From NCBI GenBank assembly GCA_964035545.1, contig CAXIUT010000004.1, forward strand, positions 1 through 47,478: a stretch of 47,478 nt of DNA. Reading direction: 5' to 3'. This document shows, piece by piece, positions 1 through 47,478 of the stretch; positions within the stretch are counted from its first letter, which is position 1; each line of letters begins with the position of its first letter. The position numbers and the translations under genes were made by a program. This stretch comes from Bugula neritina (Eukaryota; Animalia; Bryozoa). The notes below the pieces were generated by a model. It worked only from the letters and a program-made list of their open reading frames with translations. It had not been told where the DNA came from and did no database searches.

Positions 1-340
1 AAGCCATCTGGAAAACAACGGTTTCACAGTGAAAGCCAACGACGTTGGCAATATGCTGGAATATAAAAAACGGGCCAAATTAGGTGCCGGTATGGGGTCT
101 TGTCATACCGCATTTGTTGACGGTTATGCGGTCGAAGGGCATGTCCCCGCAAAAGACATAAAACGCATGTTACTGGAAAAACCGGATATTTCCGGTATTA
201 CCGTACCGCGTATGCCAATGGGTTCACCCGGTATGGAAGTTCCAGGCCGGGAAGCCGATGCCTTTCAGGTAATCAGCTATAAAGACGGCGAGGAAACGGG
301 GGTATTTACAGACTACCCCGCCGGATCTGTTTTCAAATGA
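1..340 (+). CDS. DUF411/CopG-like periplasmic metal-binding protein, 5'-truncated at window edge (full copy 40970..41503)
   Basis: SCHTA..GYAVEGHVP and MPMGSPGME motifs; identical to the 3' part of 40970..41503. Confidence 0.9.
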   Translation, partial: SHLENNGFTVKANDVGNMLEYKKRAKLGAGMGSCHTAFVDGYAVEGHVPAKDIKRMLLEKPDISGITVPRMPMGSPGMEVPGREADAFQVISYKDGEETGVFTDYPAGSVFK

Positions 341-759
341 CACAGCTGAAACACCATTCTATTTTGCTGCTGAGCGCATTAGTGCTGAGCGGCTGTTTCA
401 AAGAAGAACGTTGGTATACGGACAGCCAGGTGACAGCGGGTAAGGCTTTGTTTGAAACGAACTGTATGAGCTGTCACGGCGTTAAAGCAGCGGGACTTGG
501 GGAAGACTGGGAAAAAAAATTACCTGGGTTCCCGGCTAAACCACCTGCCCTGAATGGCTCAGCGCATGCCTGGCACCATCCAACGAAAGTGTTGTTGTAC
601 ACCATCAATGAAGGTGGTGCGTCGATAGGGGGCAAGATGCCCGCGTTTGGTGACAGTCTGAGTCAGGAAGAGAAGCTGGCAATTATTGCCTATTTCCAAA
701 ATTTCTGGGACGACGAGACCTATGGCATTTGGAAACAAGTTGATGAGCAAAACCCGTAA
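337..759 (+). CDS. Monoheme cytochrome c lipoprotein
   Basis: Lipobox LSGC, CMSCH heme motif, PPALNGSAHAWHH, distal Met in GKMPAF; ATGA overlap with upstream gene. Confidence 0.9.
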   Translation: MTQLKHHSILLLSALVLSGCFKEERWYTDSQVTAGKALFETNCMSCHGVKAAGLGEDWEKKLPGFPAKPPALNGSAHAWHHPTKVLLYTINEGGASIGGKMPAFGDSLSQEEKLAIIAYFQNFWDDETYGIWKQVDEQNP

Positions 760-780
760 CCCAAACAAGCAGGAAGAATC

Positions 781-1521
781 ATGACAAAAAAAGCAGAGCT
801 ATACCGAATGATGACAGGTGACCACATCTGCCCTTTTGGTATTAAAGCAAAGGATTTATTAGCGCGTGAAGGTTATGAGGTAGTAGATCACCCTCTCAGC
901 AGTGCTGAAGAAACCGAGGCTTTCAGAGAGAAACATGGGGTGAAAACAACACCGCAAGCCTTTATCGAGGGTAAGCGTATCGGTGGTTACGATGATCTGG
1001 TCAAGCATTTCGGTAAAAAGACGCTCAAGCAGGAAGGCACCACCTATCAGCCGATTATCGCTATCTTTGGTACAACCCTCTTAATGGCTTTCGCAGTGAC
1101 CTATTTGGCAACGGGAGGATTAAGCCTGCTCATGGTTGCAGAACAATTTATTGCTATCAGCATGTGTGTGCTGGGCATTATGAAACTGCGCGATCTCTAT
1201 GCTTTTTCCAATCAGTTTGTGACTTACGACTTACTGGCTATGCGCTGGGTGCGTTACGCGTATATCTACCCGTTTGTCGAAACAGGTGCAGGTATTTTAA
1301 TGGTTGCCGGGGCGCTCACATGGCTATCAGCACCCGCTGCATTATTCATTGGTGCGATTGGCGGAATTTCAGTACTTAAAGCCGTGTATGTCGAGAAGCG
1401 CGAGTTGAAATGTGCCTGTGTGGGTGGTGATAGCAGCGTACCGCTTGGATTTATTTCACTTACCGAAAATGTGATGATGGTGGCTATGGCCGTATGGATG
1501 TTGGTGAAAAATGGGATGTGA
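781..1521 (+). CDS. Glutaredoxin-like domain fused to MauE/DoxX-type membrane domain
   Basis: CPFG, TTPQAFI..IGGYDDL glutaredoxin motifs; TM helices with YPFVE and CACVGG MauE motif. Confidence 0.88.
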   Translation: MTKKAELYRMMTGDHICPFGIKAKDLLAREGYEVVDHPLSSAEETEAFREKHGVKTTPQAFIEGKRIGGYDDLVKHFGKKTLKQEGTTYQPIIAIFGTTLLMAFAVTYLATGGLSLLMVAEQFIAISMCVLGIMKLRDLYAFSNQFVTYDLLAMRWVRYAYIYPFVETGAGILMVAGALTWLSAPAALFIGAIGGISVLKAVYVEKRELKCACVGGDSSVPLGFISLTENVMMVAMAVWMLVKNGM

Positions 1522-1559
1522 TGTGAAGATGCTTAATGGTTCCAAGGATTGAGACAACA

Positions 1560-1970
1560 TCACCCAAAAAATCCAATCACCGGCATCACTTCCTGTGGCA
1601 CCCGCCCAGTAGCCACCAACAAGCGCCGCCAAACCCCAAATGGTGGCCGCTCTTCACCTGTTTTATAAGCCCGCAACCGGCGCACACCATTCTTCTTATT
1701 AAGCCCCAGAAACTCAGCAATAGCCTTATCTGACGTGTAAGACGAATGCCTTTTAAACTGCTCCAGATAAGCACAAATAATATCCGGATGCGGCGGCTTC
1801 CACCTATCCTCAGGCAACAGATGCTCATTACTGTACTGCGACTCATCCAACGCCAAATCCTTAATCACCGGCGCTTGCAGATTCTGCCGCAGCTGCTCAA
1901 TCGCTGCGTTCGTTGCCTGCTCAAACACAAACCGCTTTTGCGCTTCCATGTTTGGGATCTTAATTTCCAT
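1560..1970 (-). CDS. KorC-like HTH regulator with N-terminal extension
   Basis: C-terminal part (RWKPP..AIAEFLGLNKKNGVRRLRAYKTGEERPPFGVWRRL) resembles IncP KorC as I recall it; purine-rich RBS AAGGGGTAGAGG. Confidence 0.65.
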   Translation of the reverse strand: MEIKIPNMEAQKRFVFEQATNAAIEQLRQNLQAPVIKDLALDESQYSNEHLLPEDRWKPPHPDIICAYLEQFKRHSSYTSDKAIAEFLGLNKKNGVRRLRAYKTGEERPPFGVWRRLLVATGRVPQEVMPVIGFFG

Positions 1971-1985
1971 CCTCTACCCCTTGAG

Positions 1986-2013
1986 AAAAGAGGGGCATTA
2001 GCCCCGCTTTTTT
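1986..2013. terminator. Probable bidirectional intrinsic terminator
   Basis: AAAAGAGGGGC-ATTA-GCCCCGCTTTTTT hairpin with A and T tails. Confidence 0.55.
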
Positions 2014-2299
2014 AAGTCATTAATAACGCGATATTCCGCACATCCTCAGTACGGATATGCACCAGGCTCAACGAGCCAACCGCCAACGGTCGCCACTGAC
2101 CAACCTGGTGCAAATGCATAAACACATAATACAGATAATCCGGCAAGATAAGGCCGGTGTCCTCAACCCTTACCCCAATATGATACGGTGAGAAAGTACG
2201 GGAAGGCTCCCCCACAGACTCAATCCCACCCCGACGCGTCAGCCAGAAATCGGCCCCCACAAAATCCGTGCGCACCTGCGCCACATCCTTTAATCGCAT
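2012..2299 (-). CDS. Small hypothetical protein resembling a type I R-M HsdS target-recognition domain fragment
   Basis: MRLKDVAQV..., RRG...VG, ILPDYLYY, GS..HIRTEDVRNI pattern typical of TRD-fold proteins. Confidence 0.6.
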   Translation of the reverse strand: MRLKDVAQVRTDFVGADFWLTRRGGIESVGEPSRTFSPYHIGVRVEDTGLILPDYLYYVFMHLHQVGQWRPLAVGSLSLVHIRTEDVRNIALLMT

Positions 2300-2371
2300 G
2301 TGAAATACCCGAGGTCATAACTAGCCATCTGAAACCAGCGACTTTCTGTAGACCACAAGTAATATTATATT

Positions 2372-2427
2372 AAAAATCAATAACTTAGACCACATAAACC
2401 CGACATAAGGCATTGATTTTATTAGCT
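2372..2427. promoter_or_regulatory. Inverted pair of IHF-like sites in AT-rich DNA upstream of the 2299 gene
   Basis: AATCAATAACTTA matches WATCAANNNNTTR; TAAGGCATTGATT is an inverted match. Confidence 0.5.
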
Positions 2428-2448
2428 AAAAATTCCCCTCATTCTGGC

Positions 2449-4110
2449 CCCGTCCAGCACCGAACCATCAGAAAGCCAGCGCAGCGCTTTGGCTTTGTGT
2501 TGGGCGGTACTGGTACGGCAGCACTCAGTTTCTAAATCATTAGCGCGGGAGCGTGTCCGATCACAATCCGGACACGCTCATGTAAACCAAGCTTTTTTCT
2601 TTTGATCTTCTGCGCGTAGCGCCCAAACACCGCGCCCTGCGCACCGCACCGGTTTTCGCGAAGGGAGCGCAGCTCTACCCGTCGAAAGAGCTCAGCGCAG
2701 CGACCGCGAAGCGACAAAACCAAGGCGGCGCGGGGAGTAGACACCAACAGCCACGACCGCAGCGTTAAAACAATCCGTGTTCCAACCGCGCCGCAGCTTC
2801 ATCGCGGGGCAATAGGGCGGAACGCTTACGGTTTGTTTTCACGCGGAGAGAGCGACCGGCCCGACACCCGCACCAGGCAATTAAAGGCCGCCGCCACGAC
2901 CGCAACGTATCCCGCGAAGGGAGCGCAGCGACACCGCCGGGAGATCACCCGCGCAGCGACCACAAAAGGAGGCGCACGGGGGTTATCAGATAGGCACCAC
3001 CCGCACCCGCCGACATTGCGTAGAGCCGCGCCCAAACGAGCGAGGCCACCGGAGCCGTTACCGCAGCGACGGACTTAGGCCGCGTTTCGCCTGTCCCGCT
3101 CGCTGTTTAGCGGGGCAAGCCAGGCGAAACAAACCAGCGGCTTTAGTCCGACGCGGAGGGAACGAGCGCAGGGGGCAGAGTGAGAGCGGGCGCGGATCGG
3201 AGCAATAACAGACTAACCAGGTAAGGCGCACCGTTGGCCCTGTTGTTGCCTGCGTATAGGGTGGAGCCTGCGGAACCGTATTAAGCGAGCAAGAACCGGG
3301 ACAATGTGCGCATCACTCATGGGGAAATTTTACATAATAAAACTTTTCACGACTTTAGCCCCAAGCCGTACGGTCGGCGCGGGGCTAATGGCGTGACAAA
3401 GTCTATTATGTAACTTTTACCCATTCCTTAGCGTTCCAGAGCAGTACCAGGTACACCGACGCACCAGATCACATAAAACATAGCCCTGGCGTCCGGCTTG
3501 CTTTGGCAGGGGCAAGCATCATTTGGATATAAAAATATCCGGTTGCGCCTGACAAAATGCAAGCCGGATGCCAGGGCGAATTAACTGCGCTTCTGCGGCA
3601 AAATCTCCCCGGCACGGCGGCTGCGCAATACCACAGCCATCTGATCCGGTATGGCCTGCAAAACCGTCCAGTACGCACCATCTACCATCAGGGCACACAC
3701 TACCAGTACCCTCTAATCCTCTGCCAAACCCAAAAACAACAGCGCCAGATACACCACCAGAACAGCAGGAACAGCAGGAACAGCAGGAACAGCAGGAACA
3801 GCAGGAACAGCAGGAACAGCAGGAACAGCAGGAACAGCAACAGGATGGCATTGCAACTGCGTCAACAACAACCACTATGGCCATGCGTCGCGATTAGGGC
3901 TTTTAGCCGGTGGAGCGCAGCGGAACCGGTTTAAAGACCAAAGCGCGTAAGCATCACGGCTTTTCATTCCGTTTCGGTTTTCTTTTGGCGCAGCCAGAAG
4001 ATAGCCGGGACGGAATGTTGATGAATGCTGGCTTGTGTGGAGCTTGCGGAACAGAAGCCCTCTTAACTAAAGCGGCGCGATACACCCTATACCACAGCCG
4101 CCAGGTACCC
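2449..4110 (+). other. Gene-poor, GC-rich tract of long hairpins; candidate single-strand origin/ssi-like region
   Basis: Hairpins at about 2449-2518, 2549-2579, 3070-3150, 3202-3249, 3319-3424, 3483-3577, 3897-3939; repeated GCGCAGC/GCGAAGC mini-hairpins. Confidence 0.6.
3760..3840 (+). repeat. 9-bp tandem repeat (GAACAGCAG) x9
   Basis: 8 exact copies plus GAACAGCAA. Confidence 0.95.
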
Positions 4111-4211
4111 AGAATCCGCTAAGAGCCTTTTCTAATATAACTTTTATAGTATTGGAATTTACAATTCGACCTGCTAGCTTCATAGACTCTATCCATCAAC
4201 TTGATACGCAA

Positions 4212-4829
4212 ATGAATTTATCTAAAAAAGTACTTATCCTTTCCATTGTCTTTGTAGCGGGCACAGCTGCATCATTCGCCTATCATCACAAAGAAAGTGG
4301 GTACTCAAGTTATGAGGAAATGCATAAAGCACATCATGGTGATTCAAACATGTCTGGTAAACATCATCAGCAAAATCATCACCAACATGACATGGTTAGA
4401 ATGCCTGGATTACAGGGCAAAGACACGACAGAACAAGAAGTTCAGGATCTCAAAACTATATTCATTTCTCACAAAGGCATTCAACGTGAGGTTACTAATC
4501 TTCCAAACGGCATTAAATCAACAACTGAAGCAGATGACCCAACACTTAAAACCGCAATTATTACTCATGTCACTATGATGGTCTCACGGCTTCAAGAAGG
4601 AAGAAATCCTGAAGTCATCATCCAGTCACCAACATTAAGCGCTTTATTTGATGTTCATCAAGAGATTGAAACTGAAATTGAGATGACTGAAAAAGGAGTA
4701 ACAGTCACACAGACATCTTCAAATCCAAAAGTCGTTCAACTTTTACAAACACATGCTGCCGAAGTAAGTGATATGTCAAAGAGAGGAATGCAAGCAGTTC
4801 ATGAACGAATGAGTCGCGAATCTCATTAA
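4212..4829 (+). CDS. Exported His/Met-rich hypothetical protein, probable metal-binding
   Basis: Signal peptide MNLSKKVLILSIVFVAGTAASFA; HKAHHGD...HHQQNHHQHDM; ATG at 4212 preferred over TTG at 4152. Confidence 0.8.
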   Translation: MNLSKKVLILSIVFVAGTAASFAYHHKESGYSSYEEMHKAHHGDSNMSGKHHQQNHHQHDMVRMPGLQGKDTTEQEVQDLKTIFISHKGIQREVTNLPNGIKSTTEADDPTLKTAIITHVTMMVSRLQEGRNPEVIIQSPTLSALFDVHQEIETEIEMTEKGVTVTQTSSNPKVVQLLQTHAAEVSDMSKRGMQAVHERMSRESH

Positions 4830-5087
4830 AGCACGGAGCTAACTGTTTATTAGAGCTAAATAATCATTAAATAACTTAGGCTTGCAAAATATCAATTTTA
4901 ACGGACGGTTTTGCTGCCCCTTTGTTTTCATGCTTCGCGGTTTGTTCTGTGCGGTAAGCGCGCAATTTTACCTGTAACAGGATTTTGGTGAACAAGGCAG
5001 TACAACAGCCTTAAAGCTGTTTGATTATTGCCCAATACTGAGGTAGTTTCCTTCATCTGAGTTCATCAGAAAGCAAGGCAATCCGCA

Positions 5088-5744
5088 ATGATGGTATACC
5101 TGAAAATCAGGCGTTCAAAAAGCCAGATACGCGCGACCGGTTTGCGCTATGCAACCCCGATAGTGATCACGAAAACCGCTAAATACGGTGATGTACTAAG
5201 TGAAAGAGTGATTTCCATTAAAAAACCGATACTGATTACTGGTGAGCCGGATTCAGGTAAAACCCGCTGGCTCAATCGCTTGCATAAACATGCAGTAGAG
5301 ATTTGGGGATTTAAAAGTAAATCTGAGCCACTGTGGCTGGAGGCACGGCAACCAGTGGTGGAATGGTTTAAAGCACCTGCGGTAAAAATCTGGTGGCGAC
5401 AACAGCAGAAAACACGCCCGGAGTCTGAACGCCAAACCTGGACATCACTCAACCATAAGGAACGCTCACAGGTATTAGTGGATTACTGCAAAGGTACCGG
5501 GGCAGTCGTCTTTCTTGATGATGCACATAAACTGGGTGGCTCGGCGCTGACACTGGCAAAGCAATGCATAGCGGCAGCACGGGTATGGGTTGTCGCTGCT
5601 TATCGGGAGCCACATATTCCAGCGCAGTTACTGGAGACAATGGAGAACACTTCAACACAACGCTTTGAGTTGTATTTTTTTCCTAAAGCACAGCGGATCT
5701 ATCGAACCGATAAGCCTGTGTTTGCTGAAACACCGCCCAACTAA
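5088..5744 (+). CDS. P-loop NTPase, soluble paralog of 6656..7384
   Basis: Walker A GEPDSGKT, Walker B VVFLDDAH; collinear with the 6656 protein but lacks the C-terminal hydrophobic tail. Confidence 0.8.
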   Translation: MMVYLKIRRSKSQIRATGLRYATPIVITKTAKYGDVLSERVISIKKPILITGEPDSGKTRWLNRLHKHAVEIWGFKSKSEPLWLEARQPVVEWFKAPAVKIWWRQQQKTRPESERQTWTSLNHKERSQVLVDYCKGTGAVVFLDDAHKLGGSALTLAKQCIAAARVWVVAAYREPHIPAQLLETMENTSTQRFELYFFPKAQRIYRTDKPVFAETPPN

Positions 5745-6346
5745 ACCTCAACTTTGCGCCGTTCAATCCACTCATAAAGCGTACTGGGTGAACAATCCAC
5801 CAGCTTACAAATAGCCCGTTTGCTGATCCCGAGTTCCAAATATTTGCGGATCTCCTTGCTCTTATTATCCAACTTTACCCGCTTAGCTTTACCCTTTGGC
5901 CGCCCCAAAACCATGCCTTCAGCCTTGCGTTTTGCCAGTGCTTCCTTAGTCCGCATCGAGATAAATTCGCGCTCAATCTCAGCCGCTAAACCCAAAACTG
6001 TCGCCGTGATTCTGGAGTTTAACGAGTCATCAAATACCATGTTCTGCTTCACGATATGCACGACAAATTCACGCTCCGCGCAGTAGGCTAACACCTCTAA
6101 AATTTGCAGTACGGAACGTGCCATTCTGGAGACTTCCGCAAACAAGATTGTGTCACCTGGCTGCATGGTTTTGGTCAGCAGCTCACCCATTTTTCTATCC
6201 TTCCAATTGGTCTTACCTGAGGCGTTATCTTCCACAAATTGCAGGCCTCCCAAATTATGCGTATTTGCATATTCGAGAATTCCGTGGCGTTGATTATCAA
6301 CGTCCTGATCATCAGTACTCACGCGCAAATAGGCATACACTCCCAT
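5741..6346 (-). CDS. Serine recombinase (resolvase/invertase, Mpi-like subgroup)
   Basis: AYLRVSTDDQ catalytic Ser, SRMARS, AEIEREFISMRTKEAL..GRPKG, C-terminal HTH. Confidence 0.95.
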   Translation of the reverse strand: MGVYAYLRVSTDDQDVDNQRHGILEYANTHNLGGLQFVEDNASGKTNWKDRKMGELLTKTMQPGDTILFAEVSRMARSVLQILEVLAYCAEREFVVHIVKQNMVFDDSLNSRITATVLGLAAEIEREFISMRTKEALAKRKAEGMVLGRPKGKAKRVKLDNKSKEIRKYLELGISKRAICKLVDCSPSTLYEWIERRKVEV

Positions 6347-6655
6347 TGTCCTACACTTCCCTAAGTTGTTTAAAAAATATTCAGCTTATACTATCTCATA
6401 AACGTTTGATTTTTAAAGTATGAAAACCAACTGCTATAACCGCTGGTTATTTTCCAACAAAATACCTGCTTGTTTTTTAAGCATTGTTACGTTATATTTT
6501 TACCCCCTTTCAGAGTCTGCGATTCAACTCTGAACGCGTCCAGCTAAAACAATGATTTAGCGGATGGGGCTATGTGTAATCATTAAAAAATATACCCTCT
6601 GGGTACATGAGTTTCGAGCGGGGGCCGGAATTCATCAAAAGGGCTTAATACCAAC

Positions 6656-7384
6656 ATGGAATACCTAAAAATCAAGCGTGCCCAAAGTCAGGTGCGTGCG
6701 GATGGTTCACGCTATGCCGTCCCGCTGCTGATTTCCAAAACTAAGAAGTACGGCAAGGTCACCAGCGAACAAGCTATCTCACGCAAAAAACCGATTCTCA
6801 TCACCGGCGCACACGACTCCGGAAAGACACGCTGGGTCACTCGCCTGCATGAACACGCCACCGAAATTTGGGGCGCAAAAATCAAAGCACCCCCGGTGTT
6901 TCTCGACACCCTCAGTCCGCTCTCAGCATGGTGCGATAATCCCGCCGTTGGCGAGTGGTGGAACGAAGAACAACAGAAGCTTCCCCTCGATGATCGACTG
7001 CCCTGGAAAAAGCTCAAACAACACGAACGTTCCGATGCGCTCGCGAGCTACTGCAAAACCAAACAGCCCGTCCTGTTCATCGACGATGCGCACAAGCTCG
7101 TGGGTAGAAAATTACAAATAGCCCGCCAGTGCGTCATGGCTACCCGCCTCACGGTGGTAGCAACCTCAGAAGAACAACGTCTCCCCCCTAACCTGCGCCC
7201 GGTACTACTGCGGCGCGACCCCCAGATTTTCAGACTTGATTCAGAGGTTGCTTATGACGCCACTCACATTCTCATGTGGTTTATTCTTATTTCTTGCCTC
7301 GCCATCGGTTGGTGGGAAGCTGCGCTGGTTATCGGTGGCCTTAAAGCACTTGGCAATGGTCGCCGTGCTGCTCGTGCCGATTGA
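6656..7384 (+). CDS. P-loop NTPase (AAA-like) with C-terminal membrane anchor
   Basis: Walker A GAHDSGKT, Walker B VLFIDDAH, hydrophobic tail ILMWFILISCLAIGWWEAALVIGGL. Confidence 0.85.
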   Translation: MEYLKIKRAQSQVRADGSRYAVPLLISKTKKYGKVTSEQAISRKKPILITGAHDSGKTRWVTRLHEHATEIWGAKIKAPPVFLDTLSPLSAWCDNPAVGEWWNEEQQKLPLDDRLPWKKLKQHERSDALASYCKTKQPVLFIDDAHKLVGRKLQIARQCVMATRLTVVATSEEQRLPPNLRPVLLRRDPQIFRLDSEVAYDATHILMWFILISCLAIGWWEAALVIGGLKALGNGRRAARAD

Positions 7385-8189
7385 AGCGCATTCAGACCCC
7401 CTGTATGCCGCTGACATCGCTCAACCCATAGAAATCCATGAAGAGTTATTTACAAACGATCCTGAGGCTACTCAGGCGGCGACAGACCTGCTTTACAGCT
7501 TCTGGCCCTGGAAAAATGAAACCGCACAAAAACCACCACCAGTGGAACCGTACCGAATCCCCACTCTCAACGGCGGCGTGTCTAACTACAAAAGCAAACC
7601 ACCAGCACTGGTACAGGCCCCCAACATCGACACCGATGCGGTGTATGCATACGTCCTCGCCTGTTATCCCGCCCGCAGCAAATGGAACATCAATGTAGAC
7701 CTGCGCGCCCAAATGGCCCGCTCCGCCGCACTGGGAAACAGTATCCTCAACAGCAACGGCGCGGACACCACCGAGCTTGGCAGCAACTACGTCGCCATTG
7801 TGGCCAGCATGCCGCTGTACTCCAGCAAGGAACTCAACCGCGAAAAAGAACGCGAAGCCATGCGCCGCCAAACCACCGCTACCATCGTGGCCGACTTCGT
7901 GGAAGCCATCGCCAACCGCAACCTTGCAACCCGCGAACTGGCGTTATACCGCAGCTTGGAAAGCCGCTCCGCCCTACGCGTCCAACAGGGCATTTCAGAG
8001 GCCAAAGAACAAATGGGCTACCTCGAAAAAGTCGCCACCAGCCGCCGCGACCTTACCAAGCAGGAAGCCAAAATCACCGAAACCCGCCTCAAACTTTCCG
8101 GACTGTGCGATCCGCGCAACGCCAGAACCATCAACACCTGGCTGAAAAATATTTCGGCGGTGCCACAGAAGGAAATGGCGCAGCGATGA
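7236..8189 (+). CDS. Exported protein with one TolC/OEP-like repeat (true start probably GTG 7335 or ATG 7356)
   Basis: Signal-like MALKHLAMVAVLLVPIEAHS; YP-strand, VASMPLY, long helices, RVQQGI, LKLSGL pattern; ATGA-coupled to next gene. Confidence 0.7.
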   Translation: MIQRLLMTPLTFSCGLFLFLASPSVGGKLRWLSVALKHLAMVAVLLVPIEAHSDPLYAADIAQPIEIHEELFTNDPEATQAATDLLYSFWPWKNETAQKPPPVEPYRIPTLNGGVSNYKSKPPALVQAPNIDTDAVYAYVLACYPARSKWNINVDLRAQMARSAALGNSILNSNGADTTELGSNYVAIVASMPLYSSKELNREKEREAMRRQTTATIVADFVEAIANRNLATRELALYRSLESRSALRVQQGISEAKEQMGYLEKVATSRRDLTKQEAKITETRLKLSGLCDPRNARTINTWLKNISAVPQKEMAQR

Positions 8190-8710
8190 AATGGATTAAT
8201 CATCTCGCTATTGCAGGCGCAACCACCGCCGTAATCAGCCCGGTACTGGTGCCTATTGCCCTACTTGGCTCGACCGCGCCGGACTGGCTGGAATGGATTA
8301 TAAAAGCCATTACCGGTCAGGACGTAAAACACCGGGGTGTCACGCACTACCTGTTGGTTTGGCTTATCGCGCTATTGTTCGCACTCCTACTTTGGGACTT
8401 TCACGGCCTCCTTGCCGCTTTCTGTTGGGGTGGCCTTACGCATATCTTCGCGGATTCAATGACCGTTACTGGCGTACCCTTCTCACCCTACTCTGATCGG
8501 CGCTTCCACCTGTTTGGGGGACGACTTCGCACGGGAGAAGCAGGAGAATATGCAGTCGCATGGGGTATTGTGGCGATATGCGCGGTAGCGATGCAGTTGG
8601 TGCATACCAGCAACAACTGGTATCCGTTTTTCTACGATTGGCCAGGACTGTATGAGGAAGGGCTGATTGATGGCAAAGAGTGGAAAGACAACCGGTTCAG
8701 GTTCTTCTGA
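8186..8710 (+). CDS. YdjM-like inner-membrane metal-dependent hydrolase
   Basis: N-terminal H, GSTAPD, HRGVTH, HIFADSMT..GVP motifs, several TM helices; real ATG at 8186 overlaps upstream TGA. Confidence 0.88.
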   Translation: MKWINHLAIAGATTAVISPVLVPIALLGSTAPDWLEWIIKAITGQDVKHRGVTHYLLVWLIALLFALLLWDFHGLLAAFCWGGLTHIFADSMTVTGVPFSPYSDRRFHLFGGRLRTGEAGEYAVAWGIVAICAVAMQLVHTSNNWYPFFYDWPGLYEEGLIDGKEWKDNRFRFF

Positions 8711-9081
8711 TGCGCGTATTTTTCCTGCTGATTCTCGCGCTGGCCTTATGTTCCGGCACAACTGCAAGCGCCAAATCGAAGAAGAAAGAAAAACACTACC
8801 AGGCGGAATGGTGCGCGGAAAAAGGCGAAACCGAACACGTACTCCCCGACCGTACCCGCATCGATTGCCTCACCGTAAGCCACGCCATTGAATTCGACTG
8901 GGGTAAGAAATGGCATGAAGGCATAGGCCAAAGCCTGTACTACGCGGTACAGACTGATAGGCGAGCGGGTGTGGTGTTGATCATCAAACGGCGTAAGCAC
9001 TACAAATACTGGATCCGGTTAAACAGCACGATTGAACACCATGCATTACCGATTGATACCTGGCTAATCGAAGACTACTAA
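8710..9081 (+). CDS. Exported small PD-(D/E)xK-fold nuclease-like protein
   Basis: Signal peptide MRVFFLLILALALCSGTTASA; E...RID...AIEFD...GQSLYY motif; TGATG coupling. Confidence 0.7.
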   Translation: MRVFFLLILALALCSGTTASAKSKKKEKHYQAEWCAEKGETEHVLPDRTRIDCLTVSHAIEFDWGKKWHEGIGQSLYYAVQTDRRAGVVLIIKRRKHYKYWIRLNSTIEHHALPIDTWLIEDY

Positions 9082-9467
9082 ACCGACCAGCTGGCACGAT
9101 TAGTCAGCGCGGGCAGAGCGGATCCGTTTTGCAAAACATCCCCTGCGCCTGAAAACCGCTTTTTATTATCAGGCCAGTTAACACGGCATAACACGCGTAT
9201 GCGCTTTACAACCGGTCAGTTGGCACCACCGCCACGATAGTGGCAACACTGCCGCGCAGCGACCTTTTAGGAGGGCAGGACGCCCGACAAGGCCATGAGC
9301 GTAGGGAACGCGAATGAGCCTTCTCCGGTTTTTCAGAAAAGGCCAATGTTTGGGTAGAAAAACTGACTTATTCACATGCCTCCTATTGGTAAAAGAAGGT
9401 AAAAGAAGGTAAAGGGTAAAAATCAGTGATTTTTTATCATTAAAATCATGAACTTGAAAAACCACCC

Positions 9468-9546
9468 CGGAATGCTAATACGTCAAAACGGAATGCTAAT
9501 ACGATAAAACGGAATGCTAATACGATGCAGGCGGAATGCTAATACG
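9468..9546 (+). repeat. Iterons of oriV: four copies of CGGAATGCTAATACG
   Basis: Copies start at 9468, 9489, 9510, 9532 (21/21/22-bp period); degenerate fifth copy CGGAACGTAAATACG at 9724-9738. Confidence 0.92.
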
Positions 9547-9551
9547 ATGCT

Positions 9552-9560
9552 TTATCCACA
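9552..9560 (+). promoter_or_regulatory. DnaA box of oriV
   Basis: Consensus TTATCCACA next to the iterons, followed by AT-rich DNA (about 9590-9720). Confidence 0.85.
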
Positions 9561-9754
9561 GGTAAGAGCACCTTACTGCCCCAAAAAAGTACAGAAAATA
9601 AACAGGTACTTAACCAAGGAGTATTATTTCCTTGGTTTGTCTAATTTTTAATCATTGGAATTAAATAAAATATGACCCGTCATTTACATAACAGATTGAA
9701 ATAATAAATTTTTTTATGGCAAGCGGAACGTAAATACGATGATAGCAAGCAAGA

Positions 9755-10603
9755 TCAGGGCGCTATTACCCGCTCAAAAACAATCTGTTCCTTGCCTGAC
9801 TTCCCAGTCTCAATTCTGGGGCGGCGCACGATGTGCAAACGCTTGAGTTCATCGAAAGCCGCTTTGATCGCTTCACGGAATTTACGCATGGGTGAGGTGT
9901 ACTGCATGCGCTCTTTCAGATCGTCCAGGGGGTAACGCTGGATTTTGTTATCGCTGGTTGCAATCAGACACTGTAGCCACTTCGCCATATCGACCTGTTT
10001 ACTGATCTGGAAGCGCTTTTCCCAACAGATCAGGGCAAACTCGCGATTACTAAATAGCATTTTCATCCGTGGATCGATGCGCAGCTGATACTCGCCCTCT
10101 TCCGGCAGGTAATCAAAGCTATCCAGCAAATGCATAGCGCGCGATTTGGGGTTATTACCAATCTGATAATGCTTGGTTTCAATGATCAGGCCGCCACTCC
10201 ATAACCGCTCGAAACTCTCATGTAGCATTTTATATTCCTGGCCGCTGGTCTTACGTCCGATAGAGCGCAGGAACGCCGCACGGTTAATAACGGTGGCTTC
10301 CCCTAATGGTTGTTGTTGTGCGGTATGTAGTGCCTGCATAAAAACATCGCGGTCACGCTCGTCCAGCTGTTTCCCGGTATAAAAAATACGAACATCACGA
10401 CGGCTGGCTAACTCCACGCGGTCATGTAGCTTGCGGCGACCCCGGGCAATGGGCGCAAACAAGCTGGAACGCGCCAGATGATTAGGAATAGCCCGCTCCA
10501 GGTCTTTCCATAGCGGCAGTTGCACCATCTTGGCCTGTGGTGTCTGCGCATTTTGTTTAGCCTGCTCAGCCTTCTGTTCCAGCCAGTCGGGTAGGATATT
10601 CAT
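9755..10603 (-). CDS. trfA: TrfA-family plasmid replication initiator
   Basis: QLPLW clamp-binding motif, RAIPNHLARSSLF, YTGKQLD..D.DV; adjacent iterons. Confidence 0.9.
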   Translation of the reverse strand: MNILPDWLEQKAEQAKQNAQTPQAKMVQLPLWKDLERAIPNHLARSSLFAPIARGRRKLHDRVELASRRDVRIFYTGKQLDERDRDVFMQALHTAQQQPLGEATVINRAAFLRSIGRKTSGQEYKMLHESFERLWSGGLIIETKHYQIGNNPKSRAMHLLDSFDYLPEEGEYQLRIDPRMKMLFSNREFALICWEKRFQISKQVDMAKWLQCLIATSDNKIQRYPLDDLKERMQYTSPMRKFREAIKAAFDELKRLHIVRRPRIETGKSGKEQIVFERVIAP

Positions 10604-10684
10604 GATATTTGGTATCAGTTTAGGGTATTAAATTGATATGATATTAGTATTATTTACATATCATATCATTTTAGTATTTCAGCT
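10604..10684. promoter_or_regulatory. Candidate centromere/operator repeats downstream of the par pair
   Basis: Dense GGTAT/GATAT/AGTAT repeats with palindrome TGATATGA...CATATCA; similar cluster at 11620-11670. Confidence 0.45.
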
Positions 10685-10966
10685 TCATTTAGCCTGTAAT
10701 ACCTTCTGTAGTTCCGCCTCAATATATGGCTCTATCGCATCCAGGCAAATACTCTGCATACTGCGCCGCCGCTGGTTCTCAGAAACATATTTCAGCTTCA
10801 AAAATATATCCTCCGGCAACCGCACATTAAACACCTTGTTCACATCAGGCCGCACACCCGGCGCTTCCCACGGATGCACATTCACGACCTTCTTCTCAGC
10901 ACCCGCTATAAAATCCTGTACGTCACGCTTTTGTGCCGTCTGTGCCTTCGGCTTACTACTTCTCAT
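10685..10966 (-). CDS. Small ribbon-helix-helix partition partner (ParG-like)
   Basis: DVQDFIAGA N-terminal motif, KVFNVRLPEDIFLKLK RHH; overlaps the parA 3' end. Confidence 0.8.
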   Translation of the reverse strand: MRSSKPKAQTAQKRDVQDFIAGAEKKVVNVHPWEAPGVRPDVNKVFNVRLPEDIFLKLKYVSENQRRRSMQSICLDAIEPYIEAELQKVLQAK

Positions 10967-11609
10967 TAAACACGACCTCGTAAAATTGATTCATTTCTGT
11001 TTGAGCTTTGGCATCCACCGGGCTTAATTCATGCACGCCCTGCCCTGCACTACTGGCTTTACGAAAAGCAATCCGATCCCGCACGATCACACCGGAGAAT
11101 TCCAACACCGGAAAATCCGCCAGCAGGCTTTCCGCCTCCCGCGCTTCCGACACACCTGGATTAGGCGAAGCACGGTTCAGCACTACAAACGCTTTAAGCT
11201 TCGGATTTAGCGCCTGCGCATGTTCGACCAGCTCCGCCATATTACCCAGCGTCCATACATCAAACTGGGAAGCCTGTACCGGAATAAAAATACAGTCAGC
11301 GGCTACCAACGCAGCGCGTAATTCATAACTGTCACGGCCACCGGCATCAACCACCAAATCATCAAACCGTTTAGCCAGCTCTAACAAATCGCGGGTAATG
11401 CTCTTTCCGACTTTTTGCACCGTCGTGATCGCCGGTTCAATATTCTCTTCTTCACGCAGCCCGGCCCAGGCGCTTGCGCTCTCCTGTTTATCTGTATCCA
11501 CCAACAAAACATCACGTCCACTTTGAACCCGCATTTGGGCCAAATTAGTCGCCAGCGTAGTCTTACCGGTTCCGCCTTTCTCACCACCGATCAGCACAAT
11601 CATAGTCAT
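10956..11609 (-). CDS. parA: ParA/ParF-type partition ATPase
   Basis: Deviant Walker A KGGTGKTT, LLVDTDKQ, VVDAGG; no N-terminal HTH (type Ib). Confidence 0.95.
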   Translation of the reverse strand: MTMIVLIGGEKGGTGKTTLATNLAQMRVQSGRDVLLVDTDKQESASAWAGLREEENIEPAITTVQKVGKSITRDLLELAKRFDDLVVDAGGRDSYELRAALVAADCIFIPVQASQFDVWTLGNMAELVEHAQALNPKLKAFVVLNRASPNPGVSEAREAESLLADFPVLEFSGVIVRDRIAFRKASSAGQGVHELSPVDAKAQTEMNQFYEVVFNEK

Positions 11610-11619
11610 TGCCTTTCAC

Positions 11620-11670
11620 ATAGGTATCAAAATAATACCATACCAATATAATACTAAAATAGTATCTTTT
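11620..11670. promoter_or_regulatory. Candidate parS/operator repeats upstream of parA
   Basis: GGTATC..ATACC ATACC..AATACTA..TAGTATC. Confidence 0.45.
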
Positions 11671-11794
11671 CCATGTCATAATTTAAGCAATTTCCAATGC
11701 GTCGTGAGAGGCGCACGAATGCGCTGGAAAGCGTACCGGTACACGCTGTGGTACGCATCAGGACGCCTTAGGGCAGGGCACTAATCACTTCCCC

Positions 11795-12418
11795 TTACAA
11801 CTTGTTAGCCAGCTCAATCAAGTGACTCCAATCACGCACCAAACTGTTATTAAGGCAGCTAATTAATTTCTCTTCTAACAGATGTCGATCATGCAATTGT
11901 CCGGCATCGGCCATGTTCCAGCCCGGATGATCTTTACCCAATATCCGGCCCCGGATCGCTTTGGCTACATTGATGTAATGATGCTTTTGCGCAGGCTTAC
12001 CCAGCACACGCTCCGCCGAAATATTGATAGCCTCGCTCATCGCCTTATAAGCTTCGCCGGAGTCATCCCGCGCCTGTAATATCCGGTGATTAATAAAGAT
12101 GGTGTACACCTCATCCTTGAACTCAGGGGACAAGCTCACCGCCGCATCCAGCAATATTTTCAGGTGGGCATACGTGCCACCGCCTTTACCTCTGCGACGT
12201 TCTAACGCCGGTCTACCCAACTGATCCGAAACCAATTCCACATACTCAGTCACATCCTGGCGCTGTACCCATGAGGCCAGCATCAGGGAAGGTTTACCAG
12301 ACTGCTGGCGGTAGACATTACCCAAATCAAACACATCATTGAGCTTTCCCATGTGCGAGCTGTGCCAGATACTGACAGTGCCAAATTTGAAGGGGACATG
12401 TAGCAGCGTATCGTTCAT
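11795..12418 (-). CDS. KilA-N domain DNA-binding protein
   Basis: LNDVF..., RRGKGGGTYAH..L.D.A..LSPEFK.EV motif. Confidence 0.85.
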   Translation of the reverse strand: MNDTLLHVPFKFGTVSIWHSSHMGKLNDVFDLGNVYRQQSGKPSLMLASWVQRQDVTEYVELVSDQLGRPALERRRGKGGGTYAHLKILLDAAVSLSPEFKDEVYTIFINHRILQARDDSGEAYKAMSEAINISAERVLGKPAQKHHYINVAKAIRGRILGKDHPGWNMADAGQLHDRHLLEEKLISCLNNSLVRDWSHLIELANKL

Positions 12419-12584
12419 AGCGGGGTTCCTTTAATATGCATTTCAAAATACTTGTTAAACATGTTATACACTTTAACCACATAATATATTATGATAATAT
12501 ATTTTACAAGCTTGTTGTAAGACACATTTAAAACCCGCAATACATCAGGCACGAACCCACTTTGACTGCTTAAAGAGCATTACG

Positions 12585-13853
12585 ATGATCCACCCAAATT
12601 CAGACTACTCTTCAAAATTATTAGCACTGCGTACCCGGCTCAACAGTCTCTTAGGGCGGCAATCTCAGAAAGCCGACCGCTGGTTAGCCAACATGCCTTT
12701 GTTCGTGGACACAGAAACGACCGGGCTGGACGAAAACGCCCAAATCATAGAAATCGCGTTAGTGGATGCTTCAGAATATGTCTATTTCCAAACACGCTTA
12801 AAGCCAACAGTCAGTATTAGTCCGGAGGCCAGCAACGTGCATGGCATCACCGACGCGGATCTGATCGATGCTCCCAGCTGGCCGGACGTTGCCACACAGT
12901 TAAATCAAATGATAAAAGGTCGCCAGCTGATTGCCTTTAACAGCGACTTTGACCAGCGCCTCATCATACAAACCGCGCAAGCCTTCGGTGATCAGGAATC
13001 AGTTCAGCACTGGCAAGACACCGGTAAATTTCAATGCGCCATGAAATTAGCCGCAGAGACTTACCCGGATGAAACTAACCGCTATGGCACTATCTCGCTG
13101 GACAGTGCGATCCGTTGTGCGCGTACTGACTGGCCCGGCACAGCTCATAGTGCAGTGGTGGACGCCACAGCCACGGTGCGTGTCGTCCAGGCGATTGCGA
13201 ATTTCCATAAGCCATTACAAACCGAAATAAACCAAATCACCGCTTTTTCCCAATTCCCCGATTACTTATCTGAAGAAGAGCAAACACTGGCTAAATACCT
13301 GCTCAACAAAGTGTATCAACCGCTAGCGATCGCCAATGTAGCAACATGGGCCGAAACTAAGGGTGGTAAAGGTAAATTCATGGATGTGCTCGCCTGGCTG
13401 AGTTATGAATACAGCCAGCTAGAGGATGACGATGAAAGCGGAATCAAGATGACAAAATACTGGGTCGATAGGTGGCTAGATGGCAGCCTGATGGCAAGCT
13501 GTCCCAGCTCTGTCCTGGGGTGCGAAGATGAATATGAGCTAATTTTCCCGCCGGGCACTTCCATGCAACAACAATGGCTGGCACTACACCGGCTGCAAGA
13601 CATTATCATCATAGATTTAGTCATCAACAATCAAACACTCTTAGATGCCTGGGCTTTGCGCCTACATCAGGCTGGCGATGAAGCAGATACCATGGCTATT
13701 CTTGCCAACATTTGCGATCAATTCCCAATGGAAGGGTGGAAGTATCCAACAACAGACCTCGCTAATTTCGAACTCCCCATTGGCGACTGTCTACCTATTC
13801 TCGAAGATGCCAGGCAATGGCGACAGCACCACGCTAAACGAAGGCCTATGTGA
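12585..13853 (+). CDS. DEDDh (DnaQ-like) 3'-5' exonuclease with unknown C-terminal domain
   Basis: DTETTG, AFNSDFD, AHSAVVDA. Confidence 0.88.
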   Translation: MIHPNSDYSSKLLALRTRLNSLLGRQSQKADRWLANMPLFVDTETTGLDENAQIIEIALVDASEYVYFQTRLKPTVSISPEASNVHGITDADLIDAPSWPDVATQLNQMIKGRQLIAFNSDFDQRLIIQTAQAFGDQESVQHWQDTGKFQCAMKLAAETYPDETNRYGTISLDSAIRCARTDWPGTAHSAVVDATATVRVVQAIANFHKPLQTEINQITAFSQFPDYLSEEEQTLAKYLLNKVYQPLAIANVATWAETKGGKGKFMDVLAWLSYEYSQLEDDDESGIKMTKYWVDRWLDGSLMASCPSSVLGCEDEYELIFPPGTSMQQQWLALHRLQDIIIIDLVINNQTLLDAWALRLHQAGDEADTMAILANICDQFPMEGWKYPTTDLANFELPIGDCLPILEDARQWRQHHAKRRPM

Positions 13854-13866
13854 ATTGGATATAAAA

Positions 13867-14163
13867 CTATCCCTTAGCTGTGCGCTCAATACGCCAGTCC
13901 CACACCTTGTCCATCAGCTTTTTATTCGCCAGCGCCTCAATCGCATACTGCCGCGCATCCTGGCTGATCCGATTACCGCCCGGCACATTCACTCCCAACT
14001 TTTCATGCAGCGTTTCCTCAAACCACGCCCGCACCAATGAATGTGCTTCCGACGCGTCGGGTAACGCGCCCAACTTCACCGCCAATAATTCGGATATAAT
14101 TCTATCCACTGTTATGGTGGTGCGGCGGTTTTTGAAGTTGATGTGATAGCGGTCTTGTTGCAT
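13867..14163 (-). CDS. Hypothetical protein, possible RHH-type DNA-binding protein
   Basis: RYHINFKNRRTTITVD beta-hairpin followed by helices. Confidence 0.55.
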   Translation of the reverse strand: MQQDRYHINFKNRRTTITVDRIISELLAVKLGALPDASEAHSLVRAWFEETLHEKLGVNVPGGNRISQDARQYAIEALANKKLMDKVWDWRIERTAKG

Positions 14164-14409
14164 GGGGTCGGCCTTCTACAGTTTAATGGATATTATTATA
14201 TCCTATAGAACTGCAGTCGTCGCGCTTTCGGTAGATTGTCGGACAATCAGGGTAGGGTGAGTGTCCGGTGAAATTCATCCTTAAAGCCAAACGTTTGCAA
14301 CCTGCAGATTCGGTTTGATTGCATTTATATATGTCCATAAAAAAGCACTTAGGGTTTAAATCAAAAAGCAGACATCGCACCACTGAATAGTGGGCCAACG
14401 TAAAATTAC

Positions 14410-14441
14410 TTGACCCTAGAGTAACTACCAGGGTTTAAGCT
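14410..14441 (+). promoter_or_regulatory. MerR-type promoter (20-bp spacer)
   Basis: TTGACC-20-TAAGCT with dyad ACCCT...AGGGT. Confidence 0.8.
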
Positions 14442-14444
14442 TTA

Positions 14445-15054
14445 ATGATGACACTTATTTTATTTTTGACATTTATAGGTACTGCTGTGCTGGGACGCAT
14501 GTTTTTTCAGTACCGACTAACCGGTGATCACGGTATACGCCCAGCAGGAAAAGACTCCCCTCCGCTTCAAATAGCCGCCAGCGTACTGCTGGTGCTATCT
14601 GCTTTATTGATTTTATTCTATACGCTTGGGCAGGCACTCGGCTATCTGCATGCTAATTTTGAGCCAAGCTATTTCCAGCGCTTCGGCGGCTATCTCTTGT
14701 ACATTGTGGGCCTCGTACTGGTTCTGGTCGCGCAGTACCTGGCGCATTGGGGTTGATCCTGATGAAAAAACGGAGTTAATTACACAGGGGTTATTCAGGC
14801 ACATCAGAAACCCCATTTATACCGGGCTGTTTATTGGCGGTATTGGATTGTTACTGATTAGCCCTTCATTCATTTTGTGCATTGGCTTGTTGCTGGGCTA
14901 TATCGCGGTGGAATTGTTTGTTAGGAAAGTGGAAGAGCCTTATTTGCAGGAACAGTTTGGATCAGAATATTCATCTTGGTTGCATTCAACACCTCGCTAT
15001 TTCCCCAAACTCTATTCACGCAAAAGTTCATCCAAAGCAGGACAATCATTATGA
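14445..15054 (+). pseudogene. Frameshifted isoprenylcysteine-carboxyl-methyltransferase (Ste14/PEMT) family gene
   Basis: Paralog of 32501..33091; 14 nt missing near 14738 (QMGSA codons) splits it into ORFs 14445..14756 and ..15054. Confidence 0.85.
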
Positions 15055-15401
15055 TTTCCCTGTTCACACGCTGTAGACAATTGGGTTAGTGCTTTTTTTA
15101 TATGCTTAATCTCTTTGAGTTTTTTATTAAGTGCGACAATTTGTTTATTCACCATCTCATGAACTTTATCGCAGGAATCATCTTTAATATCTATCAGCTG
15201 CACCAATTCAAATATTTCATTCTGTGAAAAACCTAATGAACGCGCCCGACGCACCAGCCGCAAATACTGCAAGTGCCTATCTGAATAATCCCTATAGCCA
15301 TTAGGTTTACGCGCTGACACAGGAATCAATCCTACTTTTTCATAGTACCGCACAGTTTCAATGTGGCAGCCTACCGCCTGGGCGAGTTCTCCGATTCTCA
15401 T
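15012..15401 (-). CDS. MerR-family metal-responsive regulator (three-Cys, Hg/Cd/Pb-type)
   Basis: MRIGELA..ETVRYYE..GYR; Cys in DDSCDKV and ACEQGNHNDCP. Confidence 0.92.
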   Translation of the reverse strand: MRIGELAQAVGCHIETVRYYEKVGLIPVSARKPNGYRDYSDRHLQYLRLVRRARSLGFSQNEIFELVQLIDIKDDSCDKVHEMVNKQIVALNKKLKEIKHIKKALTQLSTACEQGNHNDCPALDELLRE

Positions 15402-15402
15402 A

Positions 15403-15433
15403 TTGACCTCATAGCAACTATGAGGTTTAACAT
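15403..15433 (+). promoter_or_regulatory. MerR-type promoter/operator (19-bp spacer)
   Basis: TTGACC-19-TAACAT with perfect dyad ACCTCATAG-CAA-CTATGAGGT, divergent from the regulator. Confidence 0.9.
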
Positions 15434-15520
15434 AACAGATGTTGGAAACATGACAACGTTGATTCTACAACAAAGCCTCGTATTTTCTCCAAAACGACGG
15501 CTTTTACCGGAGTAAATAAA

Positions 15521-15814
15521 ATGCGCAACTCGAAACTCAAACTCACCTTAACCGCAGTCGTTCTGGTGGGTAGTGCCGCCCTCTTCTCAGCCTTTGCCTA
15601 TGGGGAAGGTGCCGACATGATGGCCGACCATTCTGAACGCAATGGCATGATGTCCTCACACGATATGAAGGATATGGGTGGCATGATGGGTATGATGAAA
15701 GACATGATGTCTGATATGTCCCCTGAAGACCGTAAGGCCATGACCAAGGCGTGTATGAAAATGATGCGAAGGCATAGTGGCATGAAAGATAACACAACAG
15801 ACGACAATGAATAA
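15521..15814 (+). CDS. Small exported Met-rich protein
   Basis: Signal peptide, RBS GGAG; MMSSHDMKDMGGMMGMMKDMM. Confidence 0.8.
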   Translation: MRNSKLKLTLTAVVLVGSAALFSAFAYGEGADMMADHSERNGMMSSHDMKDMGGMMGMMKDMMSDMSPEDRKAMTKACMKMMRRHSGMKDNTTDDNE

Positions 15815-16157
15815 TAATGCTAAGTGGGCGGCGTTAGGTGGTCTGGGCGCTGCTATCGGCTCTACAGCGTGCTGCATACTCCCGCTGGTCTTGTTTAGCT
15901 TAGGCATCAGCGGCGCATGGATAGGCACACTTACCAGCCTGAATCAGTACCAACCTTGGTTTGTTGCTGTCGCGTTGCTGTGCTTTGCTGTGGGGTTTTA
16001 CTGGGTCTATTTCAAACCCAAAGCCCAATGTGAACCGGATAGCTACTGCGCAAAGCCTGCTTCCAACCGCATCGTTAAAATTGTTTTATGGCTCTCACTG
16101 GCACTGATCGTTTTAGCACTGGCATTCCCCTTAATAGCTCCTTTGTTTTTAACGTAA
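15807..16157 (+). CDS. merT: MerT mercuric transport protein
   Basis: STACCILPLVL..LGISGAWIG.LT, second Cys pair CEPDSYC. Confidence 0.92.
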   Translation: MNNNAKWAALGGLGAAIGSTACCILPLVLFSLGISGAWIGTLTSLNQYQPWFVAVALLCFAVGFYWVYFKPKAQCEPDSYCAKPASNRIVKIVLWLSLALIVLALAFPLIAPLFLT

Positions 16158-16170
16158 TGGAATCAATCAA

Positions 16171-16491
16171 ATGAACAGCATGAAATCACTGATCTTGAGT
16201 TTTTTAGCACTGATACTGCTATCAACGAATTTACTCTATGCAAATGATTCAAGTGTCAGCACAGAAAAATCCGTCACGCTGACCGTTGAGAAAATGACTT
16301 GTGTCAGCTGTCCCTACATCGTCAAAAAGTCACTGACCCAGACAGAAGGCGTTCAAAGCGCCGAGGTCATTTTTGACGAAAAGAAAGCAATTGTTGTTTT
16401 TGATGAAAGTAAAACCAGCGTGGAACAGCTGATTGCTGCCACCACCAATGTCGGCTTTCCTTCAGAACTGGTGGAGACTGAAACCAATTGA
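16171..16491 (+). CDS. merP: MerP-like periplasmic HMA protein
   Basis: Signal peptide, MTCVSCP, ATTNVGFPS. Confidence 0.88.
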   Translation: MNSMKSLILSFLALILLSTNLLYANDSSVSTEKSVTLTVEKMTCVSCPYIVKKSLTQTEGVQSAEVIFDEKKAIVVFDESKTSVEQLIAATTNVGFPSELVETETN

Positions 16492-16700
16492 GTAAGAAAT
16501 TAATTTACACAGGCGTTATTGGCGCTGTGTTAGCCGCTGCCTGCTGCGTGACACCTTTATTACCGATCACACTAACAGCTGTGGGTTTAACTGGCCTGTT
16601 GGGCGTGTTGTATAAGGATGCGGTTTTATTACCGGCAATGGGCATTTTCATTTTGATAGCGGGGTATGGATTTTGGCGACAACAACAGCAAAAACAGTAA
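16488..16700 (+). CDS. merF: MerF-like mercury transporter
   Basis: AAACCVTPLL, D.VLLP, two TM helices. Confidence 0.8.
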   Translation: MSKKLIYTGVIGAVLAAACCVTPLLPITLTAVGLTGLLGVLYKDAVLLPAMGIFILIAGYGFWRQQQQKQ

Positions 16701-16906
16701 TACCTGATTCGGATATTACGTGCCCTGAGTGCGGGCATACTGAGACTGAGACCATGCCTACTGATGCCTGTCAGTGGTTCTATGACTGTAAAGGTTGTAA
16801 TGCTTTGCTCAAACCCAAGGCGGGGGATTGCTGCGTATATTGCTCTTATGGCACCGTTGCCTGTCCGCCGATACAGGAGGGTGATAGCTGCTGCTCGGCT
16901 GGGTGA
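16673..16906 (+). CDS. GDCCVxC-domain Cys-rich protein (start uncertain)
   Basis: CPECG..MPTDACQWFYDCKGC..KPKAGDCCVYCSYG..CPP. Confidence 0.88.
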   Translation: MATTTAKTVIPDSDITCPECGHTETETMPTDACQWFYDCKGCNALLKPKAGDCCVYCSYGTVACPPIQEGDSCCSAG

Positions 16907-16928
16907 AACTAGTTTTTAACAAAAAAAT

Positions 16929-18184
16929 CTCTGTACACGACATTTTTATAAAACTCCCGCAGGATAGCGAATGTTGACACCCTCGGCATCCTTCCCAATC
17001 CAGCTGGGTGGACACCAGAATAGCATCAACAACCTCAGCATTTCCGGCTCATCGGGTATGGCTCCAATGAGTTTGTCAGCCAGATAATCCAAACCATAGC
17101 GGAACAAGCTTTTCTCGGGGCGTCCATGATTTTTGATTTTCAGCGGTTTGACCACTTTGGCTTTCCATTCGCCGGTCTTGTGCGCCCAGCAGAACGCAAT
17201 CGCCAACAATGCCATCATTTTCTTTATCCGGTAATAGTGCGTGATCCGTGTATCTTCCATGTTAAAACCGCGCCCCTTTAAACATTGGAAGAGATGTTCA
17301 ATTTCCCAACGCAAACTGTATACCGCTAACGGATCAGCCAGCTTGCGGTTGCTGGCAAGAATCAAGAATTCGCCATCATCCAGGCGTAATGCACTCAGAT
17401 AAACCGGCTGACCACTGATGTGGCGCGGTTTGCGCAACACCGTTGATTCGCCGATAGCCAGTGACCAGAACAATGACTTAACTGGCTTCCCCTGCTGACA
17501 CGGGTAGGCATAATGCTGGTTGCCCTTCATGCGGATGAGAAAGGGAATCTCCTGCTGATTCAGCCAGCCCCACCAGTCTTCACCAATAAACTCACGATCA
17601 CCCAGAACCCCCTGGATGCAGCCACCACCAAACTGGCTGATAAAGCGTTTGAGCATGGCGATGCGCTCGCGCTGGCTGGAATTGCCTTTCTTATTCAGCA
17701 CCAGCCAGTAGATTGGAATGGCAGCACCCTTGTAAACAATGCCCAGCGTCAGCAGATTTAGGTTTTTCTTGCCCCATTGCCAGTTCGTCCGATCCAGTGT
17801 GAGATAAAACGCCTCCCGATCAAAACCAAAAAGGCTGATGATCAGCCGGGCCAGCGCATCATAGTCAAAGTACACCTCGCTAAAAAAGCGTTGGAGACGA
17901 CGATAACGGGACTCCACGTCGGTTTCACCGCCCATAGCAACCGCCAGGCGACTTAAATCCATACGCTGGATGCGGAGCAACGCCAATAACATACTGACAA
18001 AGCAGACCAAGCGGGCTTGCCCCAGCCCAGGTGATCTTTTAGGCTGTCTTGTAGTCCGTCGGCTAATTTCATGGCAATCTCCTGTTTCGTCGCAAGAGAG
18101 TGCAGCAGAAGGTCGGCGGACTTTCAATTTTGTCCGATAACAGCACTTTAAATCAATGGGTTACGCGTTTTGTCGTGTACAGAG
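16929..18184 (-). mobile_element. IS4-family insertion sequence, ISAba1-like ends
   Basis: Terminal IRs CTCTGTACACGACA / TGTCGTGTACAGAG; 9-bp target duplication CAAAAAAAT at 16920-16928 and 18185-18193. Confidence 0.95.
16946..18072 (-). CDS. IS4-family DDE transposase with apparent 1-nt frameshift near codon 20
   Basis: LDRTNW, GDREF, Y..RWEIE..F..LK (YREK); RBS-preceded ATG at 18072 is out of frame with the long ORF. Confidence 0.88.
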
Positions 18185-18272
18185 CAAAAAAATGTATTTC
18201 TTATGGACAAATGGATACTATCTTATTTGAGTCTTTCTGATTGAATTCAATGAATGCTGAGAGCATAAGTTA

Positions 18273-18884
18273 ATGAGAATATTATTAAAATCAATTCATG
18301 TATTATATGTAATTCTTTGCATGGTTTTTATCTCAGGCCTTTTCTTTTTTTTGTTTCAATACAATCATGGTAGTGATTTGAACTATATAGATAGGTTGGG
18401 ATTTTTTATCACTATTATTCCAATAGTTTTATTTTTTATTGTAAGAATGGCTTTAGTTTTAAGTAGTTATGCAGAAAAATATGAATTTTATGATACGATA
18501 ATTATTACCATAGCAGTATCATTAATAATATTTCCCAGCTTAACGTCTCATCACTGGATAGAAAATAGCTGTTCTAAAAAACAAGAAGGAAGAATAGTAA
18601 CCACAACCAAGTTATATAGAAACTATTTCTTCGACTACTTTAGATACTCTGATAAAAAACAAAAGGAAAACTTCATGACAATAGGTGATTTTTGTCTCTC
18701 TTACAATAACCTTATATCCAAACCAACAGCAAAAAATAAAATGGAAACAATAGGCAAAGCACCTGTTAGTGAAATTATATTTAATTTAACATACTTATCT
18801 TTTTTAGAGCGCGCATTTGATTTTGGGGGAAATGGCTTGTCAGAAAGAAAAGCACCGTTTATTAAGAAAATGGATAACCTTTAG
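18273..18884 (+). CDS. AT-rich hypothetical membrane protein
   Basis: 203-aa ORF with three N-terminal hydrophobic segments; much lower GC than flanks. Confidence 0.65.
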   Translation: MRILLKSIHVLYVILCMVFISGLFFFLFQYNHGSDLNYIDRLGFFITIIPIVLFFIVRMALVLSSYAEKYEFYDTIIITIAVSLIIFPSLTSHHWIENSCSKKQEGRIVTTTKLYRNYFFDYFRYSDKKQKENFMTIGDFCLSYNNLISKPTAKNKMETIGKAPVSEIIFNLTYLSFLERAFDFGGNGLSERKAPFIKKMDNL

Positions 18885-19172
18885 AAAATTGGAGCTAAGC
18901 TATGTTTGTCACCGCTTGCTAGCTTCCAGCCACTAGAGCATCAGGCATATCCAGTGTATGCACTAGTAATACCTGGCAGCAAGTCATAGCACACCGTTGG
19001 TTTTCCAATGATCCACTGCTAATGAGTCATCATTACAAAATCGTAATTTCCACGTGTTAGGAACTGCTAACCCTATCCCTTGCTTGAAAGGTATGATCGT
19101 GGGACGCTGTGAGAGGTGCCTGGGCAGATGTTGATAGCACTGAATTTTTATCCTCGGTGGTGAGGATTACAA

Positions 19173-20222
19173 ATGATAAAACTAAGGAAATTGACAAGAA
19201 TGAGAAAATTAAACTTTTACCTCAAATTCATGTTCATAGCTATTTTTAGTGCAATGAGCGTGTCTCAGGCTGTCATCGCAAAAGATGAAACCCTGTTTCA
19301 GTTAGATGGTAATGACTATCAGGCTTCAGATTTTTCATTGTTGTTTCAGCAGTCACTGTATGACATCGAACTGAAATATTATAAAGACCGTGTCAATCTG
19401 GTTGATCGGGCTTTATTGGAGCTGGAATTAAAAAATACGATTGAAACAAGCGGCAAGTCAGAACGAGAAGTTGCTATCGAACTGTTTGATGTGACTGAGC
19501 CGACTGACGATGAAGCAAAGGCTTTTTATGAGAAAAACAAAGCCAATATTGACCAGCCCTTCGATGAGGTTAAAGATAGAATTATTGCATTCATTAGGGA
19601 AGAGGCACAGAGCAATAAACAAAGGGCTTTATTAGAAAGCATTAAACATGACAATATTTTAACCTTAAATTTTAGTTTACCGATTCCACCACTGGTAGAT
19701 ATAGCGACGGAAGCTTATCCCTCCAAAGGGGCAGATAATGCTAAAGCGGTATTGGTCGAATTTGCTGACTTCCAGTGTCCACACTGTAAACAGGCCAGCT
19801 CAGCACTGACAACCGTTTTGGCAAAGTTTAAGGATGATTTAAAAATTATTTACATGGATTTTCCTGTTAATCCTTCTGGCATTTCCCGCAAGGTAGCAGA
19901 AGGCGCAGCCTGTGCCGGTCAACAAGATAAGTTCTGGGAATACCATGACCTCGCCTTCGCCCAGCAATCAGAATTGACGGCTGATTCCGTGCTGGCGCTA
20001 GCTGAAGCGGCGCAGTTGGACAGCAGCGCATTCAGGGCGTGTCTGGCGTCAGATTTTCCAGCTCAGCATGTTGAAAAGGCTGAAGCAGAGGGTCTTCGCC
20101 TTGGCGTTGATTCCACACCCACATTGTTTTTGAATGGCCGTCGTTTGCATCTGCATAATATGGAAGAAGAATTACCCGCAGAAATTGAAAAAATACTCGC
20201 GGATGCCGACTCAGCCAGCTAA
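19173..20222 (+). CDS. DsbA-family thioredoxin-fold protein with N-terminal helical domain
   Basis: EFADFQCPHC, GVDSTPTLFLNG; signal peptide (start may be 19200). Confidence 0.9.
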   Translation: MIKLRKLTRMRKLNFYLKFMFIAIFSAMSVSQAVIAKDETLFQLDGNDYQASDFSLLFQQSLYDIELKYYKDRVNLVDRALLELELKNTIETSGKSEREVAIELFDVTEPTDDEAKAFYEKNKANIDQPFDEVKDRIIAFIREEAQSNKQRALLESIKHDNILTLNFSLPIPPLVDIATEAYPSKGADNAKAVLVEFADFQCPHCKQASSALTTVLAKFKDDLKIIYMDFPVNPSGISRKVAEGAACAGQQDKFWEYHDLAFAQQSELTADSVLALAEAAQLDSSAFRACLASDFPAQHVEKAEAEGLRLGVDSTPTLFLNGRRLHLHNMEEELPAEIEKILADADSAS

Positions 20223-20259
20223 CACGCTATGTCCTACTCATGCGACAGAGAGATCAGTT

Positions 20260-20622
20260 ATGAGCAATTTTGCAAAGAAAATCACACCCTACGTGGAAGC
20301 TGAGTTTGAAGCCGCCCAAAAGGCGCGGGCGGAAAATAAGCCAGACCTCGAATTCAGACACCTGGAGAACGCTCATGTGTTGGGGCAGTCTTCGACATAC
20401 TGGCACACACTGACCCATTGCAAAATGTTGGCCTGGTCGATAAGAAATAAAGCCTTGCGTGAATGTTTGGGGCAGGCGTTCAGAATCGTTGGTGCCGCCA
20501 CCAAAACTGCCATTGGCTTAGTGCCGGAAGGCAATACCGGAGGGGCTAATATTAGCCCGTTCAAGCGCCTACCCGTCCCCGATAAATTGGCAACCATTAT
20601 CCAACTGGCGAAAACAGCGTGA
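20260..20622 (+). CDS. DUF3703 family protein
   Basis: HLENAHVLGQ..H...H..ML, P.GNTGGANISPF; ATG at 20260. Confidence 0.85.
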   Translation: MSNFAKKITPYVEAEFEAAQKARAENKPDLEFRHLENAHVLGQSSTYWHTLTHCKMLAWSIRNKALRECLGQAFRIVGAATKTAIGLVPEGNTGGANISPFKRLPVPDKLATIIQLAKTA

Positions 20623-21230
20623 TAAAAAAACCTATATTACTGTTGATTGCCTGCTTAACCGTGGGCATTAGCTTTGCTGTGGCACTGTTGGTGTTCAACA
20701 CGTCCAACCAGTCTCAGTCAACGTTAACCCCCATTGCGGGGAAAAGCTTTGGTGGTGACTTTACGCTGAAAACAGGGGATGGTAAGCCCGTCAGCCTGAG
20801 CGACTACCGGGGGAAAGTCGTACTGATGTATTTTGGCTATGCGTCCTGCCCGGATGTTTGTCCTACCTCAATGGCGTTGCTGGGAACAGCGCTGAAAAGA
20901 CTGGAGGCTGAAGAAGTGGCACAGATACAAGGTCTGTTTATCAGCGTAGATCCTGAACGCGATCAGGGCGAGAAATTAACGGCCTATGCGCAATACTTTC
21001 ATCCTAATTTTACCGGGGTGACCGGTACTTTGGCAGAGCTGAAACAGGTAGCAAAACAGTATGGCAGCTTCTTTGGCAAGGCCGATGAGTCCTCCTCGTC
21101 ATTGGGTTATTTAGTTGATCACTCGTCCCGGACTTATGTTATTGGTAAAGAGGGTCAACTAGCACATTTACTGCCGCACGATAAAACGATACCTGAAGTA
21201 GTAACGGCAATAAGAGCGGCGTTAAAATGA
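20619..21230 (+). CDS. SCO1/SenC family protein
   Basis: FGYASCPDVCP, SVDPERD, VDHS. Confidence 0.93.
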   Translation: MIKKPILLLIACLTVGISFAVALLVFNTSNQSQSTLTPIAGKSFGGDFTLKTGDGKPVSLSDYRGKVVLMYFGYASCPDVCPTSMALLGTALKRLEAEEVAQIQGLFISVDPERDQGEKLTAYAQYFHPNFTGVTGTLAELKQVAKQYGSFFGKADESSSSLGYLVDHSSRTYVIGKEGQLAHLLPHDKTIPEVVTAIRAALK

Positions 21231-21329
21231 AATACTGCACTCATAAAAATAGACATACTGGAACACTTAAAATCAACAGCCAACTTCAGTTTGGAAATTT
21301 CATTAGCTGTAATGCAGAGGGTATAATAT

Positions 21330-21923
21330 ATGGAACGCGTAATGAAAAACTTAGGATGGATTGTCGCATTATTTATATTTGGCCCATCTAATGCCTTTGC
21401 TCATGCCGGTGAAGGCGTTGCTGGTGGCTTAATCAGCGGCGCACTTCATCCTCTTGCCGGATTGGATCATGTGGCAGCGATGGTTGCTGTGGGTATTTTA
21501 GGGGCCTTTTTAGGACGCCCTGCAATCTGGGTATTACCAGTTGTGTTTCCATTGGTTATGACCCTGGGTGGGGTAATGGGCATTATAGGCATTCCGGTGC
21601 CTGGAATTGAAACGGGTATTGCCCTGTCATCTATTGTACTTGGTGTCATGATCGTTCTGGCTATCAAACCGCCGCTATGGATTGCCGCCATTATCGTTGC
21701 TGCCTTCGCTATTTTTCATGGTTATGCTCACGGCGCTGAGCTGCCCAATGCCGTCAATGCGTTGGCTTACAGCATGGGGTTTGTGGTGACAACAGGCTTG
21801 TTACATCTTGCCGGTATTGGGATTGGTGAACTTATCCGCTGGCCTTATGGCCTTACTGTTGCCCGAGGGGTTGGCGGGCTAATCGCATTAATCGGGCTTG
21901 GTTTTTTAACAGGTATTCTTTGA
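21330..21923 (+). CDS. HupE/UreJ family Ni/Co transporter
   Basis: AFAH, HPLAGLDH, FHGYAHG, LH. Confidence 0.92.
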   Translation: MERVMKNLGWIVALFIFGPSNAFAHAGEGVAGGLISGALHPLAGLDHVAAMVAVGILGAFLGRPAIWVLPVVFPLVMTLGGVMGIIGIPVPGIETGIALSSIVLGVMIVLAIKPPLWIAAIIVAAFAIFHGYAHGAELPNAVNALAYSMGFVVTTGLLHLAGIGIGELIRWPYGLTVARGVGGLIALIGLGFLTGIL

Positions 21924-21947
21924 CAATATGGTTAGTAGAGAAATTAA

Positions 21948-22553
21948 ATGAAGTATTCTGGTTTTTTAAAAAACAAAGTGTTACTGGTTTACTTAGCAAT
22001 ACTCTTTATCATGAATAATAGCTTTGCTGCTGGTTCTGCGTTTCACTATCAATTCGATTTAACCGCACGTTTAGTAACTACGGAAAAAGGTGAGCTTGCT
22101 GGTTTACAAATGAGTTGGCTTTATGACACTGAGACATCTTCTCTGTTTACGGATGGTGGAGACCTGTCTGCGGCGGATTTAAAAGGGCTTGCCGCTGATA
22201 TTTTTATGGGATTTCAAGAAGTTGGCTTTTTTACAAAAATTAATATCAACGGGCAGATAGTTGAACCAGGCAATGTAGAGCAATACAACCTCAATCTAAC
22301 TGAAGAAGCACGCTTGCAATTTAATATGTTACTTCCGCTGGCGTCTGCTGTGCCATTAAAAGAAAAATTGCTGGAAATTATTATATCTGACTCAAGCGCC
22401 ACTGGCCTGGTGACATTTAACTCCTCAGAGAACCTACAGTTAGATGAATCTTTAAAAAGCAGCTGTCAGGCTCCTCAACTAAAGCAATCTAAACTTGAAA
22501 CCATCGATGAACATGTTGAGACAGTGGAAATTATGACAGTAGATTGTCGCTAA
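21948..22553 (+). CDS. Exported protein, DUF1007-like
   Basis: Signal peptide; GLQMSWLYD..TS, FFT pattern. Confidence 0.6.
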   Translation: MKYSGFLKNKVLLVYLAILFIMNNSFAAGSAFHYQFDLTARLVTTEKGELAGLQMSWLYDTETSSLFTDGGDLSAADLKGLAADIFMGFQEVGFFTKININGQIVEPGNVEQYNLNLTEEARLQFNMLLPLASAVPLKEKLLEIIISDSSATGLVTFNSSENLQLDESLKSSCQAPQLKQSKLETIDEHVETVEIMTVDCR

Positions 22554-22699
22554 ACGCTGGCTTGGAAGTATTACAGGTTTGAATACTCATGCTACCAACA
22601 TCTTCTTATGAAACAGAGTTATAAACGTGTTTTCTTAGTAATCGCCAGTGTCCTTATTGTGTTTTCCTTATCAAAATACATTATTTTCATGCTGATATT

Positions 22700-23422
22700 T
22701 TGATGCTGACCCGTAAGCACAGCCTCGTCTTTTTGAAATGGAAATGTATTATGCACACAATGTATTCAGCCTTGGATGCAGCTAAAAACACCTGTAGCAA
22801 ACTCGGGTACAGCCTGCTTCTGTGTAGCCCATTACTGTTTAGTCCGGTGCAGGCCCATAACATTGTTTCCGGTGCTTATGTCGATGGTATGACGGTTGAA
22901 GGTGAGATTGGTTTTTCCAATGGAGAGATGGCTTCGCCCGGTGTTGAAATAACCATAACGGACAGCAACGGTCATTCACTGGGTAAAACACAAACCGAAG
23001 CAGATGGTCTCTTCAGTTTTGTGGCCAGCCAACCTGTCGAACATATTTTTAAAGCTAACCTTGGTGCGGGACATGTGGCAGAAATCATCGTAGCAGCCGA
23101 TGATTTCAGCAATACCAACACCAGCGCTACAACGCCAGGTACTACAACAACCACAGACCGGCAACAGACGCCGGGTAGTAGCACCAGTACAACCAGCACT
23201 GTTTCAACAACAGACATTGAACGCATCGTGCGTAAAGCGGTTGCCCAGCAAGTTAAACCCTTGCAAAAGGAACTGCGTGCTTATAAGGAAAAAGTGATGT
23301 TCCGTGATATTACCGGGGGTCTCGGCTTTATCTTTGGGATATTTGGCATAGCGGCCTGGCTGGCTTCACGCAAAACAAAACCAGCCCCTTCGACAGTAAG
23401 GGGCAGTTCAACAGCGTCCTGA
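22700..23422 (+). CDS. CbiL/NikL-like Co/Ni transport accessory protein (start uncertain)
   Basis: AH after signal, EGEIGFSNG, GAGH, RDITGGLGFIFG C-terminal TM. Confidence 0.7.
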   Translation: MMLTRKHSLVFLKWKCIMHTMYSALDAAKNTCSKLGYSLLLCSPLLFSPVQAHNIVSGAYVDGMTVEGEIGFSNGEMASPGVEITITDSNGHSLGKTQTEADGLFSFVASQPVEHIFKANLGAGHVAEIIVAADDFSNTNTSATTPGTTTTTDRQQTPGSSTSTTSTVSTTDIERIVRKAVAQQVKPLQKELRAYKEKVMFRDITGGLGFIFGIFGIAAWLASRKTKPAPSTVRGSSTAS

Positions 23423-23437
23423 CACAGGTCTTACGGA

Positions 23438-24106
23438 CTATTCCTTAACCTGTTCACTCACCATCTTCTTCAAACCAGCAGGACTGTGATCCAGCAGCGG
23501 CAAACCATTAACAAAAAATGTTGGAGTATACTGAACACCAACTTGTTTAATATCCTTGGCTTCTTGCGTGAGTATTCCCGTAATCGCAGGATCTTTTATC
23601 TGTTCCTCAGCCAGCGCACGGTCTAAACCGGCACGCTCAGCAGCCTGCCATGCAAATTCAAGCTTGGCACCATCATGGCTGGCCCACTGCATTTGCGCTG
23701 CTAATAAAGCCTCTAGTACGGGCATAAACTTGCCCTGTCTTCTCGCACTTTCCAGTATTGTGACGGCGGTATCTGAGCCAGCATGAAAAGCAGCATAGCG
23801 CAGCACTAAGCGCACTTTTTCGGGATTATCCGCCAGAATCGCTTTCACTGTCGGGTGAAATGCACGGCAAGCCTCACACCCAGGATCGAAAAATTCGACA
23901 ATGGTTACCGGGGCGTCTTTGGGGCCAATAACCGGTGAGTAAGACCGAATCAGGGCGGAATCATTAGTGGCTTCACTGCCAGTTTTACTCGCATTGTCTG
24001 GTAGGTTGTAAGCGGGCTGCGGCGGGCTATAGAAAAAGTACGCGGCAGCAAACAATACAACAGCAACAGCAGCAATACCTGCGACGATATAGCGTGGATT
24101 CATCAA
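23438..24106 (-). CDS. DsbA/BdbD-family oxidoreductase
   Basis: EFFDPGCEAC, TPTFFVNG. Confidence 0.92.
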   Translation of the reverse strand: MMNPRYIVAGIAAVAVVLFAAAYFFYSPPQPAYNLPDNASKTGSEATNDSALIRSYSPVIGPKDAPVTIVEFFDPGCEACRAFHPTVKAILADNPEKVRLVLRYAAFHAGSDTAVTILESARRQGKFMPVLEALLAAQMQWASHDGAKLEFAWQAAERAGLDRALAEEQIKDPAITGILTQEAKDIKQVGVQYTPTFFVNGLPLLDHSPAGLKKMVSEQVKE

Positions 24107-24537
24107 TGTTTTCCTTTTGCAATTAGAGTGAGCAAAACCGATAAACCGGCAAAGCTGAGGAGGGAAAGATAGGGCAGGGGTATCACCCCCAGCAGTAGCA
24201 TATTGGCATCAGTACAGGAAGGGCCGGAGCGACTACAGGGGACAATCGGCTCTGGAATAATACCTGCGTATAATAAGCTGTGCCATAGCGCCACCAGTGC
24301 GCCTGACAAGGCCAGAGGTAATGCGTATTTCCAGCTTTGAAAATCCGCGTGGTAACAGGCTACCCCCAGCACCAACACCAACGGAAACATCGCAATCCGT
24401 TGATACCAACACAAGATACATGGCGCTTGTCCCATGACTTCGCCAATAAATAGCGCTCCTAATGTCGCGCACAGGGCAATCCCCCAGGCACCCAGCAGTA
24501 GACGGTATTTCCAGGTGTTCATTAACTTATCATCCAT
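24103..24537 (-). CDS. dsbB: Disulfide bond formation protein B (BdbC-like)
   Basis: PCILCWYQR, second Cys pair PCSRSGPSC, four TM helices. Confidence 0.92.
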   Translation of the reverse strand: MDDKLMNTWKYRLLLGAWGIALCATLGALFIGEVMGQAPCILCWYQRIAMFPLVLVLGVACYHADFQSWKYALPLALSGALVALWHSLLYAGIIPEPIVPCSRSGPSCTDANMLLLGVIPLPYLSLLSFAGLSVLLTLIAKGKH

Positions 24538-24580
24538 GTGGCATGTCTCCCGCGTGGTACCAAAATATAGGCTGGAATCA

Positions 24581-25186
24581 TTATAAGTATTGCCTTAATT
24601 GTTCAGCTATGTCCGCCGGTGTCGCACCGTGTTGAATTTTTTCACGTAGTACACCCTGCTGATCAACCAGAAAGGTAACCGACGAATGATCCAGGGTGTA
24701 TCCCATGGATGAATCCGAGGTCTCTATTTTGCGGTATAAAACGTTGTACCGTTTTGCCACGGCTGCAATGGCCTCCGGCTCACCGCTCAGACCATGAAAA
24801 TTAGGATGGAAATACTGCGCGTAGTTTTCTACCATCTCCGGCGTATCACGCTCCGGGTCAATAGTGATAAACAACCCGCTGATTTTTTCCTGTTCTGATT
24901 CACTTAGTAATTTAAGGGCGCTTTTCATGATGCCTAATGAGGTGGGGCAAACATCCGGGCAAGAAGCGAAACCAAAATAAATCAGCACCAATTTACCCCG
25001 GTAATCCGATAAGCCAGACTTACCCCAGGGCGCATCTAAAACAAAATCCCCCCCATAAGCGGCTAAAGCCGTTTCTGCGGCGCGGGATTCTTGTACTTTC
25101 CATGACAGAAAGACCCCACCAATAAAAACCAGTGCGATCAGGGAAATGTAAAGTGGGCGTGATAACTGCGACATAGGTATAAACAA
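24581..25186 (-). CDS. SCO1/SenC family protein
   Basis: FGFASCPDVCP, IDPERD, LDHS. Confidence 0.92.
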   Translation of the reverse strand: MFIPMSQLSRPLYISLIALVFIGGVFLSWKVQESRAAETALAAYGGDFVLDAPWGKSGLSDYRGKLVLIYFGFASCPDVCPTSLGIMKSALKLLSESEQEKISGLFITIDPERDTPEMVENYAQYFHPNFHGLSGEPEAIAAVAKRYNVLYRKIETSDSSMGYTLDHSSVTFLVDQQGVLREKIQHGATPADIAEQLRQYL

Positions 25187-25194
25187 TAGTCAGA

Positions 25195-25830
25195 TCAGGA
25201 AGGCGTTCCAATCACATCAACATTCGCAGGGATCTGAAAGCGAAACCGGAAAGCATCGACCGGCGTATTGAGCTTCATGCCCTGAAAACGGATATACGTC
25301 TGCTGTCCAAGCTTATCTTCCAATACCATTTCCTGAACACCTGTTTTACCCACCCCTACATTCATGCTGACAAACTCGGAGTCGCGTTTGTGAGGAGTCA
25401 GTCTGAACCATTCAAGGTTGCCACCCTGCCCCTGCATTTCCGTTACCTTAAATTGCTTATCAACGGGCTGCTTGTGCATCAGCATGCCAATAGGCGCAGC
25501 AGATAAAGCCTGTTGAGCAGGCTTTACAGTGACCTGTTCCAGTTCAATATCATGCTCCCAGACGTTTTTACCATCGGCAATAATGACTTGTTTATCAGGA
25601 GCTGCGTATTGCCAGTGGAAACGGCCTGGACGCTGTACGAAAACCATGCCACGCGATTGTTGCTGTGACTTCCCCTGCGCATCAAAAACTTCCTGAGTGA
25701 AGCCCGCCTGCATCGTATTCATTGTGGTGAAAAACGCATCCAGCTTTTGGCGTCCCTCAGCCCAGACAGGCTGTATGATATTCGATGCAAAAATGAGTGT
25801 AGTAACGGCGATGGTTTTTATCTTTATCAT
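25195..25830 (-). CDS. lolA: Outer-membrane lipoprotein carrier LolA
   Basis: FTQ, RPGRFHWQY..P, IIADGKNVW..D.ELEQVT. Confidence 0.93.
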   Translation of the reverse strand: MIKIKTIAVTTLIFASNIIQPVWAEGRQKLDAFFTTMNTMQAGFTQEVFDAQGKSQQQSRGMVFVQRPGRFHWQYAAPDKQVIIADGKNVWEHDIELEQVTVKPAQQALSAAPIGMLMHKQPVDKQFKVTEMQGQGGNLEWFRLTPHKRDSEFVSMNVGVGKTGVQEMVLEDKLGQQTYIRFQGMKLNTPVDAFRFRFQIPANVDVIGTPS

Positions 25831-25889
25831 GTTTTTACTTGTCCTAAATGGAACGAATAGTCGATTGATAGCTAAGTCGGGAATGCTGT

Positions 25890-26351
25890 TTATTCCAGTG
25901 TTGCGGAAATATCTTTTACCTCAAGCTCCACTTCAATATCACCTGCCTGCTTAAAGCTTAGGGTAATCTTGTGTTTGTCTCCTTCCTTCATCGGTTCGGA
26001 CGGTTTGATAAGCATCAGATGATAACCACCAGGTTCCAATTCCACGGTCTCATTGGGAGCAATTTGCAGGCCGTTTTCCAGACGGCGCATTTTCATAATG
26101 CCATCGATCATGGCCATTTCATGTATCTCCACCGCTTCGACAAAACCAGCACTACCACCCAGAAACGTATCGACCTCTGTTCCGTTATTAGTCACTGTCA
26201 TGAAACCACCCGCAACCGCAACCATGGGCGGCGTGGTGCGGGTATAAGGGTCATTAATCTGTAGATCACCAAGGCGGTACTCATCGGCATAAATGGATTG
26301 CATTGATAACATGGCCAGCAGACAAGCTGACAGTATTAACGATAATTTCAT
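25890..26351 (-). CDS. PCuAC copper chaperone
   Basis: EIHEM..MKM..L.PGGYHLML. Confidence 0.92.
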   Translation of the reverse strand: MKLSLILSACLLAMLSMQSIYADEYRLGDLQINDPYTRTTPPMVAVAGGFMTVTNNGTEVDTFLGGSAGFVEAVEIHEMAMIDGIMKMRRLENGLQIAPNETVELEPGGYHLMLIKPSEPMKEGDKHKITLSFKQAGDIEVELEVKDISATLE

Positions 26352-26399
26352 TGCAGGTGTTCCTAAAAATTAAATACTGTATAAAAACACATTTGAGTT

Positions 26400-27035
26400 T
26401 TACACCGCAGCAGCGGCATTATTTAAGTCCTGGCGGGCATAACGCCAGATTTGCCAGGCTCCGCTCAAAGCCAAGGTAGCCATAATGGCTGCAACAATAA
26501 GATCAGGCAGGTTGGAGGCTGTGCCGAAAACCCCAACAGCAGCCAACACAACAGCCACATTACCAAGCGCATCATTGCGTGAGCAAATCCAGACACTGCG
26601 CATATTGCTGTCGCCTTCGCGATAAGTGTAAAGCATAGCGGCTACTAAAACATTGGCAGCCAGTGCTAATAGGGCAATACTGCCCATCATCATGGCATCG
26701 GGCAGGTTACCTACCCATAAACCCCACAGAGTACGGCCCAGTATCCATACACCAAATATCCCCATAGTGGCAGCCTTCAACAATGAGGCTTTGGCACGGG
26801 CTGCCAGCCCCATGCCCAACACCCACAGGCTAATGCCATAGTTGGCAGCATCGCCCAAAAAATCCAGCGAATCCGCAAGTAAGGATACTGAGCTAGCCCA
26901 TATACCAAATAGCATTTCCACGCCAAACATAACGGCATTGATGAACAAAGCCAGCCATAAAATGATGCGATAACGCCCGTTGGGTGCTTGTGTCCCGGTG
27001 CTGCAGCCATCACTACAACCGTGTTGAAGGCTCAT
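26400..27035 (-). CDS. CDF-type cation transporter (short CzcD-like)
   Basis: SLLADSLDFLGD, SVWICSRND. Confidence 0.88.
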   Translation of the reverse strand: MSLQHGCSDGCSTGTQAPNGRYRIILWLALFINAVMFGVEMLFGIWASSVSLLADSLDFLGDAANYGISLWVLGMGLAARAKASLLKAATMGIFGVWILGRTLWGLWVGNLPDAMMMGSIALLALAANVLVAAMLYTYREGDSNMRSVWICSRNDALGNVAVVLAAVGVFGTASNLPDLIVAAIMATLALSGAWQIWRYARQDLNNAAAAV

Positions 27036-27064
27036 AATATTTTCTCAGTCATTACAATGCGATC

Positions 27065-27096
27065 ATGTTAAACCTTACACCCTACTCAAGGGTCAA
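27065..27096 (-). promoter_or_regulatory. MerR-type promoter (20-bp spacer)
   Basis: Minus strand TTGACC-20-TAACAT with dyad ACCCTT...AAGGTT. Confidence 0.75.
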
Positions 27097-27167
27097 GTCA
27101 CATTAACAAAGGGTCATGTACGGTAAAATGGTCGGATGCCCACGAAATTGCCTTGGTTCACAGGTGA

Positions 27168-28724
27168 TCATGGTTGATTTGGTCGACGTTCAAACCAGTA
27201 CACACTGAGTAGGATGAACGAGAGCAGTGAGATAAGAAACCAGTTGCCCCAGATAATGTAAGGCGTGCTTCCTGTCATCGGTTGTGCATCCCCCGTAATG
27301 ACTACCTCCTGATACTGTTCCGCTGTATGCAGTTTCTCTCCGCGATCATTAATGATGGCGCTAATGCCATTGTTTGTGGCCCGTAGTAGGTAACGTCCCG
27401 TTTCCAGCGCACGCAAACGGGCGATTTCAGCATGCTGATGGGGTTGAATTGAGCCGGTAAACCAACCGTTATTGCTAAGGTTCACCAGCATGGTTGCTTC
27501 TGGTAATCCCATAATGATTTCTTCACCAAACGCATCTTCATAACAGATGGAAATACGCATTGGCTGTCCGGCGACGGTTAAATTGGTTTTTCCGCGCCAC
27601 TTTGCCACGTTGTCATAAGGCAGCACCACAAAGCGTTCTAACCAACGCAGGTATTCCAAAAAGGGAATGTATTCACTAAACGGCACCAGATGACGTTTGC
27701 CATAAATATCCAGCTCCCGCCCCACAGACATCACAGCGTTATAGGTCTTACCAGTTTCTGCTTCAGTATGAAAACCACCGACCAATAGCGCATTACCCAG
27801 ATCCGTCGTTGCCTCCTGTAATGGCAGGATGACATCATGCATCGACTGCTGAAAGGTATCGGGGATAGCGGTTTCCGGCCAAATCACCAGATCGGCTTCA
27901 GCCATTTGCGCCGTCGTTAATTCCCAGTGTTTGCGGATATGATCCGAGCGCAGCGCCGGAACCCATTTATCCTGCTGGGCAATATTGCCCTGAATCAGAC
28001 TAACAGATAGCGGCTCCCCAGTAGGCTGAGTCCACTGAATCACGCCAAGCCCCAACCCCGTTGCTGTTGTCACTACCAGCACCCCGATGGCAGCCATACG
28101 CTCCCGGTTTCCTCCTGTGGCCAACAACACCAGCGCTCCGGCACCTAACGCAACAACCCAACTAATGCCCAGCGAGCCAATAACAGGGGCATAGCCCGCC
28201 AGCCAGGTATCCGCCTGACTATGGCCTAATTGCAACCAGGGGAAGCCCGTCAGAAACCAGCTACGAAACCACTCGGTTAACCCCCAGGCAGCCGGAAAAA
28301 TCAATAGAAGCTTCGACCAGCGCGTCTGATCAGGGAAGCAACTGACCAACCAGCCAAATAGCATCAGCGTCAACGCAACCAGCACCACAAAAACCATTAC
28401 CATGACGCCGGCAATAAAGCTGTTTGCCCCGCCAAAAAAGTGAATGCTGACATAGATCCAGTGCACGCCACCGGCAAACACCCCAATACCATAAGCCCAT
28501 GCCAGGCGCATACGCTGTGTACGCCGCATAGGCTTTAGGTTCAGCCAGAAAAATAAGGCCGGAGAGAGCCAGGCAAACCAGCGCCATTCAAACGGGGCAA
28601 ATGCGAACACCAGCAGCAAACCTGCCAATACAGCATATAAATCGTTCCGGTAAGTGAAGCCTGTGCGGCTGGGTTTAGCCGCCAAACTGGCGTCCGATAT
28701 TGCGATCAAGCGCAGCCGTGTCAC
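27168..28724 (-). CDS. lnt: Apolipoprotein N-acyltransferase
   Basis: TGFPW, QGNI, WPETA (E), KRHLVPF (K), ICYED (C) nitrilase triad. Confidence 0.95.
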   Translation of the reverse strand: MTRLRLIAISDASLAAKPSRTGFTYRNDLYAVLAGLLLVFAFAPFEWRWFAWLSPALFFWLNLKPMRRTQRMRLAWAYGIGVFAGGVHWIYVSIHFFGGANSFIAGVMVMVFVVLVALTLMLFGWLVSCFPDQTRWSKLLLIFPAAWGLTEWFRSWFLTGFPWLQLGHSQADTWLAGYAPVIGSLGISWVVALGAGALVLLATGGNRERMAAIGVLVVTTATGLGLGVIQWTQPTGEPLSVSLIQGNIAQQDKWVPALRSDHIRKHWELTTAQMAEADLVIWPETAIPDTFQQSMHDVILPLQEATTDLGNALLVGGFHTEAETGKTYNAVMSVGRELDIYGKRHLVPFSEYIPFLEYLRWLERFVVLPYDNVAKWRGKTNLTVAGQPMRISICYEDAFGEEIIMGLPEATMLVNLSNNGWFTGSIQPHQHAEIARLRALETGRYLLRATNNGISAIINDRGEKLHTAEQYQEVVITGDAQPMTGSTPYIIWGNWFLISLLSFILLSVYWFERRPNQP

Positions 28725-30201
28725 GCAGCTTGATCAAGCGATTGTGCATCATGCCAGATAAACGCTTAAACGCTTTCATTTCTTTGGCACTTAAAATGCC
28801 TCGTGTTGGCAGTTTCACGCGCTGTGGATTTTGGGGTTTGCCATTCACAATAAATTCGTAGTGAACATGGTTACCGGTTGAACGACCCGTTGACCCCACA
28901 TAGCCAATCACATCACCCCGCTTTACGCGCGCTCCAATTTTCAGGCCTTTTTTATGTTTTGACATGTGACCATAGCGGGTTTTAATACCGCCATCGTGAT
29001 TGATTTCCACGGCTTTACCATAAGCACCTTTGCGACCGGCAAAACGTAATTTTCCATCAGCGGTAGCATAAATAGGCGTGCCGCGTGGCGCGGCAAGATC
29101 TACCCCGGAATGCCTGCGGCGCTTGTTCAGCACAGGATGTTTACGCATCCCAAAACCGGAAGAGAGACGCCCGCCTTTTAACGGGTAACGGTTAAAAGCC
29201 ACTTCCTTTAGTGCCAGGTCATCGTCTGGCTTCAGATAGTGTGATTTATTACTGTCAGCCACCAAGCGCACGCGCTGATGAGTTTTACCCCGATGGATAA
29301 ATTCTGCCGCCAATACGTTACCGGTATAGATGGGTTCACTCTGGTAGTAATAACCCTCGAAAATAACACCGACCTGATCACCCACCTTGATACGACGAAA
29401 ATTTACATCCTGCTTGAATATTTTAACCAGCTGTCGGGTGATGGATGTGGGCAGGCCAGCCTTAGCAGCGTCATAATGCAAAGGATTGCGGATGGTAAAT
29501 GCCAGCTGCTGATCTTGTTCTTCAAAGGATTCACTGTCCCACTTTGCGGTGTACTTGTTACCCTGACGAAAAACGATAAAAGCTTTGTGTTTACCTGTGG
29601 CGTAGATCAACTGTTCTATGCGCCGGTTGCTTACTTGTACCAACAACTTTCTATTAGACTTCAGTTGGGACAATGCTTTTCTGGCAGTGGGATCATTCAA
29701 TAATTCATGGGTGCTGGTGAGTAGATTGAAAGGCTTCAGAATACCCGCCAGCGTCTCTCCGCTGGCAATAGTGCGCAAGTGCCATTTTCCTGTGTCAGCG
29801 GAAGGTACCGCTTCTGCTTCATGGCCAACATAGGTTTCTACCGCTGCCGGGAGGTTCAGTATTGCCAAGTCTTTTTCGGCAATACGATCGTCAAGATCAG
29901 AGGGCTTGATCACCAAATGCTCTGTGTCTTGAGGGGAAGTGATTTTTGAATAAAGCGGAATATTGCCAATCAGTGCGAACATTCCCACCACAACCAGTAA
30001 ACGAATCAGTAAATAACGTACCGGCCTTCTTTTACGCACCTGCGGTGGTCGCTGCTTGACCACACCCTCGCTGGTGATGACAGTGGCCTGATCCGCAGGA
30101 AAATTATAGCGATCCATGACCTGACTCCATTTGTTCTTATTATTTTTATGCGCAAATCTTTGTTCAGAATTTAACAATGCCAATATCTGCTCTGTAGCCA
30201 T
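28675..30201 (-). CDS. M23 peptidoglycan DD-endopeptidase (MepM-like)
   Basis: HSGVD, YGH, GSTGRSTGNHVHYE; N-terminal TM. Confidence 0.92.
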   Translation of the reverse strand: MATEQILALLNSEQRFAHKNNKNKWSQVMDRYNFPADQATVITSEGVVKQRPPQVRKRRPVRYLLIRLLVVVGMFALIGNIPLYSKITSPQDTEHLVIKPSDLDDRIAEKDLAILNLPAAVETYVGHEAEAVPSADTGKWHLRTIASGETLAGILKPFNLLTSTHELLNDPTARKALSQLKSNRKLLVQVSNRRIEQLIYATGKHKAFIVFRQGNKYTAKWDSESFEEQDQQLAFTIRNPLHYDAAKAGLPTSITRQLVKIFKQDVNFRRIKVGDQVGVIFEGYYYQSEPIYTGNVLAAEFIHRGKTHQRVRLVADSNKSHYLKPDDDLALKEVAFNRYPLKGGRLSSGFGMRKHPVLNKRRRHSGVDLAAPRGTPIYATADGKLRFAGRKGAYGKAVEINHDGGIKTRYGHMSKHKKGLKIGARVKRGDVIGYVGSTGRSTGNHVHYEFIVNGKPQNPQRVKLPTRGILSAKEMKAFKRLSGMMHNRLIKLRDTAALDRNIGRQFGG

Positions 30202-30378
30202 TTCACCATTACACTACTCTCGTCTCGCGAACCCCAAAAAATCTGAAACAGGAAAATACCTAAACCAGGCCAGATAAGCAATTTTCGCAAGAAAATCGTA
30301 ATGTTCACCGGCTAGCGAAGCAGTCATAATACAATTTTGTAAACTCTCTGATTACTACTGAATTAACGAACACAACTG

Positions 30379-30876
30379 ATGAAACTTGATATCAAGGGAA
30401 TTTTATTACTGGCAGCCATTGCTGGCGCACTCGCATTTTTCTGGCTGGCACCCAGTGACGGCCTCCAAGCCGCGCCTACGGCTAAAATGACAACCATTGA
30501 CGGGGAACCAATCGATCTTACCAAATTACGTGGCAAGCCCTATATGGTCGTGTTCTGGGCAACTGACTGCCCTGGCTGTGTGAAAGAAATCCCCCACCTG
30601 CGTTCGCTTTATAACGATTTGGGTAAGCAGGGGTTCCGGATTATCGCGGTCGCCATGCCACATGATGAGATTCCATTGATCAAAACCATGCGCGAAGAGA
30701 AAGCGATGAACTATGACATCGTGTTTGATGAAGACGGTACGCTGGCTAAGGCCTTTGGTGGTGTCAAGGTCACTCCCACCAGCTTTTTGATTTCACCGGA
30801 AGGTAAAATTGCGCTACAAAAAATGGGGGAGTTAGATATGGGTCAAGTGACTCAAATGCTCAGGGATATGCTTTAA
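30379..30876 (+). CDS. TlpA-family thiol:disulfide oxidoreductase
   Basis: FWATDCPGC, VTPTSF. Confidence 0.92.
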   Translation: MKLDIKGILLLAAIAGALAFFWLAPSDGLQAAPTAKMTTIDGEPIDLTKLRGKPYMVVFWATDCPGCVKEIPHLRSLYNDLGKQGFRIIAVAMPHDEIPLIKTMREEKAMNYDIVFDEDGTLAKAFGGVKVTPTSFLISPEGKIALQKMGELDMGQVTQMLRDML

Positions 30877-30951
30877 AACCAAAGATATAAAAATCCATCC
30901 GCCTATCACTTTGCAAGGTTAAGTTGAAGGCTGGGGTCAGATTGTTAGTTT

Positions 30952-32127
30952 ATGGCGAAAAACTTTTCGTATTTTACTTCGACTAGTAATGGAGACAGGG
31001 AAGTGAACTGTACCAATGTGGGCATCAGCTTATTGCTGGGAATATTGATGATAGGAGGGGGGCTATCAGGTTGTTCAGCACCTTCTGTCAAGACAACATC
31101 AGACAATTCAACGCTGAAAACAAAGCCGGTAGTCGAACACCAGCTTATTATTATTAACCAGCAAGCCGCCCGAAAAGAAACGGCTACGGCAAAAAGAGTC
31201 ACTGGGAAAAAAGATAAACATCATATTGAATACGAAAAAAGACGCCTGCGATATAACCAACAATGGCTTACTCAGCAGGAGGCTAGGCAGCAACAACTGA
31301 AACAGAAATACCATGATCGCTATCAGGCACAGCAACAGCAGGCAACCAGACAACAACAACAAGCCGCACAACAGGCGGAGCAACAGCTGAAACAAAAATA
31401 TCATGCGCGTTATCAGGCCCAACAACAGCAGGCAACCAGACAACAACAACAAGCCGCACAACAGGCGGAGCAACAGCTGAAACAAAAATATCATGCGCGT
31501 TATCAGGCCCAACAAAGGGCAAGGGCTGTCTATGCTAAACGGCAACCTTCGCAGCACAACAGAACCGTTAATTTAGCGGAGCATTTATCGAATGCGGCTA
31601 TTAACCGAACCCGGCACAGAATACGTTACGATGGGCGCTACATTCCAATCTCATATCCAATGGGAGATGTTCCGGCAAACATGGGCGTTTGTACTGATGT
31701 GATCATTCGCTCCTATCGCAGCTTAGGAATCGATTTGCAGCGGCTGGTTCATGAAGACATATCGAGAGCCTTCTATGCTTATCCAAACCTGTCAAAGTGG
31801 GGATTGAGTGCGCCCGATCCTAATATTGATCATCGCAGAGTGCATAATCTACGAGCCTTTTTTAATCGACATGCTCAGCGTTTACCCATGACACGAAACC
31901 CCAGGGATTACCGGCCTGGTGACATCGTTACATGGAGCCTCGGTGGTGATCAGGGGCACATCGGCATTGTCGTCAACCGCCGCTCTCCAATTGATCCTAA
32001 TCGTTATTTGATCGTTCACAACATTTCCAGTGGAACCAAAATGGAAGATGTACTTTTTAATTGGCCCATTACAGGCCATTATAGGTATTTTCCTAATCGT
32101 CAGCCCTGGTTAGCTGCAGCCAGGTGA
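30952..32127 (+). CDS. DUF1287 (YijF-like) lipoprotein with Gln-rich linker
   Basis: Lipobox LSGC; YPMGDVP..GVCTDV, IDHRRV.NL, HIGIV, HNI; true start probably near 31003-31018. Confidence 0.88.
   Translation: MAKNFSYFTSTSNGDREVNCTNVGISLLLGILMIGGGLSGCSAPSVKTTSDNSTLKTKPVVEHQLIIINQQAARKETATAKRVTGKKDKHHIEYEKRRLRYNQQWLTQQEARQQQLKQKYHDRYQAQQQQATRQQQQAAQQAEQQLKQKYHARYQAQQQQATRQQQQAAQQAEQQLKQKYHARYQAQQRARAVYAKRQPSQHNRTVNLAEHLSNAAINRTRHRIRYDGRYIPISYPMGDVPANMGVCTDVIIRSYRSLGIDLQRLVHEDISRAFYAYPNLSKWGLSAPDPNIDHRRVHNLRAFFNRHAQRLPMTRNPRDYRPGDIVTWSLGGDQGHIGIVVNRRSPIDPNRYLIVHNISSGTKMEDVLFNWPITGHYRYFPNRQPWLAAAR
31291..31515 (+). repeat. 90-bp (30-aa) tandem repeat x2.5 within the DUF1287 gene
   Basis: QQLKQKYHxRYQAQQQQATRQQQQAAQQAE units at 31291, 31381, 31471. 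Confidence 0.92.
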
Positions 32128-32272
32128 TTTGACCTCAATTACACTGGTGAGCAGTAACACACATGAAGGCACTAAGAATGGAATCCTGCTATTTTTAGTG
32201 CTGTCGTTTTTGGTGCTGATACGCTGGCCACACTAAATTAAATTTTGTAGCAACTCTTGATTAGGAGAGGTT

Positions 32273-32452
32273 ATGAGTACAGACAATGCAACCGAACATC
32301 TGGTACGTATTGCCGAACTAGAAACAGAAAACCGCTTATTGAAAGAGCAAATCCAGGCACTCAAAGAACAGCAGCAACTCGATAGAGATCAGATCAAAAA
32401 CTTGACCAGTAACCAGTCAAACAAAAAGGCACTCGATAAGAAATGGTGGTAA
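32273..32452 (+). CDS. 59-aa coiled-coil protein ending KKWW (below ORF-track cutoff)
   Basis: RBS AGGAGAGG; MSTDNATEHLVRIAELETENRLLKEQIQALKEQQQ...KKWW. Confidence 0.6.
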   Translation: MSTDNATEHLVRIAELETENRLLKEQIQALKEQQQLDRDQIKNLTSNQSNKKALDKKWW

Positions 32453-32462
32453 CAAATTAGCC

Positions 32463-32494
32463 TTGACCCTGAAGTAAACATTAGGGTTTAAGCT
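32463..32494 (+). promoter_or_regulatory. MerR-type promoter (20-bp spacer)
   Basis: TTGACC-20-TAAGCT with dyad ACCCT...AGGGT. Confidence 0.8.
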
Positions 32495-32500
32495 ATCACA

Positions 32501-33091
32501 ATGACCTTATTTTTATTTTTGCTGTTTATTTGCTTGTGTGTGTTAGGGCGAGTTTTCCTACAATACAGACTGACCGGTAATCACGGTATACGCCCGGCAG
32601 GAAAACACTCCCCTCCGCTTCAAATAGCCGCCAGTTTACTGCTGGTACTATCTGCTTTACTTACTCTTTTCTATACGCTTGGGCAGACACTTGGCTACTT
32701 GCAAGCCAGTTTTGAACCGGGCAATTTCCAGCTACTTGCAGGATATTTGCTCTACATAGTGGGCCTTGTATTGGTTTTGGTTGCGCAATATCAGATGGGC
32801 AGCGCTTGGCGCATTGGTGTTGACCCAACAGAACCAACGGACTTAATCACGCGGGGTTTGTTTCAGTACATTAGGAATCCAATTTATACCGGCCTATTTA
32901 TCGGTGGCATTGGCTTACTATTGATTAGCCCTTCAGTCATTTTGCTCATTGGCCTGTTATTGGGCTATGTTGCAGTGGAGCTGTTTGTTCGGAAAGTGGA
33001 AGAGCCTTACTTACGACAACAGTTTGGGACAGACTATCAAAGCTGGTGCAGAACAACGCCTCGTTATTTTCCTCATTTCTTTTTGCGGTAA
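32501..33091 (+). CDS. Isoprenylcysteine-carboxyl-methyltransferase (Ste14/PEMT) family membrane protein
   Basis: QMGSAWRIG, LIT.GLF..IRNPIY, EEPYL...FG..Y...PRY. Confidence 0.9.
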   Translation: MTLFLFLLFICLCVLGRVFLQYRLTGNHGIRPAGKHSPPLQIAASLLLVLSALLTLFYTLGQTLGYLQASFEPGNFQLLAGYLLYIVGLVLVLVAQYQMGSAWRIGVDPTEPTDLITRGLFQYIRNPIYTGLFIGGIGLLLISPSVILLIGLLLGYVAVELFVRKVEEPYLRQQFGTDYQSWCRTTPRYFPHFFLR

Positions 33092-33171
33092 AAATTTGCA
33101 ATGATCATGCTGAATAACCTAAAAAAGCACACACAGATTGATTACCATTCCTTAATTATTACGTTCCACGC

Positions 33172-33202
33172 TTGACCTGACAGGTGTGTCAGGATGTATG
33201 AT
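33172..33202 (+). promoter_or_regulatory. MerR/CueR-type promoter of the cop cluster (19-bp spacer)
   Basis: TTGACC-19-TATGAT with dyad CCTGACA-GGTG-TGTCAGG. Confidence 0.8.
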
Positions 33203-33251
33203 CTATGTTGATCAAAAAACAACAAAGCATTTGGGATACAACCCTTCACTC

Positions 33252-33641
33252 ATGAAACGCCTGTTCTTCATTAATCTGCTGATTTTGATATTCACTACCA
33301 ATGTGATGGCGAGTGTGGTGTCAACAGCCTGTTCGTATGGCACATCACCTACGACAGTCGAAGCAGAGAATATGGGGCAACACACCAAACATCAGAATCA
33401 TTCTGCTGCAATGATGGACAGCCAGATGCAAATGATGTCGGACTGTTGCTCCGGCATAGACGGCGGTTCTGTTACGGATCATGAATGTGGTGATTGCCAG
33501 TTTCACTGTAGTGGCAGTGTATTACTACCTGAGGCTTCAAATATTCAAACAGTTGAATCCATTCCCACACACTCGTTTTTAATGCCCTCTCTCCTTTCTA
33601 TGGCTAAACCGCGCCTGTTAAGACCCCCCCGACTGAGTTAA
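33252..33641 (+). CDS. CopL-like Cys/His-rich leader protein
   Basis: Signal-like N terminus, DCC..CGDCQFHC, C-terminal LLRPP; directly upstream of copA. Confidence 0.75.
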   Translation: MKRLFFINLLILIFTTNVMASVVSTACSYGTSPTTVEAENMGQHTKHQNHSAAMMDSQMQMMSDCCSGIDGGSVTDHECGDCQFHCSGSVLLPEASNIQTVESIPTHSFLMPSLLSMAKPRLLRPPRLS

Positions 33642-33799
33642 TTCCTGACAACCTGCGTGTACCCCACGTTCCGGTTGCATATCTCCATTTTAAAGAAAAT
33701 TAAGTAACGCCTATCCAGGGTTTATCCGCTTGTTTGTCTGCAAACAATTCGGCGCTGGATTTGCGTTATTGCAAAAAAACAAAATTCAGGAATTATTTG

Positions 33800-35563
33800 A
33801 TGAAATCTGCTTTAAATCAGGACGGGTTGTTAGTGTCCCGTCGCCAATTTGTTACCGGCTTGTCTGCGAGCGCGATGATGGGCGGTTTAGGTTTGCTGGC
33901 TCCCGGACTCCTTAATGCAGCGTCACATGGCGATATGCCGGTACTCGATGGCCCGGTATTTGACCTCACCATCGCGGAAATGATGGTTAATTTTACCGGT
34001 CAGCCACGTATTGCTACCGCTATCAATGGCTCGATACCTGCACCATTGCTGCGTATGCGCGAGGGTGACGATATAACCCTACGTGTCACTAACCGTATGA
34101 AAGTCACTTCTTCTATTCATTGGCATGGCTTGATCCTGCCACCGGAAATGGATGGGGTACCTGGACTGAGTTTCGCCGGAATCCGCCCCGGCGAAACTTA
34201 TGTCTATCGTTTTAAAGCGGTACAGAGCGGGACTTACTGGTATCACAGCCATTCGGGGTATCAGGAACAAACCGGTATGTACGGTTCTATTGTAATCGAA
34301 CCACGCGAACAAGACCCGGTACGTTACGACCGTGACCATGTAATAGTGCTGTCGGACTGGTCGGACGAACAGCCGGAGTCCATCTACGCCAAGCTCAAAA
34401 AAATGAGCCACTACTACAACACCCGAGAACGTACGTTGGGAGATTTTGGTCGTGAGGTAGCCGCCAATGGGGTCGGTCAGGCTGTTTCAGACCGGCAAAT
34501 GTGGAACCAGATGCGTATGAGCGATCGTGACATCTCCGATGTGACAGGTTGGACATACACTTTCCTAACGAATGGCAAAACACCGGCAGAAGGCTGGGAA
34601 GGTTTATTCAAGCCGGGTGAGCGGGTAAGACTGCGTTTTATCAATGCGGCGGCGATGACCTTCTTCGACATCCGCATTCCGGGCTTAAAAATGGAAGTGG
34701 TCGCCACGGATGGACAGGATATTCGTCCGGTTAAAGGTATCGATGAATTCCGCATCGGTGTGGCAGAAACCTATGATGTGGTGGTGCAACCTGCTGCCGG
34801 TGCTTATAGCATCTTCGCACAGGCCATCGACCGTTCAGGTTATGCACGTGGCACGTTGACGAGCCAGCAGGGAAAGAAAGCGGCTATTCCGGCAATGGAT
34901 GCGATGCCTACGCTAACGCATGGTGACATGGGCATGGGCGGCACCATGGGCGGGATGGATCATAGCCAAATGGGGGGTGATATGGCCGGGATGGATCATA
35001 GCCAAATGGGCCATGACATGGCAGGCATGGATCACGGCATGACGACCCCCAGTGGACAGGTTGCCATTCAGCCAGGGCCACATATTGACATGTTTGCGCC
35101 AGATCCACAGATCAGACTCAATGATCCGGGGGTTGGCTTAAGAAATAACGGGCGGCGGGTGCTGACCTATGCCGATATTCGCAATCTTAGACCGACGATT
35201 GATAAACGCCCGCCAGGACGTGAAATCGAGCTACACCTGACCGGCAATATGAGCCGCTACATGTGGTCAATTAATGGCGTTAAATTTGCCGACGCCAAAC
35301 CTATTCTCCTCAAATACGGTGAGCGCGTTCGCTTCACCCTAATCAATGACACCATGATGAATCACCCCGTGCATCTACACGGCATGTGGAGTGAACTGGA
35401 AAGTGGTGACGATCAGTATTTGGCCCGAAAGCACACTATTGTGGCCCAACCCGGCGCAAAAATTACTTACCTGGTGACGGCTGATGCCAAAGGCCAGTGG
35501 GCTTACCACTGTCACCTGATCTATCACATGGAAGGCATGTTCCGCCGTGTCGTTGTCGCGTAA
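33800..35563 (+). CDS. copA: Copper-resistance multicopper oxidase CopA/PcoA
   Basis: Tat motif SRRQFV; HWH, WYHSH, HPVHLHG, HCHLIYHM; Met-rich insert. Confidence 0.96.
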   Translation: MKSALNQDGLLVSRRQFVTGLSASAMMGGLGLLAPGLLNAASHGDMPVLDGPVFDLTIAEMMVNFTGQPRIATAINGSIPAPLLRMREGDDITLRVTNRMKVTSSIHWHGLILPPEMDGVPGLSFAGIRPGETYVYRFKAVQSGTYWYHSHSGYQEQTGMYGSIVIEPREQDPVRYDRDHVIVLSDWSDEQPESIYAKLKKMSHYYNTRERTLGDFGREVAANGVGQAVSDRQMWNQMRMSDRDISDVTGWTYTFLTNGKTPAEGWEGLFKPGERVRLRFINAAAMTFFDIRIPGLKMEVVATDGQDIRPVKGIDEFRIGVAETYDVVVQPAAGAYSIFAQAIDRSGYARGTLTSQQGKKAAIPAMDAMPTLTHGDMGMGGTMGGMDHSQMGGDMAGMDHSQMGHDMAGMDHGMTTPSGQVAIQPGPHIDMFAPDPQIRLNDPGVGLRNNGRRVLTYADIRNLRPTIDKRPPGREIELHLTGNMSRYMWSINGVKFADAKPILLKYGERVRFTLINDTMMNHPVHLHGMWSELESGDDQYLARKHTIVAQPGAKITYLVTADAKGQWAYHCHLIYHMEGMFRRVVVA

Positions 35564-35575
35564 GGGAGAATCACA

Positions 35576-36799
35576 ATGAAAAAATTATTACTTAGCCTGA
35601 TGTTGTTAACGGGCACTGGTGTTACCGGAATGGCCATTGCTGCCACTGACCATTCCGGTCACAAAATGGATCATTCCGCACATAACATGGAAATGGATTG
35701 TTCCGATCCAAAACATGCGCAGATGGATCAGTGCAAGGCGATGAATAGCAAAACGATGGATCATAGCCAGCACAAAGGCATGGATCACTCCAAGATGAAC
35801 CACGGCAAGCAACCGGCAATGGATCATTCCAAAATGAACCACGGCAAGCAACCGGCAATGGATCACTCCAAGATGAACCACGGCAAGCAACCGGCAATGG
35901 ATCATTCCAAAATGAACCACGGCAAGCAACCGGCAATGGATCACTCCAAGATGAACCACGGCAAGCAACCGGCAATGGATCATTCCAAGATGAACCACGG
36001 CAAGCAACCGGCAATGGATCATTCCAAGATGAACCACGGCAAGCAACCGGCAATGGATCACTCCAAGATGAACCACGGCAAGCAACCGGCGAACGCTATA
36101 CCAGTGAGTGATGGCTCAGCTACCGAAGACATTCCCATGCCGTTTCCGGGTGCTATGCACATGGTAGATGACCCTTTTCTGAGCAAATTCATTATTGATC
36201 GCTTTGAGATCATTGATAGCGATGAAGACGATAAGCCCATCCTGCTGGAAGCTGAAGCATGGTTCGGGAAAGACATCGACAAGCTTTGGATCAAGGCAGA
36301 AGTTGAGCGTGAAGGCTCACTCACTGAGGAAGCTGAATTCCAATTTCTCTACAGTCGTGCTGTTTCGCCCTATTGGGATATACAGGCCGGAATACGCAAA
36401 GACTTCAAGCCGGTTGAGCAGGAATGGGCGGCATTCGGCATTAAAGGGATTGCACCTTATTACTTCGATGTCGATGCCGCCCTGTTTTTCGGCAAGGGTG
36501 GCAAGACCGCAGCCAGTATTTCAGGTGAATACGAGCTGATGCTCAGTCAAAAAACAGCGTTAGTACCCGAGCTGGAAGTGAATTTCTTTGGCCAGGACGA
36601 TCCGGAAATGGGCGTTGGTTCCGGCCTGTCAGATATGAACTTCAGCCTGCGTTTACAGCATGAATTCCGGCGTGAGTTTGCGCCTTACTTCGGCGTCACC
36701 TGGACAAAATTGTTTGGTGGCACCGCCGATTACGCTCGTGATGAAGGTGAAGATACGAGTGACGCCCGTTTCATGGTGGGCGTACATGCGTGGTTTTAA
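35576..36799 (+). CDS. copB: Copper-resistance outer-membrane protein CopB/PcoB
   Basis: MDH-rich N terminus; YSRAVSPYWDIQAG, G.APY.F, RREFAPY.G, terminal WF. Confidence 0.95.
   Translation: MKKLLLSLMLLTGTGVTGMAIAATDHSGHKMDHSAHNMEMDCSDPKHAQMDQCKAMNSKTMDHSQHKGMDHSKMNHGKQPAMDHSKMNHGKQPAMDHSKMNHGKQPAMDHSKMNHGKQPAMDHSKMNHGKQPAMDHSKMNHGKQPAMDHSKMNHGKQPAMDHSKMNHGKQPANAIPVSDGSATEDIPMPFPGAMHMVDDPFLSKFIIDRFEIIDSDEDDKPILLEAEAWFGKDIDKLWIKAEVEREGSLTEEAEFQFLYSRAVSPYWDIQAGIRKDFKPVEQEWAAFGIKGIAPYYFDVDAALFFGKGGKTAASISGEYELMLSQKTALVPELEVNFFGQDDPEMGVGSGLSDMNFSLRLQHEFRREFAPYFGVTWTKLFGGTADYARDEGEDTSDARFMVGVHAWF
35780..36091 (+). repeat. 39-bp tandem repeat x8 encoding MDHSKMNHGKQPA
   Basis: Eight near-identical units differing only at synonymous sites. 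Confidence 0.96.
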
Positions 36800-36817
36800 T
36801 TTAAAGGAGAACAATCA

Positions 36818-37411
36818 ATGAAACATCTGACAAAACTACTGATTAGCGTTGGCGTCGTGAGCATTCTGGCGGGTTGTGCCAATAATGCAGCCAAAACAAT
36901 GGATCATTCCTCACATGATAAAGCCGAAAAAATGGCAATGAAACATGATGAGCATAGTGGACATGATAAACAAAAGGACGCACACGGTGACGGGCATAGC
37001 GATGGGCATGGCGAGCATGGTGGAGGCCATGCAGAAAGTGCGGTCGGTAAACCTGCGTCAGGCATGGCACCCACGAAAACCTATCAGGTCAGCATGCTGG
37101 ACTCTATGAAGTATGTGTTTAATCAAAAGCCTGATCTAAGTCCCGGTGATGTCGTGAAGTTTGTCGTCACCAACAACGGCAAAATCCCGCACGAATTCTC
37201 TATTGGTAATGCTGCTGAACAAGCTAAGCACAATGCAATGATGAAAAGTATGCCGGATATGAAACATGAAGATGGCAATACCGTCACCGTTCAACCAGGA
37301 CAGAGCAAAGCGCTGGTGTGGCAGTTCAGCGGCCACGATGAAGTGGTCTTCGCCTGTAATGTGCCCGGCCACTATGAAGCGGGCATGTTCCACAAAGCCG
37401 CTCTGCATTAA
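36818..37411 (+). CDS. Cupredoxin-family (CopI-like) lipoprotein with His-rich linker
   Basis: Lipobox LAGC; PHEF, CNVPGHYEAGM. Confidence 0.9.
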   Translation: MKHLTKLLISVGVVSILAGCANNAAKTMDHSSHDKAEKMAMKHDEHSGHDKQKDAHGDGHSDGHGEHGGGHAESAVGKPASGMAPTKTYQVSMLDSMKYVFNQKPDLSPGDVVKFVVTNNGKIPHEFSIGNAAEQAKHNAMMKSMPDMKHEDGNTVTVQPGQSKALVWQFSGHDEVVFACNVPGHYEAGMFHKAALH

Positions 37412-37428
37412 TAACAACACGTAAACCG

Positions 37429-37456
37429 CCAGACACTGCTCCCTGTGGTGTCTGGT
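37429..37456 (+). other. Intercistronic hairpin
   Basis: CCAGACAC...GTGTCTGG between the two cupredoxin genes. Confidence 0.4.
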
Positions 37457-37484
37457 CATTTCATTTCATCGACTAAAGGAAATA

Positions 37485-38018
37485 ATGATGAACAAATCCG
37501 TAACAACTGCTTTTAGTATTTTGGTATTGGCTGGTCTGCTGAGTATTGCGCCGCTACAAGCCAGTGAAGATTCACACAATATGGAAGGAATGGATCACAG
37601 CCAAATGGGCGAGGGCATGGATCATGGCTCAATGGGTGAAAGTAAAATAGGAAAATCCGGTAAAGGCATGGCTCCGACTAAAACGATCAAAGTCACCATG
37701 TTAGATACCATGCGCTTTGAATTTGACCAGACACCGGCATTAAAAGCGGGCGATGTGGTGAAGTTTGTAGTGACCAATAAAGGGAAAATACCCCATGAAT
37801 TTTCCATCGGTACACCTCAGGAACAACAGCATCACCGGGAAATGATGAAGGAAATGCCAAATATGGATCATGGCGATAGTGATAATGCGTTAACTGTCCA
37901 GCCCGGACAAACAGCACCGTTGCTTTGGCAGTTTAGCGGTAAGGATCAGGTCTTGTTTGCCTGTAATGTGCCGGGCCATTTTGAAGCCGGAATGAAGCAC
38001 TCAACACAGCTTAACTAA
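37485..38018 (+). CDS. Cupredoxin-family (CopI-like) periplasmic protein
   Basis: Signal peptide; PHEF, CNVPGHFEAGM; paralog of the upstream gene. Confidence 0.9.
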   Translation: MMNKSVTTAFSILVLAGLLSIAPLQASEDSHNMEGMDHSQMGEGMDHGSMGESKIGKSGKGMAPTKTIKVTMLDTMRFEFDQTPALKAGDVVKFVVTNKGKIPHEFSIGTPQEQQHHREMMKEMPNMDHGDSDNALTVQPGQTAPLLWQFSGKDQVLFACNVPGHFEAGMKHSTQLN

Positions 38019-38087
38019 CAAGCTATCACAGCGCATTTCCCTACTGATGCTCCAGTGGGGAATGTGCATGTCCATGGGATATGGTTA

Positions 38088-38510
38088 ATGTTAACGGTTA
38101 GTGATCTGGCAAAACAAAGCGGCATTACTCCGCACACCATACGTTATTACATCCGTTCAGGTTTATTGCCACCAAGCAAAACTCAGGAGAACAATTATCG
38201 CCTGTTCTCCACACAAGCGGTGCAGCAGGTAAAGTTTATTTATCAGGCAAAACGGCTGGGCTTAGCACAAAAAGACATCCAGCAGATTTTAGCAACGGAT
38301 CAAAACGAAAAAGTGTCTCCAGATACTGTCGAGAACATGACTTATCGTTTGGTAGAAGAACGTATCAGGACAATAGATGATGAAATCAGGGACATGCAGC
38401 AGTTGCGCCACAAAACTCAACTTGCCCTTGAGCAATGTCAGGATAGGCAAGGTCAAAGCCGTAGTGAGGGCAATGTGAAGTGTTTGATCGACGCTATTGC
38501 CAATATTTAA
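38088..38510 (+). CDS. MerR-family regulator
   Basis: LTVSDLAK..TIRYY..GLL..NNYR; two C-terminal Cys. Confidence 0.88.
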   Translation: MLTVSDLAKQSGITPHTIRYYIRSGLLPPSKTQENNYRLFSTQAVQQVKFIYQAKRLGLAQKDIQQILATDQNEKVSPDTVENMTYRLVEERIRTIDDEIRDMQQLRHKTQLALEQCQDRQGQSRSEGNVKCLIDAIANI

Positions 38511-38534
38511 AAATAATTTTTTTTGGAGAAAAAT

Positions 38535-38993
38535 ATGAAAGCGTTCAAATTATTTATCGGTATGTGTTTAATCGCTATGGTTTCGCCGGTCATGGCGCAT
38601 AGCAAATTAGTGGCCTCTGAACCGGCCAATGAAGCTGAGCTAATGGAAACTCCGCAGCAAGTCATGTTGGAGTTCAATCGTGAGGTACGACTGGTTAAAG
38701 TCGCTTTGACGGACGAGAATGATGAAGCCGTTGAACTGGAGTTCAAACCGTCACTGGATAAAAAAACCGTATTCGAGGTAGCTTTACCTGAATTGGAATC
38801 CGGGGCTTATCAGGTGAAGTGGATGGCGATGAGTGGGGATTCACACAAAATGAAAGGTGATTTTGGCTTTTCAGTTATACCATCTGAATCTGAAAATACG
38901 ACCACAAGCGAAAACAACCAAATGGATAAGGCTGTCAAAAAATCGCTGTCAAAACCTTGTGATCCAACAGTAGCGCCTGAAAAAGCTGTATGA
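38535..38993 (+). CDS. copC: CopC periplasmic copper-binding protein
   Basis: AH after signal peptide, W.AMS.DSH. Confidence 0.92.
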   Translation: MKAFKLFIGMCLIAMVSPVMAHSKLVASEPANEAELMETPQQVMLEFNREVRLVKVALTDENDEAVELEFKPSLDKKTVFEVALPELESGAYQVKWMAMSGDSHKMKGDFGFSVIPSESENTTTSENNQMDKAVKKSLSKPCDPTVAPEKAV

Positions 38994-39076
38994 CTTGCTT
39001 CTGATTTATCTAGCTGTTCAGGCATTTTAGTTCATTGGGGATGCCTGAAGGGTTGCTGTTATCAAAAGGTAATATC

Positions 39077-39988
39077 ATGACTGATCTATTAATCTCGCTG
39101 CTGAACCTGAGTAGCAAGCTATTGATTTATATCGGCAGTGCCAGCCTGATAGGTGGCTGGTTTCTGTTGCTAATTAATTCCGGGCATAGCGGGTTTAGAT
39201 CATTTATCCGACGCTCAATGTTAGCAGGAGCCATCGCTGGATTATTTGCTGTTGGGATTAACTTTTATGCGCAGGTAGGCAGTTTTGCTGAAAGTGGCTG
39301 GGAGGGTTTATTTGACCCGGATTACCAAATGATGCTCTGGGATTCACCGGTTGGTAACAGCGTCATACTGAGGCTCGCCGGTTTTGCGCTGGCTTTAATC
39401 ATTATCGTGTTCTTCAGGTTCGCACGTCAGCCAACCAGCACCCGTTTACCTCTATGGAAGACCGGTAACTCGATCCTGTTTTTTGTGTCACTGGTCTTGC
39501 TGTCATCGGCGTTTGCTTTGACAGGCCACACCGCTGAACAAACCTTGTTGATTCGGCTCCTGCTTTGGGTTCATGTATTTATTGCTTTGTTGTGGATGGG
39601 TTCACTGTTGCCGTTGTGGTATGCCTGTGGCGTCATGGAAGCGAAGCCTTTAAAGCAAATCATGCATCGCTTTGGATTAGCGGCGATGGGGCTGGTGGCT
39701 GTACTAGCAGTGTGTGGTGGTGTGATTATATGGCAGTTGCTGGCTAGTCCGGCTGAGTTGGTCACAACCGCTTATGGGCGGGTGTTATTGCTAAAGATCG
39801 GGTTAGTTGTCGGGATATTGGGGCTGGCAGCTTTACATAAATTTCGTTTGGTACCTCAGCTCACGGGTAGACCTGAAGCGACAAAATTACGGCGCTCTAT
39901 TCTGGTTGAGAGTTTGATTGGACTGGGTATTCTGGTAGTCACGGTATTGTTAACCACGGTAGTGGGGCCAGAGTTCATGAACGGATAA
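39077..39988 (+). CDS. copD: CopD inner-membrane copper protein
   Basis: TGH, H...W.GSL, T.YG..L.K; follows copC. Confidence 0.92.
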   Translation: MTDLLISLLNLSSKLLIYIGSASLIGGWFLLLINSGHSGFRSFIRRSMLAGAIAGLFAVGINFYAQVGSFAESGWEGLFDPDYQMMLWDSPVGNSVILRLAGFALALIIIVFFRFARQPTSTRLPLWKTGNSILFFVSLVLLSSAFALTGHTAEQTLLIRLLLWVHVFIALLWMGSLLPLWYACGVMEAKPLKQIMHRFGLAAMGLVAVLAVCGGVIIWQLLASPAELVTTAYGRVLLLKIGLVVGILGLAALHKFRLVPQLTGRPEATKLRRSILVESLIGLGILVVTVLLTTVVGPEFMNG

Positions 39989-39993
39989 AAAGC

Positions 39994-40959
39994 ATGAGGA
40001 ATAATAAGAAAGTGATGCGTTATCTATTGTTACCGTTATCCATTGCACTAATGATTATGGTTACCCCACTGTACGCGGACACAGGTGCAGATGATGTCTG
40101 GACAGCCTTACAGCCCGATGATTTAACCATCGTGCAAAATGGCCGGACAATTTATCAAACCCAGTGTGCAGCCTGCCACGGCGTGGATTTACAAGGACAA
40201 CCAGATTGGGAAATCCCAGATGCCTCCGGCAGGCTTCCCGCCCCACCGCATGATAAAACCGGGCATACCTGGCATCACAGCGATGACCTCTTGTTTGAAA
40301 TCACTAAATATGGCCCCGCAAAAGCGGCGGAAAAACCGGATTATCTGTCGAATATGCCAGCCTATGAACAGATACTCAGTGATAACGAAATCGTCGCTGT
40401 GTTGTCTTATATCAAAAGTACCTGGCCGAAACGGGAACGTGAATGGCAGGATGGACTGAATGCTGCTCAGGGACAAGAAGCCAACAGTAGCAGCGCAAAA
40501 AGCCTATTGGATAAACTCACCAGTGGAACATCGACAGGCAAGAGGATGGCAAGCAGTGGTCATACCACTGCAACAGCAGTAGTGGAAAGTGATGAACAAC
40601 CACTGGCAGTGGTCAATGATTTCGCCGCAGCGCTAAGTCGTGGGGATATGGGACAAATCAAGGCATTGGTCGCCAGCGACGCGATCATCTTTGAAGAAGG
40701 GTCTGTTGAGTGGTCTTTTGCGGAATATGAGCGTAACCACTTGCCCCATGACATCAAGTTTATGCGCCGGGTGGAACGTACCGTAAAAGATCAGCAAGAG
40801 ATACGTCAGGGGCCGCTGGCCATCGTGCTGACACAAGCAGAACTTAAAGGTAAAAACGCATCAATAATTCACATGGCTATGCTGGAAACCATGATTTTAA
40901 AACAGTCATCGACCGGCTGGAAAATTGTACACATTCACTGGTCTTCAAAAGTTTTATAG
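39994..40959 (+). CDS. Cytochrome c fused to NTF2/SnoaL-like domain
   Basis: CAACH, PAPPHD.TGHTWHH, MPAY; C-terminal IFEEG...WKIVHIHWSS. Confidence 0.85.
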   Translation: MRNNKKVMRYLLLPLSIALMIMVTPLYADTGADDVWTALQPDDLTIVQNGRTIYQTQCAACHGVDLQGQPDWEIPDASGRLPAPPHDKTGHTWHHSDDLLFEITKYGPAKAAEKPDYLSNMPAYEQILSDNEIVAVLSYIKSTWPKREREWQDGLNAAQGQEANSSSAKSLLDKLTSGTSTGKRMASSGHTTATAVVESDEQPLAVVNDFAAALSRGDMGQIKALVASDAIIFEEGSVEWSFAEYERNHLPHDIKFMRRVERTVKDQQEIRQGPLAIVLTQAELKGKNASIIHMAMLETMILKQSSTGWKIVHIHWSSKVL

Positions 40960-40969
40960 ATATTATTAA

Positions 40970-41503
40970 ATGGAGTTAAGCATGAACAAAAAATTAGGCG
41001 CATTAGCCATTATTGCCGTGATGGTGCTATCAGGCGGCTACTTCGTATTCTCACAACAGGGCAATGTTCAGGCCGAAGAGCAGGCAATGGTTGTTCCTGA
41101 TCCTGATTTGCCGGTGGTGACCGTCTATAAAAGCGCCACCTGCGGTTGCTGTAAAGCGTGGGTAAGCCATCTGGAAAACAACGGTTTCACAGTGAAAGCC
41201 AACGACGTTGGCAATATGCTGGAATATAAAAAACGGGCCAAATTAGGTGCCGGTATGGGGTCTTGTCATACCGCATTTGTTGACGGTTATGCGGTCGAAG
41301 GGCATGTCCCCGCAAAAGACATAAAACGCATGTTACTGGAAAAACCGGATATTTCCGGTATTACCGTACCGCGTATGCCAATGGGTTCACCCGGTATGGA
41401 AGTTCCAGGCCGGGAAGCCGATGCCTTTCAGGTAATCAGCTATAAAGACGGCGAGGAAACGGGGGTATTTACAGACTACCCCGCCGGATCTGTTTTCAAA
41501 TGA
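40970..41503 (+). CDS. DUF411/CopG-like periplasmic metal-binding protein
   Basis: YKSATCGCC..W, SCHTA, EGHVP, MPMGSPGME. Confidence 0.92.
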   Translation: MELSMNKKLGALAIIAVMVLSGGYFVFSQQGNVQAEEQAMVVPDPDLPVVTVYKSATCGCCKAWVSHLENNGFTVKANDVGNMLEYKKRAKLGAGMGSCHTAFVDGYAVEGHVPAKDIKRMLLEKPDISGITVPRMPMGSPGMEVPGREADAFQVISYKDGEETGVFTDYPAGSVFK

Positions 41504-41922
41504 CACAGCTGAAACACCATTCTATTTTGCTGCTGAGCGCATTAGTGCTGAGCGGCTGTTTCAAAGAAGAACGTTGGTATACGGACAGCCAGGTGACAGC
41601 GGGTAAGGCTTTGTTTGAAACGAACTGTATGAGCTGTCACGGCGTTAAAGCAGCGGGACTTGGGGAAGACTGGGAAAAAAAATTACCTGGGTTCCCGGCT
41701 AAACCACCTGCCCTGAATGGCTCAGCGCATGCCTGGCACCATCCAACGAAAGTGTTGTTGTACACCATCAATGAAGGTGGTGCGTCGATAGGGGGCAAGA
41801 TGCCCGCGTTTGGTGACAGTCTGAGTCAGGAAGAGAAGCTGGCAATTATTGCCTATTTCCAAAATTTCTGGGACGACGAGACCTATGGCATTTGGAAACA
41901 AGTTGATGAGCAAAACCCGTAA
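41500..41922 (+). CDS. Cytochrome c lipoprotein (duplicate of 337..759)
   Basis: Identical translation. Confidence 0.9.
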   Translation: MTQLKHHSILLLSALVLSGCFKEERWYTDSQVTAGKALFETNCMSCHGVKAAGLGEDWEKKLPGFPAKPPALNGSAHAWHHPTKVLLYTINEGGASIGGKMPAFGDSLSQEEKLAIIAYFQNFWDDETYGIWKQVDEQNP

Positions 41923-41943
41923 CCCAAACAAGCAGGAAGAATC

Positions 41944-42684
41944 ATGACAAAAAAAGCAGAGCTATACCGAATGATGACAGGTGACCACATCTGCCCTTTT
42001 GGTATTAAAGCAAAGGATTTATTAGCGCGTGAAGGTTATGAGGTAGTAGATCACCCTCTCAGCAGTGCTGAAGAAACCGAGGCTTTCAGAGAGAAACATG
42101 GGGTGAAAACAACACCGCAAGCCTTTATCGAGGGTAAGCGTATCGGTGGTTACGATGATCTGGTCAAGCATTTCGGTAAAAAGACGCTCAAGCAGGAAGG
42201 CACCACCTATCAGCCGATTATCGCTATCTTTGGTACAACCCTCTTAATGGCTTTCGCAGTGACCTATTTGGCAACGGGAGGATTAAGCCTGCTCATGGTT
42301 GCAGAACAATTTATTGCTATCAGCATGTGTGTGCTGGGCATTATGAAACTGCGCGATCTCTATGCTTTTTCCAATCAGTTTGTGACTTACGACTTACTGG
42401 CTATGCGCTGGGTGCGTTACGCGTATATCTACCCGTTTGTCGAAACAGGTGCAGGTATTTTAATGGTTGCCGGGGCGCTCACATGGCTATCAGCACCCGC
42501 TGCATTATTCATTGGTGCGATTGGCGGAATTTCAGTACTTAAAGCCGTGTATGTCGAGAAGCGCGAGTTGAAATGTGCCTGTGTGGGTGGTGATAGCAGC
42601 GTACCGCTTGGATTTATTTCACTTACCGAAAATGTGATGATGGTGGCTATGGCCGTATGGATGTTGGTGAAAAATGGGATGTGA
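41944..42684 (+). CDS. Glutaredoxin-MauE fusion (duplicate of 781..1521)
   Basis: Identical translation. Confidence 0.88.
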   Translation: MTKKAELYRMMTGDHICPFGIKAKDLLAREGYEVVDHPLSSAEETEAFREKHGVKTTPQAFIEGKRIGGYDDLVKHFGKKTLKQEGTTYQPIIAIFGTTLLMAFAVTYLATGGLSLLMVAEQFIAISMCVLGIMKLRDLYAFSNQFVTYDLLAMRWVRYAYIYPFVETGAGILMVAGALTWLSAPAALFIGAIGGISVLKAVYVEKRELKCACVGGDSSVPLGFISLTENVMMVAMAVWMLVKNGM

Positions 42685-42722
42685 TGTGAAGATGCTTAAT
42701 GGTTCCAAGGATTGAGACAACA

Positions 42723-43133
42723 TCACCCAAAAAATCCAATCACCGGCATCACTTCCTGTGGCACCCGCCCAGTAGCCACCAACAAGCGCCGCCAAACCCC
42801 AAATGGTGGCCGCTCTTCACCTGTTTTATAAGCCCGCAACCGGCGCACACCATTCTTCTTATTAAGCCCCAGAAACTCAGCAATAGCCTTATCTGACGTG
42901 TAAGACGAATGCCTTTTAAACTGCTCCAGATAAGCACAAATAATATCCGGATGCGGCGGCTTCCACCTATCCTCAGGCAACAGATGCTCATTACTGTACT
43001 GCGACTCATCCAACGCCAAATCCTTAATCACCGGCGCTTGCAGATTCTGCCGCAGCTGCTCAATCGCTGCGTTCGTTGCCTGCTCAAACACAAACCGCTT
43101 TTGCGCTTCCATGTTTGGGATCTTAATTTCCAT
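42723..43133 (-). CDS. KorC-like regulator (duplicate of 1560..1970)
   Basis: Identical translation. Confidence 0.65.
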   Translation of the reverse strand: MEIKIPNMEAQKRFVFEQATNAAIEQLRQNLQAPVIKDLALDESQYSNEHLLPEDRWKPPHPDIICAYLEQFKRHSSYTSDKAIAEFLGLNKKNGVRRLRAYKTGEERPPFGVWRRLLVATGRVPQEVMPVIGFFG

Positions 43134-43174
43134 CCTCTACCCCTTGAGAAAAGAGGGGCATTAGCCCCGCTTTT

Positions 43175-43462
43175 TTAAGTCATTAATAACGCGATATTCC
43201 GCACATCCTCAGTACGGATATGCACCAGGCTCAACGAGCCAACCGCCAACGGTCGCCACTGACCAACCTGGTGCAAATGCATAAACACATAATACAGATA
43301 ATCCGGCAAGATAAGGCCGGTGTCCTCAACCCTTACCCCAATATGATACGGTGAGAAAGTACGGGAAGGCTCCCCCACAGACTCAATCCCACCCCGACGC
43401 GTCAGCCAGAAATCGGCCCCCACAAAATCCGTGCGCACCTGCGCCACATCCTTTAATCGCAT
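43175..43462 (-). CDS. HsdS-TRD-like small protein (duplicate of 2012..2299)
   Basis: Identical translation. Confidence 0.6.
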   Translation of the reverse strand: MRLKDVAQVRTDFVGADFWLTRRGGIESVGEPSRTFSPYHIGVRVEDTGLILPDYLYYVFMHLHQVGQWRPLAVGSLSLVHIRTEDVRNIALLMT

Positions 43463-45374
43463 GTGAAATACCCGAGGTCATAACTAGCCATCTGAAACCA
43501 GCGACTTTCTGTAGACCACAAGTAATATTATATTAAAAATCAATAACTTAGACCACATAAACCCGACATAAGGCATTGATTTTATTAGCTAAAAATTCCC
43601 CTCATTCTGGCCCCGTCCAGCACCGAACCATCAGAAAGCCAGCGCAGCGCTTTGGCTTTGTGTTGGGCGGTACTGGTACGGCAGCACTCAGTTTCTAAAT
43701 CATTAGCGCGGGAGCGTGTCCGATCACAATCCGGACACGCTCATGTAAACCAAGCTTTTTTCTTTTGATCTTCTGCGCGTAGCGCCCAAACACCGCGCCC
43801 TGCGCACCGCACCGGTTTTCGCGAAGGGAGCGCAGCTCTACCCGTCGAAAGAGCTCAGCGCAGCGACCGCGAAGCGACAAAACCAAGGCGGCGCGGGGAG
43901 TAGACACCAACAGCCACGACCGCAGCGTTAAAACAATCCGTGTTCCAACCGCGCCGCAGCTTCATCGCGGGGCAATAGGGCGGAACGCTTACGGTTTGTT
44001 TTCACGCGGAGAGAGCGACCGGCCCGACACCCGCACCAGGCAATTAAAGGCCGCCGCCACGACCGCAACGTATCCCGCGAAGGGAGCGCAGCGACACCGC
44101 CGGGAGATCACCCGCGCAGCGACCACAAAAGGAGGCGCACGGGGGTTATCAGATAGGCACCACCCGCACCCGCCGACATTGCGTAGAGCCGCGCCCAAAC
44201 GAGCGAGGCCACCGGAGCCGTTACCGCAGCGACGGACTTAGGCCGCGTTTCGCCTGTCCCGCTCGCTGTTTAGCGGGGCAAGCCAGGCGAAACAAACCAG
44301 CGGCTTTAGTCCGACGCGGAGGGAACGAGCGCAGGGGGCAGAGTGAGAGCGGGCGCGGATCGGAGCAATAACAGACTAACCAGGTAAGGCGCACCGTTGG
44401 CCCTGTTGTTGCCTGCGTATAGGGTGGAGCCTGCGGAACCGTATTAAGCGAGCAAGAACCGGGACAATGTGCGCATCACTCATGGGGAAATTTTACATAA
44501 TAAAACTTTTCACGACTTTAGCCCCAAGCCGTACGGTCGGCGCGGGGCTAATGGCGTGACAAAGTCTATTATGTAACTTTTACCCATTCCTTAGCGTTCC
44601 AGAGCAGTACCAGGTACACCGACGCACCAGATCACATAAAACATAGCCCTGGCGTCCGGCTTGCTTTGGCAGGGGCAAGCATCATTTGGATATAAAAATA
44701 TCCGGTTGCGCCTGACAAAATGCAAGCCGGATGCCAGGGCGAATTAACTGCGCTTCTGCGGCAAAATCTCCCCGGCACGGCGGCTGCGCAATACCACAGC
44801 CATCTGATCCGGTATGGCCTGCAAAACCGTCCAGTACGCACCATCTACCATCAGGGCACACACTACCAGTACCCTCTAATCCTCTGCCAAACCCAAAAAC
44901 AACAGCGCCAGATACACCACCAGAACAGCAGGAACAGCAGGAACAGCAGGAACAGCAGGAACAGCAGGAACAGCAGGAACAGCAGGAACAGCAGGAACAG
45001 CAACAGGATGGCATTGCAACTGCGTCAACAACAACCACTATGGCCATGCGTCGCGATTAGGGCTTTTAGCCGGTGGAGCGCAGCGGAACCGGTTTAAAGA
45101 CCAAAGCGCGTAAGCATCACGGCTTTTCATTCCGTTTCGGTTTTCTTTTGGCGCAGCCAGAAGATAGCCGGGACGGAATGTTGATGAATGCTGGCTTGTG
45201 TGGAGCTTGCGGAACAGAAGCCCTCTTAACTAAAGCGGCGCGATACACCCTATACCACAGCCGCCAGGTACCCAGAATCCGCTAAGAGCCTTTTCTAATA
45301 TAACTTTTATAGTATTGGAATTTACAATTCGACCTGCTAGCTTCATAGACTCTATCCATCAACTTGATACGCAA

Positions 45375-45992
45375 ATGAATTTATCTAAAAAAGTACTTAT
45401 CCTTTCCATTGTCTTTGTAGCGGGCACAGCTGCATCATTCGCCTATCATCACAAAGAAAGTGGGTACTCAAGTTATGAGGAAATGCATAAAGCACATCAT
45501 GGTGATTCAAACATGTCTGGTAAACATCATCAGCAAAATCATCACCAACATGACATGGTTAGAATGCCTGGATTACAGGGCAAAGACACGACAGAACAAG
45601 AAGTTCAGGATCTCAAAACTATATTCATTTCTCACAAAGGCATTCAACGTGAGGTTACTAATCTTCCAAACGGCATTAAATCAACAACTGAAGCAGATGA
45701 CCCAACACTTAAAACCGCAATTATTACTCATGTCACTATGATGGTCTCACGGCTTCAAGAAGGAAGAAATCCTGAAGTCATCATCCAGTCACCAACATTA
45801 AGCGCTTTATTTGATGTTCATCAAGAGATTGAAACTGAAATTGAGATGACTGAAAAAGGAGTAACAGTCACACAGACATCTTCAAATCCAAAAGTCGTTC
45901 AACTTTTACAAACACATGCTGCCGAAGTAAGTGATATGTCAAAGAGAGGAATGCAAGCAGTTCATGAACGAATGAGTCGCGAATCTCATTAA
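45375..45992 (+). CDS. Exported His-rich protein (duplicate of 4212..4829)
   Basis: Identical translation. Confidence 0.8.
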   Translation: MNLSKKVLILSIVFVAGTAASFAYHHKESGYSSYEEMHKAHHGDSNMSGKHHQQNHHQHDMVRMPGLQGKDTTEQEVQDLKTIFISHKGIQREVTNLPNGIKSTTEADDPTLKTAIITHVTMMVSRLQEGRNPEVIIQSPTLSALFDVHQEIETEIEMTEKGVTVTQTSSNPKVVQLLQTHAAEVSDMSKRGMQAVHERMSRESH

Positions 45993-46250
45993 AGCACGGA
46001 GCTAACTGTTTATTAGAGCTAAATAATCATTAAATAACTTAGGCTTGCAAAATATCAATTTTAACGGACGGTTTTGCTGCCCCTTTGTTTTCATGCTTCG
46101 CGGTTTGTTCTGTGCGGTAAGCGCGCAATTTTACCTGTAACAGGATTTTGGTGAACAAGGCAGTACAACAGCCTTAAAGCTGTTTGATTATTGCCCAATA
46201 CTGAGGTAGTTTCCTTCATCTGAGTTCATCAGAAAGCAAGGCAATCCGCA

Positions 46251-46907
46251 ATGATGGTATACCTGAAAATCAGGCGTTCAAAAAGCCAGATACGCGCGAC
46301 CGGTTTGCGCTATGCAACCCCGATAGTGATCACGAAAACCGCTAAATACGGTGATGTACTAAGTGAAAGAGTGATTTCCATTAAAAAACCGATACTGATT
46401 ACTGGTGAGCCGGATTCAGGTAAAACCCGCTGGCTCAATCGCTTGCATAAACATGCAGTAGAGATTTGGGGATTTAAAAGTAAATCTGAGCCACTGTGGC
46501 TGGAGGCACGGCAACCAGTGGTGGAATGGTTTAAAGCACCTGCGGTAAAAATCTGGTGGCGACAACAGCAGAAAACACGCCCGGAGTCTGAACGCCAAAC
46601 CTGGACATCACTCAACCATAAGGAACGCTCACAGGTATTAGTGGATTACTGCAAAGGTACCGGGGCAGTCGTCTTTCTTGATGATGCACATAAACTGGGT
46701 GGCTCGGCGCTGACACTGGCAAAGCAATGCATAGCGGCAGCACGGGTATGGGTTGTCGCTGCTTATCGGGAGCCACATATTCCAGCGCAGTTACTGGAGA
46801 CAATGGAGAACACTTCAACACAACGCTTTGAGTTGTATTTTTTTCCTAAAGCACAGCGGATCTATCGAACCGATAAGCCTGTGTTTGCTGAAACACCGCC
46901 CAACTAA
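46251..46907 (+). CDS. P-loop NTPase paralog (duplicate of 5088..5744)
   Basis: Identical translation. Confidence 0.8.
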   Translation: MMVYLKIRRSKSQIRATGLRYATPIVITKTAKYGDVLSERVISIKKPILITGEPDSGKTRWLNRLHKHAVEIWGFKSKSEPLWLEARQPVVEWFKAPAVKIWWRQQQKTRPESERQTWTSLNHKERSQVLVDYCKGTGAVVFLDDAHKLGGSALTLAKQCIAAARVWVVAAYREPHIPAQLLETMENTSTQRFELYFFPKAQRIYRTDKPVFAETPPN

Positions 46908-47478
46908 ACCTCAACTTTGCGCCGTTCAATCCACTCATAAAGCGTACTGGGTGAACAATCCACCAGCTTACAAATAGCCCGTTTGCTGATCCCGAGTTCC
47001 AAATATTTGCGGATCTCCTTGCTCTTATTATCCAACTTTACCCGCTTAGCTTTACCCTTTGGCCGCCCCAAAACCATGCCTTCAGCCTTGCGTTTTGCCA
47101 GTGCTTCCTTAGTCCGCATCGAGATAAATTCGCGCTCAATCTCAGCCGCTAAACCCAAAACTGTCGCCGTGATTCTGGAGTTTAACGAGTCATCAAATAC
47201 CATGTTCTGCTTCACGATATGCACGACAAATTCACGCTCCGCGCAGTAGGCTAACACCTCTAAAATTTGCAGTACGGAACGTGCCATTCTGGAGACTTCC
47301 GCAAACAAGATTGTGTCACCTGGCTGCATGGTTTTGGTCAGCAGCTCACCCATTTTTCTATCCTTCCAATTGGTCTTACCTGAGGCGTTATCTTCCACAA
47401 ATTGCAGGCCTCCCAAATTATGCGTATTTGCATATTCGAGAATTCCGTGGCGTTGATTATCAACGTCCTGATCATCAG
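46904..47478 (-). CDS. Serine recombinase, 5'-truncated at window edge (duplicate of 5741..6346)
   Basis: Identical to the 3' part of the first copy. Confidence 0.9.
   Translation of the reverse strand, partial: DDQDVDNQRHGILEYANTHNLGGLQFVEDNASGKTNWKDRKMGELLTKTMQPGDTILFAEVSRMARSVLQILEVLAYCAEREFVVHIVKQNMVFDDSLNSRITATVLGLAAEIEREFISMRTKEALAKRKAEGMVLGRPKGKAKRVKLDNKSKEIRKYLELGISKRAICKLVDCSPSTLYEWIERRKVEV

Follow-up and report, generated by a model that had tools for sequence, protein, structure and literature searches.

Several described systems share parts with the plasmid locus analyzed here. In type II secretion, GspA/ExeA is a P-loop ATPase of the AAA_22 kind that is tethered to the inner membrane and has an exported partner encoded alongside it. 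The parCBA-type stabilization locus of RK2/RP4 combines a serine resolvase with a nuclease, and in Escherichia coli the ydjM gene is SOS-regulated. Canonical outer-membrane factors (OMFs) of the TolC kind are built from two repeats, in all cases by duplication (PMC8277102). YdjM has been placed in the zinc phospholipase C/S1-P1 nuclease superfamily (PMC8557891), the literature prediction for it being a phospholipase and not a nuclease.

In the window (the whole stretch of DNA analyzed, 47,478 nucleotides), a module of three consecutive genes, g1, g2, and g3, brings such parts together in a combination that was previously undescribed. The three genes are translationally coupled in one operon, a backbone component of widespread, mostly relaxase-less plasmids, and their products probably make up a cell-envelope device. 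A prior reading of the DNA alone (the "sequence-only reading") had held that no known system has this composition, and we likewise found no described system matching the module in PADLOC, Pfam, NCBIfam, the PDB, or the literature. Comparison of the module proteins with the PADLOC-DB v2 defence models gave noise only (E 0.03-0.07), and the module is undescribed in the literature on the MRB and VBR1 Vibrio plasmids, p09022/pVIBHAR, Campylobacter cryptic plasmids, Shewanella locus tags, and half-TolC proteins.

Locus Organization and Gene Coupling

The features of the locus are collected in Table 1. The gene positions, overlaps, and motifs given by the sequence-only reading are all present in the DNA, and the module does lie where that reading had placed it, between a serine recombinase gene and an iteron oriV. 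The start of g2 is likely the ATG at 7254, which has a GAGG Shine-Dalgarno sequence, with an alternative ATG at 7356; g1 is overlapped by either. The g2 stop and g3 start overlap as ATGA (8186-8189), and the g3 stop and g4 start as TGATG (8708-8712).

The same plasmid carries copper resistance. Its description as a plasmid without conjugation genes was borne out by a scan of the window ORFs of at least 280 aa, among which there were zero relaxase or type IV secretion system (T4SS) proteins and no coupling protein or VirB4-type ATPase. An Rfam scan of the whole plasmid returned 0 RNA families, and a search of PLSDB for near-identical DNA gave no match.

Table 1. Features of the module and its surroundings (positions in the window).
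Feature	Position	Strand	Description and basis
g1 paralogue	5088-5744	+	218 aa; 48% identity to g1
Serine recombinase (resolvase/invertase type)	5741-6346	-	Pfam Resolvase, E 5.5e-30
Recombinase-g1 intergenic region	6347-6655	none	sequence
g1	6656-7384	+	242 aa; AAA+ fold ATPase; AF2, PDB fold matches, Walker motifs
g2	7254-8189	+	311 aa; predicted exported single-repeat OEP/TolC-like protein; AF2, Foldseek, Pfam OEP, hhalign
g3	8186-8710	+	174 aa; polytopic YdjM-family metal-dependent hydrolase; Pfam
g4	8710-9081	+	123 aa; accessory Sec-exported small protein
Iteron oriV	9468-9550		with TrfA-like rep gene

Conservation and Distribution of the Module

The order and strand of g1-g2-g3 are identical in 48 of 50 related loci, counting those with enough flank. 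Two outcomes had been named beforehand as fatal to the proposal of a four-gene system, a match to a described system and a lack of conservation as a unit. The first did not occur, and in these 48 loci conservation held for three of the four genes: g1, g2, and g3 are conserved together, whereas g4 follows g3 in few loci and also occurs in unrelated contexts. An overlap of 4 or 1 nt between the g2 stop and the g3 start is kept in 42 of 67 loci and the g1/g2 overlap in 39 of 51, and the pairwise-identity matrices of g1, g2, and g3 are correlated (Spearman 0.83-0.89). That g1 and g2 are fused or joined by a programmed frameshift was rejected, given that their overlap varies from 4 to ∼130 nt by lineage and is replaced by gaps in some loci.

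Between 48 and 61 PLSDB plasmids carry the module, ∼92% of them typed as non-mobilizable. The carriers include Vibrionaceae, Thiothrix, Shewanella, methanotrophs, and Betaproteobacteria, and across the Gamma-, Beta-, and Epsilonproteobacteria the module is found on different replicons, in their maintenance region. The megaplasmid of the non-pathogenic Shewanella oneidensis MR-1 is one carrier. Carrier plasmids are rich in restriction-modification (RM) systems and nucleases. Divergent copies occur on ∼5-kb Campylobacter plasmids that hold little besides Rep, a serine recombinase, and the module. Because ∼2 kb is given over to the module even on plasmids of 5 kb, it probably matters for how plasmids persist or spread. 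In some Campylobacter plasmids g3 is retained although g1 or g2 has been lost; pCJ01 has an intact g3 and Rep without g1 and g2. A role in replication or partition was rejected, since carriers encode a Rep and ParA/ParB or ParG of their own and pCJ01 needs neither g1 nor g2 to replicate. Five IMG/VR contigs also contain the module; a phage origin was set aside, as g2 had no match among GenBank phages and the BFVD fold matches were not meaningful.

The g1 ATPase and Its Paralogue

The AF2 model of g1 (pLDDT 87.3) and the conservation of its family identify it as an AAA+ protein, with an alpha-beta-alpha core, a Walker A motif (GAHDSGKT, residues 51-58), and a Walker B motif (FIDDAH, 140-146). 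At E ≤ 1e-3 its fold matches in the PDB number 302, among them HslU, Cdc6/ORC, RFC, RuvB, and ClpX. Residues G51, G56, K57, D143, D144, and E173 are invariant in the family, and R175 and R181 are kept in at least 90% of its sequences; E173 and these two arginines were looked at with the arginine finger of a hexameric ring in mind. By sequence, the similarity is faint: Pfam AAA_22 reaches 20.4 bits where its cut-off is 27, AAA_16 is likewise sub-threshold, and a search of solved structures returned P-loop noise only. The N terminus is a basic three-stranded sheet, and the C terminus a hydrophobic helical hairpin (∼198-239; hydropathy segment 202-232) followed by a conserved GRRAARAD tail. The Walker motifs, the fold, and the hydrophobic C-terminal segment thus agree with the earlier description of g1 as a membrane-anchored P-loop NTPase with a basic N terminus.

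The paralogue beyond the recombinase gene, with which it is convergent, has intact Walker A and B motifs and no hydrophobic window or tail. No second full-length g1 copy was seen in the related loci; one of them (L047) has a short partial g1-like ORF.

The g3 Hydrolase

The g3 protein matches Pfam YdjM (PF04307) with E 7.8e-13 and 48.7 bits, over the cut-off of 29, and retains the metal ligands of that family, in line with the earlier call of a membrane metal-dependent, YdjM-like hydrolase with the motif HRGVTH, which is present. The His and Asp ligands H6, D33, H49, H54, H86, and D90 are invariant. All 54 members of the g3 family match YdjM, and 45 of the 54 also show a weak match to Zn_dep_PLPC. 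The NCBIfam equivalog PRK11648 scores 26.9 bits on g3 against a cut-off of 216. Judged by their sequences, the g3 proteins are a distinct plasmid subfamily of YdjM with a conserved C-terminal tail, and on plasmids this subfamily occurs almost only with g1 and g2. Sequence searches of solved structures with g3 returned nothing, and a PHROGs search gave generic hydrolase matches only.

Defence systems commonly pair an ATPase with a membrane effector. One may read the module as a device for defence, addiction, or competition directed at membrane lipids, in which g3 would be a phospholipase C-like effector, g1 an ATP-dependent sensor or regulator, and g2 an envelope partner. The weak Zn_dep_PLPC matches of the g3 relatives suit such an effector, as do the abundance of RM systems and nucleases on the host plasmids and the kinship of YdjM with alpha-toxin and HET-C and its use as a toxin module of RHS toxins (PMC8557891). 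We nonetheless hold this explanation to be doubtful: no module protein has a PADLOC match, g3 alone is evidently not lethal, since pCJ01 keeps it intact without g1 and g2, and an exported TolC-like partner and the nuclease genes embedded in some operons (see below) would be left unexplained.

A Putative Half-Size TolC-Like Protein

In the AF2 model of g2 (pLDDT 74.7; helices >90), a signal peptide is followed by a Pro-rich linker, a short helix, an amphipathic beta-hairpin (strands 149-156 and 178-185 with a variable loop between them), a long helix (191-244), and a returning helix (250-283). The signal peptide, beta-hairpin, and long antiparallel helical hairpin expected of an OMF are thus predicted to be there. 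The inter-strand loop is the least conserved folded part and two cysteines, Cys137 and Cys285, are invariant, which together fit an exported, surface-exposed protein.

Nearly all of the ∼30 top Foldseek matches in the PDB are TolC-family chains (TolC, OprM, MtrE, CusC), with weak scores (E 0.025-0.6, TM ∼0.25). Pfam OEP is the sole recurrent Pfam match in the g2 family, where 18 of the 58 members have it with E 1.8e-5 at best; the g2 of the window itself falls below the gathering score (residues 142-278, E 0.11, 12.8 bits vs. a cut-off of 22). An hhalign comparison with TolC/CusC/MdtP gave E 0.057, and sequence searches of solved structures returned nothing. Where canonical OMFs have two tandem OEP repeats in ∼430-500 aa, g2 has one in its 311 aa. 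When 1.84 billion proteins were searched with a profile, 220 relatives came up, of which the 150 listed representatives are all at most 370 aa; the search gave no relatives of the size of canonical two-repeat OMFs and no HMMER link to those OMFs. The N-terminal signal-peptide-like segment and the single OEP-like repeat correspond to the exported "half-TolC" of the sequence-only reading, and these consistent lines weakly suggest that g2 is an exported protein with one OEP/TolC-type repeat.

The same OEP-like repeat, encoded beside an ATPase and a membrane protein, could be taken to indicate a TolC-type exporter of small molecules or proteins, efflux- or type I secretion system (T1SS)-like, with g1 as energizer and g2 as exit duct. 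We regard this as improbable, as the operon encodes neither a periplasmic adaptor nor a transporter of the ABC, RND, or MFS kind, and the signatures of g3 are those of a hydrolase and not of a transporter. We also know of no AAA+ ring that energizes a TolC pump.

The helical hairpin of g2 also superposes on the hairpins of AcrA-type adaptors (rmsd 1.4-2 Å over ∼75 residues), and one metagenomic ORF, P0192, is an apparent g2-g3 fusion which, if real, would be hard to reconcile with an outer-membrane location of g2. Such a hairpin and the weak fold match would suit a g2 that is a periplasmic coiled coil instead of an outer-membrane channel, or, more generally, three co-transcribed backbone genes that have separate roles and form no single machine. 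The assembly is in every part inferred, and the Campylobacter plasmids that lost g1 or g2 point the same way. Separate roles are hard to square with three genes that occur together almost without exception, in a fixed order and with start/stop overlaps, and whose divergence is correlated across phyla, or with the near restriction of this g3 subfamily on plasmids to loci with g1 and g2, and we consider such roles unlikely.

g4 and Exported Nuclease Genes

The fourth gene is an exchangeable accessory outside the conserved core. Apart from the window, few related loci (L010, L034, L083-85) have it after g3; elsewhere it adjoins SNF2/DUF4391/methylase genes or integrase genes. The signal peptide ascribed to g4 was seen as an N-terminal signal-peptide-like segment. 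Its 78 relatives are all unnamed and none has a Pfam domain; Cys35, Cys53, E42, and D52 are invariant, and E61, D63, and K67 are kept at ≥90%. The sequence-only reading had also called g4 PD-(D/E)xK-like, an assignment that was not confirmed. Searches with g4 gave no significant match in Pfam or the PDB and no tblastn match on plasmids, and among 30 of its relatives there were faint matches to Tox-REase-9 in two and to DUF2800 in one.

In other lineages the slot after g3 is taken by staphylococcal-nuclease-family (SNase) genes, which overlap the g3 end in three loci (L066-68) and lie just downstream in three more (L072, L069, L007). SNase genes with signal peptides (Pfam E 1e-30) also sit between g2 and g3 in L062-64 and L074. 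The sequence-only reading had offered DNA transfer or uptake, exclusion, anti-phage defence, and nuclease export as possible functions; of these, only a nuclease link gains some support, from the exported SNase genes embedded in the operon of other lineages. The window itself has no SNase gene, and an accessory nuclease is absent from most loci (Vibrio, Thiothrix, Campylobacter); nuclease export therefore cannot be what the module chiefly does, except if g3 or a nuclease of the host serves as substrate or effector.

Recombinase and Intergenic Region

The recombinase scores 201 bits against the NCBIfam Mpi-type invertase model, under the cut-off of 272. It is divergent from g1 in the window and co-directional on the 5-kb Campylobacter plasmids, 22 bp upstream of g1. 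Within the ∼6 kb of fetched flank a recombinase was found in ∼31 of 48 loci and was absent in 17. The region between the recombinase gene and g1 presumably holds promoters, and perhaps a recombinase site; a promoter search there gave weak promoter-like matches at chance level. A 14-nt inverted repeat (6402-6415/6666-6679) extends into g1 codons 4-8, and similar inverted repeats of the TTTGATTTT type occur in two related loci (L011, L037). We set aside an invertible promoter between the recombinase and g1, as one 14-nt inverted repeat with two loci alike is at chance level, and also SOS regulation as for E. coli ydjM, there being no LexA box upstream of g1.

For plasmids that have no relaxase or T4SS, the module could in principle be a minimal apparatus for DNA release or transfer, g1 being a motor that drives DNA through g3 and g2, possibly with the recombinase. 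The module has reached three proteobacterial classes on different replicons even though its carriers are mostly typed as non-mobilizable, its Campylobacter versions form one tight co-directional gene string with the recombinase, and the N terminus of g1 is basic. But many plasmids of similar size are typed as non-mobilizable anyway, the recombinase is missing from more than a third of the flanks, g1 is a small generic AAA+ core and not FtsK- or VirD4-like, and we found neither an oriT nor a homologue of a relaxase, pilus, or coupling protein. We think it improbable that transfer is what the module is for.

Proposed Function

The reading we prefer, to which we assign a probability of roughly one in three (∼35%), is that g1-g2-g3 constitute an ATP-driven envelope device that is tied to the handling of DNA or nucleases and serves the plasmid. 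In it, g1 would form an AAA+ ring on the cytoplasmic face of the inner membrane, held there by its C-terminal hydrophobic hairpin, and g3 would span the inner membrane several times and act as a Zn-dependent hydrolase from the phospholipase C/P1 nuclease superfamily. After export by Sec, the g2 protein would lodge in the outer membrane as a TolC relative with one repeat; a 12-stranded barrel would then take six copies of it, in keeping with a hexameric ATPase. Together the three could make one machine reaching from cytoplasm to outer membrane. With low confidence, its task would most likely concern nucleic acid at the envelope: the device might help periplasmic nucleases to reach or act on DNA, or g3 itself might cleave DNA that crosses the envelope, and either option would shield the cell against DNA that arrives by transformation or from phage. 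A fully specified version would couple a hexameric AAA+ motor, by way of a membrane Zn-hydrolase, to a TolC-like channel of six single-repeat subunits, which would be a surviving form of TolC as it was before duplication. Such a machine would carry DNA through the Gram-negative envelope or process it there, giving relaxase-less plasmids a release or transfer route or a barrier to incoming DNA. This version has in our estimate only a slim chance of being correct.

Many environmental plasmids and some from genera of clinical interest (Vibrio, Photobacterium, Campylobacter, Shewanella) are typed as "non-mobilizable" and have backbone genes without an assigned role. A system in which an AAA+ ATPase cooperates with a duct of the TolC kind and a membrane enzyme of the phospholipase C/P1 nuclease type would, if true, be new among envelope systems, and the link to exported nucleases points toward control of DNA uptake. 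If g2 is a functional single-repeat relative of TolC, it would offer a view of outer-membrane factors before internal duplication and a simple model of barrel and alpha-tunnel assembly.

Comparison with Known Systems

Like GspA/ExeA, g1 combines a cytoplasmic P-loop domain of the AAA_22 kind (here sub-threshold) and an inner-membrane tether with an exported partner gene; it differs in having no periplasmic peptidoglycan-binding domain and no accompanying secretin gene. With the parCBA locus of RK2/RP4 the module shares a backbone position beside a serine recombinase and, in some relatives, an SNase-family gene; we know of no AAA+, OEP-like, or YdjM component in parCBA. The resemblance of g3 to E. 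coli YdjM is above the Pfam threshold and keeps the His/Asp ligands, whereas the conserved C-terminal tail, the g1 and g2 partners, and the lack of an upstream LexA box set it apart.

Tripartite efflux pumps and T1SS also join an energized inner-membrane component to an outer-membrane duct of the TolC kind. They differ from the module in their ABC, RND, or MFS transporter and periplasmic adaptor, none of which is part of it in the window or the related loci; the module ATPase is instead an AAA+ protein with a C-terminal hairpin anchor, and its third component is Zn-hydrolase-like. To TolC and other OMFs g2 is likened by its signal peptide, amphipathic beta-hairpin, long descending helix, and returning helix, and its short helix, pinned to the returning helix by the two invariant cysteines, recalls the pseudo-continuous helix of TolC. 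It differs in having one repeat, in a family of ∼220-310 aa vs. ∼430-500 aa, so that a 12-stranded barrel would take six copies of g2, not three.

Plasmid Context and Gene Layout

The window reads a circular molecule of 41,163 bp with a 6,315-bp wrap, and this molecule is a plasmid. In addition to its replication region, it carries a ParA gene with an Arc/ParG-like partner and a large cargo of copper resistance and envelope genes (multicopper oxidase, CopB, CopD, Lnt, M23 peptidase, a DsbA-like protein, and cytochromes c). No relaxase or T4SS component occurs among window ORFs of at least 280 aa, in agreement with the sequence-only reading, which had described a plasmid without conjugation genes. 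A PLSDB search at the DNA level gave no close match to the plasmid, and no Rfam elements were found; the genes of interest have their closest relatives on Thiothrix plasmids and in an uncultured Thiotrichaceae MAG, on its contigs. These genes encode a 242-aa AAA+ fold ATPase (g1), an exported 311-aa OEP/TolC-like protein (g2), a 174-aa YdjM-family membrane hydrolase (g3), and a 123-aa accessory protein (g4), with all four ORFs and their junctions placed as originally proposed. ATG 7254, the likely g2 start, is preceded six bases upstream by a GAGG Shine-Dalgarno sequence; read from there, g2 overlaps g1 by 131 nt, an overlap that Thiothrix-like loci also show.

Coordinates of plasmid features in the window
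Feature	Position	Strand	Remarks
ORF-poor stretch	1970-3500		no ORF of at least 100 aa; GC raised (0.55), AT skew strong (0.22)
Overlapping ORFs	3557-3934; 3519-3884	+; -	neither with a Pfam match
GAACAGCAG tandem repeat	3760-3839		perfect, 9-bp unit, 8.9 copies
Second g1-type ATPase	5088-5744	+	218 aa, 48% identity to g1
Serine recombinase	5741-6346	-	
Inverted repeat	6402-6415 / 6666-6679		14 nt, 1 mismatch
g1	6656-7384		
g2	7254-8189		ATG start; alternative ATG at 7356
g3	8186-8710		ATGA junction with g2
g4	8710-9081		TGATG junction with g3
oriV	9468-9550 and 9724-9742		four tandem iterons (21-22 bp) plus one distal copy; adjoins rep gene
TrfA-like rep gene	9755-10603	-	beside iterons
KilA-N domain protein and 422-aa RNase_T/DnaQ-like exonuclease	11795-13853		adjoin partition genes

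The second g1-type ATPase has intact Walker A and B motifs and lacks the hydrophobic tail; as a soluble protein, it might either partner or compete with g1. Its gene and that of the recombinase are convergent and overlap by 4 nt. The inverted repeat brackets the recombinase-g1 intergenic region and extends into g1 codons 4-8; it may represent a site for the recombinase or have arisen by chance, and TTTGATTTT-type inverted repeats were found at two related loci (L011 and L037) too. No LexA box was found upstream of g1. The tandem repeat, situated inside the two overlapping ORFs, could be a slippage-prone tract, and the ORF-poor stretch may be what had been called an ssDNA-structured region.

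Conservation of the Three-Gene Module

The proposal that the four genes form a unit holds for g1-g2-g3 and fails for g4. Distant blastn and tblastn searches of PLSDB recovered 48 plasmids that carry all three genes. Vibrio accounts for 25 of them, Thiothrix for 9, and Photobacterium for 6, and the others belong to Moritella, Aliivibrio, Shewanella oneidensis MR-1 (megaplasmid), Methylocaldum, Methylomagnum, Thauera, and Xylophilus; non-mobilizable is the assigned type for 44 of the 48. Scanning a single genome from each species for the pattern added 69 loci. Among loci with enough flank, 48 of 50 had all three genes in constant order and strand. At 42 of 67 loci, g2 and g3 share 4 or 1 nt at their stop/start junction, and g1 overlaps g2 at 39 of 51. 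Pairwise-identity matrices of the three proteins were correlated (Spearman 0.83-0.89, 35 loci), as expected if their genes are co-inherited. We conclude that g1-g2-g3 is a real and widespread operon of the plasmid backbone, with three genes rather than four; targeted literature searches returned no description of it, and it is apparently previously undescribed.

Divergent copies occur on Campylobacter plasmids, with matches at E 6e-42 for the g3-like gene, profile E 1.6e-5 to 1e-9 for the g2-like gene, and 26% identity for the g1-like gene. The 5.4-kb pCC20JX12-5K has exactly five annotated genes (Rep, recombinase, and the g1-, g2-, and g3-like genes), and the 5.2-kb pCJDM210S has the same set plus one small ORF; in both, recombinase and module genes are co-directional and closely spaced. 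The serine recombinase is a frequent, not obligate, neighbor, lying at most 1.5 kb upstream at 13 of 48 loci and anywhere in the fetched flanks at approximately 31 of 48. On the 3.2-kb C. jejuni plasmid pCJ01 the module has decayed: all that persists besides Rep is an intact g3 and a remnant of g2, so the module is dispensable for replication, and the plasmid tolerates g3 by itself. Three independent functions for g1, g2, and g3 are a less likely alternative to a joint one, and the constancy of the unit counts against them.

Several variants were also observed. Another decayed module, on pSUIS6137, has intact g2- and g3-like genes, whereas remnants are all that is left of g1. A single metagenomic ORF (P0192; L104, 594-1706) matches both g2 and g3 profiles; either the two genes are fused there or the ATGA junction contains a 1-nt assembly error. 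Methylomagnum plasmid pRS11DPr6 (L009, 1621-4893) has three additional genes between g1 and g2, for an Ig-like/CarboxypepD_reg protein, a 621-aa collagen-like protein, and a GspH/FimT pseudopilin, which hints that, in this lineage, the module may be connected with a pilus or T2SS. A small acidic protein family (∼75 aa) lies near the module or recombinase at L006 (5645-5869) and 13 other loci.

Accessory Genes Coupled to the Module

The g4 product, a candidate PD-(D/E)xK-like protein in the sequence-only reading, has a signal peptide, invariant C35, E42, C53, and D52, and nearly invariant E61, D63, and K67; it had no significant family or PDB match and no tblastn match in PLSDB. Outside the window, L010, L034, and L083-85 are the only loci where its gene comes after g3, and its 78 relatives also occur beside SNF2/DUF4391/methylase genes or an integrase, placing g4 outside the conserved unit. 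A staphylococcal-nuclease homologue of 164-171 aa (Pfam SNase, E 1e-30, clear signal peptide) separates g2 from g3 at L062-64 and L074, which are methanotroph-type loci, and its stop abuts the g3 start. At L066-68 an SNase gene starts ∼27 nt within the g3 end, the slot of g4 in the window, and at L072, L069, and L007 one lies 38-420 nt downstream; these homologues likewise bear signal peptides. Different lineages have thus coupled two unrelated small Sec-exported families, one a known nuclease family, to the module. Most loci have neither accessory gene, and this coupling, the sole comparative hint to function, favors a link with DNA or nucleases at the envelope. A role in DNA release or transfer is a less likely alternative.

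Predicted Products and Comparison With Known Systems

For g1, Pfam gave only sub-threshold AAA_22 and AAA_16 matches. Its confident AF2 model (pLDDT 87.3) gave 302 fold matches in PDB (E ≤ 1e-3), every one to an AAA+ protein (HslU, Cdc6/ORC, RFC, RuvB, and ClpX among them). A basic three-stranded sheet forms the N terminus, and G51, G56, and K57 (Walker A) and D143 and D144 (Walker B) are invariant. Beyond the last core strand, two strongly hydrophobic helices (198-217 and 220-239; Kyte-Doolittle 1.97) precede a conserved basic tail, and we infer a membrane-anchoring hairpin.

The g3 product is a bona fide YdjM-family protein by Pfam, as first read, with invariant ligand-like residues H6, D33, H49, H54, H86, and D90. 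Its relatives also match zinc-dependent phospholipase C, weakly, in 45 of 54 cases. A lipid-directed defense or addiction role is a less favored reading of the module. Searches with defense-system models and against GenBank phages gave no match.

The products of the three genes are predicted at the cytoplasmic face of the inner membrane, in the inner membrane, and at the outer membrane. We tentatively favor, at a probability of about 0.35, a single ATP-driven device dealing with DNA or nucleases. TolC-type export is less likely; no ABC, RND, or MFS transporter or adaptor is present.

The window copy of g2 had no match in Pfam, NCBIfam, PDB (sequence), or PADLOC, aligning with OEP at E 0.11 (residues 142-278 on OEP positions 34-172). 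Among 58 relatives, OEP was the sole recurrent Pfam family (18 members, best E 1.8e-5). In the AF2 model (pLDDT 74.7; helices >90), a short helix and two amphipathic strands, the latter joined by a variable loop of 20 residues, are followed by a 54-residue helix and a returning one of 34 residues. Two cysteines, Cys137 and Cys285, are invariant; the loop, the least conserved folded segment, fits a surface loop. Approximately 30 best Foldseek matches in PDB were almost all TolC-family channels (E 0.025-0.6, TM ∼0.25), and hhalign against a thin TolC/CusC/MdtP profile placed the hairpin and PLYS motif on the second TolC repeat (E 0.057). When 1.84 billion cluster representatives were searched by profile, only 220 relatives were returned (74-370 aa among the matches listed), and the family is small, discrete, and half-size. 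The initial "half-TolC" call is therefore backed by evidence that is consistent but individually weak. Canonical outer membrane factor protomers contain two repeats of this kind, derived from gene duplication (PMC8277102), whereas g2 has one.
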